Origin: Adineta vaga
Taxonomy: Eukaryota; Animalia; Rotifera
Direction: 5' to 3'
DNA length: 64,000 nt
Assembly: GCA_021613535.1 (NCBI GenBank)
Contig: CP075492.1
Location: 9,424,001 to 9,488,000, forward strand
Part shown: piece after piece, positions 1-64,000 of the stretch
Position numbering within the stretch: the first letter of the stretch is position 1
Layout: each line of letters opens with the position of its first letter
Notes under the pieces: model-generated
What the model was told of the DNA's origin: nothing
What the model saw: the letters and a program-made list of their open reading frames with translations, nothing else
Databases searched by the model: none
Program-made: the position numbers and the translations under genes

Positions 1-3000
1 ATTGCTATGGATGTACCCTTACGACCTCAAGAAGTTCATGATCTCGTTAATCGTGCTGGTCGTTTAATTACATCTTATGTCCAAGAATTTCTTCCTGATG
101 ATACTCAACAAACATCATTAACACCATCGACAGTCAACGTTGATACTGGAACTATCAATGCAAGTTTAAATGATACAATAGAAGAACCCAATATGTCAGT
201 TCCATTGGAACGAACAACAACAAAGAAACGTCTAGGTGCACGCCGTAAAGATACGAAAACTCGAAATGTTAATCCACGTCCATTGGAAGCTCAACAAAGT
301 CTCTCATCAGCATCAACAAAACGTCCAATTTTTGAAGCTCATATAACTGCTCATTGTCAAGGCATGACATTTTCTACGACACTTCTTTCAACATTAAAAG
401 CTCAATATAAAATTGGTGTTGTCGAAGGTGTTGCCTATATTGGTGCTACAAAATCACGTTTTACTGCTATTATTCATGAGCATGCTCTTCATTTTCTCAA
501 TAATAATAATAATGATCATCAACAACCTCCAACAGTTAGTTCAGATAATCATGTACGAATTGATTTTCCCGAAATACGTTGTTATGGAAATTATGCATTG
601 CAAGAAGAACCAACAAATAAGATTAAGGGTCATTTAAATCTTCGAACGAAAATTGATTTACTTAAATTAACAATAACAGCAGATTTTCTTGCACAATTAG
701 TTTTCGTTTCCAAAGTTATTATACATGAAATGAATGAAATCTTAGCGAAAGTTTCTGGTTTTGATCAATTTCGTTTTGGTTCAACTAAACATGGACGTTT
801 ATCGTCATCATCAACAATACCAATCATGCGCATTGGTTCAACTGATATCGAAGATGAAGAAGAAGATGATGACGATGATGATGATGATGATGATGAACCA
901 GAAAAAGATCAACAAGCAACATCTGCAACACCATTTACATATAAAATTGACATATCAATGAAAGGTTTTGAAGTTATGGGTCAAACACCATCGAATACAA
1001 TTGTTAAATTCGAAAATGGTGATGATAAAGTACCAATCTTTATTAAGCTAACAAATTATGATGAAAAAAATCCTCTTCTACTCTATAATAAACCATTGAT
1101 CAATGCGTTATTATACATTAAACTCAGTCTAGGACAACTTTTACATACAGGTGGTTTTCAAGATGCTGCTTATTTTAAAACGAAAGTCTTATTAAGAAAT
1201 TCATTTCAAGTAAGTTTCTTTTTTTCTATATCAAACTGATATTTTTGAAAAGATTCAAAATCTATATCGATCTTTCATTCTAGTTCGATGATCCAGAAAA
1301 AGAAGCCTATTTCATTCGTTTAACAAAACCAAGTTTTTATTGGCAACCTGGTGCCATTGATAAAGGTGATTTTAGTTCATATTAACACTTCATCCTAACC
1401 ATTATACTTGTCTGTTTTCTTATCGATTTAGGTATTCTCTTCTGGTTGAATTATAAGAATACTTATGAACATTGGAATGAACAACGTGGTGCATTTACCA
1501 CTACAACAAGTGATTCAACACGTTTACGTTCCATTGTTAATGTTCCAACATCGCCAACAACAAATAAAGAACTAAATCTTATGTTTCAATTACATATCGT
1601 TGATTTAGGTATTGCAATTCCACTTCAACAATATGATCCTCCAACAAAATTAACTACAACAGATAATCCAATGACACCAGGAATTATTACACAACAATCT
1701 GTAGCAACATTGGATGAAAGTAGTGATTTTCTCGTATTTACACTTGATGAAACAACAATATCAGCATGTTCATGTGGTGCTATTATCAGTTCAGGTTCAT
1801 TTGAAGGTTTTTGTTTTCGTTTCGCTGAAAACTTTCAACAAACAAATAACAATTGGAAACCAGAACGTTCATCATCATCATCATCAAATATCATTCTTAA
1901 TGCATGTTGTGTACCAAGTGGACAGTATTTGATGCATTCGCGTGCGAGACATATTTTAAATTCAAATAGTCCTAAATGGTATCTCAATGTACAATGGGAT
2001 ATGAAAGGTATCGATATAAATCTTGATTCAATTATTGGCAAACGTTTTTCTCAATTAATACGTACAATAACATCAACGCAATTAATTGAACCAATGGATC
2101 ATTCGAATAACGAGACGAATTCATCATCGAATTCGAATTTATTAAATACTCAATCGGGTAGTACGAAAAATATTCAAGAAAATATTGATGAAAGTGAAGA
2201 TGATGAAAGAATTAAACGATTAGAATATGAACATTTGATCTTAGGACAAAAGATTGAAACATTAAAGTAAGATTAATTGAAGGTGACAATGAAATGAAAG
2301 GAAGAGATATGTTATTTTACTATATTATAGACGATCTCAAACACCGTATGAAATATTAAAACCAGAATTGGCAAGATATGAATGGCTCGAAAAAGAATTA
2401 TTACATACAGTGAAATCAGAGATTCAACAAATTATGAAAAAACAATCGAATAAGGTATGAATAGGATTGTTTAAGATGTATTTATTAACTAATCTTGAAT
2501 GATCATTGAAAGAATTTCAGTACTATAGAGTAGAGATTTCTAAGATTCAAATGAATATGTGCTATTAAAAGGTTGTAAGTTCATGATCTTTTATACATCT
2601 ATATCTGAATGAGAAGGATCTTTCAAAATAAACACAAATAAATTTTATAGCCATCACCACAGCAACAACAAATCTTTACTTTTCAACAACAAAATGAATT
2701 ATTTCGACGATCAAATATACCTATGGTTCGAATCTCTATTTTCTATTGAATGTTGTGTTTCAATATGTCTTTACGCATGTCTTGTCATAATTATTCATTG
2801 TTTTTCAATATTCCGAGTCAACACATATATATATACATATATAATTGTTGTCATTGTATTGCTTAATGTCTATTTTTGTGATAACATTTGTCTATAAAAA
2901 CAATTAATGACTTCCTTTACTTTGTATTTAGTCGGGACATAATCGTGATCGAAATCGTACTGATTCACCAAGTCATCGACGAACACAATCGCAAGATGTT

Positions 3001-6000
3001 AATGCTAATTCCTATCATCAACAGTAAGTTTGTCTTTGAATTTGTTTATTTTTCTTAAACCAAGAGAAAAAGAAGAACAAGAAAAGATTTATTGTGTACC
3101 TACTAATAGAATACGACGGTATTCACTGAAACATACAGGCACATGTGCATTATCATCATCATCAGGCTTACATCGTCGACGAATGTAAAATTCAACTGAC
3201 TGCTTACACTATTTTCTTCTAACATGCATATATATATACTTTGCTAAATAATTGCATTCGATTTTAACACAAGGGAAAAGAATCAATCTTACATAGAAGA
3301 ATAATGTTACAATGTTTGTTCGTTTATTATTTCATCTTGTTTCTTCTTTTTAGTTCGGATATAATGGTACCTCAACCAGTCATACGTGAAGATGAACTAG
3401 AGAGTGACACACCACGTGCATCAAATTTTAATATTCGGTAAATATAATCAATAACTCGCTAGATGAGCATCTTTCATAAACTTGAAAATTTTCTGTGTAA
3501 CATTCGATTATTTAGTTCTCCTGCTCAAGATCCATCAGTATTTGATGATCATCATTCTATCACTACAAACACACCCAATGAAATTACATCTGCACCGGCT
3601 GTTGATTTAGAATTAAATGTTCAAATTCAAATTGCGAGTGGTTCATGTAATCTATATACACGTCGTGATTTAATATCTCATTCACCATTGACAACAACAA
3701 ATTCAAGTAAACAACAGCAACAACAATTACAAGCAAATATTGGTTCAAGTGTATATATAAATAAAATTGAATATCAAATCTCACAATTTTTCTTGCCGGG
3801 TGTTGATGTTGATGCACATTATAATTCTAAACATAATAATACAACAAATAGTTCATTAAATAAACGTGGTAGCTTCTATTGTAAAGCTATGATACAATCT
3901 CCAACAACACAAATAACAATTCATCCATTATTATTAGATTTTCTTGAGCAAGCACTTGAACATATAACTTTACCAAGTGAACAAGAACGACAAACAAATT
4001 TACAACATGAACAAATGCAAAATATCGATGATGAAAATTCTGAAAATGATCATTTGAAAACGATGTAAGTTGATTGTTGATTAAATTGAAAGAAAAAACA
4101 AGAACTTCGATTAATCGACATTATTATTCTAGGTTTCTCATCGAAGATCAATCATCAACAGCATCATTTCCTATCGATGTCGTCGTTAGTCTTTTCATTC
4201 AACCATCTGTACTTCTCTTTACATGTTTACCAACTCATCCAATGGAATGTGAACTTCGTTTGCCTACAGTTGATGTTGTCTTTTCTTCAAAACGTGCTCT
4301 ACTAGACAATGTTCCATCATCAACAAGCGACAATGAATCTGAACAAATTATTGAGAATTCTCTTGGTGGTTTAAGTTTTTCATTGTATATGAAAGATTTC
4401 AAATTGAATGTATATCATCCATTTTCTGGTGAATCAAAAGTACATTTATTTGAAGATATCCGTTCAGGACAATTACGCACACGTAATGCATTAGCAGTTA
4501 GTGTTCAATCAGTTTCATTTAATATTTCTCGGACACGTTATACTCTTATTGAACGTGATGGTGAATTCTTGAATAATATTCAATTATCAATCATTGGACA
4601 AATTTCAAAAGCACAATTTGAATATGATATCAAACGTTTTTCAGAAATTCTAACATTTCCAAAAATATGGTACAATCGATCATTAGCTCGTCGATTATTC
4701 TTAGGTGACGAAACATTACCAACAACATTACCATCATCACCCTCACCAGTGACAAGGCCAGTAGCTCCAAGTGTGACTAAAACAACAGCAAATAAACAAT
4801 TGCGTAAAGAAGCTCGAGTACTTTTAGCTATTCAATTGAAAGAATTACAAATCTCTATGCGGATGTCAAATGTAATGGGTAAAGTCGAATGGAATACAAC
4901 AGATGTTTCGTCAACGGGTAGTTTAACATTAACAAATGATGGACAACGTGCATTTTTCTTTTCAATTGGTCTTCAAAAATCTGTCTTTCAAGCCGATGAA
5001 GGTATTGTTGGAGGTATAATTCGATTGAAAAATCTCCGAACAACAGGTAAACTCGTTTTCTAAATTAATAAAGAACTGATTTACTAATCATTGAATCTCT
5101 TTCAGGTCTTATTCGACATGGTCTTCACAATCATGCACTTCTTAATGAATCATCTCATGTATTTGATGTTCTTGCAGATGCTATTGAAATTCGTCTTGAT
5201 TATATGAGTTTTCCAACATTAATGGGTCGTATATGTCATATATTACTTCGTTTAAAAGATGATCATCATGGAACTCCAGGTAGTGTTTCCGTGCCTCCTT
5301 CGACACTTGTTCTTGTTAATCTTGAATGGTCTCAATTACATTTGATGATAACACGTTCAACAACTCCGGATATAATTAAAATGGTGTTAAAATTAACGGA
5401 ATTTTTCAATGCACATTTACTCAATTCGAAAAGTTTATTAGCATCAATTCATTATGATTTCCATGATGGTGTTAAACGAAATAATGTCGACAAGAAAACA
5501 ACTAGTGGACAATCAAAATATGATACAAATATTATTAAACGATATATTGGCATGCATGGAGGTGAATTAATGTTACAAGGACATAATTTAACTTTAGTTG
5601 TATTTCATGGTTCAAATTTTAAAGCACGTCAATGGGCATTATTTTCTTTGAATGAACCACAAATTAATTTTGTTACCGATCATGGAGATACAGAAGATAG
5701 TATGTATATCAATCGAATCAGTTATGAATCTATGTTTATTTTGTTTATTTAGTTAATCAAAAATTATTCTTCTATTTGGGCCATCAAGGACAAACAATGC
5801 CAAGATCACGTACAAATATGGCTTCAATATCAAAAGTAACTCGAAATAGCAATGAAGCACCTTCTAATTTAACGATTAATGAATGGTTTAATTATGCAAG
5901 TTCGACTATTTCTGCTGTTGGTATGTATGACTGACTCTATCGCTATATTAGGTTTTACGAAATTCTTTTTCTTCTAGGTTTACGTGATTTTCCAAGTATG

Positions 6001-6728
6001 GATGATGTACCAAACCCAATATTATCAACAAAATTACGTTCGAAACAATATGAACAAAATGCTGAATCAATCTTTATTCTTCCTGGTCTTGAATTACGTT
6101 TTCAAACACGACAATTATCAGGTAATTAATTTCACATTGAAATAAACGAAATCTCAATTTTGTTTTGTTTTTCTTCTCATAGGACAAGTTCATTGTAGTT
6201 TTGAAACTGAATTCTATGAACATATTATGTTCTCGTTCAATGCTGAACATTTCTATTTCTTACATGATCTTATTTCATCTTACATGAAAGAAAAAGAAAA
6301 AGGTAAGAAGAAAAATAAGAGTTGCAATCATGCATTTTTCTTTATTCTCATTTTGATTAGTAACATCACATGATAAACTTCGACAACGAACACCACCGTC
6401 TGCAACACCTTCACATTCCATTGATAATCAAGCATTAACATCATTAGATGAAGTTCGAAGTGATGATATGCGTCATTTCCATTGTCCAGATGCAAAATGG
6501 AAATTACAACCAACAATCAAACTACTTACTGCATATGGCAATGAAGTTGAACCATTTGGTGCTGATTATATTCTACAAAAATTAGGTTTTCGTCATGCAC
6601 GTTTAACAATACCTAAATGGCTTCAACGTGGTATTATGGATCCATGTGAACAATCCATGACAGTCGTACAATTATTTCTTATCTTTCTATTACCCGAACG
6701 TTTCAAAGAGATGTGTATGCGACATTGA
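1..6728 (+). CDS. BLTP1: Bridge-like lipid transfer protein 1 (KIAA1109/Tweek/LPD-3), C-terminal part, multi-exon, 5' end outside window
   Basis: ORFs 7-1239, 1446-2270, 3463-4068, 4074-5063, 5204-5752 and 6468-6728 are joined by short GT-AG introns. Recognisable segments: NACCVPSGQY, LNVQWDMKGIDINLD..IGKR, ILTFPKIWYNRSLARRLFLGD, MSNVMG, and the C-terminal WKLQPTIKLL...DYILQKLGFRHARLTIPKWLQRGIMDP. Confidence 0.9.
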
Positions 6729-6868
6729 TGAAACTTTCAAATAGACAAACAGTTCATAATCCAGCTCAACAATGCATTTGTTTTTCTTTCCTTGTATACT
6801 TTCTAGTCGTTTGTTTGCAACTATGTATAAAAAGAAACACTCAAAATAGACTTCACATATGTGCTGTT

Positions 6869-6872
<4 letters not shown>

Positions 6873-6900
<28 letters not shown>
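6873..6900. repeat. (CT)n microsatellite in the BLTP1 3' region
   Basis: Direct run of ctctct... Confidence 0.9.
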
Positions 6901-6904
<4 letters not shown>

Positions 6905-7188
6905 TATATCCATATATGCGAACTAGGTATTTTTTGTATTTTTTATGAAAAAATTCAATTTAATCAGTTCATGCTTCATTTTTGTGCACGTATGTCTGTG
7001 GATGTGAGAAATAATTTAATAAAAAAAAATATCTGTTAAATTTCAAGTATCAATGATGGAACGATTCGTTGATGATTTCGATCGAGTATAGTTTGAAAAC
7101 ATCTTTCGTCTATTCTATTAGTGCTCATCTCAATAAATGCTATTTTCGTATTCGAATCTTTCTATTCAAGTGAACTTTTATTGACAAA

Positions 7189-9093
7189 TTAGTTTTGATC
7201 AGAAAAAAACTGAATATATGGTGGAGCAGGAATGTCTTCATCTTCTATATCATAGACAGCAGCTTCTTTATATTCACATGGAGTTTCTCTCCATAAATAA
7301 CGATATCCGAATAGTTTTTTTGAAACACATGGACTTGGGATAGTTAAAGATATACTCAAAGGTGATCCTTTGATTTCACTAGCTGGTGCTGATACCCATA
7401 CGGTATCATTAGTTTTACATACTGCTTCCGATATACAACAAATCTAAAATGAAAAAATGAATTGATAATTAATAATAGAGAGTTGCATTCAATCTACTTC
7501 AAAGCCATTGGGATTACGTAATTGAACACCTTTCGATACTTTATCGGAATACATGATTTCAATTTGATGTGTATGAGGTATGATTGAAAAATCGATAATA
7601 ATAGGTCCTTGATAACGTATATTTGTTAAATTATATGCAACAGCAAGACCTGATCGAGATAATCGATAACCAACATCGAATTTATTTCGTGGATGAATTC
7701 TGTTAATGAAGAAAAATCATTTCTTATCAAATGATTTTGACACAAACGAAATGTTCATACCCTCCTTTATCATCACGTAAATCCATTGCTGTTGCCATAA
7801 ATATATTTGGGACAACAGTATTAGGTGTATATCCAACATCAAATGTTTGATGCCAACGAATCCAAGGAAATCCTCCAATTATTTTCCCAGTACTTTCTCG
7901 TGTAGATAACTGTACAGGAAATTATTATCAATATATTCAATTAAACTTCTCTCTTACTTGAACAAAGCCAAAAGGAAATATTGGATCTGTATTCGACATT
8001 GTACGTTCATACCAGATACTTCTCCAATATTCAATCATTTTCGAAAATGTACATTTATATTTATCACGATTGAAATTAACATTGGCTTCACCTAAAACAA
8101 TTCATTGGAAAAATATTTCTTATTCCGTTGATTTATTTATCATACCTTGATACCAAATAGATCCTTTAATAACCATACGTGTAAAAGGATGAATCATAGC
8201 ATTATATAGAACTGTATTATTAAGGACAATATCCAATTTATCATCTTCTTCAGATATTACTCGTTGATTTCTAGAATATATCTATAGAATACATATTGTT
8301 ATAGAATAAGATAACGATACATACCGTGAAATTCCGCAATCTTTGAGAACTTGAGGAGGTGACCAGAGTTCTGCTGCAGTTCCACCCCATGATGTATGTA
8401 CAAGACCAATAGGTCGTCCACCAAGTTCAGACTGAATCATTCGACCGAAGAGCCAACAAACAGCTGATGTATATGGACTACTAACGCTTTCTGCGGATGC
8501 GATTGACCATGGTAAAGCAATAGATAAAAGTTCTTCTTCAGGCATCGCTGATTGTTGTCTCGATGCTGTAAACAATCTAATTTTCGGGTATTTATCAGCA
8601 TTTTCGATTTCAACAGAACCATTGAACATATTTCGAACTGCAAAAGCCATATTAGATTGTCCTGAACAAATCCATACATCGCCGAAATATACATCCTGCA
8701 GTGTTACTGTTGCAATGGTTCCATTGGGTAATGGTTGGTCAACTTGAACTTGAAAAGGACCTTCATCACTCACAGGATCAAGAGTTACTGACCAAATCGA
8801 TTCACCTGTTCTATCCATTGCAAATGACGAACTTCTTGTTCGATGCATTTTCTTGTTCATGGTTAAAACAAGAGGAACATCAAAAGCATCTACATATCCC
8901 CAAACAATAGCGCGTTCGGGAGCACGCTGAAGAACCATATGATCTTGATAATAATTAGCAAATCGAAGTGCTCCATCAACTACAATGATATAGTAGACTC
9001 ATCTCTAATTGATCCTGAATATCTATTTTTGTTTATTATACCTTTTATAAAATAAAGAGTTAACAGAAAACAAAGAATAGAAGATGTATACAT
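7189..9093 (-). CDS. SIAE: Sialate O-acetylesterase (SGNH/SASA family), secreted, multi-exon
   Basis: Signal-peptide exon MYTSSILCFLLTLYFIK (ATG 9093). Motifs RFANYYQDHMVLQRAP, FGDVWICSGQSNM, PIGLVHTSWGGT, IWYQGE, IHPRNKFDVGYRL and the C-terminal PAPPY; stop at 7189. Confidence 0.92.
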
Positions 9094-9717
9094 TCTTCCT
9101 TCGATTTAGACGAACGAACTGTGTAAAGATCTTCAAAGATGTGTTTTAAATAGAACAAAAAAAAAGGTAAATTTTAAGATAAAAGAACGCTTAGTATCTT
9201 CAAGAAAAGATATTTGTTGGTATTAGATAGTGACTATTTTTGATTGTTTAGTACATTTTATGGTCGCCGCAACAAAACAAGATGAGTTTTTATTATGGAA
9301 AACTATCGGATATTTGGTTTTACTTAGTTGTCTATTGCATTACTGTAGCGTAATTAATTGTTCTAATTTTTGTACAATTAACTGAGTACTTATATAATTC
9401 AAGATGTTCATGACTTTAACTGACGGACGTACATTGATTGCAAACATATTTTTTCAATAAGTTACTTCATCCATCGTTGATTTGATTTGTTTCATTCATA
9501 TATGATATTACCTCTTATGGATCGATTTCTTGGAATATGTCGATAGATGTCTCTAGAAACTGAATGTTTTTCGTAACTGCGCACTTTAGCAGAAATAGTA
9601 AAATGGCGGCGAATAACCAATAGATCTTGATGACAAGAACGACGGACACTCATATCACATCACATCACATCACATCACATTGCTTTTATCCTTGTCATCA
9701 TTTATTGACATTCTATT
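9094..9717. promoter_or_regulatory. Probable bidirectional promoter between SIAE and RUFY, with a (CACAT)n run near 9655-9680 and a YY1-like AAAATGGCGGC at 9600-9610
   Basis: Head-to-head gene arrangement; motifs read directly, function inferred. Confidence 0.45.
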
Positions 9718-12400
9718 ATGCAGCCAAAAAAACGATTTTCCCTAACAAATGAAGCCCGTTCTTTCACTAACAATATATTCAATTCCAATGAATCAAGTAA
9801 ATAAAGATGAAAAGATATTATTTAACAGTGATTTACATTGTATTATTACTCATTTTTAGATTCAGATATCTTAATAATTGAACGACAAAATTTACTCTGT
9901 GTATTTAAATTAGTGATTAAAGATTTATTGAATTCCAGTTTAAAACATGAACGTATATTAGAACAAGAAAGTGTACCATTACGACATTTTTTTATTGTTT
10001 TCGAACATATTCTTTTACATGGTTACAATGGTAAAAAAACCTTATTAATGAGTACATCAGCTAATCGAAAAGATCTATGGCCAATTATTGAACTTATCAC
10101 ACGTAAATCAACAGATAGTCATATATCAGATATATCCGTATCATCGAAAGAAATGACAAATATTCGTACACCATTAGGACGTGTACGTGCATGGTTACGG
10201 TTAGCATTAATGCAAAAACATTTAGCTGATTATTTTAAAATTCTTCTTGAACAAAAAGATGAATTAAAAGAATTATACGATTCAGAAGCATTGCTATTAT
10301 CGGAAGATAGTGTCATCATTACAGGTTTACTCGTTGGTCTTAATGTATTGGATTTTAATTTTTGTTTAAAAGAAACATCACTTGATCAACCAGTTGAATC
10401 AATTATTAATTATAGTTTATACTTGCGTGAACGACGTTTCCCATCATTAGCAATAAAAAATACACATCCACCAGGTTCAATACAAGAATCAATCGATGAA
10501 TTAGATGATTGTTCGTCATTATCATCGATATCATCATCACCGGCTATAAGAACAACAATTCAAAATGATGATACAGTTATCATAACAAGTACAAATGATA
10601 TTATATCAATAGATGAAACAAATGGAGATAATTCATATGAACAACGTCTTACAAATATTTTTGATCAAAAGAATTATGTTGAAGAACTCAATCGAAAGTT
10701 AGAGTGAGTAAAATTAAACATTGAATTTTTCCAAAAAGCATTTTTATCGTTTGACAGTCGGACAGTGACTAATTTACAAGAACGTTTAAATATAACGGAA
10801 CAAACAAATCGAAGTTTAATTGAAGAAAGTACAATACAAAAAAGTCGTGTACAACAATTGGAAGAACAAGTAGCAAAACTAACAGAAGAAAAAGAACAAT
10901 TAGTAACATCATATCAACGAAAAATTGAAGTAGAAAATTTTATTTCATTTTGTAAAAATTTATCGTTTGATTTGATTGAATATTTGTAGATTTTAAATGC
11001 TGATATCGAAGTTGAACGAGAAACTTATCAAAAATCTCGAACAGGATTTGATTCAATCTATACTAATTTACAAAAGAAATTTGAAGAAGAACGTGTATCC
11101 AAAGAGGTAAATCTACGAAATTCTTTTCTGAACTCGATTTTTGAATATTTTCCTTCTCTAGAAAATTGAAACCATCTATCAAACTCAAGTTTCTCAAAAT
11201 AATGAATTTCTTGAATCGACAAAAACTATGGAAAAAGATATTGAAATTAAAACAACGTTATACGATCGTATGAAAGAAGATTGTGATCGTTTATCTGAAC
11301 AATTACAAGTAAAAGTTTATGAATGAATGAATTCAAAAATATACATTATTTCTTCTCGATTGTATATTAGATTGTAAAAACAGCAAATGAAAAGAAAGAA
11401 CATCAAATACATTTAATGGAAAAAGAAAATCAAATGCTACGACAAACAATTGATGAATTAGAAACAAAGTATAGTCTTCATTCTTTATGAAACAGATAAT
11501 ACTCGAGATTTATATTTATCTTTTCCTATAAAAATTCCTCTGACGTCAATAGATGTCGGTTAGACTTCAAAAGTTGAACATTTGACATTTTGATGGAAAT
11601 TAAATTATATGTTTTGCTTTATTTAGTATTGAACAAACAAATCAAGAAAAACAAGCACTTGGTGATACAAATGAGAAATTAACTCGAGAAATAATGAAAT
11701 TAGATAGTGAAAAGTTAGTATAGAATTTGATTTGAATAAAACTTTCAATTCATTCAATTCGTCCATAGAACATCGTTAGAAACTGATTTAAATGTTGAAC
11801 AAGAATGTCAAAAACGACTTCAAAAAGCATTATCAAATGAAAAAGAAAGAGTTTCAACACTTCAATTTGATATTCATGAATTAAATTTAATGAAACAAGT
11901 AAATCTTATATCGATTGATTAGTTTCTCTTTTTTTTCATTCATTGTCTTATTTAAAAGGAATATGGTTTATATAAGAAAGAAATGAATAATAAACAAAAT
12001 GATTATGAAAAGAAGTTTCAAGAACAAGAAAAAACTATCGAAGAATTAGCGTTAAAATTACAAGTATCAATCACACGTGAAGATGAATTTCGTGAAAAAG
12101 ATGGTTTACGATCTTCAACATGGGTAAGAGATGAAGATGTTAAAGATTGTTATCAATGTCAGAAAGAATTTAATACAATTCGACGAAAACATCATTGTCG
12201 AAGGTAAGATTTTCCTTCTTTTTATTTTTTTGAAGATGAAGATTTTAACCATCGTAGATATTCTATCTAGTTGTGGTCAAATATTTTGTGAAGCTTGTGT
12301 TGGTACGAAATTAACATTAGCGAGTTCAAGTAAACCGGTGCGTGTTTGCGACGTATGTTGTACACGTGTACTTGCTCAATGTGCAGTAAAAAGTCCATAA
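9718..12400 (+). CDS. RUFY: RUN and FYVE domain-containing protein (RUFY1/2-like), multi-exon
   Basis: RUN domain (FEHILLHG, RTPLGRVRAWLRLALMQKHLADY), coiled coil (DQKNYVEELNRKL) and FYVE domain (WVRDEDVKDCYQC, RRKHHCR, CGQIFCEAC, PVRVCDVC). Exon 1 ATG at 9718 splices in frame. Confidence 0.93.
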
Positions 12401-12604
12401 AACCAATGATTTCTTCTTTCGTGCAATAATTCTTTTTTAACAATCAGATGATTTACAAACGAAGCATTTATTCTTTAGTTTTTGTTTTGTAAATGAAGAT
12501 TCTATTTTTTTTTTGCGTGATTTATGGAATAACAAACGAGTGTTATTGTTGTTGTTGTTGTTTACCTTGAAATTTTAAAAATGATTTTCGTCAATATTTT
12601 CTAG

Positions 12605-13285
12605 ATGTTAAATGATCGTACCATTGATTTTTGTCAACGTGTTTTGAAATTTTGGTTTTCAAATAATCGATGGACAACATTAGATCAATTACCAGAAAAA
12701 AACATGCCAATTACTGAAGCCGATGCAATACGTTGGTTTCGTGTTTCAAAAGAATTCGATCAACAAATACGTGACAATTTTCAAGATGATTTAATATATT
12801 TAATTAATAATGATGATTATGATCAATATTCCGATGATTCCTTTTATCCGGTATATATATTAGCATGTGTCATTGTTCTTGATCAATTTCCACGAAATAT
12901 GTATCGTGGTGATGCGCGTGCATTTGCATTTGATTCGAAAGCAAAAGAATTAGGTGAATCATTGATTCATCATCAAGGTGATAAGAAATTACCGTATGTT
13001 GAACGAATATTTATCAATTTACCATTTGAACATAGTGAAAATCTTGATGATCAGAATAGGGCTGTAAGATATTTTCAAGAATTATATGAAGAAGCTAGGA
13101 ATGATCCATGTTCGAATGAACATGTGTACAATTTTATAAAGCATTTTATTGAAAAATCGCAACAGCATCGAGATCTTATCAAAGAATTCGGGCGTTTTCC
13201 TCACAGAAACGCCGTTCTAAAACGGCAAGCACGTGAAAGTGAAGAAATTTATTTACGAAATGGTGGTGAGCGATTTGGGCAATAA
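12605..13285 (+). CDS. DUF924 family protein, intronless, bacterial/fungal type
   Basis: Motifs VLKFWF, WF...FDQQIRDNF, VIVLDQFPRNMYRG..RAFAFD, ERIFINLPFEHSENLDDQ and HRDLIKEFGRFPHRNAVLKR. Confidence 0.9.
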   Translation: MLNDRTIDFCQRVLKFWFSNNRWTTLDQLPEKNMPITEADAIRWFRVSKEFDQQIRDNFQDDLIYLINNDDYDQYSDDSFYPVYILACVIVLDQFPRNMYRGDARAFAFDSKAKELGESLIHHQGDKKLPYVERIFINLPFEHSENLDDQNRAVRYFQELYEEARNDPCSNEHVYNFIKHFIEKSQQHRDLIKEFGRFPHRNAVLKRQARESEEIYLRNGGERFGQ

Positions 13286-13397
13286 AAAAATCCTATCTAG
13301 TCACATAATGATTACTTTAAATTTGAATGATTTCTATCGAATCAATAATTTTTACTTTTATCTTTTAGATAAATAATTGATTCATAGAAAAATAACA

Positions 13398-13891
13398 ATG
13401 CCCACTGCCCGAGATGATCAACCTGATTTTCGAGAAGCGTTTAGTTTATTTGACGATCGTGGTGATGATAAAATTCCCAAACATCTATTCGGTGAAGTTG
13501 TTCGAGCTGTTGGATTGAATCCAACCGAAGCACAAGTAAAAGGCGCCATACAAAATTTAAAAACGGATCGAATTTCCTTCGAAGAATTTCTACCTTTATA
13601 TGATTCTTTAGCAAAAAAGAAAGATAATCATATGACGGAAGAAGAACTTATTGAAGGTAGATCATATAACGACATTTAATAAGAATTTTATTTTGGTGTT
13701 TATTTTCAGGTTTAAAAGTTTTTGATAAAGAACAGAATGGTAGTATTTCATCTGCTGAACTTCGTCATCTATTAACTAATCTTGGTGAACGTCTATCTGA
13801 TGAAGAAGTTGAACAATTACTATCTGGCTTCGAAGATAAAAGTGGTCTTATCAATTATGAAGAATGGATTCGCAAATTACTTCGTCATTAA
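13398..13891 (+). CDS. Myosin essential (alkali) light chain, EF-hand, 2 exons
   Basis: [30 protein letters not shown], then an intron (about 13658-13709), then [38 protein letters not shown]. Confidence 0.92.
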
Positions 13892-14106
13892 ACATAAAAA
13901 TATCAAATCAAAATATATAAAACATTCCATTTTCTATTTCTCATTCTCTCTCTCTCATTGCTAATGATCAGTGCAAATCTTAGTTCTCTTTTTTAATCGA
14001 TCTGCTTGTATGCATTCCACTTCGTTTTCTTTTCTTTTCTTTTTTTTATACATATATGTAACACGAATTTCAATTTTAGATCATATTAATTGAATTTTTA
14101 TTTCCA

Positions 14107-16872
14107 ATGAATTTTATTACAACAAATAACCATCAAAATGACTCGATGTATCCTGTTTCCTTATTACCAATATGTGTACGTTTTCGAACAGAAAAAATCT
14201 TTTCAACAAAGTAAGTTCATTTTTTTAAATTGATGTAGTACCATTTAGTTTCTCCATTTCTTCATCTTCGTTATTGTCCATTGGAATTTGACCATACTCT
14301 GTAAAATTGATGGCTTGTACCTGACGTTTACTAACTAAATAAGCTGGAACAGCTAGAATAAGGACGAGAAAAAGTGTAATAGCAATATGTAGAACAAAAT
14401 AATAGGCAATTAACATTGTTGTACGATGAACATCAGGATCTTTACTTCCATCATAATGTTCATGAAATGGACTATAGAGAAGAAAAGCTGTTGTGTAGAA
14501 CCATGAACCTTGTAAGACAGTAAAATAAGCTCGCATTAATGTTGGATAAAGTGTTTTTTCCTGTTGAGTTATTTCAAAAACACCACAGATAACAGTAGCA
14601 CAGATGGCCATGACGAGAAAAACATGAAGTTGAATTTCTACTGGATCACGAGCATGTCCATGAAAATAGAAGAGAAGAGCTTCAGATGAAAATGCCAAGC
14701 AACCTGCGACAACATCGAAATATTTTGGTAGAGGAAAACGATAATAAAGTAAAATTTCAATAATTCCAACCAAGAAAAACATGAAGTACATCGCAAAATG
14801 TTGTAAATTATTTGCTCCTTCATAATATGTAACATGACCCGTTTCAGGATCGACTACACGATTGAAACCTGCAATTAATTCAATTAAAATACCTAATGTT
14901 GTTCCAAATAAAACAAAGAATGCTTCAATAGGTAACTTAGCAACTCGCGGGCCACAGCAATGAAAAGAGAATGCTGTTGTAACATAAAATGGTCGTTGAC
15001 GTCGACGACAAACATAATATCGTAACCATGCTGAATAAATCCACCATAGACCGATGAGAATAAAAATTGAGCCAGGAACTAAATGTCCAACGAGACTTCC
15101 CATAATTCCTCTGAAGAAAAAAAATAAAAGAATGTACTTTTACGTCCCTCAACTTGTTGTAGAACAGAATAATATTTAAAAAGAAAAGAAAAAGCTACGT
15201 CACCCTTTGCTTGCTCGTTCAAAGTAATCATATGGCCCATACTTTACCTATTTGAGAAGAGAAAAAGAAAAACATGCGAATACTACGCTTGGTAAATTAC
15301 GAGATGTAAAAACGCTAGACGCAATTTTCTTTTTTTTTTCTCTTTCCTTTTCTTCTCCTTCCTTTTTTCCTACTAAACCTGTACGAGACTTGCACGTAAA
15401 GAATGATTCAGTCAAATAATAAAAAAATAATGTTAAAATTTTTTTTTCCTTTTCTCTACATAGAATTCGATATTTTGATACAATTATTCTCATACCTAAT
15501 CTGATCTTTTTGTTATTCCTTCTAATAAAATGGTTTTATACACGAGCAAAATTAAATTCAAGCAAGCCATTATTATTCAGTGTTTGTTGTCTAATTCTTA
15601 CTGTTTCATTTATCAATATTATACGATGTTTATTCTCAATGACATTTCCAGATCTCAAATCTCATATCAAAGGAATTATTCTAAAAGTAAAATTCAGTAT
15701 TCAAATACTTTTCATCATTTTTGTTTCTAGATCCTTTGGTTACTTGTTCGATTTATACTTTTATGTACAGAATTAAGTTTATTATTGTTTGGCATTTGTT
15801 TTGGTAAGTTTATTGATATAATTGAGATAGAGAAAAATTATGCTTTTCTATCTTAGGACGTTCCAATTCCAATCGACAATGGTTACAAACGGCAAGAATT
15901 CTTATTGTTTCTTCTCTATGCTCTTTAATTTATACGCTAATACAAGTAATAATCTTCTTCTTTTTTGTTCTGATCAAAATCTATTCAAATATTTGTTTTA
16001 CAGGGTGTACTAGAATTTCGTGGTGATGCTCGGCCAAGCAGTTTTCTTCTCTCAAATTATAATCTTTATTCCTATGGTGGAATGAAATTTCTTCTTATTT
16101 CCAGTGCACTTTTTCTTCTTGTAAGTTAGGAAAATCTTGTGCGTGATAATCTTATATCAGTTGATTTGTATTCTTAGATGTATATCATTATCTTCTTTTT
16201 ACCATTACTCTGTCGTCGACATCGTAAATATTTACCAAGTAAACGAGATTATTAATATTAATCATCATTTAACTTATTCTTTGTTATTTTAAAGTTCGTC
16301 GATCATTTTATTTCTACTGTCTTATTTTGGCATTTATAAATATGATTCAAGTTCTTGGTACAATTTTAAGTTTAACTGAAACAACGAAATATGCCATGTG
16401 GTAAGTTTTATCGATTAATTTGAGAAGATTGGGCAGACTTATTAATCTAAGCAGACATATGAACATTTTATTAGAAATCAATCTTGCAAGAAATCGTTTC
16501 TGATCGATTGATTGGATTATTGGTTGAGATTAATTTTTCTCTTTTTTTTTGTTGTAGTATTGTTGACGGAACAACATGCATATTTTATATTTGTTTTGCT
16601 CCATTTGTTTACCATCAATTTCTAAGACGAGCATTAAGGTAAATTGCTCTTTTGTTATTTCATTTACGAATTCGTTTCTTTTTTTTTGTTCAAGTTCTCA
16701 AACTCTTATCCCACAAGTTATGTATGCAGATTCTACGATCAATGAAAATGGTAGTGACGATGATGAACTTATTGATCCAGAGCTTGAATCAAATCGTCCT
16801 TTGATTGATTATTCAATTGATCATCTTGACGACATAATATCTACGACAACTGTCGGTGAAGTAATTTCATAA
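14107..16872 (+). CDS. TPRA1: Transmembrane protein adipocyte-associated 1 (TPRA1/GPR175), multi-exon; intron 1 is 14211-15463
   Basis: Exon 1 (14107-14210, MNFITT...ICVRFRTEKIFST) splices GTAAGT..TAG in frame to exon 2, giving KIRYFDTIILIPNLIFLLFLL. Later exons give RRSFYFYCLILAFINMIQVLG and CIVDGTTCIFYICFAPFVY, matching the TPRA1 pattern. Confidence 0.82.
14225..15103 (-). CDS. TMEM45: TMEM45 family (DUF716) multi-pass membrane protein, intronless CDS, nested in TPRA1 intron 1
   Basis: MGSLVGHLVPGSIFILIGLWW, NLQHFAMYFMF, EALLFYFHGH and RAYFTVLQGSWF are typical TMEM45 motifs. Confidence 0.9.
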   Translation of the reverse strand: MGSLVGHLVPGSIFILIGLWWIYSAWLRYYVCRRRQRPFYVTTAFSFHCCGPRVAKLPIEAFFVLFGTTLGILIELIAGFNRVVDPETGHVTYYEGANNLQHFAMYFMFFLVGIIEILLYYRFPLPKYFDVVAGCLAFSSEALLFYFHGHARDPVEIQLHVFLVMAICATVICGVFEITQQEKTLYPTLMRAYFTVLQGSWFYTTAFLLYSPFHEHYDGSKDPDVHRTTMLIAYYFVLHIAITLFLVLILAVPAYLVSKRQVQAINFTEYGQIPMDNNEDEEMEKLNGTTSI

Positions 16873-17071
16873 ATGAATCAAAAAAAAAGACGATTACATT
16901 ACCAAAAAAAAAGATGTATCTTTCTCTTCGTGTAAAATTTCTTTCTTTATTTTATATGTAAAGATCTGGTTTTCTTTTTGATTCTCAAAATCTTTTTTTT
17001 TCTCTCTTTTGTAAACAACAAAAAAATAATGTATTTGAAAATTTTTCTTTATTGGTTCAATGCTCATGTGT

Positions 17072-17495
17072 TTACAGTGGTGGTGCACAACAGAATTTAC
17101 GCGAACGAAATAACCATGTTGCAAAACCATTACTGTCATTTTGATCTTTGAAGAAAAATAGCTATGATTTTCATAGAACAAAGATAAAGTACAATGACCT
17201 ACCATTATCATTTCCATCTACTGCATTATTATAATCATAAACTTGGGCATCATGAACAGCGTGATGTCTTGCAAGGCGTGGTGATAACTGAAAAAAAAGG
17301 TTTACAAGAATAGAGTCACATCTTAACAGAAATAGTTTTTCTATGATTATAAGTTGAAGAAAATAATATGGAATTAATAATGAAAAATATTATTCTACTA
17401 ACCCATTTTGTCTTGCTCATGGATGGTGGATATGCATGAATTATTGCTAAACAAACGATGAGGAATAAAAGAAATCGTACAAAGCAAGAAGTCAT
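17072..17495 (-). CDS. Small secreted peptide precursor, 83 aa, 3 exons (17495-17403, 17287-17203, 17145-17072)
   Basis: Manual splicing with phase-consistent GT-AG introns gives MTSCFVRFLLFLIVCLAIIHA-YPPSMSKTKWLSPRLARHHAVHDAQVYDYNNAVDGNDNDQNDSNGFATWLFRSRKFCCAPPL*, with a hydrophobic signal peptide. Not present in the ORF track. Confidence 0.65.
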
Positions 17496-19190
17496 TATTT
17501 TGACTTGATAAGTTTAAGAGAAAGTCGGAATATTGGATTTAGTAATGTTGATGATGACTAGAATAAGAAGAACAAACGGAAGATTCATTAGCATGCAAAA
17601 AAGAAGAAAATGAAGGCTTAACGAGAATAAATCTTCTGATTTCTAAGAGAGAAAAATGGTTTTCTTTCTCTGTCTCTCTATGTTTTTGAGTTTCAACAAA
17701 TCGGACATGAAAACCATAGGAGATTCTTTAGCAAAATATGCATTTTCATTTTCTTTCTTTTTCTCTCTTCTCTCTCTCTCTCTGCTAATACTATTCTCGT
17801 TTTAGCAGACAAATCCTTCTTTTTCCTAATGTGCGTTGGCGAAAGCTCATTCTATTTTTTTTGTCTCTATTTCGATTACACTCATCAAATGTGTTCTTGC
17901 AGCTTCAAACATAATCTCCATGGATGACAATCGTATCGGCTCCGACGAACAATTGCCAAATACCAAGCTGATAAATTGGTTTGGAATATAATAGACAGTA
18001 ACATAGTACCAATCAGACTAAGATTGACGAAATATTCTATTCAGAAAAAAAAACAATTATAGCTTCCAATGACATTCATAATGATTGATTTTTTCAGTGA
18101 ATAGATATTCGAAACATATTGAAAGGCAATGTCGAAAATATCTAAAGATGATTTAGTACTTTTACTCACTAGAGAATAATAAATATTTTATAACTGAACT
18201 ATTCAGAAGACACATGTCATATTTCTTTATTTTTCGATGTGATACTATTGAAATTCTTTTATTAATATGAGAAACACTGTTTCATTTTTTAAACGGCCAA
18301 TACCACGAGTACAAGAACGTCGATAGTAACGGCAATATATTGACACTTGCTTAAGAGACAATTATTCTAATGTTTTTTTCAATTAGCATTGTTACATGGT
18401 GATTGTTCATCACATGATGGAATATTTCAAGATATGTAGAGTGCTTCGGAATGGCATTGTTGCGAATGGCATTCGATCTATGAAATTGAGTAGATATATA
18501 TATATATGTCATAGTGTTTTTTTTTCAATCATCAAAAATCAATCAGAAATAATTGGTAAAATAAGCACAGCCATAATTGATTCGAACTTATACGTATTTC
18601 GTCGTAGTTACAATTAGTATCGATGGGTTATTTAGTATGAAAAGCATCTTTAGAAAAATGTTTTAATCTAAATGTGCACTTCGACTTCGTGATGTTATAA
18701 TGAAGAATCCTGTTGAGATCACGGTGCATTATTGAAATCTGTTTAAAAGGACTCTAATAAAATAAGATCTGCAATTATAGCCTTTTAATACTTACAGCTT
18801 GAAAGTTTCATTCAATGGAAGTCATCCTGTGCACGTATTTTGAAAATACTTGATGATGATGATGATGTCAGAATGATATCTTTTAATTTGTTGAGATTGT
18901 CATATGTTTTTCTTTTTTAAGTTTTCAAAAAGAGAGACGCACGAAACAACAACAAAAAAACTTCCACCAGAACAAATCACGAAATGTCTAGAAGAAAGAA
19001 CAGACGACATACATAACATAAACCGGTCGAATAAACACAAATGAAAGTAAGACAAAGAGAAAAACAAAGATTTCATGTAGAATTCGCATAACTTCATTCT
19101 TTATATTTAAACGAATGTTACTCAAATTAACCTAGTTGAATCTGAGAAAAAGAATATCTTTGTTCTTTTTTTATTTTTGTGTAAAGTTGT

Positions 19191-20868
19191 TTAAGAATTT
19201 CCCGCACTGAGAATTTTAAAAAATCGAACAAATTTTGCCACAAAAAAGTTTATAATAAAATACCAAAGATTTCTTGCTGTTGGTCGTTTAGATATAAATA
19301 TTCTCCAAAGAAGAACAAGTATAATTGTGTTAAATGTCCATCGAATATTTCTCAAATTATTCAAATGTTTTTGTGCACCATTTAAACATTGAATATCTTC
19401 ATTTAAAACATAACGTTTTGTTCCAATTAAAAACGATTCAATATATGTTGGCCAATGTAATGCACGTATATCGAAATAAAACTCATTTGACATATTATTT
19501 TCAGTTAATAATTGCCTTAAAGAATTAACACTATCATATGAACATTGAATTTCACCTCGAATTGTAAATGATTCAAGTGCAAGAAGTGTTTGATGTAAAT
19601 TTTTATAGATATTAACTATATGTGGTTTACGACCAATACAACGTAAACCAATATCAGCAAGATAAGCCGGAATTAAATGAGAAAAGAAAACATATGAATC
19701 ATGTAATAAACTATGACTTGTTACAGATAGATTTGGCCGACGAAAAGCATGTTCATAGGGAATTCGTTTCGAATATTCTGTTAAATAATTACTCATTTCT
19801 TGCCAATGAAATGGATTTAAACCACTTGATGTACAATGATAAATTGTCATTTGATCAGTATTGTCTTCGAAAGATTTTTGCCAAGCAGCAGATATTAATA
19901 AATTCACAGGTATATCAACGGGAACGATATCGAGTATATCATGTGAATCACCTTTCATTGAACGTAAATAACCTCGACCAGCAGCAACAAATAGTTCACT
20001 TGGACCATTGGATTTTTCTACCCAACCAGGATACGGTTCTTTCCATGCTGCACCAATAATCGATACACGAACGATTGATAATGCTGGTAAATGTTTTTGT
20101 TCTTCGGAAAGAAGTGTTTCTGCAAGCCAATGAGAAAATGAAAATACATTTGGTTTTGGTCCAATTAATTTTGGTGTTGCTAATCCAACCATTTCTGTAT
20201 CCATCCAATCAAGTGTTTGAACTAATTTCTCAGGTTCAATAGAACATGGATAGATACATTCATCAATATATGGACAATCTAAATCACATTTTAAATAAAA
20301 ATTGATTTCAATCAAATCTAATCGTTCACTTACCAATATTTGCATATATAGATGATAGATAAACAATTGATTTCAATTTCGTACATGTTTTGAGAAAATT
20401 TAAATTACTTCTAAGATTCATCACATTGGTTTGAACCATGTCTTTTAAATTTTGTTCTTCAATATCAATGGAATTATTTGCCATATAGAAACATAGATCA
20501 ATTGTTTCTTGTAATTTTCTAGTTGATAAAATATCCGAGTGATTTTCTACTTGTTCAATATCATTAGTTTCATCATTAGATGATGAAAATAAAATGTTTA
20601 TATCAAATGGAAGAATTTTTTCTTGAAATTTCGCATTATTACATCGTACTCGTTCGAATAATTTCGTTGTATAGATTTCAGCAAATGTGTCTATTGGTGA
20701 AAGATGATGTTTCGACTTTGTTGTAGTTGTATCTATTGGACAATAGATTTTCTTAATAGTTGGACATGAACGTAAGAGTTTTTCAAGTAGAACTTTGCCT
20801 GGAAATGTTGTTGAACCAAAAATTAAAATATTCTTTTCGGCATAGAAATCGTTAATAGACGACGACAT
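19191..20868 (-). CDS. Fatty acyl-CoA reductase family protein (NAD_binding_4 + Sterile domain) with degenerate catalytic motifs, 2 exons
   Basis: GKVLLEKLLRSCP, IIGAAWKEPYPGW, DIVPVD and YHCTSSGLNPFHW. An intron near 20279-20333 joins YANI/DCPYIDE. Confidence 0.9.
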
Positions 20869-21137
20869 GATCGATTGAATATACTGAAATCTGAAAGAAA
20901 CAAAAAAAGTCGATTTCTCCTACACAATGAATGCACTTTGTTCGTTCTATTCGATGACAAATATCTTGTTATTTTTTTTTATGTTTGGTGTTGCTACCAT
21001 CCACCTTTCCTTCTTTCCTTCTCGTCACTGATTCGTACGTACATCGAGTTTATGTAACCAGTAGCTATAGAGAATGAAGAAAGAACAAAACACAGACGAA
21101 ATTTTCTTCTTTTTTTTTGATTTATTGAAAAAATCTC

Positions 21138-23398
21138 CTAAACAAGTTTCACATTATGAGCACTTTCTAATGAAGAATTCTTTTGAATGGTTCTTAAACG
21201 TTGTCGATCTTGCTTATTTAAATTACCATTACGATTCAATAGATCAAGTGCATCACTTAAACATTCATAACCGAATTCATTGATTGTTTCGATAATATCT
21301 AAAGCACGATCGATATAATTCTTTTTCGTAGCTAATGATAATAATGACATAAGACTTCGTTCATTCAATGGATTAATTAATGTATTTCGATTGGATAAAT
21401 AATATTCATATAATGACCAACTTGCTTCCCAATCATCTGCTGGTATTAACAAGGAGATTAGATTTGATAATAAATGTCCATCGTATTCAAATTTTTGTTG
21501 AAATGGTCGAAGTTGAGTTTTTCGTTGTTGATCAGCAGTTGTTTCTTGTTGTTGATTATCATTTGTATTATTCAATTGTTGTTCAGATTCTTCCGATTGT
21601 AAAGGAAATCGTTTTAAAACTTGACGTGCTATATTTGCATATTGTTTCATTTGTTCATCGGAAAGTTTCTCTTGAGTAGTTCGTACAAGTAAGAATAAAT
21701 ATCGATCGAGAATTCGACGATTATTTTGTCGATGATCAATAAAACCTAACATCAATAAATCTGACCAAAGACGAACATAATACTCTTTGATATTCCATGT
21801 TGAAATAAATTCAATCAGATCTTCGACAACATTCATCGATGGAGAATAGATATTCGGTACGGCAGATTCCCAAAGTGGTAGAACATGTTCGGGAATATCT
21901 ACGCGAAAAAGTAAACGAAATAAATTCGCATAATACATTTGTTCTTTGAATCCATCAGGAATAAATCGACTATTTGAACCCTTCATTAGAAAACGATGAA
22001 TACGTTTAGCTAGATAATAAAAGCAAAATTTTGAGTAGTAATCTATATTTTAGAATCAACAATTCTTGTTCTATTTTCTTACCTAGATCAATATCTCGAC
22101 AATTTACTGTTGCTTTAAACATTGCATTAAAAAAGAATTCACTATCATCAATATCTTTCCATTCGAATTGATTTCCATTTAATTCATATTGTTTTTCTAA
22201 TTCATCGATAATCTGTGGTAAAATTTGTGTTTCATATCCAAGTTGATCATTTGGATAGAATATCATGATCAGATGTGCCCATGAACCAAGTGATGGTTCA
22301 ATTCCACATTGTCGCATTTCATTTAAGAGTGCTAATGCTAATGCTGGACCACGTTCATAGGTTGAACAACGTCTTAATGTATAAAGTATTGAATTAAATG
22401 TACGTAGATTCGGTTGAATAGAATTTTGTTTCATTTCTTGTAAACAATCGAGAATAAATTGCCAACGCATATCATAGGATTCTTTTATATAAGAAGTTGA
22501 ACGTAAAAGATAATTATATGTTGTTAAATCAATTGGGATATTTGCTTGTTTCATTTCTTCAATAGTTGTCATTGCTTTTTCAATATGATTGTATTTAAGT
22601 AAACCACTAGCAAATGAATTATAAAGACGAGTTTTTTGTTCATTTGTTGCTGTTTGTTTTAATTCTTCAAACATTTGTTCAGCAAGACCATTCTCTTTCC
22701 ATGTTCGTTTGATTGAACCTTAAAATACCAAGAGATTCATAACCAATGACGATATACTGCGAAAATCAAATCATTTGTCCTATGTACTTGTTCTATCCTT
22801 AGTTTTCTTTTCTCTATCATATTTTACCTGCTTGATTTGTTTCAAATAAATCTCGTCTATACCAATCTTCTTCTGGTAATAAAGCTTCCATTGGATTGTC
22901 ACTATTGTAAATACATAGTAAATCGAATAATGCATATTTGCATGAATCTGCTATATCAATTTTATCTTCTAAACATTTTTTATAAATTTCATATGCTTTG
23001 GTAATTTTATTCCAATTCATTAATTTATATAAAGTTGTTTCATCGGGTTCGATGAATTCATTTTCATTAAATGTATAGTTAGGAAAATAAGATGGAATCG
23101 ATGGTGTAGCAACATCATGAAAAAATGCGTAAGAATATCGATCAATAATCCATCGTGCTGCTTTTTTACCTGATGCTTTTGATAATGCTAATTGTCGTTT
23201 TTCATGTGAAGATGTTGGGATTAGAAATGGATCATCCATGAATAGATAAGCAGGATTGCCACCATCTTGTTGAACACATGAATTCAATGATTCAAGAATA
23301 GCTGTTGATGAACGTTCGAGACGTTGAGGATAAGTAAAACTTGTCGCACGAGTTGCATTCGATGTTGAAGCAAAACGATGAAATACTCTTAATAACAT
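21138..23398 (-). CDS. PTCD3: Pentatricopeptide repeat protein PTCD3 / mitoribosomal mS39, multi-exon
   Basis: Mitochondrial presequence-like N-terminus, ERSSTAILESL...YLFMDDPFLIPTS...LALSKASGKKAARWI, and PPR repeats (PNLRTFNSIL, EMRQCGIEPSLGSW). Confidence 0.9.
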
Positions 23399-23509
23399 TC
23401 AATCAATTTCAAATTTTCCTATTTATCTGAAGAAAAAAAAGAGAAAGAAGAAAATAAATTTTTTTTTTTGAAAATCAAATCAAAATGTCTTTCGAAAAAA
23501 AAATTTCAT

Positions 23510-24625
23510 TTAATTACTCCAAAGAGCACCGCCAATTGAATTCATTTTTGCTCCAGTTACTGAAGCTAAAACATTCGGTCGCTTTTGTATACGTAATAGA
23601 CCAATGAATGCCATAATTAAAGCTTCTTTGAAATCGATAATATTCTTCTCGGGATATATCATTTCAATACCGAATTTGTCTCGAAGTCGATTTTGTAGAC
23701 ATTGAAATAAATATTTATTATGTGCACCACCACCTGTAATTAACATTTTACAATTCATATAAGTTGATTTGTCTTGCTTTTCTTTTTCAATCATCATTTC
23801 AATTGAATTACAGATTTGTTGAATAATATGTTCAACATATGTATGTAAAAGATCATTGATATTGTCTTTTTCCAATTCAATTAATGGATAAATAATATCC
23901 AAACCAAATGAATTCGATAATGATTTTGGATACAAAGTTTTATAATAATCCAATTGATTTAATTTATCCAATAGTATTTGATTAATCTTTCCAGTTGAAG
24001 CATATTGACCATCTTCATCATATTCTTTTTGAAGATATTGTTGAGTAAGCTTATTCAATATACGATTTGCAGGACATATATCAAATGCAATTTGATAATT
24101 TTGATCAGTTAAATTCGCAATTCCACCAATATTTAATAAGAGTCGATATTCATTAAATAAATATTTTTCACCAATTGGAACAATCGGTGCACCTTGACCA
24201 CCATATGCAACATCCATAGCACGTAAATCATTAACAACGACTAAACGAGTTTGTGCACTAATTGCAGCACCATCACCAATTTGTCCAGTCATTCGATTCC
24301 ATGGTTCATGAAAAACTGTATGACCATGTGATACAACAAGATCAATTTTTTCTACATCTAATTTATATTTAGCAAGAAAATCATTCACACATTCACCCAA
24401 ATAATGTCCGTATGATGTATGTAAAAGAAGATAAGATCGAGCATCTAATTCTGTAGCTGTCGATAATCTATTCATCCAATCAGATGAATAAGGTATCGTT
24501 TCAGCATGGACAATTTGAAATGTCCATGTTTCCGAAGGATGATTTTCAATCAAAGAAAAATCTACACAAGCAATATCAAGTCCATCTAATGAACTTCCAC
24601 TCATCAGACCAATTACACGTGGCAT
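23510..24625 (-). CDS. anmK: Anhydro-N-acetylmuramic acid kinase, intronless, bacterial type
   Basis: IGLMSGSSLDGLDIA, SHGHTVFH, QIGDGA, DLRAMDVAYGGQGAPIVP, LNIGGIAN, AFDICPAN, ITGGGAHN and KEALIMAFIG...NVLASVTGA. Likely ATG at 24625. Confidence 0.95.
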   Translation of the reverse strand: MPRVIGLMSGSSLDGLDIACVDFSLIENHPSETWTFQIVHAETIPYSSDWMNRLSTATELDARSYLLLHTSYGHYLGECVNDFLAKYKLDVEKIDLVVSHGHTVFHEPWNRMTGQIGDGAAISAQTRLVVVNDLRAMDVAYGGQGAPIVPIGEKYLFNEYRLLLNIGGIANLTDQNYQIAFDICPANRILNKLTQQYLQKEYDEDGQYASTGKINQILLDKLNQLDYYKTLYPKSLSNSFGLDIIYPLIELEKDNINDLLHTYVEHIIQQICNSIEMMIEKEKQDKSTYMNCKMLITGGGAHNKYLFQCLQNRLRDKFGIEMIYPEKNIIDFKEALIMAFIGLLRIQKRPNVLASVTGAKMNSIGGALWSN

Positions 24626-24777
24626 GACTTTTGTTTTTCTTTCTTTTCTAAGCAGCAAGGAATTTTATACCTGATCGTCTCACGTAACTAACAACCTAGA
24701 ATATTTCAATACGAGAATTAAACAGAAACAAAAGAGAGATAATAAAGATTTTAATGATGAAATTAAGAAAACAAATA

Positions 24778-26460
24778 TCATCTGATTAAATTTCGAACAA
24801 AAAAAACATCAGAAGAAAGTTGTTCAAGTAAATCCAATTGTTTTTCATCGTCAATATCGTTTTGATTGATCAATAGCACCAATTGTAAACGAACAAATGT
24901 ATCCAATAAATTCATTTCTTCATCGGTTAATCGTACAAGTTCTTCATAAGCTTTAACAATTTCTTTGACTTTATCAACAAATAAATCAATATCAGTTAAA
25001 AATATCGATGTTAAGTCCATTAGATAGGATGATTGTTGATTTGTCATCCATTGAAGACCGGTTTCTAATTGTTCAGATATTTGCTGTTGACATGTAAATA
25101 GATTCGATAGAAGAAATGGAAAACTATTCTTCTTTTTTTCAAGTATAGATGCATATTGTTCATTGAACCAATGTTTATCGAGAGAATTAGTTGAAGAAGT
25201 CTTTGTAGCTAAACGCCATTGAGCTAAGAAACGAGCAATTTGATGATTTGATGAAAGATCATTATGATTAATAACAACGATATTAAATTGATTAATAGAT
25301 TCATTAAGAATTGTTGAAGTTAGTTGAAATGAAGAAAAAATAGATTGTAATTGTTCACGAGTGATGGACATTTGTGGAATTAATTTCATGATATATTTCT
25401 TTTCTGAAATAACGGAATACATTGTTGAATTGATTTTTTCTAGAGAGGAAATTTTTGTTTGATATGTTGATTCAAATAATTCCTTCAATTGTTCTTCGTG
25501 ATTCGACGATATTTCAATTTCCATTTTTTCCTATAAAAAAAACAAACATGAAATCATTATTCTAATTAAGAATTATTTGATATATGTTACCATTGTTCGT
25601 GAATTCACTTCATTGGCAATATGTTCAAATCTTCCAACTGATATTCCAGTAAAACGTTTACCAATACGAATAATTCGTTCATACAAATCTTTATTTTCTT
25701 CATAGAATTTTTCGTTCGTTCCCGTTAATTCTCGGAATGTTACAGCTATTCGTCTATCTTGTATATGTTGTCCTTGTATTGCATGTTTATATTCATATCT
25801 TGCATCACCATAAAGTACAATCATCCATCGACGTGGTAGTGGAATATAAATAATCTTTTTCGAATCTTTTTCATTAGGTATTAATGAAAGAATTGTATTT
25901 GAAAGTAGATTAATTGTTATTAAACGTTCACCCCAAATCCACGTATCATCAATATGTGGATCAATATGTGATCCACGTTCAGATGAATAATCTAAATTAC
26001 ATAATTCAACCGATTGAAAATCATTTAATACACGATGTGTTTGTAAACGTTGAAGAATTGATTTGGAATACATGGGCATACCAGTGAAGTATTTCGTTTT
26101 AATTGTTTGTTTTTTAAAATTTATTTTTATACCAAAATCTTGTTTTAGACGACCGGATTGAGATGAAATCCAAATATCCTTATCGATTGAATCGATAAGA
26201 TTTTGTTCTTCAATTTCATTGAGAAAATCCGAAGCAAGATAAATGCCATCTAATGGAAATGCAATTGCATCATTTCCAATATCGTCATGATGCGGACATT
26301 GAGATTTTAATTCATAAATATCCATACGAATTGCTTGCCGACATGCATCACAATAAATGTAGACAATATGTGATTGAAAATCATTAGTGTTATGATCTTT
26401 TTGTAGTTTACATGTATTACAGGAACGAATACCTTTACATGCACATGTAGAAGCGTACAT
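24778..26460 (-). CDS. ALKBH4: ALKBH4-like Fe(II)/2OG dioxygenase with a spliced C-terminal APH/homoserine-kinase-like remnant domain (intron 25531-25590)
   Basis: CACKGIRSCNTC, SQSGRLKQDFG, CNLDYSSERGSHIDPHIDDTWIWGERL, YEYKHAI and RIAVTFRE. A phase-0 60-bp GTAAC..ATAG intron joins NSRTM to EKMEIEIS (ORF 24778-25524). Confidence 0.85.
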
Positions 26461-26944
26461 TTTTGAAGAAATAACTGAATGAATGATGAAGAAATACTAT
26501 GTATGATGGTATACAGAGGGCGCCATTGGTAAAAATCCACTATGAACGATTAATTTTTTTCTTAATAAGCATAAAGAAAATCTTGGTAAAATTTTATTAG
26601 TTTATGAAAAGAAGATTATTATTGATAGATGCTAAACGATAGGTAACAATGGTAGAATTCAACCAATAGAACATTTGTTCTTAGTTCTTCGTTACATATC
26701 ATAAATTATCAATATCATGGTCGGTAGAATTGAAATATTTTTCTAAAAATTACATGATGTACTGTGTAATTATATTTACTGTTTTGAATAATGTGATCCG
26801 ATGTAAACTCAATCGGATAACAAAAGTTTTGCATTCATAGTATTTTCAATTGATAAAATCTTCGTTCTCCGTTCGTTTCTTTTTGAATAATTCATCTTTT
26901 GTTTTTATTCTAGAAAGGAATTTTCGATTGCTTTTTATAAAACA
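26461..26944. promoter_or_regulatory. Probable bidirectional promoter between ALKBH4 and RSRC2
   Basis: Head-to-head arrangement with 484 bp between the start codons. Confidence 0.4.
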
Positions 26945-28811
26945 ATGGCCGATAACAAGTAAAAAAAACAAAACTGTCGATTTTATCGTTCGAAACTATA
27001 TCGTTTTCTTTTGTAGAACGGATGAATTAATAACAACGGATGAGAAACCAACATCTACAACAAAATCTCATGTAAGCTTAACGTTTTATTTATCTAGTTT
27101 AGAAGCTTTGTTTTCTTTTCATTCTGTTTGTTTTGTTTTGTTTTCTTGTTCATTAAATTTCAACTAATCTCTCATTTTCTTATCCGAAAGAAAGTTCCAC
27201 ATGGTTCTACTTCTCATCGATCGGAATCAATGTAATGACGATTATCTCCAATGTGAAACTAGATTGTAAGTTAGAAAATCAAAGAAAATTTTTCTTTTAT
27301 TTCGGTAGGTAGTAAAATATTTGTTCGTAGGAAAATGGGAATTTATTTTTTGAGATAGATGATGACATATTTTTTGGATTTTTCTTTCAGGAAAAACATA
27401 CTGGTGATAAATCACATCACCGAAAACGACATGATCGATCTCGATCATCATCAGTCAAACGTCATCGACATAAACGATCACATTCGAGATCAAGATCTCG
27501 ACATCATCGACAAAAACGATATCGACATAGTCGATCACGTTCGCCACGACGTAAAAGATCACGATCACGATCACGATCCAGAAAACGTTCGCCTCGAAGA
27601 CGTCCTAGTCCTAGTAAATACTTCAGTTTTATTTGCATAATAATCAAATCCATTCATTTTTTCCAGTACGAAATCGAATTGTTCATGTAGAATCACGCGT
27701 CACAGAAGATGATAGAAAACGTATACAACAAGAAGCACTACAAAAATTGAAAGATATGGCAGGTAAATTATTCCTTTTGTTTTGTTTATACTCTATAAAT
27801 TCTTGTGGAATGTCTTTTTTCTTTATTCAAGCTAATAATACATTGGATTTGTCACAATTAACCATCGATGATTTGAAGAAAACAATTGATGTACCAAAAG
27901 AAATGCGATCAAATCAAGCGATAACTATTGCATATCAAATGGAAGAAATTCGAAAATTAGTAAGTTGAATCGAATGTTAATTAACTTTATCTAAATTTCA
28001 ATAACAAAATAGTAACAGGGTACAATAAGAGATACTCTTGTTAAGAAATATTTCACATATACATATCGATCGTATTGTACGTTTGGCTGTTGTTACATAG
28101 TATTCTTGTTAGTAAAACAGATGCCTATCGAGAGAAGGTTAGTCAATCGAAGACTTCTTTTTGTACTCTAAGGTCATTTCATAATGTTTTGCGGTTTGAA
28201 ATAAATGAGGCAAGAGATAGATTCCAACTGGAAAATACACAAAACTATCGGATTACCCATATCGATCTCTTGCATTAATCATCAAGTAAAGATAGATAAA
28301 TAAACTCGCTAGAACCATGCTTAATTCATCTGAATACAAACATAATTGATTGATTGATTGATTTAGATTGAAGAATTAAGTGGTATAACGATTCCAAAAA
28401 TATACAATACCGGCGCTGTTAATCCACTTCAATATGCTCAACAACAACGTAAACGAAAATTATTATGGTCAAAAACTAATGATAATGTAGAACAGATCAT
28501 TTCTCTACTGATATCGAATTAATCTTATTTCCTTCTAGACATCGACTAGTAAAGTGGGTGCAGCAATAACAAATGGACAAAATGAAAAAGATGCAGAAAA
28601 ATATCGAAAATTATTAGGAATGAAATCAGGTGGTAATTCAGTAAATGATACGACAGAATCTGATGCAATTCATCAACAACAACAAGATACATTTGATTCA
28701 CTTGACAAAGAATATCAAACAGCTCGAATAACAACACATTTACGACGTGGTGTTGGACTTGGATTTCTTTCTCAAGGACCTTTTATACCTTCATCATCAG
28801 ACAAAACTTAA
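26945..28811 (+). CDS. RSRC2: Arginine/serine-rich coiled-coil protein 2 (RS domain + SMAP domain), multi-exon
   Basis: RS/RH-rich exon at about 27391-27613, GITIPKIYNTGAVNPLQYAQQQRKRKLLWSK, and the C-terminal KYRKLLGMK...FDSLDKEYQTARITTHLRRGVGLGF. Confidence 0.88.
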
Positions 28812-29172
28812 ATATTGTACATACACATATATTCTCTTGTCTCTCTCTCTCTCTTTCTCTTTGATAATCATACGAAAAAAAAACAAAAACAAAATTATAT
28901 CCAACAAAAACTTCATATTTTCATTAAGTTCTTCGACTGACTTGTTTATCTAATATGATTAGATTTTATTTGCATGCATGATAATAGGTTTATAGAATTA
29001 CTACTGAAACAATCATGTAGTATGAATGCAATCACTAATATTTTGTGGAAGGTCGTTTTGATTTAATTTCTAATCAATTCTATGACATCGTTTTGAATAC
29101 TTTCGAAAAAGAAAATTCGCTATCTATATCACGCACAGATATCTTTGACATTAATCTCTTAAAATTCTAGAT

Positions 29173-29910
29173 ATGGATTCATTACCAAAAAGTATCAAAG
29201 GTTTAATTGGTCCATCAATTCTCAATGCAGATCTATCAGCATTAGCTGATGAAAGTCGTCGTCTTCTTCATGCCGGTGCTGACTACCTTCATCTTGATGT
29301 AATGGATGGTCATTTCGTTCCGAATTTAACGATTGGTCATCCAGTTATCAAATGTCTTCGAAAAAATATTCCAAAAGTTTATTTTGATGCACATATGATG
29401 GTTTCAAAACCCGAACAATGGATTGAAGAAATGGCTGGTGCTGGTGTTAATCAATATACATTTCATATTGAATCTACAACAGCTGAAAACATTCCAGAGA
29501 TAATACGGAAAATCAAAGAAGCGGACATGAAAGTTGGATTAGGTATTAAACCTAAAACTGATATTACGGTTGTGAAGGAATATATCAATGATATTGATGT
29601 TGTTTTAATAATGACTGTTGAACCAGGTTTTGGTGGACAAAAATTTATGGGAGATATGATGGAAAAAGTTCGTTGGTTAAGAAAAAATTATCCACAATTA
29701 CATCATATCGAAGTTGATGGTGGTGTAAATATGAAAACAATTGAAGATTGTGCACAAGCTGGTGCAAATATGATTGTTTCTGGTTCTGCAATTGTTGAAA
29801 GTAAACAACCAGATAAAGACATGGAACAAATGAGAAATTTAATTGATGAAAGTTTAAAAAGTAAAAAATTACATATTCAAGTCACAAATGATGAACATTG
29901 TTCACATTAA
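29173..29910 (+). CDS. RPE: Ribulose-phosphate 3-epimerase, intronless
   Basis: IGPSILNADL, HLDVMDGHFVPNLTIG, DAHMMV, MTVEPGFGGQKF, EVDGG and AGANMIVSGSA. Confidence 0.97.
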   Translation: MDSLPKSIKGLIGPSILNADLSALADESRRLLHAGADYLHLDVMDGHFVPNLTIGHPVIKCLRKNIPKVYFDAHMMVSKPEQWIEEMAGAGVNQYTFHIESTTAENIPEIIRKIKEADMKVGLGIKPKTDITVVKEYINDIDVVLIMTVEPGFGGQKFMGDMMEKVRWLRKNYPQLHHIEVDGGVNMKTIEDCAQAGANMIVSGSAIVESKQPDKDMEQMRNLIDESLKSKKLHIQVTNDEHCSH

Positions 29911-32900
29911 ATTTTTATCATTCGATTGATTTTAATATCAACTAAATATAGTTTTACCATAGTAGACTAATTTTCTTTTCTTTTTAATGACGAAAGTATT
30001 TGCAATATATCTACATACTGAAACAAATCGATTCTACTTGATTAATTATCATTTATTTACGATAAACAAGTTAGTCGATTGAGTAGATTTTTTCTATGAT
30101 ATATTAGATGGTAAAACAAGAGAAAAATTGCTCATACAATCAGTATGCACGAAACTAATTAGATTATTCATTCTCTTTTTAATTTTACTCGATGGCCTTA
30201 GCGTGTTTCTTGTTTAAATGTATTCTTTTCAGTTCTATTCATGCATTTTCTTTCTCTTCCATTGTCATACAAGACATACACACAAAAAAGAATCAGAATG
30301 CGGAAGAAATAGATGATGATCATGTCATTAATTTTGTTTGTAATCTTTTGAATTCATCTACATGAATATCATAATAGACTGTTTTACTTGAAAATCTTCT
30401 GCATCATTGATTTATCTTTTGTTAAAATACGAATGTATAAATATTAGAGTTGAATGAAGAACAAACGGATTCTTGTAACCGATAATATGAAGATATATAG
30501 TCCATTATGATCTTCTTTTTGCAATCAGCTGTCAAATCAACATATTGTATTGCTGACGTTGTTGAAACGATGCATATCATCGACATACATCATTTTCAAC
30601 TAGAAAAAGTCCCTTGATTATTCTGAGTTATTTCGAAGGGAAAGAGCAAGAAACAACTCAATTGATATGCATTCATTGGATTTCATTTAACTCGTTTTAT
30701 GGTCGACAAACATGTTTTTCGAATATTTATGCACGACACAACAATATAATCGCAAACTCCTAAGAAGAAGAAAAAAAGAAGCAACACAACATGAAGCCAG
30801 AAAAACATGAGATACGATTACATTACAATATCTAGAACTGTGATGGCGACAAGAAATAACTATTGTTATGCATATATGTAAACATCAAAATCATTATTTT
30901 TTTCTATGTATATACATATCGACACATATACATCGATGTTTTCGCTATTAATATTAAAAAAAAAGTAATAGCAAAGAGATTATATTTCGTTGGCATATCA
31001 GAAAACTATTGACACAAAGAAATAATCAATCGAACGTGTGTGTTATGTTTGCAATCGAAGCGGTTTGAGTACAAAAGACATATGTATAGAAAGAGACAAG
31101 AGTTATGAGAAAAGAAAAAATAAATTCGATTCATTTTCTCTCCTCTCTCCTTCGTCTTACTTTCTGTGCAACATCCAACAGTAAAATAACCTTCTCAATG
31201 TACGAAAAAAGAATAGAAAACAGTAACTAGGTAGGACTGTTTTTGTTATTTTTAGTTGTCTACTATCAGCACGAACAAATTAAGGTAGAGCTTATGCAAA
31301 TTGAGAAGCTTATTAGAATATAACTTGATGACATTTCAATCATTGTTGTTGTTGTTGTTATTATTCGCTGTGTACTATTGCTGTTAAAAACACTAGGCAC
31401 AATAATTACATTGAGACTGACAAGAGAATATTTCTTCCAGCTGAAATTTATGTTGCTGATTTTTTTGCACATTTATTCTTTTCGAAAATCTACTCTTAAT
31501 GATAGAAACCATCAGAAAAAAATCTTTATTATTGTTCTCGATTTTCTACTGAGTAATTTGCTTGCAAGTATTAATAGAAAAGAAATACACATTAGAACAT
31601 GGCAAACATCTGTCGATGTCGTTTCTTGATATAGAATCAATTCTTTCCTCTTTTTTTTCTCTTCACCTAAAGCAACATAAGAAAAAAACACAAATACGAT
31701 TAAGATATAAATATACACACACAAGTATAAACTAGCTTTCACCAGGTATCTCATTTAACCGACTTCTATTCGTGTCAATAATAAATAATAAATTAATCAG
31801 CAATTGGAGTTTTTTTTTGCACTCTCTGTCTCTCTTCGTTTCTATATATATTTATTCTATTCCGTCGTCTTCGTCGTCAAACAACATATACTATCGATTA
31901 GAAAAGAAATCCATGTGGTAGAATATATAAAATAAAACAAGCTCTTTGACTTGGCTTCACCCGAATGTTTGCTATATCTTTTGTTATTATTGACATTAGA
32001 AAAGGGTAAAAAAAGTTCGTACTTCATGACATTAGTTAGATAGAGTAAAGAAATTTGATCATTGATAACAAGCAAATGTTCTTCTGAAAAAAAAAGAGAA
32101 ATTTCTTATAAATAATCTTTTCATCAGACGATTTCGATTAGAATCTAAATAAGGAAAAAAGCCTATGAAAGAATAATGATAATAATCAGCAAATGTAAGC
32201 AAACGGAAATCCTCGATCGTTCGTTTTTTTTCTTCTTTCTCATCAGGCAATGCTATTAATATAGAGTAAATGAGAAGTTCAACTTGATTCTTTTCTTCTG
32301 TCATACAATCTAGACCAGGGTACAAAAGATACCCAGCTGATCGGCCAAAGGAGCACATTTTGCGTTCTTTTTCTCGAACTACTTCTTCTTCTCTCTCTCT
32401 CTCTCTTTCTTTTTTGTGATACTGATGATAGCTCGAGGGGACGACATACATAAATTATATGGCTGACATGAGCCCGTTCTCTTGCTTGTTTATCGTCGAA
32501 TGCTCGCGAAGGTTGATTCTTCACCATCGGCCCAACTGTTCCGGGCAAACAAGAAAGAGAGGGGAGAGAGAAAACGAGAGAATGGGGCAAAAAAACAGCT
32601 GAGAATGCATATAAATAAAGAAAAAGAAACCCATATGATAGTTCGGGTAAGAGGAAAAAAGAGAAATAAGAGAGCACCATACGAGTCCTGTGTTGTCTTC
32701 TTGTTGTCAGCGGTGGTAGTTGTATATATATATATATATGTTCACGATAGGAGAGCGACATTGACAGGGATAAACCTAAAGAAATAACTATCTATCTCTG
32801 TACATCAAGACGATTGCTTAAAAAAAAAGGTAACTAATTGTCGTCTTTCATAGTGATGACAGATATTCAATATAAATAATAGTAGCAGGAAAAAAACTCC

Positions 32901-33100
32901 GAAGTAGACATATATGTGAAACATGTGTAGCATATCAATATATTATTAACATTCATTATATCTTATAATTGACAATCGGTTAATAAATGTGTGAATATGA
33001 ATGGTTGTTATTAATAACCAATCGGCAACGTCCAAACACATGTTCATCAAAAAAAGTATCTATGAGCCATGTATATATATATGTATTCGTTATTTTAGAT

Positions 33101-35066
33101 ATGAATTACGGGCCAAGTGGAGCCTATAACACCCCAACAAACAATGGATTGAGTTCAGGTAGTGATTATTATCCTATATATCATCCTCATTATCAACCTT
33201 CTACCAAAACCTATTCAAATGGATCATATGATTCCTTGAAAATCAATAATTACAATCGATTTGATGATCAAGAAGATGAACCACAACAAGAGCAACAACA
33301 ACAACAACAACAACAACAACAAATCGAAAATGATTATAATATAAATGACCCTAATAGGCCAAAATTACTTATGTGGGGTCTTACAAAGTACATAGTTTGA
33401 ATAAATAAAATGTCATTTTGAATTCGAAAATGTTTTCTTATTAGAAGTGGCAAAACATCGGTATTAAAATTAATTTTTGAGAAAATGGCTGCCGGTGAAA
33501 CCTTACAACTTCCAGAAACTAAAATGGTTCAAATTCATGGTAAGAAAAACATTCATTAAAAGCGATAAAATCTTCTTTATTTTTTTCAGAACTTACATGT
33601 GGTGTTCATATTCGATTTCAAATTCGTGATGTACCTGGTCCAAAAACTGCATCAGCAAGTGATTTTGAAAACTATGCACTTGAATCAACGACTATAGTTT
33701 TTATTCTTGATGTGACTGTATGTACTTGAAATTGAAATGAATTTTATTAATGAATCGTTGAATTTATAGGAAGATTATACAGAAGCAATTAATTTACTAA
33801 TTAGTTCAGTGCAATGGATGTATAAAAATGGTCATAATGTACGATTTGAAGTATTAATTCATAAAGTAAAACGAAACAAAAAAAGTTTTGATTTCAGAAA
33901 AATGAAGTTACTTTACTTGTTTTCTTGTAGGTTGATGGTGTTCAGGAACAAGATCGTTTGGAAAGGTATTCATCCATACAGCAACAAGTAAATGTGATGT
34001 TAAAAGAATGTTCAATTAGAGAACCTGTTATAAAGTAAAAAGATACTTTCGATGATTAGTTTCTTTTTTGACATTGAAATATTTTTGGGTACATCTAGTT
34101 TCTATCTAACAAGTATTTATGATCATTCAATTCATGAAGCATTTAGTAAGATAGTGCAAAATCAAATGAGACAATTACGTGATTTGGAAAATATGCTGGA
34201 TTTAGTGACAGCGGTATGTTTCTTAATGAATGGAAAGACTATAGAACATTTTAATTTTAGAGTACGCAATTGGACAAGATCTTTGTGTGTGATATTTATA
34301 ATAAGATATTTCTTGCATCCGACACCAGACCGGTGGAAACTCAACTCTCCGAATTGTGTTGTGATGTTGTAGATGTTTATACAGACATTTCATCTATCTA
34401 TGGGTAAGATTTTATATCACTGAAATCTTTTGGTAAAAGAGAGAATGGAAAGTATCATTTCATCGAATATATAGACACTTAAGAGAATAGATATATTTAT
34501 ATTTACATCTTTTTTTCCTATCTAAGCAATCAATAATATGTCCTTTATGATTTCGGAAGTTCAACGAATAGTTCCTTATGTATTCATTCTATACTGAATC
34601 CTTTCGAGAGTTTCAAGCAATATCAATAAGTTGATGAAAAGTGGAAAGACAGTTTCAGTATAGATTAAGTCTCTAGACAATTGATTCATATAAGACATAA
34701 ACAATTTTCAAGGTTAAAACAAGGTTCTTGTCTATTTGTTTTTTTTTTCGTATACAATTACCTTAAAAATTTGATTTTCTTTTATAGAACAAATAGTAGC
34801 CCGGTGCTTGATTCAATGTCGTTTTGCACCATTGAACTTTCAATTGGTCTTGTACTTTATTTAAAAGATATTAATCCAACTACTGCACTTATATGTATAT
34901 TAAAAAAAGAATCAAAAATAAATGAAGGTAAAATATAATCCATTGATTTCGTGTTGTTTTCTAAAAAATTTCATTCGTTTGATTTTTAGCTTTAATGGAA
35001 GTTAATTTGAATATTTTGAAGAAAGAAATTCAAGATTTATTTCTTAATAATTCATCTCGACAATAA
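33101..35066 (+). CDS. Rag GTPase, divergent RagC/D (Gtr2)-like, multi-exon
   Basis: [16 protein letters not shown]-loop, [10 protein letters not shown] (G4), [19 protein letters not shown] (G5) and ELCCDVVDV. Poly-Q (CAA)n near 33294-33320. Confidence 0.88.
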
Positions 35067-37907
35067 TAACATTCATCACTAACATACATCAATCGAATGA
35101 TTGGAAAAATGTTGTTCGTATTTCTACTTTGTTTTGTTTTAAATATGTCTAATGTGCATTTTCTTTCCTTCTTGTTAATTGTTCAAGTGAAATCATCAGA
35201 GATTGAAGTCAAATACAGTTTTAGTCAACAGATAGACGTTTTTTAAATAGATATGTATGAATTCTATCACTATACATATATATATATATATATATTATTT
35301 CCGCCCTATATGAGTATATAACATACGCATATCATTGTCATCGAAAGAAAAACAAATCAACTAATTCGAAAAATAATAGTTAGCTTATTTATTTTATATC
35401 TTCATTAATGTTGTTTTCTTTTTGTTGTATTTTCTAGTCTATATCTAGATCAATTTTTATGTCATTACTAATATAGGATAAGAGACTACGAGAGAGAGAG
35501 AAAAATAAAGTGTTGTTTAGATTAGTTGTTTTCTTTTTCTATGATGCTAATTTTCCGACCGTTTCTTTCTTTTTTTCTTCTATGCGTGCATATATATATA
35601 GGAAACAGAAAGTGAGAAAAAGTGCTGAGTTATACAAAACAGTTGCAGATACTTTATTCGGGATGTGTATGAACGTGTGTATATACGGAATGGTTTTTTC
35701 TCTTGTGTAATGCACTCGACTTTCTTATTCACATTTCGATACATCTTTGTTTTTTTTTCTTCTTCTCATCCATATATATACTCTCAATTAGCCTTTCTTT
35801 TTTTTTTAATCTTCTTCTTTGTCTCAAAAGAATGACTCTATTTTTATATTAATACTACTACTACTACTATTACTATTGCGTTTTATTGTTCTTAATTAAT
35901 ATTGTCGTTATGTATGTGTGTGCGTGTGTATGTAGGAACTGAAACGATAGAAAAATGTTTGACGAAGATATACTTTGTTCGAAAAAAGTGGTTGGAAGCT
36001 TGAATTTAAAAAATAAAATGAAATTTTTTTTTCTAAATATTTGGACAAAAATGCTGATTCAAAAAAAAGACACATGTTATTGATGCATACAAATGAATTG
36101 AATGTATTAGAATTCATAAATCTTGAAAAGGAAATGTTTTGTTTTATGATCACATCACGAATTTTATTCAGTTTTGTAACTTCGCATGTCTTTCAATTGC
36201 GATTATGAAAAGATAAAATTCGTCCTTTTGTTTCTATTTTGTTTATGATGCACAGTAAAGAAAGCAGATATCATCTCTAATGTTATGAAAATATCTTGGT
36301 CAAATAATCCGAGATAATGAATGTACCCAGATAATAGGTGAATCTACCATTGCGAGGTAACTAATACAAAAAAAAATAATGAGTAGATAAAGAACACTCG
36401 ATGAAAGCGGAGTGTTGAAAGAAAAATTCTTATTTTTCATCTAAACAAAAAAATTAACGTTTCTTTTGAAAGAAAATTTATGTTTTCTCTATTGCTTTTT
36501 CTACCATTGTCTTTGAATAAGAGAATTCAAATAAATACGAAATAGAAAAAAAAGAGCGACGCATGTTCATAAATTAAAATAATATCCCAATCGGGAAATA
36601 AGAAAGAATACGTCATTCTAAATTATGTACATGTAAATTGATAGAAGTAGGAACATAAAACGACGGAGTTCGAGGTGAATATTTATTCAGCCCATTTCTT
36701 TTCTCTCCTTTCTTATCGATCCAAAGTGTCAACGAGTATTAGACTTTAATACTTCGTCAAGTTTTGTTTTTCATTATGAATATTATGTGATTGTTGATTT
36801 ATATGCAAAAAAAATAAGAATATTTGCGTGTTTATGTGATGTATTGAATTTTGTTCTTTCTCTTTCCTAAGAAATTCAATGAGAAAATCCAATCATTAGT
36901 AATTAAACGAAAATAATCGATTTTGTTTTTCTCTGTCTCGCGAGCGCGCGCGTTGCTGTACTACTAAAAAAAGAAGAAATAATGACAACAAACACACACA
37001 ATTACAAATACGTGCTTGGCCTTGAGAGAACATATTATTCTAACATCAAAGTACTCTAATGGGCTAGATATAACATGTACGACAACGAGCAGATGGTAGA
37101 AAAGTCTCGTATTTATAGAAAGAAATCTTTCTAATAAATGTTAAATGAAATGATACACAATCAATGTATATCTAAGATTTCAGGAAAAACAATTAGAATT
37201 AGGAGATTCTTTCTATTATCTTGTTTTGTACTCAAAGAGCATAGTTTTGAAATATATTTAAATAGTATTAGATGCAAACAATACACTGTTATTTTGTTCT
37301 ATTCTTGTAATATTATCACATCATAGTCATATTTATTTCCACTTGTTCTTCAAAGGTGTTTTGGGTGTATATATTCGAATGCGAAATAAATAAGAGATTA
37401 CAGAAGAGTGCAGACTGAAATATGTGGCTTCTGCACTTTACATACGAATATTATATGAAAGAGAATATACATCTGTATATTTCAGTTCAATGCGTGTATT
37501 TATTTCTATTTCGCAAAGTGTTGCATTTTTGAATTTAAATATCAGTTACCCTCGTTCTATTTCTTTCTCTTTTCATTTTCTACAAAAGTAAAACAGCTGA
37601 CAAACCAGTAAGTAGAGAATGTTGGCTAATGTTTTTGCCTTTTTTTCACACATGCAAACCCACACACATTCGCTCTCTTTTCTCCCTCTTTTTCCTCCTT
37701 CTTTTACTTCACATTTGACGTATATATGCTGTAAATAGAAAGAAGAGAAGAGAAAAAAAACATAGAATCGATGTATTTATAGAGTAACCAAACACAAACC
37801 AAGAACGAGAGAAGTACATTCATGCAAAACATATTTCTTTTTTTGAACTTTGATTCTACAGAAAAGAAGAACTTTTTCAATTGTACTTTTTGTTTTTTTT
37901 GTTAAAG

Positions 37908-38771
37908 ATGTGTGCAGATGTAGATTATTATCCTCGTTTAATGATGAAAGATCAAATGTTATTATCGCCATATAATCGAAGAAATAGTTGGACAAATTCA
38001 ATATCATCTTCATCATCATCCACAACCAATGGAACATCATGGTTAGAAAGAAAATTGTTCAGTCATTTTAAAAGATTTTTTCGAAAGAAATCTTTATCAT
38101 TAACATCAACTTCATCATCATCAAGTCGTCGACCCTCATCAATTGCAGATGACGTTTTAATTCCAACAATCAATGATCAATCAGTACGTGAAGAAGAAGA
38201 ACAAGAAGAAGAAGAAGAGAAAAGAAATATTAGTAATGAAGACCTCTCTTCTTCTTCTTCTTCTTCTTCTGTTTTACCATCGAATCCTGAACCTTCTTTG
38301 GAAAATCCGATTGATTTACTTTATGATTATGATCGACTTCTTGCACGTTGTCTTCAACGACAAGAACAAGATCGTCCGGAATTGATCTTACGATGTCAAA
38401 CACCAATATCGATTCCTCATGCTGATATAGTTGTGGGTTCATCACGTACAATTCTTCTCAATTGGAAGTCATACGTACGTTTATTTCACGCGTTATCACG
38501 AGATCCTCATGCATTTCAACAATATATCAATGAATATTATACATGTCAATCATTGATCAATCAACGTGAACAATTAACGTTTGATGTTCGAACAAACAAA
38601 ACAACATTTGATAATGTTCTTCGAAAATTTCTCGACGAATATGTTACATGTTTAATTTGTCAAACGGCACAAACACATTTGATAAAATCAGATGGAATAT
38701 GGAGAATTGAATGTCAATTATGTGGAAGTCAACGAACGGCAAAACGTCTCAAACGGAAACATCATCATTAA
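37908..38771 (+). CDS. eIF2-beta/eIF5 zinc-finger domain protein with a Ser/Glu-rich N-terminus, intronless
   Basis: YDYDRLLARC, VGSSRTILLNW, LSRDPHAFQQYI and FDNVLRKFLDEYVTCLICQTAQTHL...IECQLCGSQRT (C2-C2 zinc finger as in eIF2beta). Confidence 0.8.
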   Translation: MCADVDYYPRLMMKDQMLLSPYNRRNSWTNSISSSSSSTTNGTSWLERKLFSHFKRFFRKKSLSLTSTSSSSSRRPSSIADDVLIPTINDQSVREEEEQEEEEEKRNISNEDLSSSSSSSSVLPSNPEPSLENPIDLLYDYDRLLARCLQRQEQDRPELILRCQTPISIPHADIVVGSSRTILLNWKSYVRLFHALSRDPHAFQQYINEYYTCQSLINQREQLTFDVRTNKTTFDNVLRKFLDEYVTCLICQTAQTHLIKSDGIWRIECQLCGSQRTAKRLKRKHHH

Positions 38772-39524
38772 TTATAATAATAACAATAATACTTCGGTAC
38801 AGCAGAAAACAACAGTGATATGCGATATTTTATTTCCTAATTGTCTCTTGTGTTTTTCGTTTAATCTAGTCTCTCATCTCTCATTACATTCTGTTTAATG
38901 TTACTGATGTCTTATAGTTTCTTTTTTGGTTTTTCTTTGTCTACCTGTATTCTTTTATACAACATACCGACCACGTATTCATTAGGAAAAAAAATGCATT
39001 GAAGCGCCACATTTTCTGTTAGCATTATTGGCGGTATACAATTATTTCATATTTTTATGTGTGTTTATTCTTTGCATCGTTTATATATTTTTTCAAAAGT
39101 ATATAAATTAAATCGAAAAAACAACGTTTCACATTTTATGCTTTTATATTTCCATCAAGAAAAACAGCTCAAGTTCATCTGATGTAATATTATAAATGTA
39201 CCGACTCACTTTCTCATTAGAAAAGAAAATTTGCCATATAAAAAACAACAAAAAATTAATGTGCATGAATTGCAAAGGATATTTTTAGATGTTCCTTTTT
39301 TTCAAAAACTAAACATAAAAGAAACATGTGCTACTCGCAACACAGATGTCACTAAGTAATGCTTGATTACTTTAAACTTCTTTTCTCATATCATTTGTCA
39401 ATTGTATTAACCATTGACATAAACGTCAAGTTTCGTACGTTTCGTACGTTAGGTTTGTTTGAGATGGATCAAATCGAATATTCTTCTCTTTTTCATTCAA
39501 TTAAAAGAATATTTCCGTTTTCAG

Positions 39525-41154
39525 ATGTTTCTTCGTATTATACATTCGTTAGATAGAACTAGCAACTTTTCTCGAGTGACAGCATTTCGTTTCATTTCAC
39601 AAACTTTATCAAATCCACTAGAAACTCGATCTACAAAAACAAATGTTTCACGTTCATTAAAACCTTCTTATAAACCACTACCACAACCACCATCATTAGG
39701 TACAGATGTAGCATCATCAATGAAATTAACTGTTTTAAAACGCATAGCAAGAAAGAAACCAAAATTGAAAGCAACAAATCTTTCAAATCAACGTGAAGAA
39801 CAATTCTTCAATGTTTGCGCATTAGCTACAGCTGATTGGTATGATTTAGATCGTTTAAAACAACGTTTAACTACATTGTCAATTCCATTTCAATTAGTAC
39901 CGATATCTGATACGATTAATGATGTTCTATGTCTTCAAATATCGACGACAACAACATCTTCAAGTAGAAGTGAAGCATTTATATTTGAAGATGGTGCAGC
40001 AGTGTTTTGGAATGTTCAACAAGAATATAAAAAATTAATTTTAGATCATGTAAATTATAGAGTTTATTATCATTTTGATCAATAAGAATTTATTTAGATT
40101 GATGAAGTCAGTGATAATCCATATCCAAAAGAATTAATTGATAATGAAAAAGAAAGGATGCATTTTGTCGAAGGTTCGACATCGAGTACATTAACTAATG
40201 ATATTTTTAAACTTAATCGACAAGCAGAAAGTGAAGTATTATTGGATAAATATACATTTTCAAATGCTCTTGCATTATCAGTTAAATTAGGTAAGTTTTA
40301 CCAATAAAGATTCGAATGTAATCAATGGTTGGATTCATTTTCAATAGGAATTTGGGAAGCTTTACTTGATAATGAAGCAGAATTTGTTGCCGATTTAGCA
40401 AATCGTTTGAAGCAAGGCAAACATATTAAAATTGAACATGGATTAATGCAACGAAAAAGTGGAGAACTCTATTCACTCAAACATGCTGTTCATCTTAGTC
40501 ATGGTATGAAGAAGATTTTCTTTCTTTGTCATATAACATCTACAACTATATCGTTATTTTCGATACATTTGATACATTCAATTTATCAGAGATTTGTTGT
40601 CACATACTTTGAAGTTAAGAAATTGATCACGTATAACACGTAAATTTGTTTTTTCATATACATGATTATATGCTATTCTAAGGGTCATTGATGATCGATG
40701 AGAAATTTGACATGTAAATGTTTCACGTGTTGTCTGATAGATTAGAAGATATATATTTCCATAGGAATAATAATAATTCCTTTGTTTTATTTTAGACTTT
40801 CTCGACACACCTGATTTCTATTGGTCAAATAGTCGATTAGAAAAGTAAAAGTTCTTTTGTAGTATAATATAAATATTTATTCGTATGTTCTTGCTTTTTA
40901 GTCTTTATAAGAAAGTTTTCAATTATTTTGCAATTGCTAAACGAACAAAAGTCTTAAATGAACGATTGACTTTTTCTCTTGAACTTATATCAGTTATTGA
41001 AGCAAGTTTAAATGAAAAAAAACATGTTCGATTAGAATGGATTATCATCATTCTCATCTGTGCAGAAGTTTTCTTCAATATAATTGATCATTTGGATTTT
41101 TTTACACCAAATTTTTCGCCAAAACATCGTCAATCAACAAATGATAGTTCTTAA
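39525..41154 (+). CDS. RMND1: Required for meiotic nuclear division 1 homolog (DUF155), mitochondrial, multi-exon
   Basis: ALATADWYDL, FIFEDGAAVFWNV, FSNALALSVKLGIWE, FLDTPDFYW and RTKVLNERL...HVRLEWIIIILICAEV. Confidence 0.92.
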
Positions 41155-41474
41155 TTTTCTATCGTTAATAAAAATCATCGTATTTTTTCATGTTCGTGTC
41201 TAGATGAATTTGAACTTACAAAAAAACAAAAATAAACTTTTCAAACATTATTTTTCTACTCTTCTTCTTTCTATATGACTAAAACGAACTTATAGGAAGA
41301 AAAAAAACACTTTAATTGTACTCAAAGATATTCATTAATAGAAATCATTTAGTTTCTTTTGTTTCTACTAACAATCAAATTAAAAATGACATATTTAGTC
41401 ACGGTTGATTAATCCCATATATATATATATATAGATGATTCTTCATTTCGTTTCATTTGTATATTGAAAGAGAT

Positions 41475-42134
41475 ATGGCTAATATATGTTCATTACTTCT
41501 TCGTCCATTATTTACTGGTCGAACTTATCATGATCTTCAGTTAGATTTTGATTTTCCTCTAACAAATTGTACAATTCATTCAGAACAAATTCCACTTCTA
41601 ATTCAATTTACTCGTATGTACAATTCAACATTGAATCGATCGTCATATATTACCTATGATCTAGCAAACGTCGATGATACATCACCACATTTTCAAGTTT
41701 TTCATAATGATCATATAAATCTCTGTGTTCGATCTGCTTTATCGTCAGATAGTCATTATGAATCATGTTATGAGTTTTATATGATTACGATGTTATCAAC
41801 AACAAATACAACTTTATGGCCATTATTAATTATATTTGGTTACGTTTTTGTTCTAATTTTAGCAATGCTATTTTCTTTATTCGCTCAAATATTTGAAAAG
41901 TTCACAAAAACATTCTTTTCTGGTTCGATAACAAAAAAACTAATTAAAAATCGTAATTTTCGTTCTTTTTTACCAATAATCCAACGACATGAACAAACAG
42001 ATCACTTGAAAAAAATCGATGAAAAAAAGAACTTTCTTCGAACTGTTGATTTAATTGTTAAAGAATGTCAACCAAATCGAAATTCATTTATTATATCAAC
42101 AGATCAGGGACATAGTAATCGTGCTTATCTTTAA
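41475..42134 (+). CDS. Uncharacterised single-pass membrane protein
   Basis: 219-aa intronless ORF from ATG 41475, with an AG acceptor just upstream and one TM segment (LWPLLIIFGYVFVLILAMLFSLFA). No family recognised. Confidence 0.6.
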   Translation: MANICSLLLRPLFTGRTYHDLQLDFDFPLTNCTIHSEQIPLLIQFTRMYNSTLNRSSYITYDLANVDDTSPHFQVFHNDHINLCVRSALSSDSHYESCYEFYMITMLSTTNTTLWPLLIIFGYVFVLILAMLFSLFAQIFEKFTKTFFSGSITKKLIKNRNFRSFLPIIQRHEQTDHLKKIDEKKNFLRTVDLIVKECQPNRNSFIISTDQGHSNRAYL

Positions 42135-42158
42135 GAATTTCAATGACTAATAAATATT

Positions 42159-43080
42159 TTATTGATGTTCATGAATGAATTGAGATAAATAACAGAACAT
42201 TTCCATTACACCACCACCTACAAAATGACCGTATAAATTCGATCGATTAAATCATTCTATTTTTCATTTACCAGATCGAGCACTCATTTCAAATACTTTC
42301 CATTCATTAGTTGTGATTTTTGGTACAGATAAAGCATGAATAAGTTCTTCTTTACTTAAAGATTCTAGAAAATTTTGTATTGATTGATGAAAAGAAAAAA
42401 TTCATTTTCGTACTAACTTGATAAATCTTGTTTATTCGCAGCAATTACAATTGGAATCGGCGATGATGAACCAAGTTTTTCGGATAAATTCAAAAGTTCT
42501 TCTTTAGCAAGTCCCAACCGTTGTTTATCATCACAATCAATAACAAATATTACACCTAAAAATGATTTATGGAAAATTTATTTTTCTAAAACATAATTAA
42601 TCTTCCTACTCTGAATTTTCAGAAGAGTAGATTTTCCTATCATATGTTACGTTCATTTTCATCCCGCAAAACATCTAAGAATGCTCTTTCTTTCGGGAAA
42701 TTCATAATCATTATAGATATAATCTCTACTTAAGTTTTAGTCTGTCCTCAAGATAATACGATTGTCATACCTTGTACTCCAGGAAGATAAAATCTCCACA
42801 ATTCTCTAATTTTTTCATGTCCACCAAGATCCCATAAAGTAAGTGGTAATGGTGCTAAACGTGGATAAATCGTTTCAACATGAAAAACACACGTGGGTTC
42901 AGTAGTAATATTTTCAATATATGGTGTATATCTATTCAATTGTAATTCAACTAAATTTTTAAATCGTTGTACTATTGTCGATTTGCCGGCTGAATCAAGT
43001 CCGACAATAATAATTCGTGCTGATAAATCATCATATGGTGCACAAATTCGTTTAAATTTTGTTGGAAATACAATCCCCAT
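42159..43080 (-). CDS. ADP-ribosylation factor-like small GTPase, 4 exons
   Basis: N-terminal MG, VGLDSAGKST, WDLGGHEKIRELW, IIFVID, IAANKQD and EMSARSG; ends GVMEMFCYLSQFIHEHQ*. Confidence 0.9.
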
Positions 43081-43293
43081 TGCTCATCGATATGTTTGTT
43101 GTTCTTTGTACGTCAGTAATTCTCTCGAGAAAGTAATGTCAAATACAACTGTTGAAAGACAAAAATATTTCGCTTTCTTTTTCTTCTCATTCAAATCAAT
43201 CTGCGTCATTCGTCTGTTTTTAATATGTATATGTGTATATATATATTCGTCAAGGAAGAAAAAGAAAACAAAACAAAAAAAAATCAAACGTTC

Positions 43294-45140
43294 TCACGAA
43301 AAACTATTTCGTTCCAAAGGTAATCGACGTACTGAATAATAATATGATGTTTGATCGATTGACAAGGCTTTCGAATGATTTTTGGATGCAATAAATATAT
43401 ACATATTATCTTCTTTTCTCTTATGAGAGAAATAGTTTAATTGACATTTTAAAATTGAAATAAATGCACGACGAAAACGAACATTAAATGCTGTATAAAT
43501 AAGCTAAAATAGGAAGAAAAAGAAAAGCGATGAGATAATGAAGAATAAGAGGAGTTTCTCTTACGGGATTTATATTCGATGAGATATAGCCAAACCAGCT
43601 GGTTAGATTTAATAATGATGGTTGAACGTTACACGATGGACAAACAGCAGCGAGAATATTTAGAATTGAAAATGGAAGCCAAGCCACAAGAAAAACAAAG
43701 CAAACAATACCAAGAACATTCATAGCTCGACGTTCACTCGTTGTTTCTGTACCACTTTTTAATGCATGAACTGCTTTACGAACCAACGTATTGTGTAGAA
43801 GTGAACGTTGTTGAACATGAAGTGCCGGTGTAGGAGGTCGACTTCTAGAGAAAACAAAAAGAATTCGATTTCGATCGAATGAAAGAACTTACGGCCATTC
43901 AATTTGATTCTGTCTCTCATCTGTGTCTAGTAATGTTTGAGAACGAGGTGTTGACGGCGTGGGAATTGATGACGAACTACGCAATTCCCTTAAGGATGTG
44001 CTTTTGGATTGTTGAGATGGTGAACGAACTTTTGAACATGATCGATGACGTCGTAAACGATCTGATGATTTTGAAATCATCATTAAATCTTGATCAGGAT
44101 CAGAATAACATTTTGCTGCTTCTTGTTGAAGACGTCTTATTGTTAACGAATATGTTACTAACATAAGTATACATGGAACACAAAAACATGCAATTGATCC
44201 ATAGATTTTAAATTGACGATTACTTAAAACACAAGTTTGTTTGTTTTCATTATGAATAACTAAGATATTTCGAGTATCAAGAAAACCAAGAATTAATATC
44301 GTACATGATATACCGATCGAAAATGTCCAAATTGATAGAATTGTTAAAAATGTTTTACATTTACTTCGTTCTCGACTACGAAATGGTCGAGATATACGAA
44401 GAAAACGATCGATAGACAGAATTGTTAAATGCCAGATAGATGTTGTACATAATAGAACATCGAGAAAAACGTAAAGATTACACAAAACGATGGGTAATTT
44501 CCATGAACCTACGTAGAAATCACTTTCTCTTGTAATTATATTATTAAAATAGTTAATGATGACTATAATGGACTATAATTACTTATTTATTTGAAAGAAA
44601 TTCTTTGTGACAGACATTTCTAGAAGGCAAAATTGTTTTTTCAATGTCCTCATATTTTTAATGTCATCTATCAATTGTATTCGTTTGTCATAACTCGACT
44701 TAATGTAACAGACATTAAAAACTCAACTCACTCATATAATTAACCTAACATCTAAAGAGAGAATTTAAAATAACTTCTTTTCATAGCAGAAGAAACACAG
44801 ACGTCTAGAGATTTCTCAACAAACTATTGCACAGTACGTGCCTGAAGAAAGTTTGAAATAAGAATTATCTTTAAATAATATTGTTGCTTAATATACCTTG
44901 AAAATCTTTGATAATTGAAAGTGGTAAAACAATAACACTAACAAGACAATCAGCAATAGCCAATGAAAACAGAAACCAATTGGTAACAGTTTGTAAACGT
45001 TTATCCAGTGAAATCGCTGCACAGACTAATAAATTACCTAGTGTACCAAAAATAGCTAAGATTGATAAACTTAATACAGGCCAATTTAAATGCGATGTAG
45101 TACTCGTGTTTGTGCCATTTGATGTTGATATAAGCGACAT
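43294..45140 (-). CDS. Class A aminergic GPCR, 5-HT2-like serotonin receptor, 4 coding exons
   Basis: GNLLVCAAISLDKRLQTVTNWFLFSLAIAD, LDVLLCTTSIWHLTILSIDRF (Asp3.32), YGSIACFCVP, ERRAMNVLGIV...AWLPF and NP/LIYTAFN. Confidence 0.88.
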
Positions 45141-46229
45141 ATTTTCAAAATAAATGATCTGTAGGGTTCAAAAAAACTATATGTTGCATAAAACTTTTGA
45201 CTCTAATTGAGGAAACGAAGTCGTTCAAAATGTAATGAACTGAAATGAAGAACAGAACTAAATAAATCTCATAGAATAAGAATTAGCGTTGAAACAACGT
45301 TTTCTTTTTCTTTAGAAACGTCATGGTCTCTATTTGCTTGTCTGCTCTGTCTTTTCTATTTCATGATTATACAAGGATTAATAAAAAGGACGAAGAGAGA
45401 GAAAAAAAACGGTTCTAATCTTGACATAGCTACCATTATCATTTTCGACGACAATAAACACGCAAAGTATTCGCTCGTGCGAAGAAAATGATACCGAATG
45501 AATAGGAATAGAAAAATAGGAAAAGAAAGAAAGATTGACGACAATTAAACATGCTATGAGATGAGATCTCTTGATTTCGATGACTTGAGAGATAGGTATC
45601 ACACTTAGTTTCATCTCAATATCATTAATATGCTTGTCATTTGTCGACATTTCTATTCTACAGATGATTGAAGAGTGCATTCTATTCTATTGATGAAACA
45701 AAAGAAGAAGAAAAAGTTGAATGGTCATCATTGTAAACAAAAGAAATTCTGTCTGCAGGCTAAAGAAGATTTTCTCTAACGTTTGTTTTCAATCATGAAC
45801 TCAAAATATTCGCCTTTTAAACAATATAATGAACATACAACTATTTGTTATTCTTTGAATGAAATGGAGCATATATGGTTTGTTTCCTCAAATAAAAATC
45901 AATCATATTCATCGACATAGAAATCAAGTTTTCAATGGTATACTAATTACATGGATGAAAGTTTTCATTGAACAGACTGTTCATATGTGTTTATTAATAA
46001 AAAAAAAAGGTAGATTAAAACCTTCTTTTCTTCTTGGTCATATGTAGCTATAAATATACTGTAAGATTGACATCTGTCATATAATCAATGAAAGATTATC
46101 TACGTTCGCTTTTCAATCCTACGATGTTCATTTTTATTAATATATTTTTCATAACAAAAATAGAAAAACACGCACACATACAAGTACAGTTTATGTATCT
46201 GATCTTTTTCCAAATTTCATGTAGATAAA

Positions 46230-49200
46230 TTAAGAAATCGAAATATTCGATAGATCGTCATGAGGTTGAGTATATTCAAATATCAGTAAGTTTCGTTCTG
46301 TCATTGATTTACCAGTTATTAAATATTCCTGTCGTTTATTAGACTCATTGCAAATTGAATGTACATATAGAGATTTTATTTTCTCCATTGTAAATGTAAA
46401 TTCATTGATGATATCTTTACGATGAATATTCCATGTACGAATACGTTGACCATCAGTATCAATCGAAAGAAAATGTCGTTGATCAAGCCAATTAATTGAG
46501 TAGATCTACAAAGAATAAATCGATAAAGAAATTAAGCTATGTCAACATGTCAGTAAGATCGAACTCTTCTCAATGAGAACATTTATTTTGATTTGCAATC
46601 AAGTGAAGAAGAAAATATTACAAAACTGCGCTAATTCTTTGATAATCTACTCTAAACAGGAATATTGTCGAGGATTTTATTTCTCAGTGTATCATGCTCT
46701 AACGGTAGTTAGTGCATAAGAAAGTAGGTTTGAAGAAAAATACTGTAAGTCAGCGTTTCTTTGTGATAAGGTGAAGTTCATGTTATTGTTTAGACATGCG
46801 TAATAGTATAATCCATGTAGGTGTGACATGAAAGATATCACGATCAAACAAATATGTCAATGATGTTAATTCAATATTTGTTCTGTTCGGTACTTTTCCG
46901 GATGAAGTTCAAAAGAATGTACTTCATTTGATTTATTTTAATGATGGATGACACACACCAGATAATACTACAAATTTTCTATCTATTTTCACTTGAAAAG
47001 AATGTCCTATTTGATAAAACCTAGTGAGTGTTTATGTTATTCAGTATAGTTGAATAATTCATCAAATATTAAAATAGCAATGCACGCAATGGTTAAAAGT
47101 CATAGTACTTGCTTTCCATAATTAATTAGAAATAGAGAAATGCAATATTATCACAATTTCGAGATATCCTTTTCCGTTGATAATATTACTCATGGAGTAT
47201 ATCGTATTCGAATGAACTACTTACTAAAGGATCAGAAATTGTCGTTATCAATGATATTTGTCCCATGACAAGTGTAACATCCCATATATGTATTAGACCA
47301 TGTTCAACATGTATCAATAAACGATTATTATTCATTTGACAATTTTGTACTTGTTGAATTTTCTTCTCTGTATTTAAATGTTGAAAATCATAATTAAAAA
47401 TGATTTCTCCATCATTTAATTTCCAAATAATGATTTGATTTGTATGTAAAATAGTTAACATTTGTTCATCATCATCATTATTATTTGAATCATTTATTGG
47501 AAATGTATAATTTGGATCACATTCAAATCTTGTTAAAATCATCGTACAATTACTTGTTGATCCAATCTTTTGTTCTTGATTAATCATTGTTAATGCATCT
47601 AATTTAAACACAACGAAACATGTATAAGAACTTGAATGTTCCGTACAAACAACTAAGACATAAGATTCATTTTTTGTCAATATAATGCGTTGAATTTCAT
47701 CACCAATGGGTGTATCTGGATCAGATTTTAATTCACGTGCAAGACTACATGAATCAATTTCAAGTAAACCAAGTGATATACCACGACCATATTTCTGTTT
47801 ACCAGCCATGTAAAGTATTGATAAATGTCGTGAAGTTGAAGCTCTAGTACATTTAATCGGATGTGGACTGGTACGAATTGTATAAGTATCTGTGGACCAG
47901 ATTTTCACAGCATATGGATTGACATTTGGTGTTACTTCATAGAATAAACCGATAAGATATTGACCATCCGAAGAGAAAAGAATATCATAACAGGCACCAA
48001 CGGATGTTACAGGTAATTGAGAATGAAAACTTCCAGTCTAAATAAACAAAGAATTTCAAGAGATGTATGTATTTCATATTGAAATTGACTTACAAGTGCA
48101 TGTGCTAATTGAATACGATTTTCATTTGCTGTTGCTAACAGAATTGGTTCTTGGTTTCTTTTATGACATGGTTGTAATGCATAACAATCAACAAGATTTT
48201 TCACATAAAGAAATAAAATTTTTGTTTGAGTTAAAATTGAATTATTATTCTTTAGAATCGATCGTCGTTTGGTTGAAGAACGTTTTTGAGAGATATCTTG
48301 TTCCATATCTAAATTAGCTGCTAAATCACATGAATACACTGCCGAATACGTTTGTGAACTAGTATGATCGAAATCTTTTTTCAATGAACGTAACGTTCCT
48401 GTACTAGGTAAATGTGACTGTGAATGTGTTAGATGTGGTAATGGTAATGGTAGATCACTATCTGATGATATAAGACGATTGACTTGATGATACATCGATG
48501 TTGATGATGATTCCGGTTGAGAAAGACTTGTGTGAATACAGCAATGTTCATTTAGAACACAATCAGAATTTCGATAAGGTAAGGTAGAATTTTCTTTTAC
48601 TGATGATATTAAATGATGACTATCAACATCATTAGTTGATAAACGAAATGCAACTGGTTTTGTTTCAGTTGTCGATAAATAACGTAATAATCTAGGCATT
48701 GTTTTTTTCGAATCATGCTCATCAGATGATGATGTTGATGAACGTTTATTTTGTTGTTGTTGTTGTTGTAAATGGGAATAAGTTTTACCATTTGATTCAC
48801 TATAAGTATATGAAAGATTTTTTCGTCGTGTATGACGATTTGTACAATGTAAACGAATGAAGATAAAGATTAAGAATAGTAGAAAACAACTAGCAATGAT
48901 TGAACCAATTAATAATCCTCGAACACCAAAACGTGTGATTTGATTGGAAAACCATTGTGTCAATGGTCCTTGTGGTGGAACTGGAATTGGTATCATGATA
49001 TTCTTTTTCGTTATCTGTTCTGTATGATATAAATAATCATCAATTAGAGTTGTTGTTATTGATGAAGTTTTCAAAGAAGTTCTCAATGTATCATTCATTG
49101 CATCAGAAAGTATCGTAGTAGAGGATGGAGTAAAGGTAGAAACTGAAGACGCATCAGTTAAATCGAATTGTGTAATGTATGGATTAGAATAAACTTCTTC

Positions 49201-52200
49201 AACATCACCTGATCGAATTAATGTATGATTAAAACTATCAAAAATTGATTGACGATTGAAAGATAAACCTACGAGAGAAAACATTTTCGTTATTTATCAA
49301 AATATTTGTATCATTTTTCACTAACCAGCAACAATACCATTCCATTGTAATGTATTCTTTAAACTTCCAATTTGTAATCGTCGTGGTGCAAGTAAAGATC
49401 GTTGATCGAATGAATACATATGTTCTAAACAGCCAAAGAATAAAATTTAATCCTCTATTTCTATGCGTTTTTCACTCACTATTTCCTCCAGTTAGTTTCG
49501 TTTTTACTCCATCAATATATAATTCAATTACAGTGACATTTCGAATGATTTTAATCACGTGATACATTCCATCTGTTACATGAGCAACAGTTGTATATAT
49601 ATCCGGTTGTTTACCACCAAAATTTAATTTTATGTATGATCGTCCACGCACCTAACATATACACATCTGAGTTCGTATTATCAAATGAAAATCTACATAC
49701 AATTTCATATTCAAGACTATATCCATTCGAATCCGAGTATAAACGAAAGATTTGAGCTGCCATGGATAAAGTCTGAAGACCAAATGTAATTGTGTCATAT
49801 TCAATTTGATGAACGGAATTCATGAGATATTCAAGTGCACCAGCAGAATTATTTTTACCAAAATAAAAACCATTTGGTACTAAATTTGAAGTATTTTCTT
49901 CACATAAAATTGTTTCATAAAGATCATGACTTACATTTATCACATCGTTCGCCTATATAACCTGTTTCAGTACAATCACATTTCGTTCCATCACGTTCAT
50001 TCGATGTACATATACCCGAATGTACACATGTAAAATCATAGCAAAGTTTGTTTAAATCTATTTTATAAAAAAAATACAAAGATTAGCATTCATTTGATGT
50101 TATGAAATATGTTCACTAATCACAAAACACAAATCGGGCAACGGGGAAATCAGATACTACACACAATTGCTTACCATTATTTTCATTCGATGTTTTTACT
50201 GAAGAATCTACTATTACTCAATTTCGATTAAAAAACAAAAGTAACGAAAAATAGAAAAATACTCTACCTGAACAAACATTCATTGTAACACTTCCATAAA
50301 GTGATAGAGCAGTTTGATAATCAAGCAATCGACCATCGACAATAAAACTTGATAGACAACCTTGAAATCCATAAGAATTCAAACCTGAACCTGTTAAATT
50401 GATATTATTATTATAAGGTATTCCACCAACATAGAGAACAGGTTGAAGTGAAACAGCATTTCTCATACCATTCGCCGATAAAGTCGAACGATTGACGCGA
50501 TTATCAACAATTAAATCAATTCTATAAGAAAAATATCAGTGTCTAAATATAATTCACAAATCTTTGTTTTTCTTACTTGTCAGTTCCAATTCTTGTTACT
50601 CGTACTTCATGCCATTTTCCATCAGATAATTTCGTTGATTCATCACTAATAATTTGTCGTTTACCAAATCCAAAATCAATAAACAAGACTAAGATTCCTG
50701 CACGTAATCCAATAGCAAAATATTCATTCAAGCCTTGTGCATAACGATAAAGAATAATTCCATCTGGTACATAGGAACGAAATAAGAAATAGATATCCAA
50801 TTTGCCATGATTTTTATTCTGACTTTCACGTTCCGAAAAAGCAATATGTGATGTTTGTGTATCAATGGTAACTAAATTAAAAAATGCAATACGATAACCG
50901 ACCACAATATGTTGACTATGATAATTAAATGATGATTGAATTTGTTCTTTTCGTGTTGTTAAACTTGAAAATAAATTTTCATCATTAAAAGTCAAATCAC
51001 TCATATAACCAATAAATGGTTGAAATATATCCGTATTAAACCGACGTGTATCTCCAACTAACAATGCATTGACATTCCAACTTGATACAACATAACTAGG
51101 AATTCGTGCTGAAAAAGAAAACAACAACAACAACAATAACAACAACATAAAAAAGAATGAATCAGAAAATTTACATGTTCGTCTATCATTATCAACAATG
51201 ATGGTATATGTTCCATCATAATCAATATCAAATTGTAGCCAATGCCAATTATCATTATTTACATTTTTACCACATTGACTAATCTATAAAACAAAGAGAG
51301 TACTTCAGAAACTGCCGTCGAAGTTCAGTACAAAGAAAATGTCAGAAGAAAGAATCCCTACGTATTTAGATATATAATTCTTGATCTACAATTTAAATAG
51401 AACGTCAATATATACTGTCGATAGTTTTCAAAAGACAGGAAACTAATTTTTGAGAAATTATATTTTCTCTTTAGGGGCGGACAAGACAGAAAACATAGTT
51501 TTATAAATGTCTCTTCCAATTGACAATGATTGATAGGTTTCTGTTATTTTCATGATAATTTTCGATTTGAAACGAAGAAGAATCATTCTTCCGTAGAAAT
51601 ATTCCACTTTTATTTTCTCATCTAGATTACATAATACAATCATAAACGATCGGGTTTTTTTTTCTTCTGCCAATTGCATCCGGATATCAAATCAATTTTG
51701 TTTTACTTTATTTTCCGGCTATCAATATAGACTGTATACTAAATAATTAAATATCTTTTCCTTTTTACACACGCTTATTTAAACAATAATATTCTCAATT
51801 TAGTCTAAGATGTATTTCGACTAACATCGATCGCTAGACTAATAATGACCTTGAAGAACGGAAATAAGAAAACACTTCATTTCTTCTTTTTCTTTTTGTA
51901 TACATACGCATCCTTACAAACTACGAATCATTCTTTATTCAATATTACATAGATTATTAATCAAAAGAAGAAAAAAATCACATTGAATTTCGAGAAAAAA
52001 AATGTATAATTAATCTTTTAGTAAAGCTTCGATTAACTATTCTGATGAAATGAGAATGGATGGGTACATCATTTCTTTCGCATTACATAAGTCAAAACAT
52101 TTGCGAAGAAGAGAAGTAACATGTTGATGACTGACAAAGTTTATATTAAAGATTACTTTACTTACATTGACAGTTGATAATTCATTTCTAGTATTGAGTT

Positions 52201-53793
52201 GAAGAATAGTTATTTCGATTTGTCCATTTGTATGTTCAATAATAATAAATGGAATAATTGATGAATGAGATTTACGATGTGTTAAAGAAAGTAAAACACC
52301 ATTCGATATTCTACCTAATGTACGAAAACGTACGGATAAACGAAGTGGATAATCGAGTGATTCTCGATGACGATAATCGATGAATGCTGAAGAATTAAAT
52401 GTAATTATGATTGATGAGGTTGATCCTAATCATAAACAAAAAAGAAAGGAAAAAGAAAACAGTTGTTTCATCTTTTCTTTTCAGTTCATCAGTCAGGGTT
52501 AGGAAAATACGGGCACCATGATTAACATCTATCATGCCTCATCGGATATTTCTATCATCAAGTATGTTTATACAATATAAAAGAGATAACTATTAAGAAC
52601 AATTATTTTCCTATGCTTCACAGAATTCAAGAAAAGTATTCGATTATATTAAATCATCAACTATAGACAGATGCGTATCTACCTGGTCGATATTGATCTG
52701 GTAAAGTATTACGTTTGACAAGTTCTTTTCCTAAGTAACAATGTTTTGTTGACATATTTGTTTTGTTTCCTGTTACTTCATTCGATAATAATGAGAAGAG
52801 AACTTGTTTCTTATATTGATTATGATTAATTAAAAGTTTGAAGTTGGATGAAAATGTTAATAATTGTAAACTATGATTATTTCTTTTCAAATGAACAACA
52901 TGATAATGATTATCATTCGTTGTCAGTGTTAGATGACATTGTTCAATTATATAACATCGATTTGATATCGAGATTGTTTGATTAACAGCGGGAATAATAA
53001 TATGAGTAGAAAGTTTTTGACATAACTAGAAGAAAAAAAAAACATTATTTCATTATTTGATAATATAGAGAAGAAAAGAAACTACAGGGGGTTATAGAAA
53101 TGATACAATCATTGCAGATCGATGTTGGTGTTGTTCTCATGATGGTTGAGTGGTTACTTAAGATGTCTTGCTTACTTTCTTTTGTTCATGGTAATTATCG
53201 ATCGTATAACACGTAAATATCAAACCGATGAGGTGATTAACTTTTCTTTATATGTATAAGCTTGAAGAAAATTTCACATTAACTTGAAAATCTCTATTCT
53301 TTCGTCTTACTCAACGAAAACAATCAATTTTTCATTAGAAATTCGTATAAGAATGATTAGTTCGCCTGAAGCAAGCATGAACATAATGATTATTGAAATG
53401 AACTTTTCTTTCTCTTTTTAGTCTTTGAAAAGTATAAGATGGAAACATATCCATATGCTCTTTTGTAAAAGTAAAATGTAATTATGTTAAATTATACATA
53501 TTCATATTTAATGCACAGACACTACTCGAACATTACTTTAGGTATCATCTGTTGATCAATAAGAAATAATGTATTCAACAGTCATACAATGACAAATGCT
53601 CACGGACACATGAATGTCTACGCCCTCAAAAAAAAAAGCACCTAGTCAAAAGTAATGATGATGATCATGATTTTAAACTTTTAATTCATAAAAAAAGGAA
53701 ACGAAAATTTACAGTAATATTTACCTGTAGACTTCGATCAATGGAGAAGAATGAAATCAGCACCAATAGATGTAAAATATAATTGTTTTGCAT
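46230..53793 (-). CDS. Neurexin-like type I membrane protein (signal, LamG-LamG-EGF-LamG, Ser/Thr stalk, TM) with a long cytoplasmic tail ending in a WD40-like beta-repeat region
   Basis: Signal exon MQNNYILHLLVLISFFSIDRSLQ (53793). LamG motifs LSVRFRT, FLFRSYVPDGIILY...LSDGKWHEVRVTR, LYVGG...GFQGCL and VTDGMYHVIKIIR; EGF CYDFTCVHSGIC..CDCTETGYIGERC; TM GLLIGSIIASCFLLFLIFIFI. In-frame splices continue into ORF 47186-47908 and a last exon at about 46504-46230. Confidence 0.8.
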
Positions 53794-56700
53794 GATGAGA
53801 TTTGTGTTTGCCGTTCAAGTATTATTTCCGATGAATGTTACACATAGCGAGGGAAAAAAAGAGAAATAGGATATCTAAAGGCATTCAAGTGTATTCACTT
53901 CGACTTGTGCTTATGATTATAATGATAGTAGTGCTAGATCAATCATTGAAACAGAAAAAAAAGATAACAATAACATATTTGACAGATCCGCACCAAGAAC
54001 ATCTCTTCTTCTTCTTTTCCTTTTCGCTCTACTCTCGTCTTCTATTTCTTATCTTAACTCTATCTTTCTAATGACTGTTTCTTGGAATCAACGAAAAGAG
54101 CTTCTCCATCTTTTTGTCATCAACGTAGATAGAAAGAGAGAGAGAGAGAGAGTAGGAGAAGGAGAAGAAGAAAAAGAAAGAAAGAGAGAGAGGAAGGGAG
54201 AACAAATGAATCTTCTTTTTCTCGTCTATTTTCTTACTATTCTATCTAAATCAAGATATTTATACTATTGTGAACTATCGAAGAAAAAGAATATTTTATA
54301 TGATAATAATAGGAACTATTAATTCAAATAAAGATCTACTTATGTTCTACAAGAGAAAAAATGCGATCGATTAACACATCGTTTCTTGTCGTGTAAGTTC
54401 ATACAAGTGTGTGTTTAATCAAAAAGAGAAAAATGACAGATAAAATCACCTACGTATGATGCATGTATACATTATTACTCTTCTCATCTCGCACTCTATC
54501 TTGAGATATTAAATGTATATATGTATATACATATAGTTAAAGAACACGACGACGACAACAACAACAACAAAGAAAAGGCTTAACATTGTCACAGAGGCCG
54601 AGCCAGATTAAATGATAAATAGGGTTTCGTTGTTATTTTTATTTTGTTCATAAGAATTATGATAATAATATGGATACAGGTTAAATAAATGACTGGCTAA
54701 TCTACCCATATCTATAATTCTATTTGATGTGACTCAAATGAATTTCGTTTATCTTAGTGTGTTCTTTTTCCGCTCATTTTTGATTGTCTGACTGATAGTT
54801 ATAATGACTGATTATTGTTTGTTTGAAGTCGAAAAGATTAAATAGAAATTAGAATGGTTAATAAGAAAAAGAAAGAATGTTAGCAAAACACATCTATATT
54901 TTTCCCTTTCCTTTTCTGTCTGATAATCCTCAACACAGTGAACAAACCCTGCGGAACTACATCCTGTTTAAACGCCAATTATCTATTGCGTGCTTCAAGG
55001 CGAATAGAATATATGTCAGACGCGATTCGATTACTATTTTCATGTATCGCACACCTTGTCACTTTCTTTACTCAATTTACAAATCATCATTGAACTAACG
55101 ATAAATCAGTAGGTGATCATCAGCTGTTAGGCATCTGATGAGCTATGACGAAATTTATGCAACAAGGGAGAGAGGGAGATGAAACGGAAGTGTGAAAAAT
55201 TCTCGAGAGAATAGCTGACTGACCAATTCAGTTCCTTGTAGACAAGCAAATTAAGGATCAACTTACGATGAAAAAAAAAGAGGAGGAGAGCGAAAAAGCT
55301 CAAGACAAGAAAAGAATCGCTTTGTTTGCTATGCATCAATGGTGGTTACTTCCCTTCCGCACAAATTACAGACAGTATTATATAATCACAAAAAAAGAAA
55401 AAGAAGAAGAAGAAGAGAAGAAAAAAAACTTGATTTGAACGAAAAAAGACGATATTAAGCAAAGAGCCACTTTAGCTATTTACAAAATACTTCGTATTAA
55501 CTGACCAATTGAAATACTTAGGAATCAATCTTAACGATAACAAGAAGAAGAAGAATGGACATTATTCTCGTTCTTTTGACTATTCATTGATGAAAGTGAT
55601 TGATAACACCACGTAATACGAAAAAAAAGTATCTGTTTCTTATACTATACATACGCTTACATAAACATTGTGACAGGTTACTAGTGTTCATATTTTTTCT
55701 TTACTCATCTCATTAATACCCTCATGTCAGTTGATTTTTCGTTGTGTAGACATATCATTGTTTGCTTCAGTCAATTAATGCTTATTAGTTATGGTAGTCA
55801 CTGTGTCTACTGGCAAATTACTTATTCAACTTTTGTTCAATCGATAGGTAGTATTAAGACAATAGACTCGAGATGCATTATGTTAATGTTGAGTATTTAT
55901 GATTAGACATAAAAAGAAACAGATATCATGGTCAAAAGTAAACGAAATGAGGAGTAAAACTACAAAGATTAGTTCTACATTACATGTCTGTTGAGTAGAA
56001 ATGATCAAAACGGATATTGAACATGATAAAGAAAAGAAGATGGAGAGTATATATATAAGTCATCGTTAGGAGAGAGAAAAATACGGAAAGCGAAAAGAAA
56101 ATCTAAAGTGCTTGTGCGTGTGCAATCTACATTCATTACGCTTGTTTGTACATGATGATCGAATAAAAGAAATGATGCTCAGATAGCCTTCAAAGCAATT
56201 CACTCATTACTCGCTCTCTTCTCGACTTCTGTATATTGTCATAAGAAGCGTAAGATAAAGATGAACAAAACTCAATTGTTAGAATGTCTACTAGAAGGAT
56301 GTAACAATAAAATCATCTTATTCTTATTCAAAATTCCAGGAATAGAAACAAGATCGAATAGGATACTCTTTTTTCCAAAGTGAATGTTTGATGTATCCTT
56401 GAACATTACGCATCTGTTCTGGGAATAGACTTTTTATACAATGTTAATTGCAATCAGAATATAGAACAAAAGAGATTCTAATGCAAAATGAAACGATAAA
56501 GTTAACGAAAAGAAAACAAATGCTCGAATTATTTACTATTAAATTTTGAACAACAAAATATCGATATATTTCTCATAGGTTTATCATAGGAATGAAAAAT
56601 GAAAAGATAAAAACAACATTCAACAACTCGTGAAGACGAACTCATGTAAGAATCTGAATCAAGGAGTAATTTCTTTTCTCTGATGTTATTTCTCTCGTTT

Positions 56701-57559
56701 TTCTATGACTTTATTCTTTTCTCGTGTTATTTTGTTTGACTGCATCTGTTTTTCCGTATTCTCTTTACTATCTCTATTAATAATAAAGCTAGTAATCAAT
56801 TCTATCTGCTTTTATAGTGATCAGAAAAGATCTTTGAATATGTTCATTGTCACGTAATGTCATCATCACGAACATTCGTCGTTTGATGATATACAAGTAA
56901 CGATATGATTGTATTATATGCCGATAGAAAACATCAAAAGTCAAAGAAAACTCAATGTATTGTTTTCGTAATTCAATTGATCATTAGTACATTAGAAGGC
57001 GTATAGTCAAAATTAATGTTGATGAATGTTATTCGAAAGCAGGTTTTAACGTCATGATAGTAAACAACTGAAAAACAGTGTAGTAAGTCATATATGATAA
57101 TAATTAGGAATAGGTTGAGGAACAATGTTTGTAGGTAATCATTTTCTATAACCTTTGAAGGTTTTAGATTATTTTTCAAGATTGTTATTTCCTTGTTTAT
57201 AAATAGGTTAGTTTTATCTGCACATTTGCTTTTAATCTATTTCAAAAACTCTTAACATCAAGAGTACTTCTTCATTGATACTGAAAATAAGCAAAGATCT
57301 ATTTTTAATTATAGTACGAAAAAGATATCTGTATACCATCACCTTGCACAGATGCCACTGAATACTATCATTTATATTCATGATAGGATCATCCATGTCT
57401 ACCATATCTCATCACATAAATAATGTTTCATTTTCAATATTGTTTGCTTTTCTTAAATTTCCACCAATGATAGAGTTTTCTCACTATCGTTGCTATTACT
57501 ATCTGAAACTGAAAATACTCATATATTTACTTTGAAGTATTTGTATGTTTTAATCATGA

Positions 57560-58617
57560 ATGACAATCGTTCTTTGTTATTCTTTCATACATCAACAAAA
57601 TCGAACTTCGAATCATGATTCTATCTCAACGTTTTCTCTTACACAAATTCTTGACCGTACCAAAGTTGATCTATTCAATGATGAAACATTTGATGCTACT
57701 GATTTAGATAAAACTAAAACAAAGTCTCGTTTTGGTGAAAATAGAGAATTTCTAAATGAAAATATGGTTTCTATGGAACAGATGACATCTCTTCTATTAG
57801 AACATTTCATTACAGTATCATCACAAGATTATATGAATGACTTCAATCATCGACAAGCTCATGGCCCAGATCAAGATGCATTTGCTGGACTAATGAGTTA
57901 TCGAGAAAAACAATGGATTGCCACCAAACTTCAATTGGATCAAGAAAAAAGAGTAAAAAATTTCATAAATTCCCCACCTATTCTATTCTCATTTCTCTTT
58001 AGATTTGCATAAAAAACAAAATTAATTTGGTAAACAATTAACTGCTACTCCTGGTCATCATTTATGTATTATTATAGACAGATATCCAAACGATCGAAAG
58101 TATTCGTTTTCCGTAATCGTTGGACAAATTCATAAAAGTCGATTGATTCTTCAATATCTATATTTACACCTAACATCGGGATCATGTGAATTCAATACTG
58201 CTTTGTCTTTATAATTCATTGTGTTATATAATTCGTCGATAATCAACACAATTTTCTATTGAATCTTCTTTTAGAAATATGATTAGTCCTATGATCAAAA
58301 GATCAAATTCGATCAACTATTTCTCAAACTTATACATACATGTATTACAATAAAAAAAATTCAGCAGCACTTCTGAGTCCATTTTCCGATCCAAAATTAT
58401 TTACCAATTCATTTACTATAACACTCCTCATAGATAGTTTGTTGACTTTGAAACGATATTGCTATTGAGTTCTCAAATCCTAATTCTTTCGGATTACAAA
58501 TTATCTGAACAGGCTCGTTTTGTTATTAATGATCTATGTCAAGCATTGATGGCTAATTATTCTGAACTATATTATCAATCTACAAAAATCCAGAAACCAT
58601 TTGCACAAATTCAATAA
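57560..58617 (+). pseudogene. Degenerate PAT1/PATL1 (mRNA decapping activator)-like remnant
   Basis: DLFNDETFD resembles the PAT1 N-terminal motif and DAFAGLMSYREKQWI resembles YAGLMxxREKDWI. Downstream coding-like fragments (FGKQLTATP, LFTNSFTITLL) lie in different frames and are interrupted by stops. Confidence 0.6.
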
Positions 58618-59356
58618 CAACAGTTTACTTTACTCTGTAAATTTATTTGTTTACGAACAGCTCAAAAAGATTTATGCAATCTAAGAACGCAAACTTATCG
58701 CTTTTTGTATTGGAGATTTTAAAAAAATGTATAGGTATTAACAGAAAGAGAGTGTTTATTGAGTACACAAAAAGAAGAAGTGTGAAAAAAATCAAGAAAC
58801 CTTGATATATCGAGATGTGTATTATTCATAACTTTTTTGAATATGTAATCGAACGAATGTTGCGTATATTTCATCTACCAATAAGTAAAAAAAAAGAAAA
58901 GAAAAAGAAGACTACATATTGTTCGATGAACCGTAACCATGTAACTGAATATAAAACGTGATATATCGAAATTCTACTATTTACTCACACACGCTTTGCT
59001 GTGACTTATTCTATAAGTAAGAAGGTTCTTTGTTTATTTCTTTCATTTGTACATTGATGAATAGAATACGATTAAATTTTACGGAATATGTTTACTGGCG
59101 ACCTCCTGTTTCGTTATATAGATTTGTCCAATCGAGAGATTTTTTCTTTCTAAAAATCAATCACTGAATCATTTAGTATTGATCGAACTCAATATTTTAG
59201 TTGTTCTGTTAAATCAGTCAGAGGTATTTTCTTTTTCTTTTCAAGGACAACTTGAAAGAGTAGAAATGATTTGATTTAGTACAAGTTTGATTTTAAAAAT
59301 GTAACTAAGAAATAAAGATAATATGCTTTTAGATTTTTATTGTCTGAACTTTCATA

Positions 59357-60324
59357 ATGGACACGATTCGATTGTTTTATATGGTAAATTTCTTTATTAA
59401 TATAATAAAAATCATATTTATGATCTAGGAAATACTACACAAATGTCAGCCTCCAATACATTTTCTACAAAGTAAAGCTCGTTTATTAAATGAAGAATTA
59501 AGAAATGCATTTTCACCATTGCAATTGATTACAACTACTGCATTAATTACGGCATTTGGAATCAGTGTCTATCGTTTTATATTTATTCATGAAGAAGGTA
59601 AATATATTTTCTCGCTGAAATGTACTATTATTTTGTCTATTATAGATATTTTGATTCGTCTTCGTGAAACATTCTTTCGTCTAGCTCGTCGATTACCTCT
59701 TGTACAACGGCAAATAGCCAAAGCACGTGAAGAGACATTAACATCTATCTGCAATGATATTGCCAAAAGTGTTGCGGGTCATAAATTCATTCAAGGTTTA
59801 CCGTTGAAAGGCTTATCAAAGGTGAAAGTCATTCTTAATGAATAGGTCGCACATATCTTTCGTTTATTTTTTATACTTAGGAAGAACTTCTCGAAAAATT
59901 AGACCAATATCGAAATTTTGAAAAAATTAATTTTCAAGTTGGACATGTATCTGGATGTGTTTATAAAATAGCACAATCGGATATGACTGATATCTATCAC
60001 AGGGTACTCTTGTAGAAGTTGAAATTTGTACTAAAATATAAATTTATTTGTAGATTTTCAGTTTATTCGGTGATACAAATCCTCTTCATGTTGATATTTT
60101 TCCTGATATTCGAACAATGGAAGCTGAAGTCGTTCGTTGTGTTGCAACTATGTTTCATGGTGATGAAAATGCTTGTGGAACGGTAAATGATTTCTATACT
60201 ACAATTCACAAAACTTTCATCATTGTCTTCTTCAGATGACATCAGGCGGAACAGAATCATTAATAATGGCTTGTAAAACTTATCGAGATCTAGCCTATTC
60301 AAGAGGAATTAGTAAACCTGAAAT
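59357..60324 (+). CDS. SGPL1: Sphingosine-1-phosphate lyase, 5' exons only; continues beyond a >3.6 kb intron or is truncated
   Basis: [55 protein letters not shown] and [20 protein letters not shown]...KPE, followed by a GTAAGT donor at 60325. Confidence 0.92.
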
Positions 60325-60400
60325 GTAAGTACTTGAGTTTTTTCGTAAAAGTAGAGAATGCATTGACAAGATAGAGTTTCATATTTCATTCGGTTTTTTT

Positions 60401-60889
60401 TCAAAACATGCTCTTTGAATAATAAAAAATAATAATCATAAAAGAAAAAAACAAAATTGGAATTGATCCTTGCCGATATGACGAACTAATACCTGAAAGA
60501 AATTGCTCTGCATTTAAATAAAAATCATTATTACATTGTTCACTGTTACAACGTTTTATCGTTATTATATCAATTGATGATAAGGAATTCATTTTTGATT
60601 GAAGTAATAGATTTCCTTCGATTGTCATATCGGCATAAGGTGAACAATCACGTATAGCACGAGTTATTGTATTTAATGGAAATTCACGTGAATTTATAGG
60701 CGAGGATAATGAACGATTATGTAGAACAGCAAAATAACAAAACGTTCGACATGTTCGAACAGATATTGGTCGAGTAAATTCTCCGCAACCAGGACCATCG
60801 AGAAAATTGTCACACGTTAAACATTGAAAATCATTTGCATTGATAATTAAGGAATAATCAATTAATAGAAAGAGAAAAAGCCATTCCAT
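60401..60889 (-). CDS. Ly6/uPAR (three-finger, quiver/sleepless-like) GPI-anchored protein, nested antisense in the SGPL1 intron
   Basis: Signal peptide, FQCLTC...C...C...C...RDC...CNSEQCN cysteine pattern and a hydrophobic C-terminal GPI-type signal. Confidence 0.78.
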   Translation of the reverse strand: MEWLFLFLLIDYSLIINANDFQCLTCDNFLDGPGCGEFTRPISVRTCRTFCYFAVLHNRSLSSPINSREFPLNTITRAIRDCSPYADMTIEGNLLLQSKMNSLSSIDIITIKRCNSEQCNNDFYLNAEQFLSGISSSYRQGSIPILFFSFMIIIFYYSKSMF

Positions 60890-61984
60890 TGATATTTTCT
60901 AAACGAAAGAGAAAAGAAAAAGAAATGAAACGATATTTCTTCGATCGATTTATTCAAATTCAATTTCAATATTTGATCATCTTCGTATTACTTACGCTTG
61001 TTTAATTACATATATACTTGTTATTTTGTTACTCGTTCTTGTCAAGATATGGAGAATAGATTCATAGTTTTTATTCGATTCATACTCAATTGATTTCTAG
61101 AAAGAAATATTAGACAGATACATAATCTGTTTATATAGATAATTATAAAAAAACAAAATTCCTATCATAAATAGACGTAGGAGGAGAAAAAATGTTTGCA
61201 TTCTCGGAGTTTCTGCTAATGATCAATCTAATTCTTCACATCTTGTCATCAATCAAACTTGAGTTATCTTAACTAAATGAGAAGAGAAAAAATTACATCA
61301 CGTCGTCATAGGAATTAGTATCTGGTATATAACTCGTGAGAAAATGAACTATTTCAATAGAAAATGATAAGAAATTACTTCTTATTGTTTGTTTAATTAT
61401 TAAACTATGATCGTATTACAATGGACTGTCGAAGAGTAATTTAGTTGTTCTCATCACTAATACAATTGTATTGTGATTATTCTCGATTTTATTTCTTCCT
61501 TTCTTCTCGATCTATGCACATCGATTGACCTCAATAAAAGAAAGAGAGAGAGAAAAAAAACTTTTTCTTTTACCGTAAGCGTCTAAACTAAATACGGAAG
61601 TGTCTGATTTTTTTTTGAACATTTCCTTTTGCTTTACTTTTTTTTGTCTAGTCTTGTTTATTTCATTTACGTAAAGATGCAGTCTAATCAAATTGCAAAA
61701 AAGAAAGAAAAAAAGTAATCAAACGAAAAGCAACCGACAAGGAAATAGAGTTTCTGACGTATATCCTCGGGGAGAAGAAAAAAAAAGTGACCAGTAAATA
61801 GAGTTAATAGCATGAATGAAATGAAAGAATGACAAGATGTTGATGAGAAGGATGCCAAATGTTGTTTTTTGTGCCATGTTAGAAGTATATATGTATATAG
61901 ACGGAGAGAGGGAGAATAAGAGATGGATATGATAACCAAATCACGCAGATGTACTTGACTTTCAAATGATGTACATACGAATAA

Positions 61985-62010
61985 AGAGAGAGAGAGAGAG
62001 AGAGAGAGAG
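61985..62010. repeat. (GA)n microsatellite
   Basis: Direct run of gagaga... Confidence 0.9.
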
Positions 62011-64000
62011 GGCAAAAATGAAAACTAGGGAAGTCATTTTCATCGTCTCTTATTTCAGTTTGACAACGAGATTTTTCTTTGCTCTCGTCAAATAAATCTT
62101 TGATTCACGTTTTATAATCATGATTGATGATGTTTAGTTGATGTCAACAAAAGAAAATATCAATTTATTGTACAGTTATTGTCAACAGTTGTGAATCATT
62201 CGAGACGTAACCTTAACGCAAGACGAACGATCCTGATGCTAAACGACGTTGTGAAAGAGAGAGAGAAAAAAAAACGGTTGACATGACCAGTTGATAGAAG
62301 AAAGAAATGGTCACTTCACTTTCTCTCTCTCTCTCTGAACGTGATGAAAGAGTCAGATCGAACAATAAACAGACAGTAGTATTGTTATATTATTACAATG
62401 TAACTAAAAGATTAATCAACATAAATCATTCGTTGATAATATAAGCGTGCTAATTATTATTCTACCCTGAATTTTGATGTCATTAATAAGTAATGTTAAG
62501 AAAGTGAAAAGATCGACAAGTGTAAACGTGTCTAGAAGAGTTTTTGAGCACTTAAACGTAAACGTAGGATATATTTTACCTAGAAAAAAGAACAGCAATA
62601 CCTGTCGAGAATGTCATCCAATAAAGAAAAAAGAAAAGCCGTTTTTTTTCTCTTCTTATTCTTGCATGTTTCTCGATCCAATTACGGATAGTCAGTTTTA
62701 GTAGTCTTTCTCTCTTTCTTTTTTGCCGAAGAGAAATGTTTGTGTGACAAACAAGCACAAAGTATCTTGCTTACGCCTCTATAAGATCGATTAAACGCAA
62801 AAGAACACGCACCATAGGCATGAAATCTCTCCGGAACTTGCTCTATCTCGTTCATCGAACTAATATGCTTGATTCAAGACGAATTAAAAAAACTGAGAAG
62901 GAGAAAGAAAGAAAGAAAGAACGATGTCTATATCTTTCCATTTTTTGTGTCATTAATCATGTTCGAACGACAATGTCTCGGTGGATGTGGGCAAGATCTT
63001 TTGCCTTGACAAAATGCAGTCACGCGGTCAGTAGTAACTAACGAGACTGCAATTAAATGCGCATACTCTCATTTCCGCTGGCAGAACTTGCGCATGTGCA
63101 CGTATCTATTCTTGATGTAGAATACAAAAAAAAACGACGATGAATGAGATCATGCTTCCGCAAAATAGAACATATTATTTTTTTCCCCTGTATTAAAAAA
63201 CGAAGAGAAAAAGAATGTCATAATCATTTATCGACAATGTCTAGATGAATACAAAGTAGGAAATATATTACTCTATTAAATAGTAGCATGATGATATTTT
63301 GAATTCTTTCTCTATATATGATAAAGTCCCTACTGGGTATACATCTATTTCATATTGAACGAAGTAATCATTTTCAATCGTCATATTAGATTACTATCAA
63401 CATTTGTTCCTTCATTTTTAATGAACAAAAACAGTTTCTCAGACGAACATCTGTGTATCAATACTGTTAAATAGATATCGATGACTGTTATATTGGACAA
63501 CATTCTCATCTTATCTTTCTATTCAAATATACATACACGTTTCTGTCTGGTTACTTACAATCATTCAGAACAGTTTAGTCAAAAGAAAGAAGTTCTACAA
63601 ACAGACATTGTTTTCATAATAACGAATCTTTTCGTATTGCGTTATTAATGTAATCAATGAATGCAACCACCTTATAAAGAACGGCTAAACATTCAAGTGT
63701 ACTAATGTGTAGTCAGACAGAAATAAAATAATTTCTTTTTCGAATACACATTCAACATTTTCTACTAAAGAAAACAGAATGATCGAGTTCTATCAACATT
63801 GAGTATATGTATGTGTCTTGTAAATGAATAGAGAGAAGAAGAAGAAGAAGAAGAAAAAACGACTATTATTACGATGCAACTGGACGAGAAAAGAGGAGAC
63901 CTTAGAATAGTGAATAAATAGAAAGTGTCATAAAGTCTGATGACAATGAATAACGACGAGCTATTGATTAACTTAATAAATACGGAACAAAAAGAAGACA

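Follow-up and report, generated by a model that had tools for sequence, protein, structure and literature searches.

Organization of the Locus

The stretch of DNA analyzed here (the window) comprises 64,000 nucleotides of Adineta vaga contig CP075492.1 (assembly GCA_021613535.1), has a GC content of 30% and is therefore AT-rich. It sits on contig 3 of an assembly of 100.8 Mb in six contigs. The ORF listing of the window contains two minus-strand ORFs in tandem: an ALKBH4-side ORF of 295 aa at 25573-26460 and a second ORF of 248 aa at 24778-25524, the latter referred to below as the tail. On the minus strand, the sequence that joins them reads ..ACA ATG / GTAACATAT...TTTTTTTATAG / GAA AAA ATG GAA.., in which the slashes delimit a 60-nt, phase-0 GT..AG intron at 25531-25590, bounded by a donor G (25590) and an acceptor G (25531). 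Splicing out these 60 nt removes the TAA at 25573-25575 and preserves the reading frame. A first-pass annotation of the window had proposed this intron as the link between ALKBH4 and the 248-aa ORF, and both its coordinates and its phase proved correct. The features of the locus are as follows, with residue numbers of the tail counted within the 248-aa domain.

25591-26460, minus strand: exon 1, ALKBH4/NMAD-1-type 2OG-Fe(II) dioxygenase (predicted), exactly 290 codons with a phase-0 end
25948-25956, minus strand: putative Fe(II)-binding H-x-D (HID), from the translation and the alignment with Xenopus ALKBH4
25783-25785, minus strand: putative third Fe ligand, the His in YKHAI, aligned with KHAI of Xenopus ALKBH4
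25531-25590, minus strand: intron, 60 nt, phase 0, GTAACA...TTTTATAG, containing the in-frame TAA at 25573-25575
24778-25530, minus strand: exon 2, made up of linker codons E and K, the kinase-like domain (248 codons), and the stop codon
25255-25503, minus strand: predicted N-lobe of the tail, domain residues 8-90, a beta sheet with one helix (AlphaFold secondary structure)
25384-25386, minus strand: candidate beta3 Lys (K47), from its position in a strand of the model
25354-25356, minus strand: candidate alphaC Glu (E57), from its position in the N-lobe helix of the model
24781-25254, minus strand: predicted C-lobe of the tail, helical, domain residues 91-248
25039-25068, minus strand: ten-residue link LETGLQWMTN, at the position expected for the HxDxxxxN catalytic loop and the strand with the Mg-binding Asp
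23510-24658, minus strand: AnmK gene, about 150 nt beyond the 248-aa ORF

A Probable Single Gene Spliced across a 60-nt Intron

The two exons were queried separately, and a public A. vaga protein, I4U23_013751 (P0041; 540 aa, annotated as 'hypothetical protein'), stood in for the joined form. Residues 1-290 of P0041 correspond to exon 1 and residues 291-540 to exon 2, each with 100% identity, so that the deposited 540-aa annotation already uses the exact 25531-25590 intron. When a natural fused protein served as the query, fused proteins of 494-559 aa were found in at least 16 sequence clusters, as opposed to the approximately 290-330 aa of known ALKBH4 proteins. The deposited fused models include those of A. 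vaga and A. ricciae, both of 540 aa, and those of Rotaria socialis and R. sordida, of 548 and 557 aa, and are labelled as hypothetical or Fe2OG-domain proteins.

An intron occupies the identical phase-0 site in five other bdelloid loci; its lengths are listed here.

A. vaga (window): 60 nt
A. ricciae (L090): 50 nt
R. socialis (L089): 209 nt
L002: 57 nt
L005: 49 nt
L006: 49 nt

The donor, GTA or GTG, coincides in each of these six loci with a codon boundary at the precise point where conservation of the protein stops. After the acceptor AG, the sequence continues GAn nnn ATG, which places an ATG 6 nt past the AG. In four cases the intron length is not divisible by three; at those loci the ORFs lie in different DNA frames, and splicing alone restores the frame. 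On two further contigs, the fusion exists as an uninterrupted genomic ORF (L007, 533 aa; L088, 541 aa), and no gap opens at the junction when these intronless proteins are aligned with the spliced ones. The corresponding residues in the L007 group are ..IPEKIESN.., where Ile replaces the Met of A. vaga, and the tail of this group would thus be unable to start independently. Because the site recurs in five other loci and is precisely absent from the two intronless ORFs, the junction exceeds what chance would produce, and the comparative evidence for cis-splicing across the 60-nt intron in A. vaga, drawn from genomic and protein sequences, is strong. The in-frame fusion put forward in the first-pass annotation is thus backed by both the public 540-aa model and the comparative junctions.

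A different reading of the locus would have no fusion in A. vaga at all: the 295-aa ALKBH4 and the 248-aa ORF would be two distinct cistrons in a spliced-leader operon extending into AnmK and mS39, and the 540-aa model would be an artefact. The genes are tightly packed and co-directional, with an acceptor ahead of the ATG, as such an operon would require, and gene predictors do over-join in this region, as seen in an A. steineri gene model that merges the fusion and AnmK into one. This reading nevertheless leaves unexplained why a conserved GTA/GTG donor coincides with the codon boundary at which the protein ceases to be conserved, how the frame comes to be restored across introns of 49, 49, 50, and 209 nt, and why the spliced proteins align without gaps with two intronless genomic ORFs; we consider it very unlikely. 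The fusion is found throughout bdelloid lineages, whether these carry the intron or not, which indicates that it is old.

The ALKBH4 Domain

Exon 1 matches PDB entry 8hb2 ('DNA N6-methyl adenine demethylase') with an E-value of 1.7e-47, as compared with about 1e-3 for the PDB chains of ALKBH5, ALKBH7, and ALKBH8. Vertebrate ALKBH4 proteins are matched at E-values of approximately 1e-60 (36% identity to Xenopus ALKBH4), and the named non-rotifer matches are all ALKBH4, which is thus the closest AlkB homolog of exon 1. The Pfam model PF13532 (2OG-FeII_Oxy_2) scores 22.4 bits on exon 1, under its gathering cut-off of 31.2; most annotated vertebrate ALKBH4 entries also lack a precomputed PF13532 match, and the sub-threshold score is therefore attributed to the Pfam model rather than to the protein.

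The sequence hallmarks of ALKBH4/NMAD-1 proteins are all present: the N-terminal Cys cluster CxCKGIRSC..C, the SQSGRxKQDFG..NFKKQ block, the HxD...H motif, and the 2OG-binding arginines of RRxxxTFRE. HID, the His of YKHAI, and RRIAVTFRE are invariant in 16 of 16 fused bdelloid proteins and align with Xenopus ALKBH4. By motif content, the bdelloid ALKBH4 half is predicted to be an intact 2OG-Fe(II) dioxygenase. The enzymatic activity of ALKBH4 itself is debated, as both demethylation of an actin lysine (K84me1) and removal of 6mA from DNA have been reported.

What distinguishes the bdelloid protein is its length. Known ALKBH4 is a single-domain protein, and to our knowledge it is so everywhere outside the bdelloids; it stops where the rotifer linker starts, with the vertebrate end lying about 15 residues ahead of the rotifer exon boundary, whereas the bdelloid protein adds 250 residues. 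The tail and the ALKBH4 domain are each single-copy in the genome of A. vaga, in which no second ALKBH4 was found, and the nearest other oxygenase is distant, only 25% identical, and encoded on a different chromosome.

The Tail Has a Predicted APH/Choline-Kinase Fold

Sequence profiles do not connect the tail with any named family. No match to APH, Choline_kinase, EcKL, or Fructosamin_kin of Pfam was obtained for 12 members of the tail family at E-values up to 10, NCBIfam returned no match to the tail, and a profile search of the PDB returned no sequence match. A HMMER profile search of 1.84 billion representative proteins yielded 14 matches, all of them rotifer-like or of low complexity, and no bacterial relative was found among these proteins; as far as such profiles reach, the tail family is restricted to bdelloid-like sequences.

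Structure prediction points to a well-defined fold. A first AlphaFold model, built from a 12-sequence alignment (pLDDT 75.8, pTM 0.75), comprises a five-stranded sheet with a helix, followed by seven helices. The top 50 Foldseek matches of this model in the PDB all have the APH/choline-kinase fold, led by LicA with an E-value of 3e-5, with TM-scores of only 0.3-0.4. VIA-align, an aligner independent of Foldseek, placed 2ppq (Z 10.2), YtaA 2q83 (Z 10.0), and 4ocj (Z 9.5) just under one giant protein. The lobes match separately as well: the N-lobe alone aligns with APH N-lobes at Z 8.2-8.5 and an rmsd of 2.6-2.7, and the C-lobe with its counterparts in 2ppq, 2q83, and 4ocj (Z 9.5-10.2). A second AlphaFold model, built from the fused alignment, has a pLDDT of 80-93 across the tail, and 46 of its top 50 structure matches have the APH/choline-kinase fold; its best named match in VIA-align is 2ppq (Z 13.0, 241 residues aligned), followed by 6ef6 (Z 11.9) and 2q83 (Z 11.5). 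In the ESM Atlas, the tail reaches TM-scores of 0.55-0.57 to PF01636-bearing clusters of CotS, YutH, and RdoA, and the clusters nearest to it in language-model features are likewise APH (PF01636), at 0.92-0.93. The model of the full-length protein (pTM 0.50, with a pLDDT below 50 in the ALKBH4 part) is uninformative on contacts between the domains.

A bilobal APH/choline-kinase fold is thus well supported for the tail as modeled. The first-pass annotation had suggested a kinase fold from short motifs, all of which were located in the 248-aa ORF, and four structure or feature searches agree on that fold, which is predicted and has no counterpart among sequence-profile matches. As to the more specific likeness that it had named, to type II homoserine kinase or hydroxylysine kinase, 2ppq is the top named match, but 6ef6, 2q83, 3dxq, 3att, and 4ocj follow within 1-2 Z on the second model, and the leading matches tie within 1 Z on the first. 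With such ties, the parent subfamily, homoserine or hydroxylysine kinase, cannot be named from the models. Of these matches, 2ppq is a type II homoserine kinase, 2q83 the spore-coat kinase YtaA/CotS, 4ocj an N-acetylhexosamine 1-kinase, and 6ef6 an aminopropanol kinase. These enzymes are bilobal, and their structural elements follow the same order as in the modeled tail, with both lobes matching separately; the tail differs from them in its identity of 10-12% and in having no PF01636 profile match.

The combination of an APH-fold domain and an oxidative enzyme of unrelated type in a single polypeptide has a parallel in animals, in which ACAD10 and ACAD11 join an APH kinase domain to an acyl-CoA dehydrogenase. 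In ACAD10/ACAD11 an active kinase supplies the substrate of its partner, whereas in the bdelloid protein the catalytic loop appears to be missing and the partner is a dioxygenase of the AlkB type.

Apparent Loss of the Catalytic Segment and Retention of the C-Lobe

The HxDxxxxN catalytic loop (Brenner motif) was not found in the tail, and no column of an alignment of 16 tail sequences has His in 40% or more of them. In the first model, LETGLQWMTN supplies only about 10 residues between helices 135-152 and 163-175, with low pLDDT at residues 154-157, and in the second model it forms a short hairpin. Judging from the order of the helices, LETGLQWMTN probably occupies the position of the catalytic loop. 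In the whole-domain alignment, the tail spans 243 residues as compared with 316 in 2ppq, and is thus about 70 residues shorter. From the lack of a conserved His, the short link, and the deficit of about 70 residues relative to 2ppq, we conclude that canonical phosphotransfer would have been lost and that the tail is a predicted pseudokinase. The same three observations agree, indirectly, with the first-pass proposal that the catalytic segment had been deleted. As modeled, the tail belongs to the APH fold yet falls outside that family by sequence and catalytic criteria; it would resemble such a kinase, or derive from one, and not be a kinase in function.

Several charged residues are retained. 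K47 is conserved in 15 of 16 sequences and E57 in 13 of 16, with Asp in two others, and the two are candidates for the beta3 Lys/alphaC Glu pair, an equivalence suggested by their positions. Position 154 is acidic in most tail sequences, and D170, in YLxDL, is invariant; it lies inside a helix in both models, where it would correspond to the structural 'yDla' Asp more readily than to a Mg ligand. Some proteins once called pseudokinases later proved to be active enzymes, and the tail could in principle still be one, an atypical kinase or a nucleotidyl-transferase with a non-canonical site composed of K47, E57, E154, and D170. The retention of K47 and E57 even where the first N-lobe strands have been lost, together with the invariant D170 and the mostly acidic position 154, would suit such a site. 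The HxDxxxxN motif is absent, however, with neither a conserved His nor a conserved Asn at the expected place, and the N-lobe is wholly missing in cluster P0045 and heavily cut in four others (P0036, P0039, P0043, and P0044), so that continued catalysis appears improbable and a pseudokinase is the preferred interpretation.

The C-lobe, by comparison, is retained in all clusters, including the five with N-lobe losses, and is the most conserved part of the tail, with the motifs LAxWRL, KKKNSYPFLLSNLFTC, YLxDL, LDTFxRL, and LLEQLSS. Selection was assessed on codon alignments prepared separately for each exon, in unsaturated pairs only. The dN/dS ratios of 0.10-0.36 obtained for the tail indicate purifying selection; those of ALKBH4 are 0.07-0.19, so that the tail, though constrained, changes at two to three times the rate of its partner domain.

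Gene Neighborhood and Origin of the Tail

The fusion is embedded in a conserved neighborhood. The intronless ORF of L007 has Ribul_P_3_epim upstream and AnmK and mS39 downstream, that of L088 has Ribul_P_3_epim upstream and a cut, unidentified ORF downstream, and the gene neighbors of both match those of the bdelloid loci L005, L089, and L090. The position of AnmK directly downstream of the fusion at bdelloid loci (L088 being the case with the cut ORF) raises the possibility that the tail came from bacteria together with AnmK, as a sugar-recycling cassette of an AmgK/NahK-like anomeric kinase and AnmK, and later decayed and was fused to ALKBH4. The closest relatives of the bdelloid AnmK are indeed bacterial (Chitinophagales, about 50% identity), all of the structure clusters nearest to the tail come from bacteria, and the top matches include N-acetylhexosamine kinase. 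Among 740 ORFs around the 80 closest bacterial anmK loci, however, none resembles the tail profile (best E-value 0.25), and the anmK neighbors that were checked are SurE, UPRTase, EamA, and ATP-grasp genes rather than APH kinases. The profile search of 1.84 billion proteins likewise gave the tail no relative in bacteria, and a bacterial nearest neighbor carries little weight in structure libraries that bacteria dominate. A joint transfer of the tail and AnmK was rejected on the flanks of those 80 loci, which hold no tail-like ORF, and descent of the tail from such a cassette is accordingly given a very low probability.

Rotaria sp. Silwood2 has the tail as a separate gene of 257 aa behind the same acceptor (tttttag followed by GATAAAATG), and no ALKBH4 was found within 4.6-6 kb upstream of it in two assemblies. 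Compared with R. socialis, this gene has a dN/dS of approximately 0.27, that is, it is under purifying selection, and its stand-alone state suggests that the tail can also work and be expressed alone.

All seven loci with an intron or an acceptor, that of Silwood2 included, retain the ATG 6 nt past the acceptor. The A. vaga locus might therefore have a dual output, in which the cis-spliced fusion would be accompanied by a free 248-aa tail, made by addition of a spliced leader at the 25531 acceptor, and by ALKBH4-only messages that end in or retain the intron. Such an arrangement would add to the fused gene and not replace it. The seven conserved ATG codons and the selection acting on the Silwood2 gene speak for it, as does intron retention, which from the sequence would give a 295-aa ALKBH4 ending in VTYIK followed by a stop, making an intron-retention isoform possible. 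This isoform would not be a conserved feature, since two lineages are intronless and an in-frame stop is missing from the intron of L005. The lineages with an uninterrupted ORF could not make separate products in this way, the L007 group has lost the Met, and the 60-nt intron lacks a canonical AATAAA. On balance, dual output in A. vaga is possible but rather unlikely.

Proposed Explanation

We assign a probability of about 80% to the following explanation: the locus is one gene, cis-spliced over the 60-nt intron, whose 540-aa product joins an ALKBH4 dioxygenase to a pseudokinase derived from the APH fold, in an old fusion that provides the only ALKBH4 of the genome. The first domain would be a catalytically intact 2OG-Fe(II) dioxygenase of the ALKBH4/NMAD-1 type. 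The second, bdelloid-specific domain would descend from a small-molecule kinase of the APH/choline-kinase fold that lost its catalytic loop, and would no longer transfer phosphate. It may instead assist the dioxygenase by binding a ligand, by docking the substrate, or by regulation, and would act mainly through the conserved helical C-lobe, the lobe that binds the substrate in its active relatives; the role of the tail is in this sense inferred from its predicted fold and its pattern of conservation.

A more elaborate version of this explanation, which we regard as speculative and unlikely in its entirety, casts the tail as a kinase turned ligand reader. A pocket inherited from an amine kinase of the homoserine, hydroxylysine, or choline type would bind a methylated amine or a metabolite, with the invariant aromatic residues W103, W119, W159, Y124, Y167, and Y193 contacting the ligand, and in this manner the tail would direct or gate the one ALKBH4 demethylase that bdelloids have. 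The shared acceptor would allow a choice between a fused form, made by cis-splicing, and a free form, made with a spliced leader, and the stand-alone tail gene of Silwood2 would represent a natural fission.

Significance

Full-text literature searches found no description of the ALKBH4-tail fusion. The fused gene models are public, and what appears to be undescribed is the kinase-like nature of the tail; the novelty claimed for the fusion at first pass applies to that nature and not to the fused models, which had already been deposited at 540-557 aa. The gain for annotation is small, as gene models exist and the domain name alone is missing. For the pseudokinases, the tail would add an APH-fold family that is invisible to sequence profiles.

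Bdelloid rotifers have unusual DNA methylation, including 4mC, which is the product of a horizontally acquired methyltransferase (PMC11065753, PMC10406627). A sole ALKBH4 that is permanently tied to a conserved, predicted pseudokinase would offer a handle on the binding partners of ALKBH4 or on its control, and the ligand or partner of the tail, once found, would point to the real substrate of ALKBH4.

Conserved gene order and the downstream AnmK gene

The ALKBH4-tail fusion gene lies in a gene order that is kept among bdelloids, namely Ribul_P_3_epim, SMAP, ALKBH4-tail, AnmK, mS39/PTCD3, and then a FAR-like reductase, as compared across the fetched loci of R. socialis (L089) and A. ricciae (L090), other bdelloid loci (L005, L006, L007, and L088), and positions 19000-26500 of the window. 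The ALKBH4-tail, AnmK, mS39/PTCD3, and FAR-like reductase genes run in the same direction and are separated by short gaps. In the window, the downstream neighbor of the fusion gene is the following:

23510-24625, minus strand: gene for AnmK (anhydro-N-acetylmuramic acid kinase), matched by Pfam at E 7e-66

This gene follows the fusion gene after a gap of about 150 nt, and an AG is located about 22 nt ahead of its ATG. A search of 185,579 prokaryotic species placed the nearest relatives of the enzyme in the Chitinophagales/Chitinophagaceae (47-52% identity), and AnmK directly follows the fusion gene in all fetched bdelloid loci with an identifiable downstream gene. Because of this kinship and its constant place, bdelloid AnmK looks like an old horizontal acquisition. 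A public model from Adineta steineri (P0040, 699 aa, partial) runs on from ALKBH4 through the tail into a portion of AnmK as a single protein, which is probably the result of over-merging by the gene predictor in a tightly packed cluster.

The ALKBH4 exon has a sole other match in the A. vaga genome assembly, on contig 6 at 288518-289054 of the plus strand (25% identity, E 9e-9); the open reading frame there is distant and 2OG-oxygenase-like, and is presumably another AlkB homolog.

A stand-alone tail gene and the lobes of the tail

The kinase-like tail also occurs as a gene of its own in Rotaria sp. Silwood2, at two fetched loci:

L003, 5990-6774: stand-alone kinase-like tail gene, 257 aa (CAF3291262)
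L004, 4657-5430: the same stand-alone tail gene

The Silwood2 gene retains the acceptor tttttag|GATAAAATG. The 6 kb upstream of it on L003 and the 4.6 kb upstream on L004 contain no ALKBH4; an Arf gene model occupies that position. Its dN/dS relative to R. socialis is about 0.27. The free tail gene seems to have arisen by natural fission of the ALKBH4-tail fusion.

The N-lobe of the tail is partly or wholly deleted in five clusters of public fused proteins (P0036, P0039, P0043, P0044, and P0045; columns 330-420 of the alignment of bdelloid fused proteins), while the C-lobe is intact. The top structural match of the C-lobe is PDB 8rf9 chain A, residues 33-308 (Z 11.2 and 13.1); these residues lie near the N-terminus of 'CgsiGP1', a protein of 2642 residues. 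Since several bdelloid lineages dropped the N-lobe yet kept the C-lobe, the conserved function of the tail probably resides in the C-lobe.

Follow-up and report, generated by a model that had tools for sequence, protein, structure and literature searches.

A diverged bdelloid LamG/EGF receptor gene with an intracellular WD40-type propeller, probably of the PHRED-1 type

A locus on the minus strand of an Adineta vaga contig raised two questions: whether a neurexin-like ectodomain, a transmembrane (TM) helix and a WD40-like region belong to one protein, and to which receptor family such a protein would belong. The locus lies in a 64,000-nt stretch of contig CP075492.1 (positions 9,424,001 to 9,488,000), which we call the window. 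We consider it probable that it is one expressed gene of 14 exons, encoding a type I LamG/EGF-TM-propeller protein of about 1478 aa, and that this protein is a diverged paralogue, likely an adhesion receptor of the PHRED-1 type.

The minus-strand gene spans 53793 to 46230. Thirteen exons (4404 nt) were chosen by eye, all GT-AG and frame-consistent. Inclusion of a 33-nt microexon brings the model to 14 exons and 1478 aa (Table 1); every intron is GT-AG and the frame is consistent throughout. Eight splice joints were reproduced exactly by contigs from bulk, whole-animal RNA-type runs of two studies. These runs were taken as RNA by inference, and they yielded short contigs at low depth; the spliced origin of the contigs was accepted because the introns are absent from them. 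The regularity of the 13 exons, together with the eight RNA joints, put the gene model beyond chance. The RNA contig comparison covered a stretch without exon 1. The leader in that exon has a counterpart in P0031, the annotated ohnolog protein, which likewise starts with a signal-like segment. An earlier note on this DNA had described much of the 3′ part of the gene, and its sequence details were all present: the donor of intron 11 after ...RIQLAHAL at 48093, the continuation of the frame as TGSFHSQLP... through an exon with AVKIWSTD, ILTKNESYVLV, QIIIWKLNDG and GLIHIWDV, a GTAAGT donor after ...ISDPL, and a last exon that starts IYSINWLDQRHFLSIDTDGQRIRTWNI. The microexon had been overlooked.

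Table 1. Features of the window gene (window coordinates) and of related A. vaga loci (chromosome coordinates).
Feature	Position	Strand	Content	Transcript evidence
Exon 1	53725..53793	-	Start ATG 53793; 23-aa hydrophobic signal-peptide-like leader; sequence-based	
Exon 2	52683..53025	-	N-terminal extracellular region; 4 Cys, 4 N-x-S/T sites	
Exon 3	52166..52425	-	LamG domain 1, beginning; within LamG region of orthologs	
Exon 4	51175..51283	-	LamG domain 1, middle; 36 aa; Pfam Laminin_G_2 E 0.014	
Exon 5	50577..51108	-	LamG 1 end and LamG 2 first half; Pfam Laminin_G_2 E 1e-13	RNA contig covers 50707-50951
Exon 6	50268..50521	-	LamG 2 second half; Pfam Laminin_G_1 and Laminin_G_2 E ~6e-5	
Microexon	50175..50207	-	33 nt in frame, 11 aa; LamG2-EGF linker	Joints 50057|50175 and 50207|50268, both in runs X1 and X2
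Exon 7	49935..50057	-	EGF-like domain, 6 Cys; Pfam EGF E 4.6e-4	RNA joints on either side
Exon 8	49701..49879	-	LamG domain 3 (exons 8-10)	Joint 49879|49935
Exon 9	49480..49651	-	LamG domain 3; Pfam Laminin_G_2 E 1.3e-4	Joint 49651|49701
Exon 10	49326..49424	-	LamG domain 3	Joint 49424|49480
Exon 11	48094..49268	-	LamG 3 end, Ser/Thr-rich stalk, TM, 252-aa cytoplasmic linker, propeller strands 1-4 (last 59 aa, propeller model residues 1-59)	Exon 10/11 joint in RNA contig, one synonymous difference
TM helix	48850..48918	-	23 aa; KD19 2.93; basic stretch after	
Intron 11	48038..48093	-	56 nt, GT..AG; GTAAGT donor, TTTAG acceptor; retention leads to stop 48007-48009	
Exon 12	47225..48037	-	Most of beta-propeller; model residues 60-335	
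Exon 13	46230..46505	-	Last blades of propeller, model residues 336-422; stop codon	Joint 46505|47225 (719-nt last intron) in runs X1 and X2
Canonical alpha-neurexin candidate	C1:6510242-6515100		Found by insect neurexin search; ohnolog on C4	
Long PHRED-1-like pair with canonical WD40	C3:~8.615-8.633 Mb and C6:~7.68 Mb		Exon 12 matches	

The neurexin-type character that the earlier note had given to the ectodomain was borne out. Pfam found LamG domains on exons 4, 5, 6 and 9 and an EGF domain on exon 7, in the order LamG-LamG-EGF-LamG, which corresponds to the C-terminal half of alpha-neurexin. The best PDB match of exon 5 was neurexin-1-alpha (E 6.8e-31, against 4e-10 for laminin). Three LamG regions were found in each of the orthologs P0025 and P0031, and neurexin-1-alpha was also the best solved relative of P0025 (E 6e-59). 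For exon 2, Pfam offered no more than a faint indication of Teneurin_ABD (E 0.004). In the whole model KD19 exceeded 2 in one segment, the TM helix, which lies in the ORF 48007-49284 that the earlier note had named as TM-bearing. The helix followed by a basic stretch indicates a type I topology, and every bdelloid ortholog has a hydrophobic segment at the corresponding place. The cytoplasmic part, put at over 600 aa by the earlier note, has 614 aa in our model and consists of a low-complexity linker of about 250 aa and then a WD40-type propeller of about 400 aa.

On the propeller exons of the window, Pfam WD40 models gave only sub-threshold beta-propeller hints, so the fold was examined through homologs. 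The evidence on the fold comes from models of the 70%-identical ohnolog and the 55%-identical ortholog, and the window itself was searched exon by exon. The AF2 model of the ohnolog (P0031:1064-1487) had a pLDDT of 82.1, a pTM of 0.83 and about 30 strands. In VIA-align it matched IFT-A chain 8bbf_A with Z 27.3, and ODA16, Rsa4, Sqt1, WDR41, Ika8, BamB and Cdc4/Fbw7 with Z 22-26 (residues 18-415). Between 320 and 340 residues aligned to solved propellers (Z 22-27), which we take to be eight-bladed. For the first AF model, that of Didymodactylos P0025, the Foldseek list was topped by designer proteins titled eight-bladed. The window exons 11, 12 and 13 map onto successive parts of the P0031 model; in the part from exon 11, strands lie at residues 20-57 and the block has a pLDDT of 84-93. 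These models of close homologs agree with the earlier proposal of a C-terminal beta-propeller and indicate that the cytoplasmic region forms a closed propeller of the WD40 type, probably with eight blades. The region is modelled as a complete propeller, with its first blade on the same exon as the TM helix.

Exon 12 holds a blade that is invariant in the family, with the motif MAGxQKYGRGIS...ELKSD, and the nearly invariant positions cluster in that blade. Because the blade is kept over very divergent members, it is a candidate functional site. Exon 13 aligns with an ER.LL motif that is common to the complete C-termini of the family. Membrane tethering of a WD40 propeller on the cytosolic side is also seen in SCAP (polytopic) and Sec12/PREB (type II), where the propeller serves for protein binding. 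Unlike the window protein, these have another topology and no adhesion ectodomain, and the link in sequence is the generic WD40 fold only. Matches of the Pfam family Beta-prop_SCAP on relatives were far under the cut-off.

A search with exon 12 returned only 18 proteins among the matches listed, from a database of 1.84 billion. In the long proteins among them, the match was C-terminal and was preceded by an ectodomain with LamG, EGF or Fz. Pfam identified LamG, teneurin-type EGF and WD40 domains in long forms (1800-2440 aa) from bdelloids and acanthocephalans; the WD40 signal that is weak on the window exons is clear in homologous relatives. Exon 12 matched the two long loci of A. vaga with E 4e-18 and 1.5e-15, and the relative P0005 with E 7e-19. 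The long forms, such as P0207 of Adineta steineri and P0212 of Neoechinorhynchus agilis, have a homologous, putatively cytoplasmic propeller and share the invariant blade motif and the ER.LL motif with the window gene. They differ from it in having canonical GH/WD signatures that Pfam detects and an ectodomain that is longer and contains an array of EGF domains, and a very long branch sets their propeller off from the window-type propeller. Judged by these comparisons, the window gene is a fast-diverged paralogue of the rotifer and acanthocephalan LamG/EGF-TM-WD40 receptors, found so far only in bdelloids.

The earlier note did not recognise this architecture, but the combination of LamG, EGF, TM and intracellular WD40 defines the PHRED-1 family (bioRxiv 10.1101/131789). 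PHRED-1, pharynx regeneration defective-1, was described in the flatworm Schmidtea by Adler & Sanchez Alvarado in 2017 as a protein of 2536 aa with a signal peptide, 6 LamG, 9 EGF, a TM and an intracellular WD40 region. It is expressed in muscle, and its RNAi disorganises muscle fibres. Three WD40 repeats were recognised, and the authors left the role of the intracellular WD40 open. The family was restricted to spiralians (flatworms, molluscs and annelids), with homologs in Lottia, Octopus and Capitella and no rotifer homolog listed (bioRxiv 10.1101/131789). Like PHRED-1, the window protein has a signal sequence, neurexin-related LamG and EGF domains outside, a single type I TM and a C-terminal intracellular WD40 region in the same polypeptide, as the RNA joint and the ohnolog AF2 model (Z 27) indicate. 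In both PHRED-1 and the family of the window gene, conservation is highest in the WD40 region at the C-terminus. Unlike PHRED-1, the window protein has only 3 LamG and 1 EGF, and its propeller is so diverged that Pfam WD40 models miss it; while three repeats were recognised in PHRED-1, the window-type region is modelled as a closed propeller. The rotifer and acanthocephalan receptors share the architecture that defines PHRED-1, so the window gene most likely belongs to the PHRED-1 family, by analogy of build. The design has thus been known since 2017, and the window gene is most likely a divergent further member rather than a new kind of system. We had supposed that the family was confined to Syndermata, and dropped this view in favour of the wider distribution of the same architecture in flatworms, molluscs and annelids (bioRxiv 10.1101/131789).

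No mollusc, annelid or flatworm homolog of PHRED-1 was among the protein matches listed. The ESM Atlas, queried with the canonical propeller of the family, returned only generic WD40, AIP1 and WDR1 clusters, and literature searches on rotifer or Brachionus neurexin and on cytoplasmic or intracellular WD40 gave nothing relevant. The protein searches were prefiltered by word and windowed by length, or queried with the most divergent member; the absence of PHRED-1 homologs is therefore weak evidence, and the link to PHRED-1 is drawn from the shared architecture and the rotifer long forms. It is conceivable that the rotifer receptors arose by a fusion independent of PHRED-1, through convergent domain shuffling. 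That no non-syndermatan animal protein rose above the generic WD40 level among the matches listed, and that the PHRED-1 paper names no rotifer homolog, would fit such an origin. However, the two groups share their domain classes and domain order, the long bdelloid forms (2330-2440 aa) are similar in length to PHRED-1, and rotifers are themselves spiralians, the clade to which the PHRED-1 family is limited. We therefore regard an independent fusion as rather unlikely.

The window protein is most likely an adhesion receptor. Its LamG/EGF module would bind an extracellular ligand or one on a neighbouring cell, and the built-in propeller may draw in partners from the cytoplasm. By analogy with the RNAi phenotype of PHRED-1, these might be cytoskeletal proteins or proteins that organise myofibrils. 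The propeller would then stand in for the short tail with which true neurexins bind PDZ and 4.1 proteins. The earlier idea that the receptor brings a scaffold of its own is a plausible reading of the cytoplasmic propeller as to putative function. Receptors of the PHRED-1 type arose within spiralians and have one paper devoted to them (bioRxiv 10.1101/131789), and the family, or something of identical build, would extend to rotifers and acanthocephalans. Bdelloids hold a strongly diverged second subfamily beside the canonical one and a true neurexin, which offers a natural comparison for the role of the propeller. The finding is also of use for PHRED-1 studies.

The ohnolog of the window gene lies on chromosome 6, with all exons collinear and intron positions identical. 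Its identity to the window gene is 38% in exon 2, 82% in exon 3, 76% in exon 4 and 70% in exon 12. Exon 2 is 61% identical to the A. steineri ortholog, and exon 12 is 55% identical to the Didymodactylos ortholog. Four Rotaria species, A. steineri and Adineta ricciae have gene models of 1409-1487 aa, in each of which some 350 aa separate the TM from the invariant motif that follows it. One ohnolog lineage is modelled in Adineta, Rotaria and Didymodactylos, and the other in Adineta and Rotaria. It is possible, though we suggest it only tentatively, that the window gene is the bdelloid copy of a duplicated PHRED-1-type receptor, whose ectodomain was cut to a module like LNS4-LNS5-EGF-LNS6 of neurexin and whose propeller surface was rebuilt in one burst, with the single invariant blade kept. 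Such a copy would be neofunctionalised, with new cytoplasmic partners, and specific to bdelloids, both ohnologs having been retained since an ancient genome duplication.

Divergence of this kind might also be taken to mean that the propeller is a decaying relic of the duplication, its binding lost and the protein acting through its ectodomain only. The GH and WD dipeptides are gone from most blades of window-type propellers, no WD40 family was found in P0031 at the 1e-5 Pfam cut-off (nor by Pfam WD40 on the window exons), and the tree places the window-type clade after one very long stem branch. However, the branches within this clade are short, dN/dS is 0.29 for exon 12 and 0.30 for exon 13, and neither the window copy nor the ohnolog has frame breaks. 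Full-length models exist for both ohnolog lineages, AF2 predicts the fold with confidence and the motif of the invariant blade is intact. A relic is very improbable on these grounds, and both ohnologs are held under purifying selection.

A single gene is also far better in accord with the data than two adjacent genes wrongly joined, a LamG-TM protein ending at 48007 and a separate soluble WD-like protein. It is true that retention of the 56-nt intron leads to an in-frame stop, and that none of the RNA-derived contigs or reads covered the TM through the stop in one piece. However, a transcript check across this intron, which the earlier note had proposed, found the joint 48037|48094 spliced in contigs of two runs, X1 (side 34) and X4 (side 70). 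The TM exon itself codes for propeller strands 1-4. In the ohnolog, the equivalent intron is 55 nt long, GT..AG and at the same codon position, with an unrelated intron sequence. The independently predicted Didymodactylos P0025 aligns unbroken over both the exon 11/12 and the 12/13 junctions, independent gene models of eight species read through the exon 11/12 junction without interruption, and the relatives with canonical WD40 likewise carry it behind a TM. Two genes are thus hardly credible, and this reading is largely refuted already. Given the short length and low depth of the contigs, none of which runs from TM to stop, an internal promoter or a short isoform that retains intron 11 may still exist.

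The window gene is also extremely unlikely to be the rotifer neurexin orthologue, a synaptic organiser with a replaced tail: neurexins are the best non-rotifer matches to its ectodomain, but the C1 locus is a better candidate and the best genomic matches to an insect neurexin did not include the window gene. We therefore rejected it as the neurexin of this animal. In the C1 candidate, on another chromosome, LamG matches cover neurexin residues 8-1214 and are followed by a TM and a short tail of about 100 aa with a PDZ-ligand-like end, ...EFYI; the C1/C4 gene is thereby the one of six-LNS type. Like alpha-neurexin (NRXN1-3, Drosophila Nrx-1), the window protein is of type I topology and combines an LNS/LamG-EGF-LamG module with a Ser/Thr-rich stalk. 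However, alpha-neurexin has six LNS, three EGF and a tail of about 55-100 aa with PF01034 and a PDZ-ligand end, whereas the window protein has three LamG, one EGF and its long propeller-bearing tail, which ends ...NISIS; Pfam found no PF01034 on exon 11. In a genome scan for PF01034, strong matches lay on C2 and C5. In the 9-19 kb or so upstream of these, no LamG reached E 1e-3 or better, and they were read as putatively syndecan-like loci. A neurexin-like tail at C2:4363425 had no LamG within 9 kb upstream. Public names of the family members include 'Neurexin' (UniRef, P0025), 'neurexin-1a-like' (Brachionus P0083) and 'uncharacterized'. The first two would favour a neurexin orthologue; as these names are misleading, the present finding helps annotation.

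Two other models, P0031 of the ohnolog and P0036 of Rotaria sordida, carry inserts like the microexon, which are absent from models P0037 and P0043. Vertebrate neurexins have an alternatively spliced site, SS6, near the LamG-EGF linker. The position of the window microexon recalls SS6, and this may serve as a lead.

The gene under study was placed on the minus strand of the window, C3:9424001-9488000 of the Adineta vaga genome (G000; 100.8 Mb in six contigs, C1-C6, about 30% GC), and spans C3:9470230-9477793. By reading the sequence, we placed 13 exons from an ATG at 53793 to a stop at 46230. Every intron was GT-AG and the phases summed to a single 4404-nt frame; with a microexon, the model had 14 exons and encoded 1478 aa. 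An earlier note had proposed that a truncated alpha-neurexin-type ectodomain is fused here to a cytoplasmic WD40-like propeller, and each motif that it quoted was found in the gene at the position it gave. The GTAAGT donor after ...RIQLAHAL lay at 48093 and the acceptor ended at 48038, which defined a 56-nt intron (intron 11). Retention of this intron brings a stop into frame at 48007-48009.

None of the sequencing runs that we checked was recorded as RNA, and several small runs from the same organism held 7-37% of the sampled words. The contigs of four runs were compared with window positions 46150-52140. They were short and of low depth, and none reached from the transmembrane (TM) helix to the stop. 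The sequences missing from the contigs coincided exactly with the predicted introns, each of them CT..AC when read on the plus strand. As contigs without introns can only derive from spliced RNA, the gene is transcribed, and splicing connects its TM exon in frame to the WD-like one. The RNA check across intron 11 that had been proposed thus found the intron removed.

The microexon (33 nt, in frame) inserted 11 aa into the stretch that leads from LamG 2 to the EGF domain. Comparable inserts were present in some ortholog gene models and missing from others; therefore, the microexon may be alternatively spliced. In exon 11, a contig in runs X1 and X2 matched up to 48609 and was followed by 135-168 unrelated letters. 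There was no AG acceptor at this site, and a different contig passed through it intact. A chimeric assembly at a low-complexity stretch might explain the break, as might an isoform not yet recognised.

Coordinates of the window gene's RNA joints and of related features (X1, X2 and X4 are sequencing runs; positions without a contig name are those of the window)
Feature	Position	Strand	Basis or remark
RNA joint	46505/47225	-	contigs of X1, X2
RNA joint (intron 11)	48037/48094	-	X1 (34 letters on short side), X4 (70)
RNA joints	49424/49480, 49651/49701, 49879/49935	-	run contigs
RNA joint, exon 10/11		-	run contigs; one synonymous difference
Microexon joints	50057/50175, 50207/50268	-	contigs of X1 and X2
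Microexon	50207-50175	-	contigs of two runs
TM helix	48918-48850	-	23 aa
Downstream gene	43889-45140	-	at least 2 exons; ORFs 44871-45140 and 43889-44485
Canonical EGF-TM-WD40 pair	C3:~8.615 Mb; C6:~7.681 Mb		propeller profile search
Canonical EGF-TM-WD40 exons	C3:8615092-8620765	-
LamG exon upstream of these	C3:8632384-8632821	-	neurexin-LNS1-like
Best insect neurexin match	C1:6510242-6514214	+
Its ohnolog	C4:6477131-6481827	-
Candidate alpha-neurexin	C1:6510242-6515100	+	L031:1743-6600
TM + tail	C2:4363302-4363562	-	L030:420-551
Syndecan-like PF01034 matches	C2:7283397; C5:11026836

Domain searches of the window were run exon by exon. Pfam detected LamG in exons 4, 5, 6 and 9 and an EGF domain in exon 7. 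Exon 5 alone matched neurexin-1-alpha best (E 6.8e-31, vs 3.7e-10 for laminin alpha-1), so the ectodomain is neurexin-like, as had been claimed. The TM helix was the sole strongly hydrophobic stretch, with basic residues directly after it. The cytoplasmic region measured 614 aa, in line with the expected length of over 600 aa.

Pfam searches with exons 12 and 13 gave propeller hints only, all sub-threshold. An AF2 model of the Didymodactylos carnosus ortholog (P0025, residues 1170-1635, 16-row alignment) had a mediocre overall pLDDT of 62.8 and was good in its last 320 residues. All of the 500 structural matches counted were propellers, headed by designer proteins titled eight-bladed. The model of P0031, the protein of the collinear copy (ohnolog) on C6, had a pLDDT of 82.1, a pTM of 0.83 and about 30 strands (residues 1064-1487, 26-row alignment). 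VIA-align matched it to an IFT-A chain (8bbf_A) with Z 27.3, and to ODA16, Rsa4, Sqt1, WDR41, Ika8, Sif2, BamB and Cdc4/Fbw7 with Z 22-26. These matches aligned 320-340 residues over model residues 18-415. The two models thus point to a C-terminal WD40-type propeller, as the earlier note had supposed. In the propeller alignment, the tail of window exon 11 corresponded to P0031 model residues 1-59, exon 12 to 60-335 and exon 13 to 336-422. Residues 1-59 held four confident strands, i.e. one blade; the predicted propeller therefore lies on both sides of intron 11, which argues independently against two separate genes.

The fusion was also conserved. C6 carries a copy of exon 12 that is 70% identical, and exons 2-13 are all collinear there; P0031 is annotated on that contig as 'hypothetical protein I4U23_029336 [Adineta vaga]'. 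At its exon 11/12 junction the ohnolog had a 55-nt GT..AG intron unrelated in sequence to that of the window, between conserved flanking exons. P0025 (1635 aa, UniRef name 'Neurexin') aligned without a break over the junctions at either end of exon 12 (1284 to 1286 and 1555 to 1556). Full-length models of 1409-1487 aa were found in A. ricciae, A. steineri and four Rotaria species; in each, the TM helix lay about 350 aa before an invariant motif, and the C-terminus was conserved. Between the A. vaga ohnologs, dN/dS was 0.29-0.30 for the propeller exons, 0.14-0.25 for the LamG exons and 0.44 for exon 11, values that are rough because dS (0.7-1.1) was near saturation. We showed that the gene is under purifying selection and that its single spliced mRNA encodes a type I protein, which bears a neurexin-like module for ligand binding on the outside of the cell and a closed propeller of the WD40 type on the inside. 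Two public gene models probably contain errors: in P0039 (Rotaria sordida, 1070 aa) a LamG ectodomain is fused to fatty acyl-CoA reductase domains, and in P0037 (A. steineri) the segment 'TANENRIQLSHAL' is duplicated exactly at the exon 11/12 junction.

When exon 12 was searched exhaustively with HMMER against 1.84 billion representatives, only 18 proteins matched. In the long matches, the matching region was C-terminal and contained a canonical, Pfam-visible WD40. The ectodomains ahead of it carried six or nine LamG domains (P0009, P0014), teneurin-type EGF (P0005) or LamG and Fz (P0016, Seison nebaliae). The Brachionus plicatilis 'neurexin-1a-like isoform X9' had three LamG domains, a TM helix and WD40; the acanthocephalans Pomphorhynchus and Neoechinorhynchus also had family members. 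Bdelloids also had long forms, which spanned 1800-2440 aa and combined LamG and WD40 with an EGF array. The proposed search for LamG+TM+WD40 relatives thus yielded rotifers and acanthocephalans, but none from other spiralians among the matches listed. A propeller profile search of the A. vaga genome found only two ohnolog pairs, the window type and a canonical type, the latter with a signal peptide, EGF exons and a TM helix at its C3 locus. A LamG exon 11-17 kb upstream on the same strand agrees with what is seen in other bdelloids, whose long models combine LamG, EGF and WD40. A Logan contig (L033, SRR6291294, 7099 nt) had an uninterrupted ORF of 2061 aa (616-6801) with LamG, teneurin-type EGF and WD40, its propeller 55% identical to that of Rotaria. 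It appears to be a transcript contig, with the long form on a single mRNA.

In the tree, the window-type clade had 100/100 support and short internal branches, and the stem leading to it was very long (1.74 + 1.5 changes per site). These branch lengths may be read as a single burst of divergence followed by constraint.

Literature searches with terms for rotifer neurexin-type or intracellular-WD40 receptors gave nothing relevant. The architecture, unrecognised at first, was nevertheless known already from PHRED-1 of the flatworm Schmidtea mediterranea, a protein of 2536 aa with a signal sequence, six LamG and nine EGF domains outside, a TM helix and intracellular WD40 domains (bioRxiv 10.1101/131789). 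Homologs with this combination were reported in lophotrochozoans only (Schistosoma, Lottia, Octopus, Capitella and tapeworms), their most conserved part being the C-terminal WD40 region; rotifers are not mentioned (bioRxiv 10.1101/131789). We therefore dropped the idea of a new architecture specific to Syndermata. Protein searches with the rotifer propellers gave no PHRED-1, mollusc or annelid protein among the matches listed. That the rotifer LamG/EGF-TM-WD40 receptors arose by a fusion independent of PHRED-1, with which they share the domain combination, seems improbable to us. The window gene is real and correctly read, a divergent and so far bdelloid-only member of a known receptor kind, likened to PHRED-1 by architecture.

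A different locus is the candidate for the animal's canonical alpha-neurexin. The best matches of an insect neurexin in A. vaga were on C1 and, as its ohnolog, on C4. The LamG matches of the C1 candidate span insect neurexin residues 8-1214; after them come a TM helix and about 100 aa of tail, whose last residues, ...EFYI, are similar to the neurexin PDZ ligand. The window gene is thus a paralogous neurexin-like receptor. On C2, a TM and tail shared 52% identity with the juxtamembrane region of neurexin-1a over 44 aa (PF01034, 28.7 bits), and no LamG exon was detected within 9 kb upstream. Two PF01034 matches on C2 and C5 were stronger and look syndecan-like.

PHRED-1 is expressed in muscle, and its RNAi resulted in disorganised, thickened muscle fibres; the role of its WD40 part was stated as unknown (bioRxiv 10.1101/131789). 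The window protein would act as an adhesion receptor in which the propeller, in place of a PDZ/4.1-binding tail, serves as a platform for cytoplasmic partners. By analogy with PHRED-1, these may be cytoskeletal or myofibrillar. A single blade was nearly invariant in all family members (MAGxQKYGRGIS.G.LD...ELKSD) and is the leading candidate for an interaction site that the family has conserved. Most orthologs retained a K-R-R-S-x-x-K motif directly before the first blade, and a few carried conservative substitutions in it; the motif looks like a putative basophilic kinase site. The gene that follows downstream, on this strand as well, resembles one for a rhodopsin-type (amine-like) GPCR.
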